Shown piece by piece: positions 1 to 64,000 of a stretch of 64,000 bases of DNA. The translations under genes were made by a program, and so were the position numbers. Each line of letters opens with the position of its first letter. Position 1 is the first letter of the stretch. Source of the stretch: Alloascoidea hylecoeti (lineage: Eukaryota); contig BCKZ01000003.1 of NCBI GenBank assembly GCA_001600815.1, positions 810,581 through 874,580 of the forward strand, read 5' to 3'. The notes under the pieces were generated by a model, which saw only the letters and a program-made list of their open reading frames with translations, ran no database searches and was not told the origin of the DNA.

Positions 1-261
1 AATGAACTTGTAATTGGTTTATTATTTGAAATATATGCTAAACCTCTACTTATATTTTTATAATTATAATTAAATTTATTATTATTAAATCTAATTATAT
101 ATTGATGATTTCTTATAAATTTTAACATTTCCGAATGGTTAAGTTAATGTTTTTTGGTATCATTGATTAATATTTGTGATGATGGTGGTGGGTGAGTTTG
201 AAAAGTTTTGTACCGCACATACACACACAAAATTTAACCTCTTTTAATAAAATTAACTATT

Positions 262-1440
262 ATGACCATACCATCATCAACATCATTACAATTGTATATC
301 AAAAGGGCAACAATATCAATATCTAGGTAAATTAAAATGAAACTGTTATAAAATTATATGAAATATCTCAAAAATTAATATAACAATAGGTGTAGAAAAT
401 GTTTTTCAACTACAACTTTTAAATTTCATGAGAATCCATTGGTGAGTTTGAGTTTTATATCATCTAACTGACTTACCACCATTTAATTAATCATTTAACT
501 CTTTGTCTTATATTAGGGTCTTCCTAAAGTCAAATCCAATTTGAATAGTTCTTCATCACAATCACCGTCTATTCCACGGATGCAAAGAGGTTTACCAATA
601 AAGCAAAGAATTCCTGGAGTTGATAAAGTTATTCTTGTATCCTCGGGAAAGGGAGGTGTTGGTAAATCTACAGTATCAGGTAAGAATTTACAGTTTATAC
701 AAATGATATTGATATTGATATTGATATTAATGATGATTTTTTTAGTGAATCTTGCATTGGCTCTTCAAGCGCAAAATAAAAAAGTAGGTATATTAGATGC
801 TGATTTATTTGGTCCTTCAATACCAAAACTTTTAAACTTATCAGGAGAACCACGAATCAACCAAGAAAATGGTAAATTAATCCCTCTTATAAACTACGGC
901 TTAAAATCAATGTCTATGGGTTATTTAGTATCTCCTGATGATGCTATAGTTTGGAGAGGTTTAATGGTAATGAAAGCCCTTCAACAATTAATATTTGAAA
1001 TTCAATGGGATAAATTAGATATTTTAGTAATTGATATGCCTCCAGGAACTGGTGATACACAATTAACAATTAGTCAACAATTAATTATTGATGGAGCAAT
1101 TATTGTATCAACACCACAAGATATTGCATTAATTGATGCAATAAAAGGAATTACAATGTATAATAAAGTTAAAATTCCAATTTTAGGAATTGTTCAAAAT
1201 ATGAGTTATTTTATATGTCCAAATTGTTTAAGTGAAAGTCATATTTTTGGTAATGATTTTGGAATTATTAAACAATGTGAAAAAAGAAATATTGAATTAT
1301 TAGAATCAATTCCTTTAAATTCAGAAATTTGTGAATATTCTGATTTAGGTAAACCAATTGTTGTTGTAAAACCAAAATCTTTAATTACTAAACCATATTT
1401 CGATTTGGCAATTAAAGTCATTTCTAAATTATATAAATAA
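262..1440 (+). CDS. IND1: Mitochondrial Fe-S P-loop NTPase Ind1/NUBPL (complex I assembly), 4 exons
   Basis: ATG 262; introns ~327-389, 442-517 and ~680-745. Spliced N-terminus reads ...HENPLGLP; motifs SGKGGVGKST, DADLFGPS, WRGLMV, DMPPGTGD and CPNC. Confidence 0.9.
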
Positions 1441-1871
1441 ATAATTAATATATGGTAAATACATATAAAGTCTACACTATTTTGTATTTTTCTTTCTTTC
1501 TTTCTTTCTTTCTCACAAATAAAAACTAATATTTTTCTAATCATTTATTTTATTATTTCAATTGCTTTTAAATGATAAAATAAATGGATAGAAGGTATAA
1601 ATTTAATTTATTAGAAGTTTTAATTGGAAATTATACTGGTAGAGTACTTTTTGTTAATATATGGATGGGACCACTTGGTCGAGTAATATTGCATGATGCG
1701 ATCGAATTATTTATCTAAACTTTATGCGAATATATAAGCTAACAAGTGGTCCATATTAACAAAAAGTACAGTGTATGAAAAAAATGATGTTTGGGTGTAG
1801 CTGACATAATCTTTTAATGCTCACACTTTTAACTTAATTGATCATGATAAAGGAATTTTAATTATATTGGT

Positions 1872-2678
1872 ATGAATTTTGTAAAAACAGCAATATGGGG
1901 GCCTGATCCTAAAGAACAGGTAAGTAATTAGTTATTAGTGTGATATTATATGATAAAGGAATATATCTTAATTCAAATATTTCATTAATGTGGGATAATA
2001 GATGAGGAAATGTCGAGGACTTGTTAGGAGAAACGGTAGACAAATTGATCGACAACTAAGTGATTTACAAAGTGTTGAAAAGAAGACTAAAGCACTAATC
2101 AAACAAAATGCAAAAAGAGGGGATCTGAAAAGTGCTAAGTTATTTGCAAAAGAGTTATATAATACAAGGAGGCAAGAGAATCGAATGATTAAAAGTAAAG
2201 CACAATTAGAAAGTATTAGGATGCAAATGGAAGAATCATTTGCGGTTGCTAAGATTCAAGGGAGTATGAAGAGTAGTACTGGGGTCATGAAAGAAGTTAA
2301 TCGGTTGGTCAAAATACCTGAGCTTATGGGTACGATGAGGGAGCTGGAGAAAGAGTTGATGAAGGTAGGTTAAAAGTTATTATTGAATTAAGTATGGAGA
2401 TTCTAACAATGAAATATTTATAGACCGGGGTCATCAACGAGATGGTTGGAGACACACTTGACACGCTGGGCGAGACAGAGGACGATGACATAGAAGAGGC
2501 AGCACAAGAGGAAATTGATAAGATATTGATGGAGGTTACAGACTCCAAACTCAAACACACAGTCGAGGTTCCAACCAGCGAACTCCCAGCCGTCCCAAGT
2601 GAGCAAGAAGCTGAAGTCGAGGAAGACGATGATCTTCTAACAGCGATGAGGGAACAAATGAAATCACTGCGGTCCTAA
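1872..2678 (+). CDS. VPS24: ESCRT-III subunit Vps24/CHMP3, 3 exons
   Basis: MNFVKTAIWGPDPKEQ|MRKCRGLVRRNGRQIDR; introns 1920-2001 and ~2365-2423; Snf7-family helices and C-terminal MREQMKSLRS. Confidence 0.9.
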
Positions 2679-2846
2679 TCCTTAAGTACTTACATAACAA
2701 TTTAATAATGCCCTGGCTATGCGCTTAGTAATGGAGGGGGATGGGTGTGTGGGTGTTTTCACATGCTTTTGGTCCCAACAAAATGAAATAAAATATAAAT
2801 ACAATTGTGAAAATAGAGCGTTGTTTTCTTTCATCATTCTAACCTA

Positions 2847-4406
2847 ATGGACTCCCCTGGCAGCTCCACCAGTAATAATTCCCGTCTGTCTATCCAGTTT
2901 CTGCTGGACTCGCCTCCGCTGGGCTCGTACGTGGATCCTTCTGCACCCGCAGAGCTGCCGTTACCTTCTGTGGATACCCTCCAAGCAGAACAAGAACAAG
3001 AACCAGAAGACGATGTCGTTATGGCAGCCCGTGCCCTCGATAAGCTGCGTGTCCACCGCTCCCGTTCCTCCTCCACCCTCAACGAATCCCTCGGCGAGTC
3101 CCTCGAGTCTCTCAGCGAAACATCCCAGCAGATTAAAAATAAGCGTGCTGATTATGTTCATGTGAATCCACCAGAATGGGTCAACAGAGTCTCAAACCAT
3201 CCTCTAATAACACATGCTGTTAAGGCATATGAATCTTCAAAATCAAACTATCCTTCCTTCAAGTACGGTGCTGAAATGGTCGAAAATATGGCCAAACCTG
3301 TCGTAAGGAAAATAAATAAGCAGTACATTTACAGACAAAGGCAGAAGCAATTACAATTACATCAACAACGAACACAACAACGTCACACTGCTACTCCACA
3401 AAGATGGACCGATGCTTTAGGTAATGCACTAACGCCAGAATCTAGACGAAGATTACGTGTTTGTCTACACCTTTTAAAACTAGCTAATAATACTTTAAAT
3501 GTGAAAATTAAAAGATTAAGTGATATAATTGAAGAAGAAGAGGCTTCTCAATTTCAAAATTCAGATTCCATTGACAAAAACATGGCCCTTGAATTTGAAA
3601 ATGAATCACAACATGATAATAATAATAATGAAAAAAATGAAGATTCCACAAATGGAAATGTTAAGACAATAAAAGCTGATATTATAACAACTGTTAAAAA
3701 AATTGTGAATGTTGTTTCAAATTATGGATGTAATACATTACCTGAACCAGCTCGATCAAAAGTTCGAGAATCTTTATTAAAACTTCCCTCAAATTGGATT
3801 AAAAGTGTTAATACTGTATCACAAATTCAAAGTACAAATTCATCACCAAAATTATCTCCAATGACTCCTGTTACTCCATCATCCCAATTAATACAATCCC
3901 CATCACCAATGCTTACTCCTACTTCCAATCAACAAGATTCTAATAACTTTAATAATTTTATTACACCTGCTTCTCCAACTCCTTCAATGACATCAACATC
4001 AACCACTTCAACGATAGCATCACAGTCTCAAATTCAATCTCAATCTCAACTTCAAAGACATGATTCAATTATACCTATACCATATCTACATCCTGATACT
4101 AGAGTTTTGGTATTAGCTCGTGAATCTCTTGTCATGGTTTCAAATGTTATTAAAGTAGTTGATGATACCCTTGATAAAGCAGAAGGATGGGTTGATAATT
4201 TAGAAAGGGGTAAAAAACAAAGGTTAGATGTAGATCAATCAAGTCCAAGTTCAGTTTCAAATTTAACTTCCCCTCATAATCAAAAAATAAAATCTGAAAT
4301 TACTACATATACTAATACGACATCAACAACAAATTTAAATAAAAACAATGATGATGATGAAAATTTAGAAAATGAAAGTAATGATATTGTTATGAATGAT
4401 GCTTAA
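2847..4406 (+). CDS. OPI1: Opi1/Yas3-like transcriptional repressor
   Basis: RVSNHPLITHAVKAYESSK..FKYGAEMVE, RRRLRVCLHLLKLAN, LPEPARSKVRESLLKLP and VLVLARESLVMV are Opi1-family blocks. Confidence 0.8.
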   Translation: MDSPGSSTSNNSRLSIQFLLDSPPLGSYVDPSAPAELPLPSVDTLQAEQEQEPEDDVVMAARALDKLRVHRSRSSSTLNESLGESLESLSETSQQIKNKRADYVHVNPPEWVNRVSNHPLITHAVKAYESSKSNYPSFKYGAEMVENMAKPVVRKINKQYIYRQRQKQLQLHQQRTQQRHTATPQRWTDALGNALTPESRRRLRVCLHLLKLANNTLNVKIKRLSDIIEEEEASQFQNSDSIDKNMALEFENESQHDNNNNEKNEDSTNGNVKTIKADIITTVKKIVNVVSNYGCNTLPEPARSKVRESLLKLPSNWIKSVNTVSQIQSTNSSPKLSPMTPVTPSSQLIQSPSPMLTPTSNQQDSNNFNNFITPASPTPSMTSTSTTSTIASQSQIQSQSQLQRHDSIIPIPYLHPDTRVLVLARESLVMVSNVIKVVDDTLDKAEGWVDNLERGKKQRLDVDQSSPSSVSNLTSPHNQKIKSEITTYTNTTSTTNLNKNNDDDENLENESNDIVMNDA

Positions 4407-5794
4407 TATCTATAAAATAAATATTTATTTATATTTATGAATATTTTTATCCTCAAGTTCTCCTTTGTATTTATTGAAATTTTATTGAAATTTTATTGAA
4501 ATCTTTCATGTTATGTTATATTATTAATTACATATTAGTACCCTTAAGTTATTATTATTTTTACTAGCTATTGCTTTTTTTATTTGATGATTGCATCAAA
4601 TCATTTATATACTATTAATATTAAATCATTTAGTTTAATCAAAAATGATGAATATTTTATATTTGTTTTAAAAAAGAATTTAACAAAAAAAAAATAAAAA
4701 AAATTTGATATTCACATGTATTCCATCTAGATCTATTCACATGTGTGTGTGATTTGGTTTATCACAAGCTTATATTTCTGCATGCAATTTTTTATTATGG
4801 TACAGGCTGATGTGTTATGGGTCACGATTTTACATTTAGGGTGTCGGCTGATTATGGGGTGAAACCGAGGTTAGAATAAGGGTCTTGTTAACCTTTTTTG
4901 GGCACTCTTTCCCTTCTGTTTTTTCAGAAGCAATTCTTTCGGATTCTCTATTATACATTAAAGGTTTATAGTTCTGTATGTAACCCTTTTGTGTCATAAC
5001 TCCTTCACATATGCATTTTACTCTTCAGTCTTAATTACTTATAATTATCTAGATCTATTGAGTTTCAGTATAAGTCATCTGTTTAGTGTTTTGTACAATA
5101 TTTGTTGGGTTCTTTTTATAAGTCTGAAATTAAGCATTCTATCATATGAAATGATAATCTTAATATTAATCCTTTTGAAAAATTTCCACATTTTATTATA
5201 ATAGGCTGTAGTTAATTTAAGCGCCAGCAACATGTGCTAATATAATCTTATATCTATCTATAGTGGAAATAAATAGTGTAGCTTCTAGCTAGTACTTGGG
5301 ATTGCCATTACAATTAATCGGTTTGATTCTGTTTATTAATAAATCTAAACGGTTAATGAGACATTATATTAAAAGTAAAAATTTTTTTTTTGAAAGCGTG
5401 AATGAATCCATAGTTATATTTTATTTGCAATTGGAAGTTTGAAGAATTGTTTAATTGGTCTTTCACCTTAACAGATGATGACTGACCCTTTCCTTTCCAG
5501 TAGTTTATCTTTATTCTACTTGCAGCTAATTAAATACTCTAAATCTTGAGCTAACAAGCCCTGTTCAGCAACAAATCTCAATTGAATGTTTTGTTAAACG
5601 AAAGTAAGTTCTAAATTATAGGTCTACAATGTTTCCATGCTTTGCAGAGTTAAAAGGAGACTGGTGAGAAATAAATATATCCATAAATGAAGATATTATA
5701 TTATGATGCATAACTCATCATATAGAATGAAGAAACTTATTGGATAATTAATAGAATATAGTAACTCGGTAGGAGCTTATACTTATTTCAACTC

Positions 5795-5849
5795 CATTAT
5801 CTTCTTCGACATTATCTTCTTCGACATTATCTTCTTCGACATTATCTTC
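5795..5849. repeat. 15-bp tandem repeat (CATTATCTTCTTCGA), 3 copies plus a partial copy
   Basis: Read directly in the OPI1-ARD1 intergenic region. Confidence 0.9.
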
Positions 5850-6395
5850 CTTTCCCTTTTTCAGTCCACTAAAAGTTACAACACTCTAAAACTAGTAACA
5901 ATAGATTAAACCGTTCTCTAAGCCAAAAGGTATATAAAAAATACTATATATCGACAGCATTAAGCTTAGAAGTTTATATCTAACCGTTAATAGAATATTC
6001 TTCTACGTATGCAACTAATCGAGAAGGAATTCGAAACCTTATTTAGGTTGACATCATCACGACATAGAGTATATTTAGGAATGTGCACTTATTATTTTAT
6101 AAAGAGATGGGAAAGAAAGACATTTCATGGCAACAACTGCTGTAACAAGTGAGGTTTCATAATTTCTATAAGATAATTGGAGATTATCCTCTTTGAAAAA
6201 TTCAAAATGTTCTCTTAGCACTTGTCAATGTTTTTACTTAAATACCATTATTATTTAGTTTAAAAATGTTCAATATTTCCTCTAAATAGTGGCCTAAATT
6301 AAGTATAATATTTCCACACGTGATCACGAAAAATTAGCCCACTTCATTAAATATCTGATAATTGAACCACCTTAAACAATTTGAGAGTGGAAAAA

Positions 6396-7192
6396 ATGAC
6401 TGTCATAATTAGACAAGCTAAAATTGAGGATCTACAGAGCATGCAAAATGCGAATCTTCACAACTTACCCGAGAATTATATTTTAAAATATTACATGTAT
6501 CATCAATTAACATGGCCTGAAGCAAGTTATGTTGCAGTCACAACGACCGATCCAACGGATGACTTTGAAAATGGTAAAGGAGATCCAGCTTATGTTAGAG
6601 GGAAAGAAAAAGTTGTTGGTTATGTTTTGGCGAAGATGGAAGATGATCCTAATGCTGATCCTATTCCTCATGGTCACATTACAAGTATTAGTGTGATGCG
6701 AACATATCGAAGAATGGGAATCGCTGAAAAATTGATGAGACAAGCTTGTATGTTTTCTAAAGAATTGATGAATTTTCTAATCATATCTAACTATTGATGC
6801 TTATGGTTTTAGTGTATGCCCTTGTTGAAAATTATGGAGCTAAATATGTCAGTTTACACGTTAGACAATCAAACCGAGCAGCACTTCATTTATATAAAGA
6901 TACACTTCAATTTACCGTTAAAGATATTGAGAAAGGGTATTACGCAGATGGAGAGAATGCTTATTCTATGAAGTATGTTTTTTCTACTAGTATTTATGAT
7001 AATCCAGAAAAAAAGTTGAAAGAAAATTAATTTCACTAACACAAAATTTTACATATTTATAGGAAAGACTTAGTTCTTGAAGAATTACTACCGGGAAATT
7101 TTAACAAGGGTGAAATTGAAGATGATTTCACAAGTGATTTATTTGCATCTGTTGCAACTGATGGTATTAAATCAATTACGATTTCCAATTGA
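6396..7192 (+). CDS. ARD1: NatA N-terminal acetyltransferase catalytic subunit Ard1/NAA10, 3 exons
   Basis: [60 protein letters not shown] introns at ~6748 and ~6973; last exon ends with TGA at 7192. Confidence 0.92.
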
Positions 7193-7447
7193 AAAGTTAC
7201 GTACATACAAGTTATAAACAGTTTATAAATTGAAAATCGAAGTAATGTAATTAAAAGCAGAATGCTTTTTTAGAATCACGAATCTACTTTAAAATGAATT
7301 ATGTTGTATAGTAAAAACCATTTATTATCTATAGAGTAACTAATATTTATATTTCTATACTGACAGTAATTAAAACTTTTCATCATATCCTAGTACCATT
7401 GTATACTTCTAAACGCCAAATATAATATTTCAGCAGTATGAATAAAC

Positions 7448-7674
7448 CTAGAGATAAGTTAGTAATTATTTCTTTAAAGAGTGAAAATTTCTTAACTCCA
7501 AAACAAATTTAACAATGATTAATTATTATCAGCCAAAATATTTAAAGGTAGCTTGGGTTTTTCCACATCGACAGAAAGTCTCGAGCCAAATGCACTCTTG
7601 TCATCATTAAATAAAAAAAATCATTGTATGGATCCTGTTAAAGATATGATAATTCTTCATACATACATACATAC
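7448..7674 (-). other. Spliceosomal intron of an apparently non-coding snoRNA host transcript
   Basis: Donor GTATGT at 7674 (tandem GTAT repeats), perfect TACTAAC at 7464-7458, TAG acceptor at 7448; no convincing ORF in the flanking exons. Confidence 0.7.
7525..7612 (-). ncRNA. SNR13: Box C/D snoRNA, snR13-like (guides 25S rRNA 2'-O-methylation)
   Basis: Minus strand: box C ATGATGA (7607-7601), GAGTGCATTTGGCTCGAG, GATGTGGAAAAACCCAAGCTACCTTT, box D CTGA (7532-7529). The two internal blocks match my recollection of S. cerevisiae snR13 and are complementary to the LSU rRNA segment AAGGUAGCCAAAUGC. Confidence 0.85.
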
Positions 7675-7806
7675 AAAGCAAAATTTAAAGGAAAATGTTG
7701 TTGTTAATAATAAAAAAAGGAAAGAAAAAATTTATGAAGAAGAAAATTATATTTATATATATTTTTTTTCTGATTACTAATATTTTAAGCCCTAGTATGG
7801 AAACTA

Positions 7807-7826
7807 TTACCCGGATACGCACGTGA
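7807..7826. promoter_or_regulatory. Reb1-like (TTACCCGG) and Cbf1/bHLH-like (CACGTG) sites; probable promoter of the snoRNA host
   Basis: Both motifs lie between the 3' ends of convergent ARD1 and AGX1, upstream of the minus-strand snoRNA. Confidence 0.55.
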
Positions 7827-8181
7827 TACATCTTTTGCCAGTCCAAATGAAAGATAATAACCAACTGGGTACTCCACAAGGCTTTAATCTGTTCTTATGT
7901 TCCGTAACTTTTAGATATTATACTAGTCTAAGTAAAATGACATCCCAAGCTCAGTATTTAGTTTTAGCGCCCAATAACGGCAGCTCTATAAGGCATTAAT
8001 CAGGGAAAAAAACTACATAAACATGTTCCCACCTTCAATAGAACCAATTCAATTATTCTGATAATATATAAATACAAGAAGTCATGAGATTTTATATTAT
8101 TTATATGTTAACTTTTATAATGATGTAAAAAATAAATAAACAAATATACATTAATTGATTATTCCAATTTTCAGTCCTCAA

Positions 8182-9426
8182 CTATAATGGTGTAAGCTTT
8201 ATAGCTTGTTTAATAACAGAAATAACTTTATCGATATCATTACGAGAATCATCAACTGCACTAATACCCATATGGCCAACTCTAAAATATTTTGTAGCAA
8301 TTCCTTTGTAAAGTCCACCAGCTAATACAATTTTATTCTTTGCCATAAAACCTAAAAATTGTGGGTTAGTTAAACCTTGTGGAAGATAAACTGCGGTCAT
8401 TCCATGGGCGGAAGTTTCACGGTTTTTGGAGACAAACTTAAGCCCTAATGCAGTTAATGCATCTTTTAATTTATTTGATGAGTCAATATGTTTTTGAAAT
8501 CTTTGTTCAATATCAATTAAAATTTCACCGAGTGAAACATTTAAAGCAGTGATTGTTTGAACAGGAGGCGTTGCAAAATAAGAACCTTTTTTAGATTCAT
8601 AAGATTTCATAATTGGAGTCCATCTTTTCAAATCAGCAAAAAAAGTTGATGATTTAGGTCTGCTTAAAGCAACTTCAATAGCTCTTTCAGATGCAAAACA
8701 AACACTTAAACCAGCTGGTGTTCCAAGCGCTTTTTGAGAAGCTGATAAAACAAAATCAATACCCCAATTATCAAATTCAATCTTTTCAACACCAACTGAA
8801 CAGACACCGTCAACAATAACTAAAGTTGATGGTGAAATCTTATGAATTAAATAAGAAATTTCTTTAATATCTGATAAAACCCCTGTTGAAGTGTCAACAT
8901 GAGTAATTGTAACCAGTTGATAAGATTTTGATTTTAACGCTTCTTCAATTGCATTCAATGGAACAATTTCACCCAATGGTGCAATTAATGTATCAACATT
9001 CGCACCATGAGCTTTTAAACAATCAGCAAATGAATCACTGAAAAATCCAGTTGATAAAACCAAAGCATTTTCATTTGGCTGAATAAAGTTTGAACCAACG
9101 ATATCCCAACCCAAAGTACCCGAACCTGCCAAAACATAAGCTTGATTTTTAGGATTTTCGGAATAAAAAACTTTCCTTAATCTTGATAAAGTTTCAGAAA
9201 AAGTTGAAATAAAAGGTTCTCCTACATGTGACTGAGAAGGAGTTGACATTGCTTTTAAAACATCTGAAGAAAATTCAATAGGACCTGGGATCATTACAAG
9301 CGAATGTGATTCTTCAGTGATCTCAGATTCTCCAGATGTTAACCGAAATGAGACTTGATTTTCACTATGCCGTATTTCATCTGAAATGTGCCTATTTATC
9401 ATAGAAATTCTATCCGTTGGTGCCAT
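8182..9426 (-). CDS. AGX1: Alanine-glyoxylate aminotransferase (class V PLP enzyme)
   Basis: LVMIPGPIEF, THVDTSTGV, VDGVCS, SASQKALG (PLP lysine), SYFATP, YFRVGHMG. Confidence 0.9.
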   Translation of the reverse strand: MAPTDRISMINRHISDEIRHSENQVSFRLTSGESEITEESHSLVMIPGPIEFSSDVLKAMSTPSQSHVGEPFISTFSETLSRLRKVFYSENPKNQAYVLAGSGTLGWDIVGSNFIQPNENALVLSTGFFSDSFADCLKAHGANVDTLIAPLGEIVPLNAIEEALKSKSYQLVTITHVDTSTGVLSDIKEISYLIHKISPSTLVIVDGVCSVGVEKIEFDNWGIDFVLSASQKALGTPAGLSVCFASERAIEVALSRPKSSTFFADLKRWTPIMKSYESKKGSYFATPPVQTITALNVSLGEILIDIEQRFQKHIDSSNKLKDALTALGLKFVSKNRETSAHGMTAVYLPQGLTNPQFLGFMAKNKIVLAGGLYKGIATKYFRVGHMGISAVDDSRNDIDKVISVIKQAIKLTPL

Positions 9427-9579
9427 TTTTTTGATATTTCAAAGTCGATGAGAAACAAGGAAAAATCTTTAAATGCATATCCACAACGTTAAATAATTAT
9501 TCACTGGTCACGTGCACTACATTTTCAAGTTTTAACACACACTAAATACCAAATTTGATTATTGAATATTCTCAACAAC

Positions 9580-12500
9580 ATGTCTGACTTAAAGGTATGA
9601 GATATTATTCTCATTAGATACTGTTTTGACTTTGTGTATGAATCAACGATTGCTGACCACATTCTACCATAATAGAACCTTGATTGGACCTCAAGAAGAA
9701 GACAATTGTTTGAGTTGAATGAAAGAGCTTGGAATGGCGAACAAGGTAATGAATGATTCAATATTCCCAATTCTATATCCTTATGTGCTTTTTCTAATGA
9801 ACAAATTTGTGTTTTTTTTTTTGATAATTCAGATGTGTTTCAAATGGCAAAACCAATAGATTCAAGTTTAAAGAAAAATACAGCTTTCATTAAAAGGGTC
9901 AGACAAAACTTAAATGGTGATAATCAACAATCTTTACTAAAAGATATTAGTTCAATTTCTTTAGAGAGATATTTATCTGAAATAACTTCTGCTGTAACTG
10001 AAGGCTTGTTAAAATGTAAAGCAACTGCTGATGTGAGGGCTGCTGTTGAGGTTAGTAAATTATACCAATATATCTCTATTTATTAGATTATTAACAGCTT
10101 TAAAGGTGGTTTCGGCACTTCATCAACGTTTCTGTACTTCGTTTACTGTGGAATTACTCACCAATCTACTCCACGGAATAGCAAATCCTCCAAAATCATA
10201 CCTCATTACTCTTTCAGATGATGCAAGGGAAAAAGAAGATGCAATTCGTTTACCAAGACAAAGAATTTTACAACGAATTTTAACTGAATTATGGATAGTA
10301 GGTGTTTTCAGAACTGTTCTAGATATTCCAAGCCCTCAAGATTTACCTCCTTTTGCTATTAAAAATACTAAAAAAGGGTTTGTTGAACCTATTGCTGTTT
10401 CGTGTTTAAAAGAAACTTTGGGTTATGAAGTTAATACTGGATATGGACTTCCTATTGCAAATATGTTTGTTAAAGTGTTTGGGGTTGATGTTCTTGGAGT
10501 AGATAATAAAAATGAATCTGATGATCCTGATGCCGCAAAACCAAAAGAACGACCATTAGTATTGGTTGAATATCAAACCCATTTTAGAGTGATTTTCAAT
10601 GCCTATATTAAACAATTAATTAAAATGATGAAAGTATTGAATACTGAAATTGTGAAGCAAAGAAAAAATAATGAACGAGCCTTTATTAAAGCGGGTAAAG
10701 TACTGGAAGATTTACAAACAAAATATGAAACAAATGTCAGATTATTTGAAAAACTTGAAAATGGTTGTAAACCTATATGTGATACTTTAGGAATTGAACT
10801 TCCCGTTTTTATAAATGATGATGAGGATGAGGATGAGCCTACTGGTACTATTATTAGAAAAGATAGTATAGCTAGATCTGATACAGAGGAAGAAAAAGGA
10901 ATTTGGGATAACATTGAACAAAGGAAATTCTATGAAGATTTGATTGATCTAGCTGAAAGAGTTCCCGAGACTTTATTAGCAAATGATAAGAAACAAGATG
11001 AATCAAATCAGGCGGAATTGGCTGATCAATTACAAGCAGAACTTGAAAAAGAAGAAGAACTCGAACCTGAGAAATCAAAAGATAATAATAAAGATACAAC
11101 TGATGTTTCTAAAAGTAATGCTCCTGAAAGTGCTGGAACTAAAATGGAGCTGTTTCTTATTAAATTAAAAGATGCACAATCAAGAGAAGCAGTTGATGAA
11201 TGTGCAATTCAATATTGTCTACTTCATAATAGTGCTTCCATTAATAGGATTATAAAATTTTTAATTTTAAGTCCTTTATCTGAACAGTACATGTTGCCAT
11301 ATTATAGTCGATTTGTTGCAACAGTTAGTCGATATTTTCCTCGTATCAAGCAAGAATTAATTTCTAATCTTGATCGCGAATTTAAATCTCAATTTTATAA
11401 AGGTGAAAGGGCAAAAGGTCATTATCGTTTACGTAACTTAAAATATCTAAGTGAATTAACAAAATTTGGTATTGTTGAGAATATAATAATATTCAATAAA
11501 ATAAGAAAATTCATTATGGATTTAAAAACAGTTAACATTGAAGCATTATCCCTTTTACTTGATGGTTGTGGAAGATATTTATTTTTAAATCCAAGTACTC
11601 ATGATATAATGGTTGAAATGTTAGATTTATTAAATAAAAAACGAAGAACTAAAGATTTGAGTGTTCAAGATAAAATGATTTTACAAGGTTGTTATTTATA
11701 TATTGATCCACCAAAAGCAGTAGCAAGAGTTAAAAGAGAACAACCATTAATTGAACAATTTATTCGTAAATTGTTTTATAAAGATTTAACACCAGATAAT
11801 GGGAAATATGTTATGAATCTAATTGGAAAATTAGATTGGGATGATGCTGATACTATAAGGACATTAAAAATAATTTTCACTAAAATTTGGAGGATAAAAT
11901 ATGGTAATGTTCGAAATGTTGTTTTTTTCTTAAAACAAATCTATTCACATCATAATGATTTTGTCATTTATGTTATTGATGATTTATTTGAATCAATCAG
12001 AAGGAACTTAGAGTTAAACACTTTTAAATTCAATCAACAACGTGTTACCCAGGTTCAATATCTTGGGTTATTATTTCAATATGATCTAATCAATCCTGAT
12101 GTTATGTTTGAAACATTATATTTATTGATAACTTTTGGTCATCCTGATAATAGACCAACACCAGGTCAATATACAAGGTTAGATCCACCATCTGATTTTT
12201 TTCGAATTAGACTTGTTTGTTCAATTTTAGAAGTTTGTAGTAGTAAAATGGCAAAAGTTTTGCCAAAGAAAAAATTAGATTTATATCTAGCATTTTTCCA
12301 ATTCTATTTGTTTACAAAAGATGAACTATCAATGGATATTGAATTTGCAATCAGTGATTTATTTAATGCAGTTAGGCCTAATTGGAAACGAGCCGAAAAC
12401 ATTCAAGAGGCAGCTAAACAAGTGAAGATGCAAATGAAAAGATCATTAAAAGTGAATGCCTCGGATTCTACAGGATCTAAAAGCCAAGATCAAAATAATA

Positions 12501-13105
12501 GTGTTGATCCAAATGGAGGTGATTCGGGAGACGAAGGGGAAGACCAAGAGGAGGAGGAGGAGGAAGAAGATGATGGTAAAGATGATGGTAATTCTGATGA
12601 AGAACGAGAAGCAATTTTAGCAATGGAAGAACATGCAAGGTTAGAAGAAGCAAGAATTCTGATGGAAGAAAAGAAAAAATTGGACGATGAGCTTGATAAG
12701 GAATTTCAAAAGCTTTTAATGGAAAGTAATGATCCAAAAAAGGCTGATGTAACTTCATCTAAAGTAGAAGCGGTTATTCCCACTAGACAAATGTTCAAAT
12801 CTTTAGCGACATCAGATGAACAAGAACCACCCACAGATAGTAAAGGAAATGTTAAATTTACACTTATTACCAGACAGGGTCGTGGTCAACAAACTCGCTT
12901 AGTTTCTTTACCGAATAGTTCCGAAATTGTTCAATCGGTTTTAAAAGTGAAAGATGAACAATTAAAAGAAAAGAAACGTATTAAAAATATTGTTTTGAAA
13001 TTAGAAAAACAACAACAAATTGATGAAACTGAAATTGATGATGATATCACAAAAGATAAAGCTTATGATATTACACAGAAAGTATTTAGTCCTAGAAGAC
13101 TTTAA
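9580..13105 (+). CDS. NMD2: Nonsense-mediated decay factor Upf2 (MIF4G domains), multi-exon 5' end
   Basis: MSDLK|..RRRQLFELNERAWNGEQ|..IDSSLKKNTAFIKR, SALHQRF, LDPPSDFFRIRLVC, acidic region and C-terminal FTLITRQG; introns ~9595-9675, ~9745-9832 and ~10051-10105. Confidence 0.9.
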
Positions 13106-14722
13106 ATAACCATATATATGGCAATATTTGCCATGAATATGCTTTGAGTCTTGATTAAAGATACTCTCCCAAAGAAATTAACCTAAGATTAATCTGTCAA
13201 ATTTACTTTTAACATTGAGCTGATAGTTCTCTTGTGCAGTGTTAAGTTAAGAATCATGTTATGAATATTACTTTGACTATCAAAGCAATATTTAACATGG
13301 TTTCATACTTGTCATCAATATTATCAAGTACGATTATTCCCTGAATCTAGCTGTATAACCATAGCTAGAATCAACATTCATTTGACTGTTCATTCAATTA
13401 GTGAATCTAAAATTTTGGAATTATGAAAGAACTAATATTAATATTAATAGTCATATAATATTGGTGTAACTAGTCATTCACAATCATTTAATAAATATAT
13501 CAAGATTAATGCTTACTACACACAGTCGACTGATTATACATGTATTATCATTTGACTTTAAAAAATGATTAAAACCTATCACAAATTGGAAAGTTTATTT
13601 TCTGTCTCAAATCTTCAATCTTTCTTCATACCAATACTGTAAGTTTTTACTCAAACTTTTCCAACATCTTTTTAAAGGCAGTAATATTTTGAAATACGTA
13701 GTCTACCTTTTGAGGTCTTGATTTAAATCTTAGTCATTATGGTAAATCAACTTTGATAATGAAGTTAATAATAAAGAATTTTGAATATACAAATTGATGG
13801 TAAGATATTATGATAAAGCTTAAGTGTAACGGGTACAGTCATACTATAATCACACGAAAGGAATAGGGAAGAGTAATCATATTAACAGGCGTATTTATGT
13901 TATATATAATTAAGTTATATATATGCCTGGATATTTATGGAAGCTTTACAGTAATCGGTTGTAAATAATCAATAATTGATAATTATAATTAATTATAGAC
14001 ATACAGTAACGTCCGGGTAAAATGTTCATCCCTTTAAATGAAATGGGATTTTGGGATCCTTCTTGACCTTAAACAGCATCTGATTTATCAGAAAATTTGA
14101 GTAAGAACTCAAATACATTATTTTTTTGGAGTTGCTCCAGATATCGATGTTTTAGTGCTTCATTTGCTTCCTGTCTTCAAACTGGATTGTTTATCATCAT
14201 TGATAATATAAGATCAAGTGCCTCTCAATTTTTCCATTCTCAGGGCACGTTATGACTACGGGTGACAGAATGTTTTTAAAACCCATATGTATGTCTTCTA
14301 GATTATACTCAGTTAATATTAGCCTTACACATGATGAAGAAAGATATTATTGAATCTCTTTCAAACAATTAATATTGCAGTTGGGGCCATTTATTCATTA
14401 TTAATCAGATTGGCTCCAGGCCTAGAGTGACAGCCGTGGCAAAATTATAAATACCAGATTGCAAATATAATTACTATTATCTACGTACGGAACAGTGCAG
14501 TGGCTGGTTTATATCAGTAATAATCCATGCGCCACGCATCTGCCACAATCATTTGCACTTGTAAGTTGTAAGTACTAAGTTGTAACGCTTAATTAGGGAT
14601 AACGCAACTGATGGTCATCCTATATACTGAACTATATAAAGAAGTGGTTTCCCTTCAAAATATATATATCATCGCTAATAAAACACAAAGTGCAATTACA
14701 TTCATAATTAACAAATTGAAAC

Positions 14723-15505
14723 ATGACTGAAATCAAAAATCAAAAATTCATCCTTTACGATATTCCATCAAGTCTGGAACCTAAATTTTGGTCTCTAAAT
14801 ACTTTGAAAACAAGAATTTTGCTTAATTTTAAAGGAATTCCTTTTGAGACTAAATGGGTCCCATTCCCTGATATTCAGCAAACTTTAGAACAATTAGGCG
14901 TTACTCCCCTTCCCGGTGATGGTTCAAAAGGTCCACTCTACACTTTACCAGCTTTGACTCATGAAAATAAGACTATTATGGGATCTGATGAGATAAGAGA
15001 TTATTTGGAAAAAATTGCACCCTCGCCTACTGTTTTCCCTACAGAAAAATCGTCTGCTTTCACAAAACCAATTGCCGAATACATGTCCTCCCTCACTAAG
15101 AGCATTTTCCCAGCTATGATGGGTTTACTCCCAACCGTTCTTGGAGAACGTGATATTCAATACTTAGCTGAAACAAGAAGTAAATGGTGGGGTCTTAATC
15201 TTGCTGATTGTAAACTTTCAAAAGAATTAATGGACTCTACTAAAACTAAACTAGAAGCAGAATTAGAATCTAATTCTTTATTGGATTTAAAAAGATTAAC
15301 AAATGATAATATTGATTTTAAATTTAAATCAGGTAAATATTTATTTGGTGATGAATTATGTTATGCTGATATTCTTTTTTGTTCAACTCTATATCCTATT
15401 GAATCGCTTTTTAATTTTTACTATCAAAATTCAGATGATGATAAATTGGATTTAGACTCTTGGACTAAAGAATATTTTAAAAACATGAAGGAATTTATTG
15501 TTTAA
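14723..15505 (+). CDS. Fungal glutathione S-transferase-like protein (thioredoxin-like GST-N domain)
   Basis: LYDIPS..WSLNTLKTRILLNFKGIPFETKWVPFPDI, YTLPAL, IMGSDEIRDYLE and YLFGDELCYAD. Confidence 0.8.
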   Translation: MTEIKNQKFILYDIPSSLEPKFWSLNTLKTRILLNFKGIPFETKWVPFPDIQQTLEQLGVTPLPGDGSKGPLYTLPALTHENKTIMGSDEIRDYLEKIAPSPTVFPTEKSSAFTKPIAEYMSSLTKSIFPAMMGLLPTVLGERDIQYLAETRSKWWGLNLADCKLSKELMDSTKTKLEAELESNSLLDLKRLTNDNIDFKFKSGKYLFGDELCYADILFCSTLYPIESLFNFYYQNSDDDKLDLDSWTKEYFKNMKEFIV

Positions 15506-16514
15506 ATTTAACAAAATTTAGCAAAATTAATAACGATTTAATTCATAGATTCTTAAATTTAATGTTGATGCATTATAATTATTAATATTGATCCTAAATT
15601 GGCTTTCAATTATTAACTATTTACATTTATAAACTTATATATATCTACTCAAATAAATAAATATAAGGCACAATAAAATGTATATAGGCTTGAAATGATT
15701 CCTCTAAATGCTCATCATTTAAACAGGAAGTCATTCCACCTAATTTAGGCAACTTTTTAAACTAGGTATTCGGCACATTGGGTCGACTTTAAAACAACAA
15801 AATCCACGGACACAACAAAACAAAATCTGGTGCTAGCATAGTTACCTTAAACGATTTTGGGATAACGGCAATAATAGAGACAGCAGCGTGCCACTGATTC
15901 TTTGTTAGAAGTTGTGTATGTATTGCATACGAGTTTTCTGAGTTTTCATGCAGGGACTAAATGTGAATTAGAGGATTATTATTGAGAAAGTATCAGCTTT
16001 AAATTCAGAGACAGGAGGAGATTGAACAAAGACTAATAATGGAATCTGAAACTCATATCTTAAGCAATGATATGATAGTAATAGAGGAATATAAAGTCGA
16101 TGATGAGTCAGAAGGACCTAGGAAAGAAAGGAAGATTGTTCTAAAAATATATTTCAGAGTTAGCTGCCTTTCTTGCTATTCATGAATTCATTCTTATATT
16201 AGTTAGTTATCTATTTAGTGTGAATACCATCTATTTATCTTCTCTCAATTGAAACCTTCTAAATGAATACTTTTCTCATATTTAATCTGGTATTTCACAT
16301 TAAACTTTCATGTTGTTAATCTTAAACTTTAATAGAATCCATAATCTTATCATATTTATCATTATATTTAAAATCATCGAAAAGTAATAATTTCTCAAAA
16401 CTTTTGTCTTATCAGATTTAAGCTTCATTTAAATTTATTCAAGATTCATTTTTGATATATCGTTTTCCTTCAAGTTTAATCGGGTGTAACAGTTTTTCAG
16501 CTAATTGGAAATGT

Positions 16515-19011
16515 ATCAATATCTCACCAATATCTAAATATCCTCAATTTAAAACGACAATCAGTATGTTCGTTCTCTTTCGAGGCATTACCACTAAGTA
16601 TCATAACATGAACTGAAGTTTACTACAATAATTATAAGAACTCATTTGGATGCTCATTGAGTTGAATACCTGTGGCCCAAATTTTTCTCCATGGGCCTAT
16701 AAGATACACAATTGGGTAGTTCAGATAAGTATTACTTAAATATATATCCCTAAAACCATTAATAAAACCAATTCAATTATAGAAGTATCCCAGGCTAAAG
16801 GCCGATAAAATAGGTCTAGAAGAATAATTATACGCTGATTCACAAAATACACATCTGCGATACGCTAATCCTCCTGAGTAGACTTAAACGGATTTTACAC
16901 TGCGCTTCCGCTCATTTTCCAAATATTATCAATCCTGATCATTATGGCAGACACTGGTACTGCTTTTTTACGAAGACATACATCATCTTTATAACCTGCG
17001 ATTGACATTATAAGGCCTTGCAGGAGTTAGCCTATCGGGGCATATAGGCGCTAACTTCTTCCACACACATAAAAGCTCATAGTCTATGTTCTGGAGCTTA
17101 AGGTTCGACGTATTGGGCAGCTTTTTATCTAAAACGGGCATATTTACGTTCAGATTTTAATGGTATATTACAGGTTTACGACAATACTTCATGCTATCCA
17201 TAATCTTTGTTCCACCACAACTCAGATTAGGGATGCAAAAATCAGTGTTGCAACAAGTACAAATAACCATATAAATATCCCTAAAACCTTTAATAGAACT
17301 GAACTAATTCAATTTCATAAATATTCTCTCTTATTCTTATGTTATTTTTCCACAATTGTAAATTTAGGTCCCTTAGGCCTAAATATTCTAGATCAATTTT
17401 CTCTTTACTTTGGAATACTATAGATAATTCATGGCTGCCAAAACTATCTGGAATCAATGATGTAAAAATTCGAAATTTAATATTTACACGTAATTGCTCT
17501 GTTAACAATAAGCTTACAGAAACAGAAACAGTCAAATTAAGTAACAAACGTCTTAAATTTCTTAGTGATCCTATTCTTAATCATTTAGCAACATTACTTA
17601 TACAATTATCTGCAAACCAACAGGCAAAAGATGAACTTTATGCATTATATACTCCAACTTACAAAACCATCGGTGAAAAAGATACTGACACAGGAAAAGT
17701 TTTTGAAGTAGGTGTTTATATTGAAAATGAATGTTTTGGTACAGGAAAAGGAACAAATCTAAAAGAAGCTAGATTATCAGCGACAGAGCAAGCCCTAAAG
17801 AATCTTGAAGTATTAAATAAGTATACTGCATTTTCAACAAATCAAACTAAATCTGTTGCAAACAAAAAAGGAAAACTTTCAAAGCAAATTAGACAGACAG
17901 ATGCACCAATACCTTTGGCTACTGAATTGTATGCAAAGAGTAATATTAATAATATATTAGGAAAGTACAATTTAACAGCAAAATATTCTTGCCTTACACC
18001 AATTAATTCACCGGTGAAGAGAATGATGTTAACAGCAAATGGTTTAACTTTAGGTATTGGTGAAGCTGACAGCAAAATAAAGGGAGAACGAAAAGCAGCA
18101 ATGAATGCTTTGAATAATAAAAATATGCTAGAATCTTTGTGCACTATTTATACCACAAAAAAATGATTTTCTTTTTTCTTGTTTTAATTCTTTGAATATT
18201 GAAAAGTATATTGTAATTAATATTGATGATGTAGGTAAATAGTTACGTATATATTCAAATTGATCTTTAATCACAACAAAGAGATTAATTTGTACACATT
18301 TTTTGACCATGTTTGGTCTCTTGGACAAAGGAAAATACACCGTGTTAAAAAGTTTGTTAGGCGGCTGAACTCTAAAGGATCCCATAACAAGATTGCAAAA
18401 GAGCTTTGTTATTCCCACATCTTCCTTAAGCAATGGTATAAATAAAAATCATCCAATCGTAGAGTTTAATAAAGCAAAGTAAAACGTTACATTTTGATGT
18501 AACGAGAAAATGGAGTATTATAATAAACGATTCTATATTAATAAATTCTTCGACGGATCATGATCGATATCAAAAATGTATGATCATCTGATAATTATAA
18601 TATTGAAAAGAAAAATGAGTCTGACTCTACTTATGGTCAAACTGTTGAGTTATAGACGAATTGTATCGATTAAATGAAATTATTCCTTCGGCAGATCATT
18701 GGAAATGTTATTGTAAAATATAAAGTAGAAGAGAATTTTTGCAGCGATATCATAAGCAAAACAATTTTTGTAAAACGAAAATGCATTACGTATGGCACAC
18801 GGCTTGAATTCTTGAGCAAGGACTAATATTTGGAAAATGACAGATTGATTTACACTGGGGCCTGCTATAAACGAATATGGATGTTTTTATATGTCATAGA
18901 ATATATTAGCTAGTGGTTGGAAACACTTATAGTCTTAGATGTTGGCTGAGTGTGGAGTTCTACCTCTTTGAAAACTAGTCCTAAAGTTGGAACCGTGTTG
19001 CTGAATATTAC
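16515..19011 (+). repeat. Segmental duplication copy 1 (RNase III locus plus flanks); paralogous to ~24090-27031
   Basis: Patchy identity 5' (e.g. AAATATCCTCAATTTA.AACGACAATC at ~16536 and ~24103); near-identical from ~17872 to 19011. Confidence 0.85.
17339..18166 (+). CDS. RNase III/Dicer-derived protein with a dead, mostly deleted catalytic domain and two dsRBDs
   Basis: WLPKLSGIND...SNKRLKFLSDPILN (degenerate ERLEFLGD), then dsRBD-like AKDELY...GTGKGTNLKEARLSATEQAL and GIGEADSKIKGERKAAMNAL; uninterrupted 275-aa ORF. Confidence 0.7.
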   Translation: MLFFHNCKFRSLRPKYSRSIFSLLWNTIDNSWLPKLSGINDVKIRNLIFTRNCSVNNKLTETETVKLSNKRLKFLSDPILNHLATLLIQLSANQQAKDELYALYTPTYKTIGEKDTDTGKVFEVGVYIENECFGTGKGTNLKEARLSATEQALKNLEVLNKYTAFSTNQTKSVANKKGKLSKQIRQTDAPIPLATELYAKSNINNILGKYNLTAKYSCLTPINSPVKRMMLTANGLTLGIGEADSKIKGERKAAMNALNNKNMLESLCTIYTTKK

Positions 19012-19639
19012 AAAAACCTAAAATACAAAAGACGTTATCGGAATTAGACGATTAAGTAGATTTTAATTATATTATTTATTATAAATTATATTTGTTATTA
19101 GTTTTGCAATTCGTGTTTGAAGTAAAGCACTTTGAGGCGACCGAGTAGGGGTAATGATAATGGAGGAAATAATGCGCTAGCTGATGCATGCACGAGGCTA
19201 TTAGAGGAACTTTTAGAACCGACATCCGCATTCTTTGAGACTGTTAACTATATACAGTGTAAATATGTAATGATACAGATTTATATATATGCCATAATAC
19301 ACACACCATTCACGTGTATTATTAGTTAGATCATTTTTATTGAAAATTAGTGCGATGCGGATGGCTAACTAGTGCAAGTTGACCTTGGCGTACTATTCAA
19401 TGGGATGGCATGCCCTGATGACTAATTCATACATCATATTATATATAATCCTCGGCCAAAGATTACCAGCCTATAAGGCCTTATGCTACCAGGTATATGT
19501 AGAGAAAACGCAACTGATGTTCATATCAAATATATATATATACTGAACTATATAAAGAAGTAATTTCCCTTCAAAATATATAGTATCATTATTAATAAAG
19601 CACAAAGTGCAAATGCATTCATAATTTACAAATTTAAAC

Positions 19640-20272
19640 ATGACTGAAATCAAAAATCAAAAATTCATCTTTTACGATATTCCATCAAGTCTGGAACCTA
19701 AATTTTGGTCTCTAAATACTTTGAAAACAAGAATTTTGCTTAATTTTAAAGGAATTCCTTTTGAGACTAAATGAGTCCCATTCCCTGATATTCAGCAAAC
19801 TTTAGAACAACTAGGTGTTACTCCCATTCCCGGTGATGGTTCAAAAGGTCCACTCTACACTTTACCAGTTTTGACTCATGAAAATAAGACTATTATGGGA
19901 TCTGATGAGATAAGAGATTATTTGGAAGAAATTGTTCCTTCACCTACTGTTTTCCCCACGGAAAACTCTGTTGATTGTAAACTTTCAAAAGAATTAATGG
20001 ACTCTACTAAAACTAAACTAGAAGCAGAGTTGGAATCTAATTCTTTATTGGATTTAAAAGGATTAACAAATGATAATATTGATTTTAAATTTAAATCAGG
20101 TAAATATTTATTTGGTGATGAATTATGTTATGCTGATATTTATTTTGTTGCAACTTTATATCCTATTGAATCACTCTTTAATTTTTACTATCACGACTTA
20201 GATGATGATAAATTGGAATTAGATTCTTGGACTAAAGAGTATTTTAAAAATATGAAGGAATTTATTGCTTAA
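19640..20272 (+). pseudogene. Pseudogene copy of the GST-like gene at 14723
   Basis: Near-identical including promoter (from ~19508); TGG>TGA stop at 19772-19774; 633 bp versus 783 bp because of a 150-bp internal deletion. Confidence 0.9.
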
Positions 20273-20569
20273 TTTACATCTATAAGTTTATATATCCACT
20301 TAAATAAATAAAAGGCACGGTGAAATGTATAGGCTTAAAAGAATTCCTTTACCGGTAAATGCATGTATATTTCTTACAATCAGTAAGTTTAAAGTAGCTG
20401 GCTAAAACTCTCAATAATTTATCAATTTGCTCTTTCTTTAATAAATCCTTATAGAAACAACTTCTTTGAATTCTGGGCTTGAATTTTATAATTAATTTGG
20501 AATATAAGTTAAAGACAGGTCCTGATCTTCTGGTATCACGGCTCATATTCGGCAATTATTATTACTTTA

Positions 20570-22030
20570 TTAAATATCAATTGAATACTTCTCTTTTCTA
20601 TCGTAATAAATATTAATACATTCATCCAAGAAGGCAAAGAGAATGTCCTGACCTATTGGAGCTGATCCTTCATCAACCACAACTTCCCCATTGACTCGTT
20701 TATTTGTAGCTTCTATAACTATAGCACTACAATTAGTTAACCGTCCTAGGCCTTTAGTTTTAACCCCATCGCGATCTTTTAAACCGCCTAAAATTGTTCT
20801 AGTTCTCACCAGTTCAGCATATACAGACATCAAAGATTCAGAAATCGTGTCATATAATTCGAAAAATTTTCTAGTCAAAGAATAACATCGTCCAAGTAGA
20901 TATATAATAGTAGATTTACCTTGTAGAGGTTTGCCCGTTTCATCAGAAAAGACGCCATTATCTCTTAACTCTTGAATATTTTCTAATTTCTTTCGGTTCC
21001 AACCCAAGTTCTTCTCCATAGTATCACATGTCAATTTACGGTCTCCAACAATTATTATACCAATAATTTTATCCCAAAAATATTTCATTTCCATTAACTG
21101 TTCGAATATTGGCTTTAATTTATCATCCATTAATTCATTATAGTTATAACTGCTTGCACAAAAATCTTGGAAAAGAATTTTGCATTCTTCATAAAGGGAG
21201 TAAATAATTTCTTTACCTTGGTGTGTATTAGTTATAGATGCTGATATTTCTTTATTTAAACGCTTTAATTCTAATTCTAGTGATTTGACTTCATTTTCTA
21301 ATGGTGTTACTCTTGCTTTTTCTTCGGGTGTTTGTAATAAGTTTAAATCTTGATTCTTTTTCTGAGAAGCCAGATACAAGGAAATTGAAGGAAGATTGAT
21401 TACTTTCTGTTTCAGGTTCAATAAAGAGTCTAAGAATGGTAATAAAGTATTATCAATATTTAATATCTTATTGTTAATTGAACTTTCGAGTGAAATTAAA
21501 CTTTCTGTACAAGTTAGATATTTGTTTACAACCAGAGGAAATATAACATCATTCTTTTTAGTCTTAGTATAATTATCAATTATAATTTTTATATTAGTTA
21601 GACTTATTTTTATTTTTATAGTTGTTTCAGTGTCATAAACCCCCTCATTTTTAATTTGATAAAGTAGCCTTTTTATTGTTGATAATTTAGAATATTGAGC
21701 GGTTGGATGATTATCCTCTCCAATAGACATAAGAATTATTGATAATAGTTGTAGAATGTCATCAAGCACTAAAATGTCCTTATCATTCATTATTAGTCTT
21801 TTTTGACACAGATTTGATTTTGATTTTGTATTATTCTGCTTCAAATTATTTTTGGATATGTTTTTGGGTTGTGTTTGTACACTTTTTATGTCTTGAATAA
21901 CTGATTCCGTTTTGTGATAATGTTCCCAAACAACACTTTTATCAACATTATAATCTGAATAAAATAAATTATAGAGACCAATTCTTATTTGGGATAATTT
22001 TTTATTTGATTTCGTTTCTTTCTCAGGCAT
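20570..22030 (-). CDS. Divergent DUF2408 / Cub1 (YPL260W)-like protein
   Basis: Repeated helical unit ending in ..R.NG.F....G..P.GQ..L..LL.EC/RCY (ELRDNGVFSDETGKPLQGKSTIIYLLGRCY; KRVNGEVVVDEGSAPIGQDILFAFLDEC) and ISESLMSVYAEL. Confidence 0.65.
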   Translation of the reverse strand: MPEKETKSNKKLSQIRIGLYNLFYSDYNVDKSVVWEHYHKTESVIQDIKSVQTQPKNISKNNLKQNNTKSKSNLCQKRLIMNDKDILVLDDILQLLSIILMSIGEDNHPTAQYSKLSTIKRLLYQIKNEGVYDTETTIKIKISLTNIKIIIDNYTKTKKNDVIFPLVVNKYLTCTESLISLESSINNKILNIDNTLLPFLDSLLNLKQKVINLPSISLYLASQKKNQDLNLLQTPEEKARVTPLENEVKSLELELKRLNKEISASITNTHQGKEIIYSLYEECKILFQDFCASSYNYNELMDDKLKPIFEQLMEMKYFWDKIIGIIIVGDRKLTCDTMEKNLGWNRKKLENIQELRDNGVFSDETGKPLQGKSTIIYLLGRCYSLTRKFFELYDTISESLMSVYAELVRTRTILGGLKDRDGVKTKGLGRLTNCSAIVIEATNKRVNGEVVVDEGSAPIGQDILFAFLDECINIYYDRKEKYSIDI

Positions 22031-22346
22031 TAGTGATAATTATAACTTGATTTTTAATTAATAAAGTGCTTCAAAGTTAAGTTTTGGTTTTGTGATCGAA
22101 TATGTAAAAAGATGAGTAGAAATTTATAGTTGATGAATATTTATACATACTACAAGATTTTAATTAATTGCAACATTTAAAAAAGTATTAATATATAACT
22201 AGTACTGCAATATCATTACAGCACACTAATTTTTCATTAATAAACATCAGATATTTTTAGAATCTTCTTATTTTTATAAACTATCCAAGTTTTTTTCATT
22301 CTCTCAATTCAAATTTCAATTGAATAATTGATCAATTGATTATACA

Positions 22347-23726
22347 ATGACTTTAACAAAAGAAAAATCTGTTTTCCATTTAGTTGTTACATCACATACA
22401 TCATCATCACCAGATGTTAATTTCAAACTTGCTATGAAGTATAAATATGATGATTCAATTGATAAAGTTAATTTATGTATTTATTCTTATCCTGATGATT
22501 TTGCTAAACCAATCGTTTTTAAAAGTATTCAATTGGCAAAAGAATTTTAATTGAAAATGATCAAAATAATAATCATGAATATTTATCAATTTCTGGATCA
22601 AGAGATGATGTTGAAAACTTAGCTTTAAAAATTGCATGTGGGATTAAGATTCTTGAAGAAGATGTGATTGATATTGAAGATGATAAGAAAGAAGGAGATG
22701 ATGATGATATTGTTATTGAGATTCCGACAAATACCATAATTGTTCAGACATAATCAGGAACTGGTGCAATTAATTTAGCTGCGTCGTTCATATCAAAATT
22801 TTATGACTTTGAATTATCAGAATCAGAACCACAATCAAATACTAATTCAGATACAAATAATAAAGCACAAGTTTATGTATCAGAACCAACATGGATAAAT
22901 CATATTCCAATATTTGAAAAGGTTGGTTTAAAAGTTGAAAAATATCCATATTATAATTCAAATTTAAAAAATGATTGAATATTTAAGAAAAATTCGAAAT
23001 AAATCAATTATTATTTTACAATTTTGTTGTCATAATTCAACTGCTATTGATCCATCACATTTACAATGGATTGAAATTTATAAATTAAATTAAAAAATTA
23101 TTTCCAATTTTTGATATTGCATTTCAAGGTTTTTCAAATTAGAGAAATCAATTTTAAAAGATTCTTGGATTATTAAATTTTTTATATCAAAAAAAAATTG
23201 ATTTTATTATGTGTCAATCAGAATTGGTTTTATTATGTGCCAATCAGAATTGGTTTTTTACATTTTATTTTAAATCTATAACAGAAAACAAAATGATTTC
23301 AAATTCTCTAAAATTTCAATTATCAAATTTAATTAAAAATGAATTTCTAAATCCTCCATCATCATTTGGAATTAAATTAATTTTAAGTTAAGTTCAAGTA
23401 TTTTAAAAAATAAAATTTTATATAAACAATGGTTAAATGATTTAGAAATAATTTTAAAAAGATTATCAACGATTAGGAATTTATTAAAAAATTGGTTATA
23501 AGATCTAGAAGAATTAAAAACACCAGGTTCATGGGATTTTTTAATAAATCAAAATGGAATGTTTTCATATATTGGATTATCTGAAGAACAAATTGAAGTA
23601 TTGATTGATAAATATCATGTTTATTTACCAATTTATGGGAAAATATCATTTGCTGGTTTAAATTCAAATAATGTTGAATATTTTGCAAGAAGAATTGATA
23701 AAGTAGTTAGAGAAATACATCATTAA
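22347..23726 (+). pseudogene. Aspartate aminotransferase (Aat2-like) pseudogene
   Basis: Fragments across frames: DKVNLCIYSYPDDFAKP, VQT*SGTGA, VYVSEPTWINH, CCHNSTAIDP, FPIFDIAFQGF, NPPSSFG, TPGSWDFLINQNGMFSYIGL, GKISFAGLNSNNVEYFA; multiple stops and frameshifts. Confidence 0.88.
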
Positions 23727-24089
23727 TTTATTTTATTCCTTAGAATTTTATACTTACAAATCACAAGTATTATAACTAATCTATTGGACTTACTAAACAA
23801 TCAATACAGCCTTAACCGTCATAATTGGCGCTTGTTTTTGAATCTTTCACATTTGGTTATCTTGACCTCCTCATCCTGATGATCACTAAGATCTTTCACA
23901 TTTTGTCCCTTATTCTTTGTTTAAAGTATTTCCATTTTGAATAGAGCGATTGTTGGAGGAAGGATTCGGGGTGTGTGTTTCGGTAGAAGGAATAAGAAGC
24001 TGAGTGATAAATATTTTGGTACTTTGTTTAGAAAAGCTAGCGCTTACACTTGCGATGTTGTAATTATAAAAGTGCACCACTCAATTGCA

Positions 24090-27031
24090 CAATATCAATA
24101 TCCAAATATCCTCAATTTAGAACGACAATCGGTATGCTCTCTTTCCAGACACTACCACTAATTATAATATGAACTGAGTTTTGTAGATATTCCCGAAGCT
24201 TACTACTATAATGATAAGAACTCATTTGAATGAATCATTACTCGTTTCATCATTGTTCAACAATCAGCCGATGAGATCAAGGACTCAACAGAAAAAATAG
24301 CATTCAATAAAGATATTCTGGAGAAGTTTGCTGGAGGATATAACTTACACCTAATATAATATCTTTGGTCTTACAATTGGGTTGAACATCCGTGGCCATA
24401 ACGAAACCATTCGTAACCCAAGACTTACTCCATATATTTATCCACCATAATATCACTACATAATATTAGCTATAGGTCTATATATTACCTAACACATATA
24501 TATATTACCTAACACATATAATAAAATCAATTTAATTATAAGCTTATAAGTATTCCTAACTAAAAGACCGATAGAATAGTTCTAGAAGCTAGGCATATAA
24601 GCTGATTCACAAATACATATCTGCAATACGTAGTACCGTTTTTCCTGAACAGACTCAAATGAATATTAACGAATAGGATTATCCATCCATATGTGGGTCA
24701 AACGCCATTGGTAACAGAGTATAAGGTTTCTTTTACCAGGATACACACCATGACTCGCCATTATAGAGGAATTAGCCTGCCACCATCACACATTCTAAGA
24801 TAGTTTGGGTTTAATTGTGTTTAAACCATCCTTATCAACTACAAGATCTTTATCAGCATTTCTCGATGTTGTAAACATATCCATAAGCATATCAAACTTA
24901 TTGGATAGATCATTGAATTTATCTTCAATTCTTTTAACATCAGATTGTCAGTTTTGAACTCTTCAAACTCCGATCTCAAATCCCCGAATTGAGGAAGTAA
25001 GCTATTAGCGGTTGCTCTACTTGAGTTACTATTATCAACCATTTTATCGTATTTACGTTTTCAGATAACTTGATTCGTTAGATGAGATATAATAAATTTT
25101 GATAAATATCGATTGATGTAATAATTAATTTTTAGATAATTTAATAAGCGTAGATTTTCCGACACATTCAGCATACATTTACATATGCTCCACCTTCTTC
25201 AACGACGTAAAGCCTCAAAGTCTGTTCTGAAGGTTCGATATTCCTGATTTGCTATTTTGTCACCAATTTATGAAGGCCTGTATTAGGCTGCTTTCTATCA
25301 AAATCAGGCATATTTCACAGTGTACATACTTTACTAGTATCTTTCATCTCTTAATGATATACTACAAGTTTACGACAATTATTCTTACTCGTCATAATCT
25401 AAGTTGTAGAGGAGTGACACTACTATATAAATACTACTAAAACCGTTAATAAAATATAATCAATTCAAATGCTTAAGCCTAAATATTTTAGATCACCTTG
25501 GAATGCTGGAGATAATTTATGGCCGCCAAAACTACCCGAAATCAAGAATGTAGAAATTCTAGATTTAGCATTTACACATAAATCCTATGTTAGTAAAGTT
25601 AATAAAGTCAAATTAAGTAATGAACGTCTTGAATTTCTTGGTGATTCTATTCTTAATCATTTAACAACATTAAATATATATCAAAGATTCCCTCATTTCG
25701 ATGAAGGTATATTAACAAGAACAAGAACAAGTATTGTTAATAATAAAACACTAATAGAATGGGCACATTTATATGGATTTGAAAATCGAATGAGATCAAA
25801 ATTATGTCTTGATAAGGGGAATTATAATACAAAAATTTATGCAGATTTAACAGAATCATATATTGGAGGATTATTTCTTGAGGATAAATCAAATCATATG
25901 ATAGAATTCAACCATGGTTAAATAAATTAATGGAGCCGTTACTTAAAACAAGTGTAACGAAAATACCGACTGTTAAAAGTATACAATCATCTACAAAATG
26001 ACAGGCAAAAAGTAAAGTTGATGCCTCGAACTCAAATGTATTAAAAAGGAAGAGTAAGCAAAGTCTATCAAAAAGTTTAAATCCTAAAGGTAAGATTAAT
26101 AAAATACAAGAAAATGAAAAAAGAAGTGAAGACAAACTTTCAAATCAAATTAGACAGACAGATGCACCAATACCTTTGGCTACTGAAATGTATGCAAAGA
26201 ATACTATTCATGGTATATTAGGAAAGTACAATTTAACAGCAGAATATTCTTGCCTTACACCAATTAATTCACCGGTGAAGAGAATGATGTTAACAGCAAA
26301 TGGTTTAATTTTAGGTATTGGTGAAGCTGACAGCAAAATAAAGGGAGAACGAAAAGCAGCAATGAATGCTTTGAATAATAAAAAAATAGCTAGAATATTT
26401 GCGCACTATTTATACCACAAAAAATGATTTTCTTTTTTCTTGTTTTAATTCTTTGAATATTGAAAAGTATATTGTAATTAATATTGATGATGTAGGTAAA
26501 AAATAGTTACATTTTGATGTAACGAGAAAATGGAGTATTATAATAAACGATTCTATATTAATAAATTCTTCGACGGATCATGATCGATATCAAAAATGTA
26601 TGATCATCTGATAATTATAATATTGAAAAGAAAAATGAGTCTGACTCTACTTATGGTCAAACTGTTGAGTTATAGACGAATTGTATCGATTAAATGAAAT
26701 TATTCCTTCGGCAGATCATTGGAAATTTTATTGTAAAATATAAAGTAGAAGAGAATTTTTGCAGCGATATCATAAGCAAAACAATTTTTGTAAAACGAAA
26801 ATGCATTACGTATGGCACACGGCTTGAATTCTTGAGCAAGGACTAATATTTGGAAAATGACAGATTGATTTACACTGGGGCCTGCTATAAACGAATATGG
26901 ATGTTTTTATATGTCATAGAATATATTAGCTAGTGGTTGGAAACACTTATAGTCTTAGATGTTGGCTGAGTGTGGAGTTCTACCTCTTTGAAAACTAGTC
27001 CTAAAGTTGGAACCGTGCTGCTGAATATTAC
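24090..27031 (+). repeat. Segmental duplication copy 2 (RNase III locus plus flanks)
   Basis: 26133-27031 is near-identical to 17872-19011 except for a 244-bp indel; both copies end at GCTGAATATTAC. Confidence 0.85.
25469..26427 (+). pseudogene. RNase III (Rnt1/Dcr1 family) gene with intact catalytic motifs, disrupted by a frameshift (~25895) and a TGA (25999)
   Basis: WPPKLPEIKN..AFTHKS, SNERLEFLGDSILN, EGILTRTRTSIVNN, KIYADLTESYIGGLF; RIQPWLNKLMEPLL and the terminal dsRBD continue in another frame. Confidence 0.85.
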
Positions 27032-28405
27032 GCTTCATTTTATGGGAGGTAATTCTTAGGTATATTTCAGACGGAATATAGCTTAGAAAAGATACGACAC
27101 CATACACGATAAAATAGAAAATTCACAATTCTCTGGATGTTAAGTAAATAGTAACATCGATATATTATATTATATAAAAAACATCTCACGATAAGCATAA
27201 ATAACTCAAAACTCTTCTTTAATTCTTGGGAAAGCTTATGGATTGTATTGGATATATATTTAATATAACTATATAGTTATATTACTATATATCCAATAGA
27301 TTGATATTTGAAAAGGGAAAATTGCTTTAAATTGAAGCACCTATGAACTTACTAGATATTTCGATCAATGTTAATGGGATTTTAGTTATACATAGACTTA
27401 AAATGATTCCTTTAAATGTTCATTGTATAAATATAAAGTACTAGGTTACCCCTATAAAGCATATGATGTTAATATTAACTAATATAAAAATAATAGTTTC
27501 TGTATCCATATATAATCATAGATTACTGATATTTCGATATGAGATGGTAAACACAAAAACTAAAGAGCTAAGGGCCTGTCATCCAATTCTTCAAGGCCTC
27601 TATGACAGTAAAAAATGATTGTTTTAAATTGGATGTACAATTCTTATCATTTGATTTATCATCATTATTTGAAAACATTTACCGTCGTATAGATGTAATC
27701 TAAATATATCTATTGGACAGCTATTGAAACCTGTTGGTGAATTAATAAGCAAAACAATAGGTACAATAAAAAATATATTTATATATAATTTAAAAATGAT
27801 TTTTACGGGTTTGTGCTTAAAGATGGTTTACTTGAGAAAAAAAACCCCTCATTTTAACATCAAAAAAAATTGCGAACAAAGAGTAAAAATCTTACTGTTA
27901 AAGTCATGGGAAAGCCAAAGCCTAGGCCTAATGGAAACGAAGGAAAATTTATAGAAAATGTGTTACAAACGATTAAAAAAAGACCGTTGCAACCCTTTGC
28001 AATGGCATGAAATGTCGGGCGAGGAACAGGGATCTCTTCTCCTTCAAGAGACTATAATGTGAGAAACTCCGGTACAAAAAATAAATGATTTTAACTGGAA
28101 TGTAGACTCATATTTGTTGCTGGTTTTGCAAAACGTAGCAAATTTGATGGTGATGGTGAAAGGCTTATTGTGCTTATTATATGGATAATTACTCACTCTC
28201 CGATACGAATAGCTTATAATTAGACTTGAGTCATGATATTCCGTCTCGTAAAGATCAATATTAAAATCTAGCTAGGAATAATAGATAGTATGCTATTACT
28301 ACACTTAAGCTTGTGTAAAATTGAAAGTGATACAAGAATTAGCATTAATACATATCATACTCACACTCTAAGTGATTTTTAAATTAAATTAAAATAAATT
28401 AATAT

Positions 28406-28965
28406 TTACTCTTTTTTAGATGCTAAGAGTTTAGCAATCCATTCACTAAAAGATTCTTTAACAACTATACCTTGTGGGGTGAAAAAACCATTCATTCCTA
28501 TTTCACCTTTAATATTTTTAGCTTTACCATTTTTATTTTCAATCTTAATAGAAACGATATATTTTGGTTCATATTTTGGAGCTTCTGTTGATATAGTGAT
28601 TTTTGAACCATTTTTATTAATACCTTGATATTTAATATTTCCTTCAACATAAAACATCCAAAAGGTTAATATTGTATTGAGAATGAAGAAAGCAGGCACA
28701 GCAAATCTACAATAAGGTAGAGCTGCGATGAAACCATTCTGGTAATCATAATAACCATATAAAGCAGCAATAATAGAAGCTGTAAAACCAATTGCCATAC
28801 GAATATCACCTAGAATGAATGATTGCGTGTAGCCACGTTTACTGAAAATATCGGGTAGTTGATCATCCAGGACCGTTCGAAGCGCAACAGAGGAACTATC
28901 AATCGTTAGTAGGGAAACACACATCAGGAGAGGGGACGGGAAGGGGCATACCTTAAATTTGCCAT
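28406..28965 (-). CDS. SPC2: Signal peptidase complex subunit Spc2/SPCS2, 2 exons
   Basis: ATG 28965; intron 28951-28896 (GTATGC..TACTAAC..TAG); LDDQLP..GYTQSFILGDIRMAIG, two TM segments, FFTPQG. Confidence 0.85.
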
Positions 28966-29145
28966 CTTTGTTGATTCACGTAGTTTTTTTGATTTCCAGT
29001 AGTAACATCAAATAAAATATATTATAACAGATGGGTTCCCAGATATACTGCAGCAACCTGATCCCTGCGTATACTTCAGCATGAGGATCAATCATTTTCA
29101 CTCATAGCGATAAACCTCCAACCTGGGGGATTTGGGGTATTGTAA

Positions 29146-31134
29146 ATGTCCAAGTTCAACGCAAATGCAAGCCCCTTCATCCCATCTTTGTATGTACCCT
29201 CTCATCACAAAATGCAATCAAACACTTCAAAACAAGAATATCAAAATGGCTCTGGGAAAGCCAAAAAAAAGAGATTAGGCCATCGTCAACGGCAAGCAAA
29301 GTATAATAATCAAAGGAATAATGCTAATATTAATAGTAGTAATGATGACTCATTAGAAGAAGAATTGTACTATGCTGGTTTAGCCTCAAAAAATACAAAG
29401 GGAAAACAGATTCATATTGATCATTTATTGAAATTCAATTCACCTCCAAGACCAAGTACTCAGCATTACCATACCAATAGAAGACGGAATAATTACTCAA
29501 ATCATATTGAGTTGAAAGGTTTATCTTTTATTAATGCTAATTATCGATTTATTGTAAATCCTAATGGGAATTACGATCAAGTAATTGCTGATCCAGATCA
29601 TGTTCTTTCTTCAACTGATATTGATAGAGTAATTGTACCTTCTGGTGATACTTGTCCTATTTGTCTTAGTGATGAACCTTCAGCACCAAGAATGGCTGAA
29701 TGTGGTCATATTTTCTGTTTAGCTTGTATTCTAAGATATTTTGATTCAACTTCTCATTCAGATTCTGATCACAAGCAGAATGGTGAAATAAATTATAAGA
29801 AACCAAAAAATTATAAACAGTGTCCTTTATGTACGGAAATTATACCTTCTGTTGATTCAACATTTCCTGTTTTAATAAATCCTTACGATCCAAGATTTGA
29901 TACCCCAAAGGAAGGTGAAGAAGTTATATTAAGATTAATGGAAAGAAAACATGATAGTATTTTAGCGCTACCAACATCAATTCATGATAATATATCTAAT
30001 AATAAAAATAAAGATATTCCTTTTATTACAGATGAAATAATTTCATATCCGAGATTTTTAAAATCAACAAATGAATTTTTAGTTAAAGAATATCAAAAGG
30101 AAATTAAAACTATACAAGATTTAGCTAAAAATGATGCACTATTATATGGTGAGGATTCAATTGCTTTTTCAAAAGATGCTATACGTTTATTAAAACAAGA
30201 AATTACACAATTAAAATCATTAAAAAATCATTATGAACTTAATAAAATTCTTGATGATAATAGTAATAAAAATAATAATGATAATAATTATTATTATTAT
30301 TATGAAACTGGTTTTAATACACCAACTCGTTATTTTTTATCACCACTTGATATTAAAATTTTAAAAACAACTTATGGAACATATTCAAATTTCCCACAAA
30401 TTATTCATACAAAAATAATAATAATCGATCATCAAATTTCATGTGATGAATTTTTAAAAAAAAAAATGAAATTTTTAAATCATTTACCAACTGGAGCAGA
30501 TATTTCTTTTTTACAATGTGATTGGAAAAATATTATACCAAATGATATATATGAAACTTTTAAAAAAGATTTATTTAAAAGGCAATCAAAAGCAAATGAA
30601 AAAAAATTAAAAGAAGATATTGAAAAATTAAAAGCTGAAAAGGAAGAAGAAGTTAAAACTAGAAATTTTTATAATGTTGATGGTGTTTTCAGTTATTCTG
30701 CAAATAATAATTTTGATGATAATAATATCTCAAATATCAATGATGATTATGATTGGGTTCCTTTAACTTCAAATTATGATAATGATTTACTAGACAATGA
30801 ATTTGATTCAAATGATGTTTTAATTGGTAAAGGAAAGGAAAAAGACGTTAGTTCTAGCGTTGGAAAATATGAAACGACTGTTTGGGGTACGAAAATACTT
30901 AAAGCAAGCGAACCTGAAGAGACAATTCATTTATCACCTGAAGAAGCAGAGGAACGTCGTACGATGAGCCTTTTAGCTGATCTCGATTTGAAAGCCCATA
31001 ATAATTTGCCTCAATCTGGTATCAACTCAAGTACATCTAAAATTAGTAGAAATGGGAATGAAAATGAAGGAGGTCGTAGAAAAGGGAAAAAGAAAAGATT
31101 AGTATTACTGTCAACAAATGGTGGACTTTTATAA
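29146..31134 (+). CDS. MAG2: RING E3 ligase Mag2/RNF10
   Basis: IDHLLKF, FINANYRFIV, CPICL..APRMAECGHIFCLACILRY..CPLC, YFLSPLDIKILK, TTVWGT, KKKRLVLLSTNG. Confidence 0.85.
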   Translation: MSKFNANASPFIPSLYVPSHHKMQSNTSKQEYQNGSGKAKKKRLGHRQRQAKYNNQRNNANINSSNDDSLEEELYYAGLASKNTKGKQIHIDHLLKFNSPPRPSTQHYHTNRRRNNYSNHIELKGLSFINANYRFIVNPNGNYDQVIADPDHVLSSTDIDRVIVPSGDTCPICLSDEPSAPRMAECGHIFCLACILRYFDSTSHSDSDHKQNGEINYKKPKNYKQCPLCTEIIPSVDSTFPVLINPYDPRFDTPKEGEEVILRLMERKHDSILALPTSIHDNISNNKNKDIPFITDEIISYPRFLKSTNEFLVKEYQKEIKTIQDLAKNDALLYGEDSIAFSKDAIRLLKQEITQLKSLKNHYELNKILDDNSNKNNNDNNYYYYYETGFNTPTRYFLSPLDIKILKTTYGTYSNFPQIIHTKIIIIDHQISCDEFLKKKMKFLNHLPTGADISFLQCDWKNIIPNDIYETFKKDLFKRQSKANEKKLKEDIEKLKAEKEEEVKTRNFYNVDGVFSYSANNNFDDNNISNINDDYDWVPLTSNYDNDLLDNEFDSNDVLIGKGKEKDVSSSVGKYETTVWGTKILKASEPEETIHLSPEEAEERRTMSLLADLDLKAHNNLPQSGINSSTSKISRNGNENEGGRRKGKKKRLVLLSTNGGLL

Positions 31135-32859
31135 AAACTAATGTGAACAATAGGCAATATATTTTTTTATATGAATAAAAATAGATACTAAAATTATGAA
31201 TATAATTAAAAAATCTTCTTACTATACAAATTACTTACTATACACAGACATGTATAACAAACACACCCACAAAGTGGCATAAACACTCACCACTCACCAC
31301 GCACCACACTCCACTCATGGTACCCCAAACAGCTGCAGAAAATTCGATCGGAGAAAAACATCATTTTCTTCCAAAAATGGAATTGGCATAATATACTACA
31401 TCACCTTACTTCCTTCTCTTCAGCCTCATTTCATATTGATAGCTTAGTATACATAAAATTAAATCAAATGTGAAATCTTTAACTCTAGTAATATGACCGG
31501 TTAATGTAAATGTTGGATTAACAATACTTCCTTGTTCTGGTTCTTTAACATCTTTTTTATATATAATATCGTCATCACCCGATTCTATAATTTTATTAAA
31601 TTCAATAAATTCAATAGCGTCATTTCAATTATACTCCTCTATTTCTCTTATACTTATCTTTGATGTATATTGATTTTTTTGATATTTATTTTTCATTTAT
31701 ACTTAATGATTTATTTATATTTAAGTCTAGACTCACATTAGTCTAATACTCATTAAATATTTTACATATATAAGCTAAATAGTTTTTTTTTCAGAAACTA
31801 TCGAATATTAATAAGTTTTTATTTATATACAGCTATTCACATTTACAACATTACCGTAACTTCCCCTTGATATTATTTGTCAAACACATTATATTTTGGT
31901 CACTTACTAAACTACAACATTTACTATGTCATACAACACAGATATAAATATGCCAGATGTTCAACCAGCTCCCGATACTACTTCTTCCCAGGTTATGAGC
32001 CCTGGTAGTGGAATTGACATTGAATAATTGGGATTTAGAGACATCTTGATCGAGAGTTGCCCTCACTTAAGTTTGTTTACCTTTTCCAAGACTTGCCATT
32101 GTAGTAATGGTGTTTTGAGTTTTTGAATATAAATCAGTATATTATTCTTTCTTAGATTGTTAACTAGTAGAAGTTTACTAGTTTGATAGTTCTCACTTAT
32201 TAAGTCGAAAAAACTGACAACGAAGATTCGTAAAATACAATGTGATTTTTTCTCTATTAATGTTCTAAATAAGATTATATAAAATATGTAAATGCGGGTA
32301 ACTATATAATTCCTGAAAGCAACCTAACAATACAACCAAATTGTATATAATAATTATAAGAGACATATCATTAATAACTGTAATATTTGAATATATTACA
32401 TCTTCAATATATTTACTCCATTATCAGTTTAAATGTAATAAACTTATGACAGGATAAATGTGATAAATATAAAGATGGATAAATGTAGATGTAATAAACA
32501 AAGCATTATTACATTCCCCAATTAATATTGTAACCATTTCAACTGGTGAGATAGCAGCATAGAATTGTCATAATGCTTGGTAACCGAAGTCAATACCTGT
32601 GAAGTCTCACTAAAACTACCCTAATATCTCCAAATAGTGTTTTTATGGAGTTTCCTATCTTTATCAGAGCTTCATCATTTGCAAAGTGATCACATCACAA
32701 AGAAAAAATTAAGTTCCAAACTAAGATTTTCTTATTTTTATGCAAATGTTCTAAATAACAACACGTGATGATAGCTGGTTTTTCTTTTTACCCGGACACT
32801 TAGAATCGTCACTTTATGAAATTCACAATTAGTACTAACACCAATAATATATTTCAACA

Positions 32860-34011
32860 ATGGTTCTTGATCAGAGAAGTTTGGACGTTCTTTAGTATGT
32901 TTGATATCCATGGTAAATAAATTTATTTGTATTTTCTAATAATATTTTTGAATTTAGCACCTTCAAGGAAGCATTGTCCAGGAGAGATGATGGTAAGTGA
33001 ACCTTTTTTCTAATATTTGAAATTCATACTAATAGACTAATAGCATCCGATTCGGAGGAAAGTGATATTGAAGAACCGACGAATAGAGGTAATAAATTGA
33101 AACGCGGTGCGTCTCAAGTATACCGAGGAAAATTAGGAATAGACTCTTATAATAGTCATGATGTTAAAGTAAGGTTTACACGTTCAGAGTAAACACAAGT
33201 AGAAATTATGTTAATCGTTTATTTTAGATTGTTGAATATGGAAACCAAAAGAGACCTGTCATTTACAAACGACGAAAATTGTTGGATGGTTCGCGTGATG
33301 AAGAAGGTGAAGAAATCAACGACCTTGACCCATATGACACCATAAATATTGAAGGCATGTTGATAGTACTTTTTTAGGATGAACTTGCTCTAACCCATAA
33401 TTTTAGACTTACTTTCACCTATTGGCCATCCATCTGAAGTCGTATCACACCCTGCAATATCACGAACTTATAAATCTAATACTCTATCTATTTTAGCTAA
33501 AAGAGCTTTGGATGTTATTTCCTCGGAACAAAAACATGTTGTTCAATTTTCAAGACTAATGTCGATTTTTTTAGGAGATGATCCATCTTTTTTATTACCT
33601 GAAAATTTAAACTTACCAGATTACAATCATTATAAAGTTGATGAAGATACTCTTGGTTCTTTAATGGAAAATAATGAAAATCAAACCGATACAGAAGAAA
33701 ATAATTTAATAAGAAAAGCAACAAAATTATTAAAACCAAAATCTGAAGAAGATGAAGATAATAATGATAATTTTTTTGGTTTACCTCAACTTCCTTTTGA
33801 TCCAAATTTTGGAATTTCACCAGAAGCGGCTGAAGAGACAAGACAACTTACACAAATTGCATTACAAAGAAATGAAGAATTTATTCGTTGTATGATGAAA
33901 TTACGAAGTAGTTTAACACATGCTGATAGAATTAGAGATAGAGTATTTCGATGGTGTAAAGAAATGAATGGGGATGTTGATGATGAAAAGGAAGGAACTG
34001 AAAAAAGATAA
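32860..34011 (+). CDS. RXT2: Rpd3L histone deacetylase complex subunit Rxt2, multi-exon
   Basis: Spliced FKEALSRRDD|SDSEE..PTNRGNKLKRGA, DPYDTINIE|LLSPIGHPSEVVSHP, IFLGDDP, RQLTQIALQRNEEFIR; 4 introns. Confidence 0.8.
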
Positions 34012-34104
34012 AATGTTTATTTTAAGGAATACATACATCTATGATTTGTATTTTTACTATAGTAGTTTAATATTTAATAAAATAAAATGCCATTGTCATT
34101 AATA

Positions 34105-36821
34105 TTACCAACCTTGGGTTTTCTTATCAAGAACACAATCAAGACCGATATATTGTTGATTGTTTTTTTTCTCTTCAAAAAATTCAATAACACAACATTT
34201 AACAACATCATCAAATAAATTATAAATCATCTCTTTTAGATCATCACCCGTTTGTTTGAAATCAGGATAAGAATTAACTTCTAATAAATGAACTTTCAAA
34301 TCTTCATCAATTAAAAAATCAATACCAAAAATTTCAAAAGCATTTGGTATAGTTTGAAAATGAATCATATTATTTAAAGCTGCTAAAAATAAATCTGAAG
34401 TAATTGATTTGATTTGTGTATATATTTTTTCTTTTGATTCATCTGATAAACCTTCCAATTTCCAAAATTCAAAAACATTTCCATTATGTTCATAATCATT
34501 CTCTTGTAAACAAGTATTTGTTAAATGACCTTTCATATCGATTTTACCATCAGTTTCAATTGGAGTTTCATAACTTTCATTTGAAAATAATGCAAGCATA
34601 TGCTTATAAACAAATACTTGAAGAGAACCTTTACATAAGATATAACTCCTAATATGAAATTTTCGTTTTTGATAAAAGGGTAAAAGTAATGTTTTGGTGA
34701 TATAATCCTGTATCACAAAATGGCGTAATTGAGAAGTTATAATACCATTATTATCTTCATTTTCATTTTCACTTTCATCATCATTTTCTTCTTCAAACTC
34801 TTCAAATATTGATTGAAGCTCATCAATTGTTGTAAATAATCTTATTCCTTGACCTTTATCACTCATACTCGGTTTCAATATATAAACTTTTCTTTCATTA
34901 CCTGATTTCGATTCATTCTCTTCAAGTTCTTGACGAAGTTCATAAACTTCATCTAATGCATCATCTAAAAATTCAGCATAATCTAATTCTAAAGAATAAG
35001 TATTAGGAAATGATTCTATTAATAAAGATTCTGGATGTTTCACTATAAATGAATGAATTGTATTTGCAAGAAAATGTTTCCTTATTAATGCTTTTCTATA
35101 AATATAAGAGCATATAAGATAATTTGAATCAGTCATTACTCTATCAAAATCAAAATCTTCATAATCACTAAATTGAAATAATTTCCCATTATCTGTAGTG
35201 GTGAGATTCTTAGAAGATGTAATGATTGGAATATTAGGTAAATATTTTGTAATTGATTGTTTTATTGCGGGATAAATATATGATTCTTCATCAATTGTAA
35301 TTAACGCTGTATGAGATCTAGAAGAACTATTAAAATATAACGAGAATGAAAAATTAATATTTATAATCTAGTATTGAGAACTTATCTCAAGTCCATCAAA
35401 TATATCAAATGGGTGAAAATAATAGAAGGGAAAAAAAATTATAAAAAATAGAATATATGAAAATTTGAAAACGGTACTGCTATATATTCATATATATATA
35501 ATAGAGACGATCCAAAAACTTCGAATTCCTATAAATAATTCCAAATATCCCACCCGCCCATTTCACAAGAACAACAATTTGCAAGTCAAAAAACATATCG
35601 AGATTGAACTTACCTTTTATCATCAGCTTCCTCAATATATTCATTAGTAGAGACTTGCTTTATAGCTTCACGATGACCATTGATTGCTGTTTCTGATTTA
35701 GGTATCTTAATGTTAATTTGTTCACGTAAAGGAAGATCCTTAAACGTGGCCTTCATGGGAGTAACACTATCCAATTCCAATGATATTAGTAAAATAGATC
35801 AAAGTTCTATATATAAATTTAACAAATACACACCTAACGTATCCTTCTTGAACGGTCCAGCCATCGTTGCCTGGTTCACTGACAGCAACAGAGTCGTGAA
35901 CAACACTAAAATCAGGAGACCAATGGAATTGAACTTTTTTAGCTTCACTAGAATCAACAATATCGGCCTTATTTTCTGGGTCTCTTTCTGGAAGTTCACC
36001 ATTGAAACTATAGGTACTACCCCATCGATTTTGTAAAATTGGAGCATAGAATATTTTTGTTTCATCGTTTAATTCTCTTGTTAATGGAATATTAACACTA
36101 TATAAATCAACACTTTTATCACTGGGCCAATTTTCATATAAATGTTTTATTGTAAAAACAGCGATCTTTGCAGCTTGATCTAATACATCAGGTTCAATGG
36201 TACGTGTGTTAAAAGCAAACGATAGTCCAATTGCCTTTTTATCGGATAATGCTGCTTCAAGTGCTGCACCAACAGTACCACTAGACATAATATAAGTAGC
36301 AGTTGAATTTCTACCATAATTTGGTCCCGATATAACTAAATCCACAGGTCCTTTATTAGGAAATAAATGATGAATTCCAATATCTGCTGCTGATGCTGGT
36401 GTACCATCAATAAGAGCCCATTCTTCTTTGGTATCATCATAATGATGTTTAGGTTGAGCATATGGACCATCATAAGAATTATTTTGAAGATTGGGTTTTA
36501 TAAAAGAAGCTGTTAAGTCCTTTCCTGCAAAGTGCGCTTTCCCAATCCAAGACCTAATAAATAACACAATTAGAAAGTTATATCAACAAAATTTGTAGAT
36601 AACAATAAATCTTGGCATACCTTTGCTGATCTGGTAGGCAAACGCTAAGGTCCCAGTTTGTATACTTTCTAATAGCATTTACAAAATAAATGATGTACGG
36701 AGATGTTTCGTCACTTGGAGGACCATCATCATTAGTTAACTATGACAATCGATAAATGGTTAGAACAATAATATTTTACAATTATTGATAAATATCGAAG
36801 AAAACATACTAAAACGTGCAT
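34105..36821 (-). CDS. PBY1: SurE / tubulin-tyrosine-ligase-like fusion protein Pby1, multi-exon
   Basis: MHVL|LTNDDGPP..SWIGKAH..SGPNYGRN..SSGTVGAA (SurE) joins in frame across an ~285-nt intron (35613 to ~35330) to ILKPSMSDKGQGIR..KFHIR..FGIDFL..LLEVNSYPDF (TTL). Confidence 0.85.
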
Positions 36822-36965
36822 TTCTGAGTAAAAATGAAAAATATTCAAGACGAAATTTAAAATTATACTAAGAATTATAACGTTTCACGTGCAAGGGAAA
36901 AGTCGGGTAAATAATCACCATTACCCGAACTCTATTTGAATATGCTACAATTGCAATCACAAGTT

Positions 36966-38480
36966 TCACAACTTACTCCTATACAAAATTGCATCCAATT
37001 GAGAAGTGTTGACGTATTGTGGGCCCAATTGGCTTATTTCATTCACTCCCAATAATCGCATGGCCGTTTCCACCTCTTCTCGTAAAATCTGAATTGTTCT
37101 GTTAACTCCATCTTCACCGTATCCAGCCAATCCGTACAATGCGGCTCGACCTAACCCAACTTGTTTTGCCCCAAGACATAATGCTTTAACAACATCAGTT
37201 CCTCTCTTGATACCACCATCAATAAATATTTCAATCTTATCAAACACATGAGGGACATATTTTCTAGTCTCCTCCAACACAAGTAATGGTGGTTGAGCAA
37301 AATCAATAGATCTACCACCATGGTTCGATAGAATAACTCCATCAACCAATGGATGGTTGGCGGCTAATTCAACATCCTCATATGTCCCTAAACCTTTTAT
37401 GATTATCTTGACCTTTTTAGGTAATAAACCACGTAACCATTCCAAATCTTTCCATACAAGATTTGGAGATGTTCCTGCGAATAAAGCTTTGCCCAAACCA
37501 CCATCTGCCTTGACTTCCTTATCACCTGCACCAACTGATGTTTCTTCTTCTTCTTCTTCCTCTTCTGCAAACCTTACTTTTTCATCACCTTCTCTTTTAC
37601 CTGGAACGGGCGCATCCAGAGTCAAAACTACAGCCCCCAATCTACCAGTTTGAACAATCTTTCTCAATATCCTTTCACTTTTCTCTCTCTTAATTTGAAC
37701 ATATAATTGGAAAAACCAAACTTGATCATTGTTTCTTGGCTCCGTTTCAACAATTTCATTAAATGACATTGAAGCATTATTACTAATCATCTGAATAATA
37801 CCATTTTTGTAACAAGCATCTGATATTCCCTTTTCACCTGTTGGATGTGCCAATCTAGCCATTGCAGCAGCTGATATATAAAATGGAAGATCTGTTTTAT
37901 ATCCAACAAATGTTGTTGAAGTATCACATTTTTCAACATCTCTGAAAATTCTAGGACGAAATATAACTTTTGAAAATATTTCATTGTTATAATGTTTTGA
38001 TATTTCATCATCGGATCCAGAATTATAGTAAGCCCAGGCCTTTTTTGATAAAATCTTATGTGCTATTTCTTCGAATTCACGAATATTTAGAATATGCTCA
38101 AGTGGTGGTAATTTATATTCTTTAGGTGGAGATGAGGATGAAGATGGGAGTAAATTATCGGCGTTTTTTGTTTTTGTTTTTTTTTTCTTGGTCTTCGGTG
38201 ATTTTCTAGATCCTCTGTTTTGTTGTAATTGTAATTGTTTAGCATTTGTATCTAATTGACCAACAATTGCATTTGGAGGTAATTCTTCTAAAACATCCTT
38301 CGAATGAATAATACTAAAATCTTTAGTAGCATCTTTCCCTGCTAGCTTTAACAGGACTTTAGTACCACCAGGATGTTCGGGTAAAAAACCAGATAAATCA
38401 TAAATTTTATTGTTTATAATTACCCATATGGAATCTTTGTTGTTATGTTTAGCGACTTCCTCGTATGTAAAAGTTTTCAT
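36966..38480 (-). CDS. Flavocytochrome b2-like alpha-hydroxy-acid dehydrogenase (cyt b5 + FMN domain) with PTS1
   Basis: HPGG heme motif, AWAYY, FQLYV, SNHGGR, DGGIKRGTD; begins directly with the cyt b5 domain and ends in SKL. Confidence 0.88.
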   Translation of the reverse strand: MKTFTYEEVAKHNNKDSIWVIINNKIYDLSGFLPEHPGGTKVLLKLAGKDATKDFSIIHSKDVLEELPPNAIVGQLDTNAKQLQLQQNRGSRKSPKTKKKKTKTKNADNLLPSSSSSPPKEYKLPPLEHILNIREFEEIAHKILSKKAWAYYNSGSDDEISKHYNNEIFSKVIFRPRIFRDVEKCDTSTTFVGYKTDLPFYISAAAMARLAHPTGEKGISDACYKNGIIQMISNNASMSFNEIVETEPRNNDQVWFFQLYVQIKREKSERILRKIVQTGRLGAVVLTLDAPVPGKREGDEKVRFAEEEEEEEETSVGAGDKEVKADGGLGKALFAGTSPNLVWKDLEWLRGLLPKKVKIIIKGLGTYEDVELAANHPLVDGVILSNHGGRSIDFAQPPLLVLEETRKYVPHVFDKIEIFIDGGIKRGTDVVKALCLGAKQVGLGRAALYGLAGYGEDGVNRTIQILREEVETAMRLLGVNEISQLGPQYVNTSQLDAILYRSKL

Positions 38481-38937
38481 AATTGAGTACAAGTTACTGG
38501 TAGACTAGCAAGATTCTGAGAAGATATAAATTGAAAAAGAATAAGATGAAATGTAGAATATATTTATCATTATTATCATTATCTCCTACCCAGTGGGATA
38601 AATACCCCCACGCATAAACTACGGCTAAAGTTCCGTCTCCTAAAAAATAATATTTCCGTGCAAAAATGTATGCCAGAACGTGAGAACCACATGATATTTT
38701 CGGTCCTTTCTTACTGGGTCTTTTTGAATCAATCAAATTTATAAGATACTAAAACACAAAAATATTGCGAATGAGAGACTCCCTTAAGATGCGAACTAAG
38801 AATTATAAATTGAACGAATAATTTAGGATAAACACATCACCGTCTGGGCGTAGGGATGTTATCATCATGAAAAATCCCAAATGATTTTAATATCTAACAA
38901 TATTATTAAAAAAAAGATATTTTGAACAATAATCGCC

Positions 38938-39288
38938 ATGTCTTACTTTCAGTTTAACCAGATGAATTATCAGGTTGATCCTGAAAAATTAAAAATGGCT
39001 GAATACCAATTTGATTCAATAGCAAAAACATTTGATACGTATGTATAATATTTCATTGACATATCAGATTCAAATTATTAACTTATACATTATAGTATGT
39101 TAAATGTTTGTCGAACGAAATGTATACCTGGTGTTTATTATGAAGCTGACTTACATAAAGGTGAATCTGTTTGTATTGATAGATGTGTCACGAAATTTAT
39201 GTCTGCAAATGTTATTGTTGGTGAATTAATGAAAGAAAAAAGATTTGCTCCAGAGGACCTTCCAGCATATAAGTATACGAAAACATGA
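38938..39288 (+). CDS. TIM12: Small Tim chaperone Tim12 (Tim10 family), 2 exons
   Basis: VDPEKLKMAEYQFD; twin CX3C (CRTKC, CIDRC); GTATGT intron ~39039-39095. Confidence 0.75.
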
Positions 39289-39531
39289 TTCTTGAGTTTT
39301 ACCTGAAAATGTAACAAAAAATGGAATGAGAAATCTATCTATACTCTATGAAGCTTAGTGGTAACATTACAGACAAAGATATAAATTGTATATAAATGCT
39401 TTTTCTTTTAAATATTAAGCACTTGACATGTAATGAACTTTTTTTAAAATTAAATTAGATGAGCAGTAATATTGTTTATTTATTCTACAAAAAAGAAGAA
39501 ATACAAAACAAAAAGTCAAGCACAGATATGC

Positions 39532-41298
39532 TTACCATGTCTCCTGAATATATCTATGTTTGTTTTCCATCTCGATTAAATATTGATTTGTCTTTTCATC
39601 ATTCCATTCTTGAGTTTCCTTTAAAATAGTCTGTAGTGTTATTCGAACTTGTTTTGGCATAGCTCCAGATGATCCACAAATATAAATGACTGCTTCTTTA
39701 TTAACAATTAGATCTGCAATGCTTAATTCTTCTGCTCGATTATATAGTTGACCTTGAACATATCCACCACCTTCTCGTGAAAATGCTGCAATTAATTTTA
39801 GTTTATGTTGTTCTACCAATTCTTTCCACTCATCTTTAAATAGAAAATCTTTTTCTTTAAATCTACAGCCAAAAAACAGTATTTTATTTGATTCATTTGT
39901 GGTTATTGAGTTGGAGGATTCAGATATAGTTTTAATTAGACTTCTTATAGGAGCTACTCCAGTTCCAGGGGCAATCATAATTAGTGGTACATTTTTTTTA
40001 TCTTTAATTTTTAATGGTGATTTGATTAATTTAAATGGTATTCGATCTCCTTCGTTTAAAGTTGTAATCCATTTGGTACAAGCACCCCTTCGTATTTTTT
40101 TAATAACAGTTCTATATTGTACAATAGCTATGCATAATTCCACTTTAAAAGGATCAGGAGATGATGCAATCGAAAATAACCGAGGTTTTAATATTGGAAT
40201 CAAATCAAACAAGTATTCTACTGGTATCTTCGCAGAGAAAAATTCGGTAATAACTTCTAGAATTGATCTTCTTGGTCTATTACAATAATCATATAAATCC
40301 TCACTTCCTTCCATAGTTGATAATTCCTTTAATTTTTCTCGTTCCCTTTCATCTTTTGCAAAATGCCAAAACAATGAGAAGAATGATCTTCTTGGGATAG
40401 AATAAATATCTAAATGATGTGTAATAAAGGATCGTAATGTCAATGGTTTAATTAAACCTCCTTCTATAGAGGGTAATTTACCTTCAATTACTATTTGTCT
40501 ATCAGCGATATCATCCCAACCTTGACTGCTTATTAAAAATTGAACTTCTTTTGGATCATTTGATGGCATTAATGCAATAGTATCACCAGGTTCATAATCT
40601 AAAGTATCTTCACTTTCCAAAATTAGGTGTCTAACATCTTGGAAATGATTATCAGCTGTTATTCTTTTGTTTTCTTTGATACTTGCTATATTAGCTGTTG
40701 GTCTTGAAATTGATATCTTCTTAATATTATGTTCGGTATCCCGTTTTAATTTGTTTAAATTAACAATGACAGGATTCTTCGGTAGCATCAATTCATCATC
40801 AGATATTGGTTCAATACCATCAGGTAATGGCCAAAGAGAGGATAAACTAGCCAAAACTAATTGTTCCCATTGTGTATAATGACCATCGATACCTTCAGGA
40901 CTTTGCTCATCACCTTCCCCTCTTCCACAAAATTGCTTAGCACCCAATTGTAGTAATCTTTTATGAAATTTTCTAATTGCCCAATTATATTTAGGATAAG
41001 AAGAATCACCTAAACCAAAAGTTGTAAATTTTAAATTTGATAATAAATCATTAGGTAATTTTTTTCTTAACATAAATTTCCAAAATTTTCTACCATTTCT
41101 TGGGAAATCACCTTGACCAGTAGTTGAAATTAAAAAAAATATTAAAGTATCTGATATTATATTTTTTAAATCATAATCATCTAATGATGAAACTTCCACT
41201 TGAAATCTTTGTTGTTCACATTTTTTACTTAATGTATAAGCATAATCTTGTGAATTACCAGTCTCTGAAGCATATAAGATCACAAGTTGTCTAGACAT
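39532..41298 (-). CDS. TAH18: NADPH-dependent diflavin oxidoreductase Tah18/NDOR1
   Basis: LYASETGNS, STTGQG, FGLGDSSY, PRLFSIAS, GTGVAP, terminal YIQETW. Confidence 0.92.
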   Translation of the reverse strand: MSRQLVILYASETGNSQDYAYTLSKKCEQQRFQVEVSSLDDYDLKNIISDTLIFFLISTTGQGDFPRNGRKFWKFMLRKKLPNDLLSNLKFTTFGLGDSSYPKYNWAIRKFHKRLLQLGAKQFCGRGEGDEQSPEGIDGHYTQWEQLVLASLSSLWPLPDGIEPISDDELMLPKNPVIVNLNKLKRDTEHNIKKISISRPTANIASIKENKRITADNHFQDVRHLILESEDTLDYEPGDTIALMPSNDPKEVQFLISSQGWDDIADRQIVIEGKLPSIEGGLIKPLTLRSFITHHLDIYSIPRRSFFSLFWHFAKDEREREKLKELSTMEGSEDLYDYCNRPRRSILEVITEFFSAKIPVEYLFDLIPILKPRLFSIASSPDPFKVELCIAIVQYRTVIKKIRRGACTKWITTLNEGDRIPFKLIKSPLKIKDKKNVPLIMIAPGTGVAPIRSLIKTISESSNSITTNESNKILFFGCRFKEKDFLFKDEWKELVEQHKLKLIAAFSREGGGYVQGQLYNRAEELSIADLIVNKEAVIYICGSSGAMPKQVRITLQTILKETQEWNDEKTNQYLIEMENKHRYIQETW

Positions 41299-42304
41299 AT
41301 CTAAATCAGCTCTAAAGTACAGGAAACTTGGAATATGGTGTACAATGATATGAAAAGGAAAAAAAGAGGAACAAAAATCAATAATCAATAATAACTTGGA
41401 AATTATATACCAGATTTAATCAGATAAAATATTTATAGGGAAAGTTACAGTATTTACCCGGAAATTGAAACTTTATTACCTTATATAGTGATTTGATGCT
41501 GAATAATTCTGTCACCTCATAGGCTTAAATTGTTCCTTATGTAGAATAAATATTTCCTAGCAGTTCCAAACAATGCTTTGGACTTAACTAAATGAAATTA
41601 ATTACAAAAATACATACTTTTGATAAAAGAAGTTTGTATTTGAATTCAATAGGTATTAGTATTACATTATTATAGAAATAGTCAGTTTAACCATATAATC
41701 ACGGAATAAAGTGACAAATGCAAGGGTGTAATATTAAGGACATTTGAAACCAGTGACGCCAAAAAGCCGTACGACCTCTAGATCTTGTCGGCTGTTGAAG
41801 ACTTGGTGAAGACTCTGAAGAGGGCACAATCAACATATATCCTTACAGGCGAGAAAGTACCACATTTTCGGTTATTTAGTAGGCTATCATTAGTTGTGTT
41901 CTCGGGAGTGTCTTTTGGCACAATGAACTGGTATCATGGCCCGGTAATTCTTTCCAATCATATCAGTAAGTCAGAAAGTAACCAACTGTTTGGTACCTAT
42001 AGGGGAATTGCTACGTATACATGTACCCGGGTCCCAAAACCCCGGAAGACCTGCGCATATATGCACCCTGGTTTGCATATATTTCCTATTGTGTTGCATA
42101 TGATGCGGCTGTGCATATTTTGAACTATATTCAGCTTATTATTGGTTTGCATTGCTAATTCGAATACTACCTTCAAAAAGAGAGGTTACTATAAAACTAA
42201 GGTTGCTACCCATTTACTTTTGTGCTACCGAAATTAAGTTAAATAAAAGTAGTATTTATTCTGATTTTTCGATTTCAATTAACTATAAAAGTAAAATACA
42301 AATA

Positions 42305-42535
42305 TGATATCCACAGAGTTACACAATACTCATACCTCCTTTATACCAAACGGTAAACACTATAACATAGTAGGACATTGCAATTATATATACAGTGCTT
42401 TTAATATCGACTACTTGTTGACCTATATATAGGCACTCAGTTGTGAAGCTATTCGCATAAATGATTTAATAGTATTCGAGCTTCTCACTTAAGTTCGGCC
42501 ATCTTGCTCTTAATATTCGGCCCCCTTTACCAACA
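42305..42535 (-). mobile_element. Putative solo LTR (231 bp)
   Basis: Minus strand TGTTGG...GATATCA termini; flanks AAATA / AAATG (4 of 5 matching, TSD-like); internal TATATA; lies next to a copia remnant. Confidence 0.6.
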
Positions 42536-42782
42536 AAATGATATGGTCAAAACTGGTTTTTCAAAAAGTTGAAAGTTATTATGAGCTGAACTCCCAAGTA
42601 ACGATAGCTTGCTTCGTATCGTCACTGTGCTTATTCTATAATTATTTCAACGTTCTAAAACTCCCTCGCTAAATTCTCGGGGGGATCATATAGATATACA
42701 AAATAAGTTTAACAATGATAAAAGTATAAATTCCCAACTATCCTAATATATCCTAATACTCCTTATCAATTAATAACTGAAT

Positions 42783-43409
42783 CACCCCTTAAAATCAGTA
42801 TTGTTTATTAATAGAGTCATGATCAATTATTAATGACTTATTATATTGGAAAATATTTTTATTAACTGATTTCGTCATGAAATCAGCTCCATTTTCCTCA
42901 CTGCAAACTCTTCTAATATTTTCAATATTGTTATTTCTAAATCTTTTTCTCAACAATTTAATAGTAATATCTGTTGTCTTTTTCTTACACTTATATCTGG
43001 GATTTAATATCCAAGATATTACATTCTCATTGTCTTCCAAATATGTGATTTTGATATCACCATATAACAAATTTATTGGCAGCATGTCATCTACCAAAAA
43101 GGTTGCTTTATCAATAGCAAATAACTTACTCATGCTTGAGCTTCGTGCAATAATAGTCTGCTTGCTCGATAACCACCAATTGCACAAATTCCTATTTACC
43201 AAACAAATTATGCCTGTCATAGACTTTCGTGAATTCACATCAGCAGCATGGTCAGCATCCATGAAAATACTTACCATTGCTTTTTCATTCATATATCTTT
43301 TTCTTTTCTTAATAATTATACCTTCATCACACGTGTTCAACAAATAACGGCCAATTTGTAACAAGCAATAAATATTGATTACCAGTTTTACTTTTCTTAA
43401 AATGACCAT
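42783..43409 (-). mobile_element. Ty1/copia retrotransposon remnant (RNase H end of pol)
   Basis: FMDADHAADVNSRKSMTG..SSKQTIIARSS..EDN..CSEENGADFMTK, followed by purine tract AAGGGG after the stop. Confidence 0.85.
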
Positions 43410-43531
43410 AAAAATCTATACGTGGGTTTCTCAATACTAGCTTCTCTCCTAGCTTCTCCAAGTGTGCAAGCGATACAATCTTTATCACTTTCATTTAATG
43501 CATTATTTTCTTCTTTTGATAAGTGAAGATA

Positions 43532-43570
43532 AAGATGGTGGAACTTAAATGAGAAGCTCAGATACTATTA
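43532..43570 (+). repeat. Degenerate LTR fragment; inverted copy of 42467-42505
   Basis: 34/39 identities to the reverse complement of 42467-42505, by manual alignment. Confidence 0.7.
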
Positions 43571-43981
43571 CAAAATGTGTTCGAATTACTAATTTAAACT
43601 GTGGGCGAATATCCTCTCAAGAAGGTAAATATAAACCTAAACAAGCGATCTTAACAGATTTTGAATGTTAATGCATGCAAGCAATCTAGCGTGGTAATTA
43701 GTCTAATCTTGGATGCATACCGTGCCGAGTGACCGGAAAAATTGCCCGGGTAATGTAGCAATTCCCACCGCTATAGGTTTAATATAATTCATCAGAACTC
43801 AACGCAGATTAAATAAATAGAAATTTTCGCTGATATTAATTAAAAAAGAGTATAGATACGGTTATAATTTAAATCGATTAATTTAATGCACCATATATCT
43901 ATAAGTTATACTTTATCTTTTATATGGTTAAGATACTTATTTACAAGAGGCTGTATCAAAATCGACTATCTACACATCTCC

Positions 43982-45445
43982 TCAGCGCAATTCAATATCA
44001 TAAAGTTCAGTTAATTGCTTCCTAACAATTTCTTGTAGTACATTAATTTCATCATTTGTCAAATTTCGTTCCATAGATCTATAGGATATTCTATAGCATT
44101 GACTTTTTCTTCCAGTCTTTGGATTTATAAATTCATCATGAAGAGAAACGGTTTCTACCATATCTCCAGCTGTATTTCTAACCAATTCCATTAAATCGTT
44201 TTCATGTAATACATTTTCTGTACTCTTAGGTAGCCAAAATGAAACGTCACGAATTGTATTTGGATATTTTGAAAATGATTTGAAATTTGTAACTTCACCT
44301 GCTTTAAATTGAGAACCAAAACGATCATCTTTAGACCAGAATAACCTTATATCAGGAATACCAAATAATACCATGGCAAGTCGATCCAATCCTATACCTA
44401 AAGCCCAGGAAATATAATCCGAAACTCCGGACCCGTCAAGAACTTGCTGCTGAACAAGGCCACACCCACAACATTCTAACCAATCTCCTTTCCACCAAAC
44501 TTCAATCTCCCAACTTGGGGCTGTCCAAGGAAAATAAGCTTCAATCCATCTTATTTTCAATGGTTTGAAAAGATCAGGATCTGTACTACCTGCTTTTATG
44601 GCGGCTTGTTTGGCAAGATTGAAAATATCGTTAACCATCAATTCAATAGTACGTTTTAAATGTTGACTAACTACTTCCACTTCTTCATTAGACATGTGTG
44701 ATTGTTTAGGGTTTGTTTCGGGATTATAAGGAGGATCTTCAACAATAAGATCAGTTTTAGCGATTTTTTTAATATCATTGGCGATTACATTTATAAGATT
44801 ATCACCATGTTCTTTTCTTGACCATGATCTAGCACCTTCCAATTGATGAAATCCTGGATAATGAGTTCTATCAATAGCATCCCGACGATATACATCAGCC
44901 ACAATAAAGTACCCAGGGGTTTTACATTTTTGAAAACATTCATGTTCATGAGCAGAAGTATGGGTTCGTAACAAAGTATCATGGTTAACATAATAAGTAT
45001 CTGTCTTGCTACGACCTGGATGATCTTCTGGAAATCCCAAGACATCAAAGTTTTCATACTTAGAAACTACTGGTTCAAAATCATTATAAAATGTGTATTC
45101 AGGTCCAGCGAATCTGTGCTCAATTAAGGATTTTATAATCCCAATTGGATGATCTGGGTTCTTGTGAAGCTTTCTCTCCGTCAATCCAATAATTGTAGGT
45201 GTAACATTGGTCCATTCATCAGTTGGATACTCTTTATCCAAAATTTTAACAGTTTTATCTACAAAATAGTGTTAGAAAAAGGTGATGAAAGGTTTATATT
45301 GATTTAGAAATGGCTTCAAATTCATACTCTTAGTGGCAATGAATCTCCGGTGATAAGCGATTATTGACGAGGTCTTCAACAAAGGGGAGCATTTCGGTAA
45401 TACCCTCGGAAGAGTTGTGTTCAATCTTGAAAGCGTTCTTAGCAT
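43982..45445 (-). CDS. MSF1: Mitochondrial phenylalanyl-tRNA synthetase, 2 exons
   Basis: HPGRSKTDTYY, LLRTHTSAH, YRRDAIDRTHYPGFHQ, YFPWTAPSWE, FDX-ACB C-terminus; presequence exon from ATG 45445; intron ~45327-45259. Confidence 0.92.
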
Positions 45446-46015
45446 TATTTTATACTAATGTAGTACATGTAGGAAGAAAAAAGTAGAAATATTTCCGGGT
45501 AATTATCCAACATAATTGACAAAATGCAATGTATTCGATGATCTCGATTTATCGGTTTTTATATGATTATCTAAAACTGACATTCACCAAAACAGCATTA
45601 TAAATAGAAATAGACATATAAAATAAATAAAACAAACTTAAGTATATAATATTACCTAGTAGTTGATTATTATAGTTAATTATATCGAAAATGAAAACAA
45701 GTATATGAACAAGAATGAAAATTTTCAAGAAGAGATATGATTAATCATCTTGTAGTTAATGAAAGGAGATATATAAATGAAGATATGTTAATGTGATATG
45801 AACCTTTAGCTTCAAATTTATAATGAAGACCAACCTGAAAAAAAAAACGTAAATTTTCTACATAAAATAACAATTTAGAATCTCTATTTTCTATTTTAGA
45901 TTTTCCTTCTTTTTTTTGTCCGTGTGCTTTCTTTTAAATCAACTGTATTGTCCATTTAAATTTTTTCGATTATCTTACTCAAGCCTTAAAACTTGCACTT
46001 GAATCATAAGATATT

Positions 46016-47506
46016 TCAACTTCTTACTGTTAATCCTACACCACCTCTTTCAAATAAAGCTGAGATACTTTCACCATGGTGATCTCTTCTAATACATTCC
46101 GCAAAAATATAACTAACATCAATAACAATTAACTTTTCACAAAGATTTGTAGCTTCATTTGATATTGGATAGGTATTTGTAACAATTATCCTATCAATAT
46201 ATTCACAATCATTTAATCTTTCCAAATATTGTTTCGTGAAAACTCCATGTGTTGCAATTATTGTAACTGATGAAGCCCCACAAATCAATTTACAGTGCTC
46301 TGCTGCTGAGATAAATGAGCCTGGTTTATTGATAATGTCATCAAGAATTATAACAGGTTTATTTTTAACATTCCCCACTAATGTAATTAGTTTTTGTGAA
46401 TGTTGTCTCTTTTTGGTTTTATGTAACGGTGTACTATTAATACTCGTAGTATTATTGTCATCTCCAATTACAATCGTTGAAAATGATTCTTTTAAACCAG
46501 TTTCATCTTCATCTTCATCGTCTTCATCATCAGACCCAGCAGCATCACCGGTCCCGCCTAATGGAAATCCATGCATATGCCCAGCACCTGTGTTCATAAC
46601 ATTATCGATCATTGTGTTTGTTTGATCATTTTCATCGTATTCTTCATCTTCAGAAACTTCAGGACTTGGGAAGGAATCTTCAACAACATGACCTTTTATA
46701 ATTCTTGCAGTTTTAAAATCATTCATAAAACTATTATCTTCATCATCATCATCAAATTCGAGATTAATATTTTCTCGGTGATGAGAAGATGAACGACGAC
46801 GGGCAGCGGTTTTAAGTGTTCTTAAACTCTTTGTAGCTGCTATTTTCTCCAATTCAATAGCAAATTCGTTTACTTTAACTTCTTTATGATTATTATCCGT
46901 ACCAGTTCTTCTTTTATCAGTATGAATCATGGCAAAATTAGCACCTAATGAATCTGCCAAAGCAGTTACTCTTTTGGTTCCACCCGGATTCTTACTAACA
47001 ATGACACCTTCACCATTATCAAAGCCTTCTAAATTATTCCTAATCCACTCACCTAATGTTGGACCAGGGTATAAATTATCAACAGGACAATGAAAGAAGC
47101 CTTGCATTTGAGAAGCATGCAAATCCATTGATATTATGTGGTTTGCACCAGCCATAATTAGTAGATTGGCTAGTAGACGAGCCGAAATTGCACCTCGATG
47201 TTTCTTCATTTTTGATTGCTTTGAATAAGGGAAATGAGGTATAACAGCAGTAATCTTTGCGGCAGAACCACTTTTAAAAGCCGAAATCAAAATCAGCAAT
47301 TCCATTATATGATTATTAACATCTGAAGATGACGATTGTATGACATAAACATCTTCATCACGTACCGATACTCCAAGTTGAACTGAAGTTTCACCATTTG
47401 AAAATGTCTTTAAAGTACATGGTGATGGGCTAATACCAAGATTTTGACAAATTTGATTTCCTAATTCTGGATGGGATGATCCAACAAAAACTTTACATTT
47501 CCTCAT
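46016..47506 (-). CDS. PRS1: Ribose-phosphate pyrophosphokinase Prs1 with acidic non-homologous insertion
   Basis: MRKCKVFVGSSHPELG, FSNGETSV, MDLHASQMQGFF, VSKNPGGTKRV; an upstream in-frame ATG exists at 47602. Confidence 0.9.
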   Translation of the reverse strand: MRKCKVFVGSSHPELGNQICQNLGISPSPCTLKTFSNGETSVQLGVSVRDEDVYVIQSSSSDVNNHIMELLILISAFKSGSAAKITAVIPHFPYSKQSKMKKHRGAISARLLANLLIMAGANHIISMDLHASQMQGFFHCPVDNLYPGPTLGEWIRNNLEGFDNGEGVIVSKNPGGTKRVTALADSLGANFAMIHTDKRRTGTDNNHKEVKVNEFAIELEKIAATKSLRTLKTAARRRSSSHHRENINLEFDDDDEDNSFMNDFKTARIIKGHVVEDSFPSPEVSEDEEYDENDQTNTMIDNVMNTGAGHMHGFPLGGTGDAAGSDDEDDEDEDETGLKESFSTIVIGDDNNTTSINSTPLHKTKKRQHSQKLITLVGNVKNKPVIILDDIINKPGSFISAAEHCKLICGASSVTIIATHGVFTKQYLERLNDCEYIDRIIVTNTYPISNEATNLCEKLIVIDVSYIFAECIRRDHHGESISALFERGGVGLTVRS

Positions 47507-48559
47507 GTTTCTTTCAGTTATTGGACCTGGAATAGAAGTCAAAAATTTAGATAGTGAGAAACTATTAAAATCAAAGTCAAAATTATTTTTGGACGAAAAC
47601 ATGTCATAAAAATCATAAAAATTTAAACTTTAATTTTGGTTTGATTGGTCATAAAATATCCTTGGTCTTTGTGTATTGCGTGCCTTTTGATCTTGACTTC
47701 TGATGGGGGTTTTTTCTTTTAGGGTTGAAGGACTATTGATCAATTTGAATATATTGATAAATAGAAATACCGCTGCGGATCATTATCTATCGCCGGTCGT
47801 TATAATCAGTTTGGTACAAATTTACTTCTCCACAAGTGGATCGTGCACTATTATTATTATAATATCTATTTTCTATGCATCACGTGTTATGGTAGTTGCC
47901 AATTTTGCTCGTATGAATGTTTCTGACACTTGCTCCTAATTAGGTAATTTGGGGGTGGGGTGGTTTATTTTATCTGAACGATTCTATGGAACTTCACATG
48001 AAAAGCTCTGCAATAATTGTGAAGAGAGCAAGAGAACCTTGATCTGAATATCTAAGAATATAATAAACATTGATTTTTTTAAAATACGATTTATACCTAT
48101 GCATGATAAAACTAGTCAGAACAAAGTTACGATCATGTTATTTTAGTGTTTCCACTTAATTTAGGCCATTTTATCTTAATTTCTTTTTTTGTTTGTGCAT
48201 TTAAGGCATCAAGATAACAAACAGGTGTATCATTAATTAATAAGATTCATTATACAAAACTATACTTCTCAATTACACAATTGAAATAAAGAGAAAATAA
48301 GACAAAAGTACCTGATCTAATTAACTTTGTAAAAGCACAAAAGGAACAATACCAAAATGCATTTACAGGGTTAGTGTAGTGTTATTCAAATTTAATGATC
48401 CTACAGTCCATAATTGATGAAGGTACACAATAATCTTTAAAATCAACTATATATAAGGATGATGCGATCAGTCGAGAAAATTTTAATCTTACGATTGTAT
48501 ATACAGAGCTACCTCATATGTCATAGTCTATTTATAGGTTAAAATTCTAACTTTCTAGT

Positions 48560-48930
48560 ATCATTTCCTTTTTATCAATATTAGACTTCGATGTAGAAGC
48601 TGCTAAACCCATCTCACCTTAACCATGCACTATATTGCTGTTGTGGTGGAGTAGATATTTTTTTTGACTTTCTTGACAATCCCCTCTTTTAAAGATCAGA
48701 CTGTTTTCCATCAATAAATTCCAAAAGTAAAAATAATCCTCCTCCCACATTCTTATCATCAAAGTTAAGTAGTTCACAATATCCGACTCCAGATATATTA
48801 GGAACAACATTTTAATATTTGTCTTTCCCTCCAAAAGTCAAGTTGTCCTTATGCAACAAAATGTTTCCCACGCCATTGCACTTATAAGCGATCGTTCCAA
48901 CTGTTGTGGAATAGCCATCATCGTGGAAAA
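48560..48930 (-). pseudogene. Possible protein-kinase-like gene remnant
   Basis: VVPNISGVGY...LFLLLEFIDG in one frame, LHHNSNIVHG* in another; stops and frameshifts. Confidence 0.35.
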
Positions 48931-49109
48931 CTACAGTACGTATCAAATTTAAACTTAACTATGTAACATAAGAAAGCCAAACTTTGATCAATTACAAAGA
49001 TTTACAATTATTATTTACAGAGATATAAATCTATATAAAAGCTTAACTATATGCTTATGATCTGCTGAATCCGCTTTTAATGTTAGTTTTTCTTCAGGGT
49101 GAATTTATA

Positions 49110-51197
49110 TCAAGGTTTTCTTATTGGATCAATTTTATTCTTTATTTTTCCCAGAGGAAAAGCACAACTTTTCAAAAGAATTGATTGAAAATATTCAATG
49201 GATTGTTTATCCATATCGCTTTGAACAGTTATAATATTAACAGTCGCTCTTTTGTGTTTATCTTCGGTCTCCTTCGTGAACACTATCTCATCATAATCAA
49301 TGCTATCTTCATCATAAATAGGGTCTTCTTTTTTCACTTCTTTTCCAATTTTTTCGTTTTCAACGGTTTTTGTATCGTTTTTCCTTTCCACTGGTATCTC
49401 TACTTCTTTAATTTCTTTGCTGATTGGAATCTTCCATTTGTCAGAATCAAAAGTTATATCGTCATTATATATGAATTCAGAATCTTTTCTATTATGAGCA
49501 TTTGAATCACTGACTCTACATCTTCCACAAATAACTTGTAAATATGATGACTTCAAAATACAATCCATCCCTAATACATATACATTTGATAAAGAAGGTA
49601 AATCCATCCCCGGTAATTGAAAGTACCTAACGAACAATAGATTAGGCAATGAAGTGGTGAAATCAGTCAAACTTCCTTCATTTTCTTTCATTCCACCAGC
49701 AAAGAAATCACCAACATTAATCTTAGCAGGTTTTGATTTCCCATCATCAATTGTTACATCGCGTGAATATAAATCAAAATTTAATTCTGAACCTTTTATA
49801 CCGTTTTCTAACAATCGTTTTTTGATTATTGAATTTGATAAACCATTTGGTACAATTAATAAAGATCTTGGCATACCTTGTGATTTATATAATGAACTGA
49901 AACCTCGAAAATAATCTTTTTGAGTATTTATGGATTTTATAATTGATTTTTCTAAAAATCGTCTTTCTTTAGTTCTGTTCAATTCATCATTATTAAAAAT
50001 ATAATCTTTTTTATTAATGAAAACATATTCGTTATTTGATGTTAAGGATTGATTCTCATTATCATCGCTATTCTTATTTGTTTTTGATTCATTTGAATAG
50101 ATAGGAAATTGAAAATCTTTCAGCATTCCCGTAGTTTGATCATAATCGACTACGTTAATATCAACATAATCAGGAATTCTATTTAATGGGGAAGGAAATC
50201 CGATATTAATTATTGGTCTATTCTGTGTTAATGAGCTATTTTGAAATGAAGCTTTTATTTTTTTGTTTGCCGTAGTTGAAACAAGTGCATACTTTATGGG
50301 TGCAAATACTGAATCTTGATGTTGTGATTGTTGAGCATTACGCCATGATACTAAATGTTTTATTAATATTATTGCGGGCTTTTCATGTTCGTTTGTTGAT
50401 GCTGATGCTGATGCTGATGATGTTTTTGGTTCTCCTACATCTTTTTTTAATTTATATGCTTCGTAAAGGGGAATGTCTGTTACTAGAGTATCTGCTTCAT
50501 CAACAATAATTGTTGATACATTATATAATGGTAATAAAGAACGATCGCTTGAAGATAAAATATCTAGAATTCTTGTTGGTGTAGATATTATGATATGAGG
50601 GTTCGGATTATTCATTAATAAACTAATTTGCTCATTTTCATCTCTACTAGGTGTAGAATCACTAGAATTGGTGGTTTCGTCTGAATTAGATGGTGTTGAT
50701 CTATGTAAAATTTGTACGACATCATCAATATTAAGAAATGATCCCTTTATTAAATTTCGAATACCATCGTAATACTGTATTCCTAACATTATATGAGGGA
50801 CAAGTATTAAAGTTGTAGTTCCACCATGAGGATTTCGCTCTTGTGATAATGCATATAAAGCTAACGCTGAAGACTTGCCAGTCCCTGCTGGAGATCTGGT
50901 TAAAATAGACATGTTCGACATCAAAACTGAAAGCATTTTCCTTTGGACTGGTGTTGGAGATACCCATTCTGGTAGATTATACTCAATAGCTTGGTGAATT
51001 GCCTTTGGAAAGGGTATATCAGTAAATGATTTTGCTTCTATAGGATCAAAACATAATTTGACAGTGGTAGGAGCATTGGATGAATACCGGAAGGAGTGCC
51101 CGTGCCTATTTACAATCGGATTTATTCTCGGGCCAACCCTAATATCCGATAATAATTTGGGGTTTATTATCTTTGTTCTCCTAATTAGTTTAAACAT
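49110..51197 (-). CDS. Divergent DEAD-box helicase-like protein, probably mitochondrial
   Basis: Basic N-terminus; Q motif PTPVQ, SPAGTGKS, STPTRILD, VDEAD, PGMDLP; motif VI degenerate. Confidence 0.7.
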   Translation of the reverse strand: MFKLIRRTKIINPKLLSDIRVGPRINPIVNRHGHSFRYSSNAPTTVKLCFDPIEAKSFTDIPFPKAIHQAIEYNLPEWVSPTPVQRKMLSVLMSNMSILTRSPAGTGKSSALALYALSQERNPHGGTTTLILVPHIMLGIQYYDGIRNLIKGSFLNIDDVVQILHRSTPSNSDETTNSSDSTPSRDENEQISLLMNNPNPHIIISTPTRILDILSSSDRSLLPLYNVSTIIVDEADTLVTDIPLYEAYKLKKDVGEPKTSSASASASTNEHEKPAIILIKHLVSWRNAQQSQHQDSVFAPIKYALVSTTANKKIKASFQNSSLTQNRPIINIGFPSPLNRIPDYVDINVVDYDQTTGMLKDFQFPIYSNESKTNKNSDDNENQSLTSNNEYVFINKKDYIFNNDELNRTKERRFLEKSIIKSINTQKDYFRGFSSLYKSQGMPRSLLIVPNGLSNSIIKKRLLENGIKGSELNFDLYSRDVTIDDGKSKPAKINVGDFFAGGMKENEGSLTDFTTSLPNLLFVRYFQLPGMDLPSLSNVYVLGMDCILKSSYLQVICGRCRVSDSNAHNRKDSEFIYNDDITFDSDKWKIPISKEIKEVEIPVERKNDTKTVENEKIGKEVKKEDPIYDEDSIDYDEIVFTKETEDKHKRATVNIITVQSDMDKQSIEYFQSILLKSCAFPLGKIKNKIDPIRKP

Positions 51198-51354
51198 TTT
51201 CTTCCCCTAAATATCCCTGCTATAAAATTTGAGAGAGGTTTTTGAAAAATGGCAGTTTCGCGTATATTCTGGACTGATCAGTACATTTCAGCACTACCAT
51301 ATAGTGAGAATATGTTGTGTCCCAAAAAGATAGGTACTCAAACATCATTTATTA

Positions 51355-54300
51355 ATGCTGGACTGGCCCTTCTTTCTGGCTTTGGTGAGCTTATCGGCCC
51401 TTCTATATTCAATTTTCAGTTCTAGATATTTAGCACCATACTTGAAGTTAGAATCAGATACTAAGACTTCAAATAATAATACAACTCAAGATATTCCTGT
51501 GGATTTACTCCTGGATGAGCAAAAACAGAAATATACATATCTAGATGATTTCCTACGTGCAGTAAAGGTATTTGGATATTTGGAACGACCTGTTTTTAAT
51601 GAATTGACGAAATCAATGCAAATGCATAAGCTGAGGAAAGACGAGGTTATGCTGATGAATGAAAAACTGGGGTTTTCAATTGTTGTTGGTGGTAAAGTCC
51701 AGGTGTTTTATAAAGTCAAACCTATTATGAGACATACTGCTGATAATGAAGATGATGTAATAATTATTAACAATGAAAAATATCATTTACTGACAGAGGT
51801 TAGTAGTGGAGCCCCTCTATCTTCACATATTGATATTCTATCCTTATTTACTGACACCTCTCAAACACAATCCCACTCTACAACATCTAGTGAGGGGGTA
51901 AATTTACCTAAGATTCTTACAGATGTAATCGTAAAAGCTCAAACGGACTCAACAATTGCAGTTATACCTTCTGAATCTTTTAAATATTTAGCACGAAAAT
52001 ATCCCAAATCAATCAACCATGTTTTACAAATCATTCTGTCAAAGCTTAATAGAGTTACATTTCAAACTATGCATTCTTATTTTAGTTTAACAAATGAAAT
52101 TTTTGAAACTGAAGTAAAGTTAAATCTGGGCGCTAGATATGAATTACCACTGTACTTATATGATGGCATGATTAAAAAATTGCTGAAAATGAAAGAAATA
52201 AAGGAGGAAGAAAGAAAAATAGATGAACCTCCTATTAAAAGGGTAAATTTATCATTAAAGGATAATAATGTTAGGCATAAAGGATTAAGAAGCAACAATG
52301 AAAGCAGCATAATACCATTCTCTTACTTTGACCCACATCATCACCATCGTGATAAAAGTTATCATTTTAGCTCCTATATAAATAAGGCACTCCAAACCTC
52401 ATCAAAGAACTTTGTCCACGATGATTCAGAGTCACCAAGACCTCCACTGTTACCTCACAAACCCAGACCCCCGATTTTATCTCACAAATCAAGACAGATT
52501 TCAGTTTCTATTGATCCTGACCAACTCTCTCCCCATCCGGGTGATTTATTAACCAATGTTCCATTGTCAAGACGAGAGACTTTATATCAATTGCCTGATC
52601 TCTTACACACATCAAATACAAACTCTAGGTTAGGTTTAAATGTAGACAATGAAATTAAATTAAGAATGTTTTCTGCTGATGAGGAGACGGAAGATACAAG
52701 TTTAAGAATTGCATTAACAGAAGGAATTTTCAAATTGTTAGGCATCGAAAGAGATATTATTAAAACATTTGATGATGACAGTGGTGCCAGTAAGTTTTCA
52801 AATTCTGTAACACCTTTCGCTGCAAGCATAATCTCAAATGGAGGTAGACATCCTCTCAAGCGTATGCTATCAGTGGATTCATTATCCACTACATCATTTG
52901 ATGGATCAAGTATAACATCTTCTATTACAAAGAATCTAAATGACACTTTTCAATTCGAAGATGCGCAAAAGGAATTTGCAGAAGAATTATCAATATTATA
53001 TATAAAAGAAAATGAAACGTTAGTAACACAAGGAGAAGAAAACCCAGGTTTATTTTATTTAATAAAAGGCTTGCTGGAAGTTGGTTATTACAGTAATGAT
53101 AGCTACTTCAATAATAATATTAATGACAATGCAGCTCAAAATAACATCAATGATGATAACAACTATCATGTACTATACACTATTAAACCAGGTGAAATAG
53201 CAGGCTATTTAGGTACAATTATGAGTACTTCGAAATCACTCATAACTATACGTGTGGTAACAGATTCTTATCTTGGGTTTATACCCCAAAAATCATTTAA
53301 TTATTTCTTAGAAAAAAAATATAAAGTGTATTTAGCTGTTATTGCTAAATTTTTGACAGTGCTAAGTAATGCAATTGTTTATATGGATTTCGCACTGGAA
53401 TGGGTTCAAACCGAAGGAGGCAAAAAATGTTTAAGACAGGGTTCTGACGCAAATGATATCTGTTTAGTATTAAACGGTAGGTTTCGATCAATAGTTGAAG
53501 AATTTGAAGAAAATGAGAATGAAAAATATTCAGATTTAAAGAGTCGTAAAACAAGTTCTCACAACCATCTCAAAAAATATAAGGTATTACAAGAATTTGC
53601 TCAAGGTGATAGTATTGGCGAGGTTGAAGTTTTAACTGCTTCAAAATTTCCCTTTTCTTTGGTTGCAGTTAGAGAATCTGAAATTGTAAAAATACCAAGA
53701 ACATTATTGAATAGTATAGCACTACAATACCCATCAATTAATATTATGATATCCAGGAAATTAGCAAGAAAAATGAAGGATCAATCAGTTAAAAACCCTA
53801 ATATTTCAAACTACAATTATATGTCTAAAAATCCGTATACTGGAAATTCAAAAAGTCAAACTACTTATAATTATAATAAAACACAGTTGCAACCAGGTTC
53901 AAAAAATCAATCAACTGCGACTACAACAAAGTCCATAACAAGCTATAATAACCTAGCTTATTATAAAACAATAACAATCTTACCTATTAACCCAAATTCC
54001 AATATTCCGTTAGCTGAATTCGGTGAAAAATTATTAAACTCTTTCAAGGCAATAGGTCAGGATGCCATATCATTAAACAGATCAACCGTCTTCACTCCAA
54101 ATTTAGGAGGACTATGTCATCATCATGCTTTTAATAAACTAAGCAAGCTAAAGCTCTCTGGATATTTTGCAGATGTAGAGGATACATTTGACAAAATTAT
54201 TTATATAATCGACCCTAATAATTTGAATTCATCTTGGAACGATATTTGTATGTCTCGCGCTGATTGTATCTTATTCGTTGCAGATGCTTTATTTTTAAAC

Positions 54301-55674
54301 AACGCTAATGTAAAAGACAATTCATTAAATTTTAATTCTTATGAAAGTTTTACAGAAATTGGAAGTTATGAAGAAAATTTTATAAAAATGGATAGTATGG
54401 CAAGAAGTGACTTGGTATTATTACATCCTGATAGAGCGGTTTCTCCTGGACTAACTAAATCTTGGCTGAAAGATCGAAAATGGATAAACTCTTGTCACCA
54501 TATTCAAATGGCTATTAAACCAAATATAGTTGTTGAAACAACAAGTTTAAGAAACTTCATGCTATGGAAAGAGAAATTAGCAAATTTAAAGTTAGCAAAA
54601 AGCTTAAAATCTAAAGTTAATAATATAAGAGATGATTTACTGGAGAAATATAAATTAGGTGCCAGAAAACAAGAAATTTACTCTAATTCTCAAGCATATA
54701 AAAGTGATTTTAACCGTTTAGCGAGAATACTATCTGGTAAAGCTGTCGGTTTGGTACTTGGTGGAGGTGGAGCTAGAGGTATCGCTCACCTAGGTATTTT
54801 AAGAGCTTTGGAGGATCAAGGTATACCTGTTGATATGATAGGTGGAACATCAATTGGTTCATTCGTTGGCGGCTTATATGCAAAGGAATATAATTTCGTT
54901 AAAACATATGGTCGTGTGAAGAAATTCTCCTCCAGAATGGCTAGATTGTGGATATGGATATTTGATTTCACTTATCCCTTCACCTCCTATACTACAGGTC
55001 ATGAGTTTAATATAGGTATTTGGAAAGCTTTTGGTGATAGTAGAATTGAAGATTTTTGGATTTCGTATTATGCAAATTCAACAAATATCACGCAATCTAG
55101 GATGGAAGTCCATTCGTCTGGCTACGCCTGGAGATATATTCGAGCCTCTATGTCCTTAGCTGGGTTGGTACCTCCTATCGTTGATGTTGATGGTAGTATG
55201 CTCTTGGATGGCGGTTATATCGACAACTTAACTGTTTCTGAAATGAGATCCAGAGGCGCTAATATAATCGTTGCGGTTGATGTTGGGAGTGTAGATGATA
55301 AAGCGCCAATGAGGTTTGGTGATTCTTTATCGGGGCTTTGGATCATATTTAATAGATGGAATCCCTTTTCAAGAATACCTAATGTACCCACAATGACGGA
55401 AATTCAAATGAGATTAGGTTACGTTTCAAGTGTTGTTGCATTAGAAGCTGCAAAAATAACTCCTGGTATTCTCTATATCCGACCTCCTATCGATGATTAT
55501 GCAACTTTGGATTTTGGTAGATTTGTAGAAATATATACAGTTGGATTAACCCACTGTCTTCAAACAATAAAGAAATGGAAAATGCAGGACATTTTCCCCG
55601 AGATCCCAGGTTCAATTCAGCATTCTCGTGATAAAAAGGGATTAAACCCAAGGGTTAGAAGGAACAGTATATAA
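51355..55674 (+). CDS. NTE1: Lysophospholipase Nte1 (cNMP-binding domains plus patatin domain)
   Basis: YLDDFLRAVKVFGYLERPVF, GGGGARG, GTSIG, LDGGY, terminal RRNSI. Confidence 0.93.
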   Translation: MLDWPFFLALVSLSALLYSIFSSRYLAPYLKLESDTKTSNNNTTQDIPVDLLLDEQKQKYTYLDDFLRAVKVFGYLERPVFNELTKSMQMHKLRKDEVMLMNEKLGFSIVVGGKVQVFYKVKPIMRHTADNEDDVIIINNEKYHLLTEVSSGAPLSSHIDILSLFTDTSQTQSHSTTSSEGVNLPKILTDVIVKAQTDSTIAVIPSESFKYLARKYPKSINHVLQIILSKLNRVTFQTMHSYFSLTNEIFETEVKLNLGARYELPLYLYDGMIKKLLKMKEIKEEERKIDEPPIKRVNLSLKDNNVRHKGLRSNNESSIIPFSYFDPHHHHRDKSYHFSSYINKALQTSSKNFVHDDSESPRPPLLPHKPRPPILSHKSRQISVSIDPDQLSPHPGDLLTNVPLSRRETLYQLPDLLHTSNTNSRLGLNVDNEIKLRMFSADEETEDTSLRIALTEGIFKLLGIERDIIKTFDDDSGASKFSNSVTPFAASIISNGGRHPLKRMLSVDSLSTTSFDGSSITSSITKNLNDTFQFEDAQKEFAEELSILYIKENETLVTQGEENPGLFYLIKGLLEVGYYSNDSYFNNNINDNAAQNNINDDNNYHVLYTIKPGEIAGYLGTIMSTSKSLITIRVVTDSYLGFIPQKSFNYFLEKKYKVYLAVIAKFLTVLSNAIVYMDFALEWVQTEGGKKCLRQGSDANDICLVLNGRFRSIVEEFEENENEKYSDLKSRKTSSHNHLKKYKVLQEFAQGDSIGEVEVLTASKFPFSLVAVRESEIVKIPRTLLNSIALQYPSINIMISRKLARKMKDQSVKNPNISNYNYMSKNPYTGNSKSQTTYNYNKTQLQPGSKNQSTATTTKSITSYNNLAYYKTITILPINPNSNIPLAEFGEKLLNSFKAIGQDAISLNRSTVFTPNLGGLCHHHAFNKLSKLKLSGYFADVEDTFDKIIYIIDPNNLNSSWNDICMSRADCILFVADALFLNNANVKDNSLNFNSYESFTEIGSYEENFIKMDSMARSDLVLLHPDRAVSPGLTKSWLKDRKWINSCHHIQMAIKPNIVVETTSLRNFMLWKEKLANLKLAKSLKSKVNNIRDDLLEKYKLGARKQEIYSNSQAYKSDFNRLARILSGKAVGLVLGGGGARGIAHLGILRALEDQGIPVDMIGGTSIGSFVGGLYAKEYNFVKTYGRVKKFSSRMARLWIWIFDFTYPFTSYTTGHEFNIGIWKAFGDSRIEDFWISYYANSTNITQSRMEVHSSGYAWRYIRASMSLAGLVPPIVDVDGSMLLDGGYIDNLTVSEMRSRGANIIVAVDVGSVDDKAPMRFGDSLSGLWIIFNRWNPFSRIPNVPTMTEIQMRLGYVSSVVALEAAKITPGILYIRPPIDDYATLDFGRFVEIYTVGLTHCLQTIKKWKMQDIFPEIPGSIQHSRDKKGLNPRVRRNSI

Positions 55675-56228
55675 AATTAGCATCAAGCATTTTTACTATA
55701 GAATGAAAAGAAGAATATGTATCATATACCAGGGGTAACTCAACAGGTAGCATCTATATATATATAGGAGCTATTATTTATTATAGACATTTATTTATCT
55801 ACTAATGAACAACTTGTATCACTCTACTTGTGTTTTTTATTTTGCTAAAATCTAATATTAATATTAATGTGCTAATATTTATAACGCTTTTATAAAAGAC
55901 CGGTATGGAATATGGTTTGTTGCACATAAAGGTGACCGAATGATTAATTTAACAAGTGGCCAAAACAATAATGCATCATGTGCAGCGATTACATAGTCAA
56001 AGAAATGATCGAAATCAGGTGAAATCACTATAAATTGGGACAATATGACGGTATTACTGTAAATTTAAAGCTACGATTGTAATTATAGGGAGCATACATA
56101 TATATTTAGTATCGATATCTAATATTAGCACTAGACATAAATATAGCTATAGTGTGCTGATGATATATTTCATAACGTCTTTTCAGTTTACATTTTAGTT
56201 TCCAATTAAAATTTCGGTTCATTATTCT

Positions 56229-57772
56229 TTAATGTTGTCCTCCTTGTAAATAATACTCAAATTTATCAAGGAAGATCGTTGCTTTACTAGAAGAATCTGG
56301 CACTTTATCGTTTAATGTGACCTCAACAGTTAAATTCCCAATGTATGTATCTTTAGCATTACTTACACCCAAAATCTCATCAAATAAATCAATTGGTTGA
56401 GAACGATCATGAATTTTTTGAGGTAGTTTAATATTCACTGAAAAACGATCAACATTAGATGGAATTGAAAGTAAATCTTCAAAAATTGGATCATATAAAA
56501 CTGATTGTTTAGATGGGGATGCATAAGCAGCACGAGTAGCAAGTTTTGTTGCATGATCAACCAATGTTTGAAGAGGAATTATTGATCCTGTTTTTTCTTG
56601 AGATTTTGCTTCAAGAGCAGATATATCACCTGATGAGATTATACGGGTTAAAATTGTAGGGGTTGGCTTTTCTGGTTTCGCTGATGTTTCTGGTCTTGAT
56701 TCTTGGGTTTCTTCGCTTTGCGCCTCTTTTGGCTTCACTTCCTTTAATTCAATGTTTGATAAGTCAAGTTTCTCACGAGAGCGGATAAAGTTAGATACCG
56801 CTTTGACATCTTCATTTGTTATTTTACCAAGGTATGCAAGGACATCACCCTTTAGGAGTCGCCCATGAGGTCCAGAAGCAGGAATCTTAGAAAACGCATC
56901 CGAACTAGAGATGTTGTTTTCGTGGAGAAGGATAGCTACGGAGGGGAGAAGAGTTTGCGTCGAATCAGCTGTAACTGTTACTTCACTTGAGCTCGGGCTT
57001 GTAGGTGGTGCCGCTGATTCGGTTGGAGCTTTTGGAGTAGGGGAAGTAGTTGGTGCCTCTGCTGGAGGTGGGGGAGGGGTTGAAGCGGATGCATCAGTTA
57101 TTGGCTCTGGGTACTCTAGACTTGATATATCATCACCTAATTCAGCAAGATATGCAATGGTATTACCGACTTTTATGCTTTTGGAGCCATCGGGAACGAT
57201 AATCTTAGCCAGAATGCCATCCTCTTGGGATTCAACGTCTATTTGTGCTTTGTCGGTTTCAATTTCGAGTAATACATCACCAACAGTAAATTCCTGGCCT
57301 AGTCATTTGTATAGATTAGTTTAATAAGCGAGAAAATGGGTACTAGTGTATTTATGATATTCAAAACATACCTTCTTTGACTTTCCATTCTACTACATTA
57401 CCTTCAGACATTGTTGGAGACATCGCAGGCATACCAAAAGTACTAGCAGCCAAAACTCTTGATAATTGAGAAAAGGCTATAAAAATATAATGTTAGGTGA
57501 TAAATTCGGGATTTCACTTCATTGTAATTCATCCAATTGCGTCACAAAATGTTGTCCCCCTCTTAGTCGTCAATTGATGTCAATAATAAGTACTCATAAC
57601 CATAGTCATTGATATTCAATAGTTTTGTGAATAATACCATTACAATTTGGAGAACAAGGAAGAATTAAACAAGATCATATAATCACTTACCTCTACACCC
57701 AACTCCCCGAGCCACAACACGGTTCAAAGCAGTACGCTGAAGACCTCTTAGAACAATTTTTGAAGCCAGCAT
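56229..57772 (-). CDS. PDX1: Pyruvate dehydrogenase protein X (E3-binding protein), 3 exons
   Basis: Lipoyl domain MPAMSPTMSEG..LEIETDKAQIDVE, E3-binding IPASGPHGRLLKGDVL, no catalytic E2 domain; introns ~57690-57477 and ~57371-57299. Confidence 0.88.
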
Positions 57773-58166
57773 TTTAAAATTCTTAAAAAGAGTCCCAATC
57801 CAACAAAAAAAAAGGGTGAAAAAGAAATTATTTGCTGCAGAAGGTTGTGATAAATGTAGGTTTATGTCCTTTTTTGATGTTCGTGGTTTGGCCGGGTAAA
57901 TATGGACAAGGAAACAAGAAATTCATTTTCCTCCTTGTCCAATATTATAATAATCCACTAATTATGGTCTCTGATGAACACCAAACAATCGGTCTTGATG
58001 AACAGTATAATGGATATTAATAGAATCTTCAAATTAGCACAGAATACACACTAATATTGATATGACTTACTGTAATATAAGGGTTAAAAAAATAAGGGGC
58101 ACAAATTACGTGCTTACATATATCATCTAGCCATAAACTATAAATAAGCTATAAATCAAAATAGAT

Positions 58167-59501
<1,335 letters not shown>

Positions 59502-61061
59502 TTAAGAATTAATTGCAATTGCTGTTATAACAATTATGACTATTAATGGAGAAAAATCTAAAATTCAAAAGAAAGATCGAGAACTCGAGGAATTGATTCC
59601 TTTTATATTAACAATTGCAAAATAATGCCATGATTATTTGGACTAATTGTACCATCGAAGGGGGCAAATCAAAACAATTCAAAATTTCGATGCTATTATT
59701 ATTATTTTAACTTCCGTTAATCAGGGTGAAGTTCGGTGAATGAATGATCTATTAAGAAGAGTCGCAATTGCATGTGACTTGTGCAAATATTAATGCATAT
59801 AAATATGAGCATTAATATAGTGATGATATCAATAATGCTCATTTTTGTAATTGAATGATCTCAATAAACTAAACTGTTAGGTTTCATCCTTTATGATTAA
59901 GTAGTATGGAGACCTTCAGCGATGGAAAGTTTATTCATAAAGCATGGGAAAACGGAATATGTTCCGTTGGAATTAATTTGATCCCAGTTACCAAAATTCA
60001 AGATAATGATATTAGATCAAAATTGCTTTTAATTATAATTACAAACACAATATAATGTCAAAGTAATAGTTAGTGCATCGTAGATCCCAATTCCATGCAA
60101 ATTGATTTAGTGTTAAATTATATTTCAATTGTAAATTTATAACCATTTTTTTGAAGATCACAATTGCAATAAACTCACGAGTCACAACCATATTCTTGAT
60201 CTCAATCGCCAATTGCAAGATTTTAAATAATCATTTTATAATGCATATGTTTGTAGCAACAGCCATTGAAATTTGGACTTGATCTTGACACTAAATCACA
60301 TCGATATCTTTGAACAGCTATCGATATCGGCGCTTGTGGCTTATGGGCCGACACGGGATTTTAATTATAGTCCCCCAGACTTCTATGCCACTTCTTTCAT
60401 TTTAATTTGCTTAATTACAGCTGAAAAAATATTAAAGTTCAAATTCAATTCACCGGTAATATATAATGCAAGTTCAACCCAATTAATATATTGATGTGCT
60501 GATGTGGTACAAAATATGGGGTGAAAAGTATAACTAAGCTTAAGCCAAAGGTACCTGTTCTCTTACTAAATGTTTAAATACAGCAGAAGTTCACCATGAT
60601 CAACTACTAAATTTAGTTTCTGATTGTTCAATATGTGGTCAGGATTTATACAGCAAGTGTTTAGAACTGATTCTAGTGACTCAAACAGCATGGATACGCG
60701 ACACCTGTTAAATGACTTAAAGTGCTGGTGATTCTTAAATGGCGTAACATATGGAGATATTGTACCTTTCTCCTCTTGAAAACAATGAACATGATAATTT
60801 CTCGATCTCTAGATGGGGCGGAAACCTCGAGTTCCAATTCAACCCCTGACTAAAAGCAGGATTCCTGAAACAATTTCAGTTCTCGTACATATGTCCGACA
60901 AAAAATCCTAAGCTCCGGGTCGGGAAAAATATGAACAACCTTGTGAAGTATCACGTGATACAGCATTTAGTCAGCAGGTACGTAATCCCCTTTTTTTCTT
61001 AAATAGTGTGGGGAACAATTTTAAGGGTTTTTTTACTCCACGTATTACTTTCATTGATATT

Positions 61062-62903
61062 ATGGTTATGGACCGCCCTTATATATGTCCTATATGTCAA
61101 AAGGCCTTTCATAGGTTAGAGCATCAGACAAGACATATTCGCACTCATACTGGGGAAAAGCCACACCAGTGTGAATTTCCGGGCTGTGGTAAGAGGTTTA
61201 GCAGAAGGGACGAGTTAACAAGACATATGAGAATACATACAAATCCAAGGAGGAAAAGGGGTGAAAAGAGCAAACCAACTAGAAAAAGAGAATCTTCCTC
61301 TTCTTCTTCTGAAACTAATAATCCGCGAGTTGAAAATAATAATACTATTGAAAAAGACAATAGACAATTACAAGATCCCCGAAAAGAAAATTTTAAAGAC
61401 AATATTGCTCAGGTACAAAACAACATCAGTTCAAATATCTCAACTTCAAATGATGTTAGTATTCAAACAACACCTGAAATATCACAACTTGATGGTCATG
61501 AGTTGTTATCTCCTGTTTCTTCTGTTTCTAGTCCTATAAAGTATGATATGAATATTTTAGCTTTGGCCGCATCCGATCAGCTGGAAATGGAAAAACAATC
61601 CTCTTCGATGGATAAAACAAGCTTGTCGAAATCATATCCTTCATTATCTCGATATTTCAACTCGAGGTCGTCACCGGTAAGCCCCATGGGGTCACCTCCG
61701 GCTTCAAATACATTATCAGCCCATTCTTCCTCGAGTATAAGCTCTCTAGGGTCTTCCCCAACTTCCTTTGGTTCAATTTTTTCCAGCAATAACAATAATA
61801 ATAATGCCAACAATAATGAAGACAAATTACCTCCATTAAGACATAGGTTAAACCCATTATCGCCTTTACACAGAATGACAGCTTTAAAACCCCTTACCCC
61901 ACTATCATCAAATTTGTCACAATCATTAGCTTCTCATTCACACAGCGTAACTTCCCCTGTTACTCCTAAATCAGCATCTTCAACAGCATCACTGACTTCA
62001 CTCACAGCCACCAATTTCGTAAACACCCCACGCCTGCATTCCGTTCACGACGAGCCCCTTTCATACGATGATTACCATCAGCGTTCCAAAAAATCTAGGC
62101 CCAATTCTCCTGTTCCGACTGTTCCAAGTAGCCCAACCTTAACTGCGGTCACCTCTTTATCTCGAACAAACTCCAATATCTCTGCGTTGTTTAATATTAG
62201 TGGATTTAGTGGAATTAGAACTGGTCTATCAACTCTAAATCATACTCCATTAATAACACCTTCACATTCCCCACGTTTAGGTCCAAGATCATTATCTGGA
62301 ATTAATCCATTAAATGATATTTCTGTTATGGATTTAGAGGGATTAAACGAAGCTGTTCGAAATAACCATATTCATCATCATCATAGTGATGGTTTTGTAC
62401 TGCCCCCAATAAAAACGAGTACAAATATAAGAACCCTCCACAATTCTATCCCTTTTATGACACCATTAACCAATAATAATACTGCATCTTCAAATAATAG
62501 TAATAATAATAATTCATCTACCGGTTTGGGAATAAATATATCAGCTCCATCACTAGCATTATCAACAAATCAACAAAGTAATAATAATACTTATAATTTT
62601 TCAAGAACTAATTCAACAGTACAAACATATTCCCAATTACCTTTAAAAATTAGCATTAATGATCATGGAATTTTAGAATTAGATGGTATATTAATTGATA
62701 AGAAAATAAAATCTGGTATTGGAATTGGACAATTGGATTCTTCAATGCGTGAAACTGCTAAAATTAGCCATATTAATGCAAATACAAATAATGGAACTCA
62801 ATCTATTGAAAATATTATAACTACAACAGCAAATAATAATAATACGATAGATACAAACAGAAGGACTAGTCGCATGGCTTTAGGTGATATATTAAATGGA
62901 TAA
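61062..62903 (+). CDS. MIG1: Carbon catabolite repressor Mig1/CreA (two C2H2 fingers)
   Basis: [63 protein letters not shown]; start ATG uncertain (61062 or 61068). Confidence 0.9.
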
Positions 62904-63396
62904 TTATATTTCACGATTACAAAATGATTATTAACGCTTATTAATACTTTGAACTTACCCCCGGTATAACCTTAAAAAAATTAAAATTTTGTACTAAAAT
63001 TAAAAATTGATTTTGTTGATAGAATTATTCTCTTTTATTTTCTCTTATTATTTATTCTTTTAAAATGATATTAAAGGGTTGAAACCGCTTTTTTCGTTTC
63101 TTTAGTAAGCATCATTTTGAATAATCATATTATGATTATTGTTTTAATTTTTGTGTTTTAAAAATGTTGATCTTTCATATATAAATTAGCTTGCCACTAC
63201 ACGTATGTATCATCACTTAACTTATCTTGGCTTTATCATGATTTGATATCTATATTTAATAAGCTTTGTACTGCCCTCTTTTTCAATTGCAATCGAACTA
63301 ATTATGACATAAATGACCATGTAAGCAACACCCATTCACCATCCTTGGGCTTGATAAATAAAGATTAATTAGTCCTCTTTTTTTACCTCGTCTTTT

Positions 63397-64000
63397 ATGT
63401 TCCTCGTACTTATTATACTGATAGGCCTGCATTTGCAATGGACCCTGGCTTACTCAACCTCCTCCAATAATCATGCCCTGACCTCCGATTCCATAGCCCA
63501 TCTAACTAACGTCTCTCTTACTCACCTCAATCCTTCCGATATCCAACTTGACATTGCCATTTCTGGTACATCCACTTCTCATCACTTTTCAAATTTGAAT
63601 AAAAGGTGGTATGTCCTATCGAACCCTCAAACGAAAAATAATGTTAATGACCAGCTAAAACATGTCAAATCACAATACGGCCATTGGTTATATAAATATT
63701 TAACTACTAATTCAACTATTAGAGAAGTGCCCCCTGATCAAAATGATAATTCTTTAAATTTCAGGTTTTATTTATCAGAAAATAATTATTTAAATGAAGA
63801 TGGTATTGAAATATTTCATTTAGACAAAGATGGTAATATGGTCAAATCAAGTTCAAATAATGATTATAGTACAACTAAAACGATTAGTTATAAAGGTCAA
63901 GCATTTAGAAGGTTTCAATACTATAACCTTAATGACGATAATCAAGAATTAAAATACTCTCAAAAACACGTTGGTTGGGCCCGTTTAACGATAACTTATG
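63397..64000 (+). CDS. Secreted protein N-terminus, probably the prodomain of a fungal ADAM metalloprotease (runs off the window)
   Basis: ATG 63397, signal peptide MFLVLIILIGLHLQWTLA, frame open to the window end; HLDKDGN..SYKGQAF..VGWARLTI resembles fungal ADAM prodomains. Confidence 0.65.
   Translation, partial: MFLVLIILIGLHLQWTLAYSTSSNNHALTSDSIAHLTNVSLTHLNPSDIQLDIAISGTSTSHHFSNLNKRWYVLSNPQTKNNVNDQLKHVKSQYGHWLYKYLTTNSTIREVPPDQNDNSLNFRFYLSENNYLNEDGIEIFHLDKDGNMVKSSSNNDYSTTKTISYKGQAFRRFQYYNLNDDNQELKYSQKHVGWARLTITY

Follow-up and report, generated by a model that had tools for sequence, protein, structure and literature searches.

Budding-yeast RNase III enzymes are the closest described systems for the locus considered here. 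According to Bernstein et al. (2012; PMC3579876), a second C-terminal dsRBD is what separates Dcr1 from Rnt1, in line with the original prediction, in which two dsRBDs marked Dcr1 and one marked Rnt1, and Candida albicans CaDcr1 is presented as an 'RNT1/DCR1' multifunctional budding-yeast RNase III. Two further comparisons are relevant, namely Cdl1 (Candida Dicer-like 1), an RNase III paralogue that is full-length but catalytically dead, and the Dicer partners Loquacious, TRBP, R2D2 and DRB4. The window analysed, the whole stretch of 64,000 nt, comes from an AT-rich budding-yeast genome and carries two RNase III relatives, here called copies A and B. By a slight inclination, we read these as partial duplicates, particular to this lineage, of the yeast's own RNase III gene of Dcr1/Rnt1 type, lying in an eroding tandem duplication and not forming a split enzyme, with the status of copy A about even.

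The parent type is represented by P0003 (654 aa), which has an RNase_3_N match, an RNase III match and dsrm in two stretches, and which aligns colinearly with both copies, bearing out the predicted ancestor with RNase III and two dsRBDs. P0003 follows the plan of CaDcr1 and the Pichia stipitis Dicer (PDB 7dey), in which an N-terminal domain is combined with a single RNase III domain, its signature intact, and with two dsRBDs. As in CaDcr1, the RNase III domain of P0003 is closer to that of Rnt1 than to that of the Saccharomycetaceae Dcr1. By sequence, the parent type is best matched by S. cerevisiae Rnt1 (PDB 5t16, 4oog), at 190 bits over RNase III and dsRBD1, compared with 164 for the Pichia stipitis Dicer and 118 for K. 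polysporus Dcr1. Rnt1 also shares the C-terminal tail of dsRBD1 (...KY.A.R....ESV), but has one dsRBD where the parent type has two, and copies A and B are truncated. Since it is closer to Rnt1 and the Pichia stipitis Dicer, the parent is assigned to the CaDcr1-like 'RNT1/DCR1' type; the Dcr1-like ancestor first proposed thus holds for the two-dsRBD architecture but not for the sequence, which is not of Saccharomycetaceae Dcr1 type.

An intact parent was sought, and the full-length P0003 type was found. The copy B ORF as query gave 258 matches within E 0.001 among 416 candidates; the best two were P0002 (81%) and P0003 (77%), and all others among the matches listed reached at most 48%. P0002 (338 aa) is an intact B-like paralogue, and it and P0003 each keep one RNase III domain with intact catalytic signature, the domain in which copy B is as close to P0003 (85-87% identity) as the intact P0002 is (82-89%). 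Copy B and P0002 have in common a 5-residue deletion and a missing dsRBD1, neither of which occurs in copy A. P0002 is present in the same organism, since three substitutions on contigs of runs X1, X3 and X4 (25697 T>G, 25719 G>A, 25727 A>T) give F77V, R84K and T87S, exactly the P0002 residues. P0003 presumably shares a genome with the window. The paralogue P0162 (696 aa; signature NEKLRFVGSA, two dsRBDs), full-length but catalytically dead, probably belongs to the same species, and we infer its placement in the same genome.

Copies A and B sit inside a tandem segmental duplication together with a pair of GST-like genes, the second of which is dead. The features around the two copies are as follows.

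14723..15505, + strand: intact GST-like gene, 260 aa, first gene of duplicated unit 1 (Pfam GST_N_2 and GST_C_7)
16528..17338, + strand: copy A upstream region, with patches homologous to the B upstream (blastn, sequence) and a TATA-like box, TATAAATA, at 17270-17277
18240..18485, no strand: 246-nt stretch in the A 3' flank, missing from the B flank, with GTTAC at both borders (pairwise alignment)
18486..19011, no strand: 526-nt repeat 3' of A, 99.6% identical to 26506-27031
19537..20276, + strand: second GST-like copy, a pseudogene; nonsense change TGG>TGA, 153 nt deleted internally (alignment, translation)
20570..22030, - strand: DUF2408 gene, 486 aa, in unit 2 only, between the GST copy and copy B (Pfam PF10303, E 1.7e-12)
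24096..25468, + strand: copy B upstream region, with patches homologous to the A upstream and a TATA-like box, TATATAAATA, at 25424-25433
26506..27031, no strand: 526-nt repeat 3' of B, 99.6% identical to 18486-19011

The dead GST copy has 92-94% nucleotide identity to its intact counterpart, and the region upstream of A matches 24096-25476 in blastn patches of 73-78% identity. At the nucleotide level, A and B are 75-78% identical over their 5' part and 96% over their 3' part, rising to 99.6% downstream. The breaks described below are not accounted for by splicing: a search with seven intron-motif patterns gave a single match, GCTAAC at 17050, which lies upstream of copy A.

Copy A is composed of the following parts.

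17339..18166, + strand: copy A, an open ATG-to-stop ORF of 275 aa
17339-17413, + strand: leader
17414-17602, + strand: RNase III N-terminal remnant
17543-17572, + strand: mutated signature, NKRLKFLSDP
17599..17602, + strand: junction of a 300-nt in-frame deletion of the RNase III core, with 4-nt TATA microhomology
~17618-17839, + strand: dsRBD1, followed by a linker
~17921-18163, + strand: dsRBD2

The open frame, mutated signature, core loss and paired dsRBD-like domains that had been read in copy A were all recovered. Pfam detects two dsrm stretches (E 3e-15) but no RNase III domain, and the metal-binding signature, NERLEFLGDS in copy B and P0003, carries substitutions that include E to K twice and G to S. 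The core loss, placed earlier near 17597, amounts to 300 nt in ancestral terms, its junction being given by the overlapping HSPs 17372-17602/25472-25678 and 17599-17643/25980-26024; by tblastn of P0003, copy A spans residues 243-315 and 415-653, without 316-414. A 5-residue deletion follows helix 1 of dsRBD1. AlphaFold2 gives pLDDT >90 for both dsRBDs (residues ~100-165 and 195-275) and <50 for residues 1-29. The conserved DNSWPPKL stretch is preceded by 25 codons in the A ORF and by 11 in the B ORF. With its nuclease core deleted, copy A is unable to cut RNA.

Copy A shares with Cdl1 an altered metal-binding signature, but Cdl1 and P0162 retain the whole domain set, whereas copy A is without the core and N-terminal domain; a full domain set with replaced catalytic residues is thus seen in P0162 and not in copy A. 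Identity of copy A is 36% to P0162 (over matched stretches) against 54-59% to P0003 (tblastn; 68-77% in retained domains), and because it is closer to P0003, its inactivation is independent of, and younger than, that of P0162.

Copy B has the complementary anatomy, and is disrupted.

25469-26427, + strand: copy B as a whole
25469..25921, + strand: first ORF, 150 aa, RNase III domain (PF00636 9.1e-18, PF14622 9.5e-19), ending in 9 frame-shifted residues
25886..25896, + strand: 5-nt tandem duplication, AAATC AAATC, causing a frameshift
25999..26001, + strand: TGA nonsense codon, arginine (R) in the parent
~26010..26011, + strand: junction of the dsRBD1 deletion, parent residues ~430-508 gone (tblastn, alignment read by eye)
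26188..26427, + strand: dsRBD2 remnant, 79-aa ORF (dsrm 9.9e-6)

The 150-aa ORF does carry the catalytic set ascribed to it, with an intact NERLEFLGDS at 25619-25648 and ...YADLTESYIGG. The frameshift falls ahead of the final helix in the RNase III domain and leaves the ORF without it; dropping 5 nt brings back ...EDKSYDRIQPWLNKLMEPLL, matching the parent. By tblastn of P0003, copy B spans residues 251-429 and 509-654, without 430-508, so that the deletion of dsRBD1 stands as predicted, as does the severing of dsRBD2 by frameshift and stop, the remnant being out of frame with the nuclease. Comparison with A also reveals a +1/-1 indel pair that garbles ~12 codons at ~26381-26419, and two of the B indels are A-run length changes. 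The N-terminal domain (RNase_3_N region) is absent from both copies, as tblastn of P0003 residues 1-242 against the window gave no match. This loss of ~250 residues and the +1/-1 stretch are points that the original prediction did not contain.

Judged on its sequence, copy B is clearly a pseudogene, whose death is real and recent: its disabling lesions relative to intact paralogues, within a duplicated segment, are those of an unprocessed pseudogene, while copy A has large deletions, yet its frame is open. Both copies derive from the CaDcr1 type, yet both are without its N-terminal domain, A being also without the nuclease core, and B without dsRBD1 and disrupted. Neither has the intact RNase III domain of the Dcr1 type (no Pfam match and no core in A; frameshift before the last helix in B), and while A and P0003 have both dsRBDs, B has dsRBD2 only.

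That these lesions and deletions are errors or repeat collapses is scarcely credible. Two B indels are changes in A-run length, and the region is repeat-rich, with short-contig data breaking there, as such an artefact might produce; however, both B ORFs (150 and 79 aa), including the frame-shifted tail and garbled C-terminus, recur letter for letter in a second NCBI assembly, on contigs of 2289 and 748 nt, and that assembly carries a different A allele. Moreover, three runs from three studies contain 81-92% of the stretch's sampled words, and none of the run-contig differences listed falls at a B lesion (the lists leave out a further 102 substitutions and 20 indels). Since the truncated ORFs recur identically, the lesions of copy B are not assembly errors, an explanation that had been considered from the outset.

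The reciprocal deletions of A and B on the P0003 map (tblastn) had suggested a split Dicer, through complementary subfunctionalisation in which A lends RNA binding to a nuclease without dsRBD1, either the 150-aa product of B or P0002. Part of the dimer interface lies on the opening helices of the RNase III domain, which copy A retains, P0002 is an intact nuclease of B architecture, and the best Foldseek matches of the A model are Loqs-PB (8dfv_K, E 1.6e-7) and TARBP2 (7zpk_C, E 1.8e-7). Such a two-part enzyme is nonetheless very improbable. Copy B is broken in four places, with an ORF lacking the last helix of the domain, the N-terminal domain is missing from both copies, A-B dN/dS does not fall below 1, and the Foldseek matches have low TM-scores (0.19-0.25), reflecting only a shared tandem-dsRBD architecture. 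Furthermore, the full-length parent type already has both dsRBDs, which leaves nothing to complement. The split Dicer is thus not supported, its nuclease half dead, the dimerising N-terminal domain gone, and P0003 and P0002 intact. Of the two alternatives originally offered, independent decay fits better than complementary subfunctionalisation, and the locus looks like gene-family decay rather than an enzyme divided in two.

Within the preferred reading of eroding partial duplicates, whether copy A is a fast-evolving, putative dsRNA-binding tandem-dsRBD protein or an unbroken relic is about even. Over 56 aligned positions of the RNase III remnant (3 ambiguous), 16 changes fall on the A branch against 5 on the B branch. 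Among simulated neutral ORFs (n=4000), 6.7% were still open at 0.05 substitutions per site and 0.6% at 0.1; for the 178 codons that do not belong to the converted 3' part, extrapolation from the simulation gives a ~1-4% chance of an open frame at 0.1-0.2 per site, the divergence inferred for the A branch, before indels are counted. Copy B has four disabling lesions and no excess divergence, while copy A has none despite its larger share of changes. From these sequence comparisons, the frame of copy A seems unlikely to have remained open under pure neutrality, although its 3' third may be open only through refreshing by gene conversion. Every indel seen in copy A is a multiple of 3, which alone is weak evidence because the dead GST copy also has a multiple-of-3 deletion. 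A variant allele of copy A, P0001 (277 aa), is open too.

No positive sign of purifying selection on copy A was found in the A-B dN/dS, which is at or above 1 in both segments: the differences are 33 nonsynonymous against 5 synonymous in the 5' segment (omega ~2) and 10 against 0 in dsRBD2, a two-way comparison of the pair in which the parent is represented by protein sequence only, not DNA. At columns with conservation of 80% or more in 81 other-species homologues, copy A retains 14/26 in the RNase III remnant and, in dsRBD1, 15/23 with 3 further deleted, compared with 23/26 for P0003 in dsRBD1; residue loss in A does not differ between the two regions (Fisher p = 0.56). A search for relatives of copy A gave one match among 625 candidates and none outside the species, and in an exhaustive search with A the other-species matches all had at most ~47% identity over matched stretches.

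It is possible, though we would not put it at even chances, that both copies are plain pseudogenes, the function of A having gone with the core deletion or before, with no stop or frameshift yet and a 3' part partly refreshed by conversion from B-type copies. The dN/dS values, the equally frequent loss of conserved residues from dsRBD1 and from the dead remnant and the failure to find relatives in other species all favour this, as does the pseudogene status of the second GST copy and B, which neighbour A within one duplicated block; the low odds of an open frame over the unconverted codons, the four lesions of the less diverged B, the in-frame indels and the open second allele speak against it.

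In its predicted product, two dsRBD folds joined by a flexible linker with no catalytic domain, copy A resembles Loquacious, TRBP, R2D2 and DRB4; at least two dsRBD folds without a catalytic domain are seen by Pfam, AlphaFold2 and Foldseek, as a functional analogy only. Unlike these partners, with which it shares no descent beyond the dsRBD fold, copy A comes from the nuclease gene itself, and several family-conserved dsRBD1 residues are lost in it. An unlikely extension is that copy A is a working tandem-dsRBD gene, which arose when the catalytic core was excised from a copy of this yeast's Dicer-type nuclease and which is selected to stay open while evolving fast (dN/dS >1). It would act on dsRNA alongside or against P0003 and P0002 as a Loqs/R2D2-like helper or a dsRNA-shielding competitor. 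If true, this would be a natural example of a Dicer cofactor derived from Dicer itself, in a budding yeast whose RNase III family would have expanded to five loci.

From the two anatomies, their relation to a P0003-type protein, the lesions of B and the presence of P0002 in the same organism, we infer an order of events. A parent with an N-terminal domain, RNase III, dsRBD1 and dsRBD2 would first have given rise to a copy without the ~250-residue N-terminal part, which would then have been duplicated in tandem with the GST-like gene. The duplication would have eroded by microhomology deletions, point lesions and patchy gene conversion: the nuclease core may have been lost in the A lineage, followed by dsRBD1 in the B lineage, which would also have seeded an intact copy elsewhere (P0002). 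Copy B may then have died recently, through the frameshift, the nonsense codon and two homopolymer indels, before gene conversion homogenised the 3' parts of A and B. In three runs, summed contig depth is ~4x flank at 18605-18925, in the repeat downstream of A, and ~5x flank, with loose ends, at 25025-25345, upstream of B.

Copies A and B, the two RNase III/Dicer-like partial duplicates in the window, are best read from their sequences as products of independent domain loss and decay within a segmental duplication, and they appear to be two of five loci in an RNase III family. The range of RNase III forms in the species seems unusually rich, and these natural domain-deletion variants could serve to separate the roles of the N-terminal domain, dsRBD1 and dsRBD2. 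RNT1, DCR1 and CDL1 provide a textbook example of duplication, loss, subfunctionalisation and inactivation in budding-yeast RNase III genes (PMC3579876).

RNase III forms attributed to the species
P0003 (654 aa): full-length parent type, putatively an active-type enzyme, with two dsRBDs
P0162 (696 aa): dead full-length paralogue
P0002 (338 aa): intact mini form with RNase III and dsRBD2 only
Copy A, 17339-18166 (+): dsRBD-only ORF
Copy B, 25469-26427: fresh pseudogene

The window has a G+C content of 30% and carries an ordinary budding-yeast gene set (OPI1, NMD2/UPF2, SPC2, CYB2, NTE1, a MET17-like gene and others). Copies A and B lie in units 1 and 2, respectively, of one tandem segmental duplication.

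Order of features in the two units
Unit 1: 14723-15505, intact GST-like gene
Unit 1: spacer of ~1 kb
Unit 1: shared upstream region
Unit 1: copy A
Unit 1: 18486-19011, 526-nt repeat, 3' of A
Unit 2: 19537-20276, GST-like copy
Unit 2: 20570-22030 (-), DUF2408 gene, found in this unit only
Unit 2: shared upstream region
Unit 2: copy B
Unit 2: 26506-27031, 526-nt repeat, 3' of B, 99.6% identical to that of unit 1

The GST-like copies stand in tandem with 92-94% nucleotide identity, and that of unit 2 is a pseudogene, in which TGG has become TGA and an internal, in-frame deletion has removed 153 nt. TATA-like boxes are found at aligned positions, 69 nt 5' of the ATG of A and 45 nt 5' of that of B. 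Nucleotide identity between A and B is 75-78% in the 5' part and rises to 96% across dsRBD2 and 99.6% downstream, which points to later gene conversion as having homogenised their 3' parts.

The anatomy proposed originally for the two copies was borne out. Copy A is an open ORF of 275 aa with two dsRBD stretches (Pfam, E 3e-15), and the same scan found no RNase III domain in it, the core having been lost in a 300-nt deletion with TATA microhomology at 17599-17602. The first ORF of copy B (25469-25921, 150 aa) matches PF00636 (9.1e-18) and PF14622, and its last ORF (26188-26427, 79 aa) matches dsrm, so that dsRBD2 is severed from the nuclease. When P0003 was placed on the window by tblastn, A covered residues 243-315 and 415-653 and B covered residues 251-429 and 509-654; A thus lacks 316-414 and B lacks 430-508, in agreement with the predicted reciprocal deletions. 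Both copies lack the first ~250 residues of P0003, including the N-terminal domain.

A length-relaxed search with the ORF of B had 416 candidates, of which 258 passed E ≤ 0.001. P0002 (81%) and P0003 (77%) stood out, and the other matches listed, either Rnt1-type proteins from other yeasts and fungi or RNase III proteins of more distant kinship, reached at most 48%. P0003 contains RNase_3_N, RNase III and two dsRBDs, which confirms the two-dsRBD ancestor that had been postulated, and P0002 contains RNase III and one dsRBD. Against solved structures, P0003 scored 190 bits with S. cerevisiae Rnt1, 164 bits with 7dey (identified in the Foldseek search as Pichia stipitis Dicer) and 118 bits with K. 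polysporus Dcr1. Two dsRBD stretches were present in 9 of the 26 homologues scanned, the named ones among these all being from CUG-clade yeasts, and the named Saccharomycetaceae Rnt1 proteins (7 of the 26) have one each. In an excerpt of Bernstein et al. (PMC3579876), a second C-terminal dsRBD separates Dcr1 from Rnt1, and the nuclease domain of CaDcr1 is slightly nearer Rnt1. P0003 resembles CaDcr1 in both its two dsRBDs and its closeness to Rnt1, and is therefore assigned to the CaDcr1-like 'RNT1/DCR1' type. It is presumed to lie in the same genome from its source and its similarity alone.

Besides independent decay, the original prediction had considered a split Dicer, with B as the nuclease and A as its dsRNA-binding partner. 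The reciprocal deletions would suit such a division, but it is not supported: at this locus the nuclease half is dead, the N-terminal domain needed for dimerisation is missing from A and B alike, P0003 represents a full-length parent type, and P0002 is an intact B-type paralogue in the same organism.

Copy B is judged not to be alive. It carries a 5-nt tandem duplication within 25886-25896 (in three-frame translation and DNA, dropping 5 nt recovers ...EDKSYDRIQPWLNKLMEPLL), a TGA at 25999-26001, and a +1/-1 pair of A-run length changes that scrambles ~12 codons at 26381-26419. These confirm the frameshift and stop described at the outset. Introns were rejected as the cause of the frame breaks, as no GTATGT, GTAAGT, GTACGT or TACTAAC-type motif was found in copy A or copy B. 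Assembly error, which would have made the lesions artefactual, is contradicted by another NCBI assembly, where the 150-aa and 79-aa ORFs recur letter for letter on contigs of 2289 and 748 nt. The exact protein of A is absent from that assembly, which has P0001 (277 aa) instead, so the lesions of B recur even where the A locus is not the same. The case against artefact relies on this second assembly; among the differences listed between the window and Logan contigs (three DNA runs, each from a separate study), none fell at the lesions. The death of B is recent, since its RNase III domain is as close to P0003 (85-87%) as is that of the intact P0002 (82-89%).

The same contigs place P0001 and P0002. 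P0001 is 94% identical to A, with the first 170 residues the same, and run X4 shows at the A locus 17849 A>G, 17884 G>T and a 9-nt insertion, which match P0001 and make it an allele of A. All three runs include a contig that bears the changes 25697 T>G, 25719 G>A and 25727 A>T, giving F77V, R84K and T87S, the residues of P0002, which is thus a paralogue in the same organism. P0002 has a novel N-terminus of 55 residues and an RNase III domain whose catalytic residues are all present; it lacks dsRBD1 but keeps dsRBD2. It is a natural domain-deletion variant and may be active. Its N-terminal 60 residues had no significant match in the window (best E 0.59), and a likeness of this N-terminus to a minus-strand ORF at 24839-25042 was likewise not significant (E 1.1). 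B has in common with P0002 a 5-residue deletion and a missing dsRBD1, neither seen in A; with A it has in common dsRBD2 indels not found in P0002. This pattern is consistent with A having split off long ago from the lineage of B and P0002, after which 3' conversion would have occurred between the neighbours A and B.

An exhaustive search with A returned 107 matches at E ≤ 0.001 and 11 at ≤ 1e-10, and several yeast RNase III proteins of 500 aa aligned colinearly with both of its dsRBDs. This search also brought up P0162, which has the N-terminal domain, RNase III and two dsRBDs but dead catalytic motifs (the signature reads NEKLRFVGSA, and in the second motif D is replaced by G); its identity to P0003 is 30%. 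P0162 was rejected as the true parent of A: identity to A is 36% over matched stretches, compared to 54-59% (tblastn) and 68-77% within retained domains for P0003, and the signature substitutions differ. A is therefore not a fragment of the dead paralogue. Protein searches with A, one of them exhaustive, found no relative outside the species. Two metagenome scans for parent DNA, with P0003 and with alignment A3, found no relative. An excerpt of a paper on canonical fungal Dicers (PMC12663654) contains nothing on such derivatives.

Whether A is a working gene or a relic is ambiguous. In simulations of 4000 copies by substitutions alone, the 275-codon frame stayed open in 6.7%, 0.6% and 0.1% at neutral 0.05, 0.1 and 0.15 per site, and extrapolation for the 178 codons that the 3' conversion does not cover gives ~1-4% at 0.1-0.2 per site. 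In the RNase III remnant, 32 of 56 aligned positions are identical between A and B, and of the remaining changes 16 fall on the branch of A and 5 on that of B, with 3 ambiguous. Copy B has taken four disabling lesions without excess divergence. Every indel seen in A is a multiple of three, and its second allele is also open. The AlphaFold2 model (85-sequence alignment) predicts two dsRBD folds with pLDDT >90 behind a disordered leader, and the best Foldseek matches to this predicted two-dsRBD arrangement are tandem-dsRBD Dicer partners (Loqs-PB, TARBP2, TRBP, DRB4 and R2D2), with low TM-scores because the two domains move freely. The simulations, branch changes, lesions of B, in-frame indels, open second allele, pLDDT and Foldseek matches count for maintenance; an excess of nonsynonymous change, the loss of conserved residues and the lack of a relative outside the species count against it. 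Between A and B, the 5' segment has 33 nonsynonymous and 5 synonymous differences (omega ~2), and dsRBD2 has 10 and 0, respectively. Of the columns with ≥80% conservation across 81 homologues from other species, A retains 14/26 in the remnant, compared to 21/25 for each of B and P0002 and 24/26 for P0003; in dsRBD1 it keeps 15/23 with 3 more deleted, compared to 23/26 for P0003. Better retention of dsRBD1 than of the remnant in A (77% vs 68% whole-segment identity) was dropped as an argument, as the conserved-column test found no difference (p = 0.56). An open frame with omega ≥1 is compatible with a fast-evolving gene as well as with a lucky relic. A single metatranscriptome compared with the window gave 0 contigs, which speaks neither for nor against expression. 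Expression of A would show how a nuclease gene can give rise to a dsRNA-binding cofactor; if A is silent, the locus is an ordinary case of decaying segmental duplicates.

There are also minor observations on the surrounding DNA. Rfam and tRNA scans gave no match in the region or the window. The 526-nt repeat, probably a dispersed repeat, starts with a perfect palindrome (GTTACAT tttg ATGTAAC), and within it 18605-18925 reaches, in three runs, a summed contig depth of ~4x flank; loose ends lie at 18665 and 18701. A 246-nt stretch confined to the 3' flank of A (18240-18485) has GTTAC at both borders and may have been inserted with duplication of a 5-bp target. Upstream of B, a depth of ~5x flank over 25025-25345, together with loose ends at 25035, 25060, 25073, 25130 and 25164 in three runs, suggests another dispersed repeat. 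Part of the DUF2408 gene (21173-21814) lies at ~3x flank depth, so this gene may have paralogues elsewhere. Elsewhere in the window, a mitochondrial PheRS-like frame (43982-45271, -) has 429 open codons, of which the first ATG leaves only 237 aa, and a PBY1-like gene (34105-36582, -) has its TTL and SurE halves in two separate open frames ~400 nt apart; these breaks may be introns, lesions or real splits.
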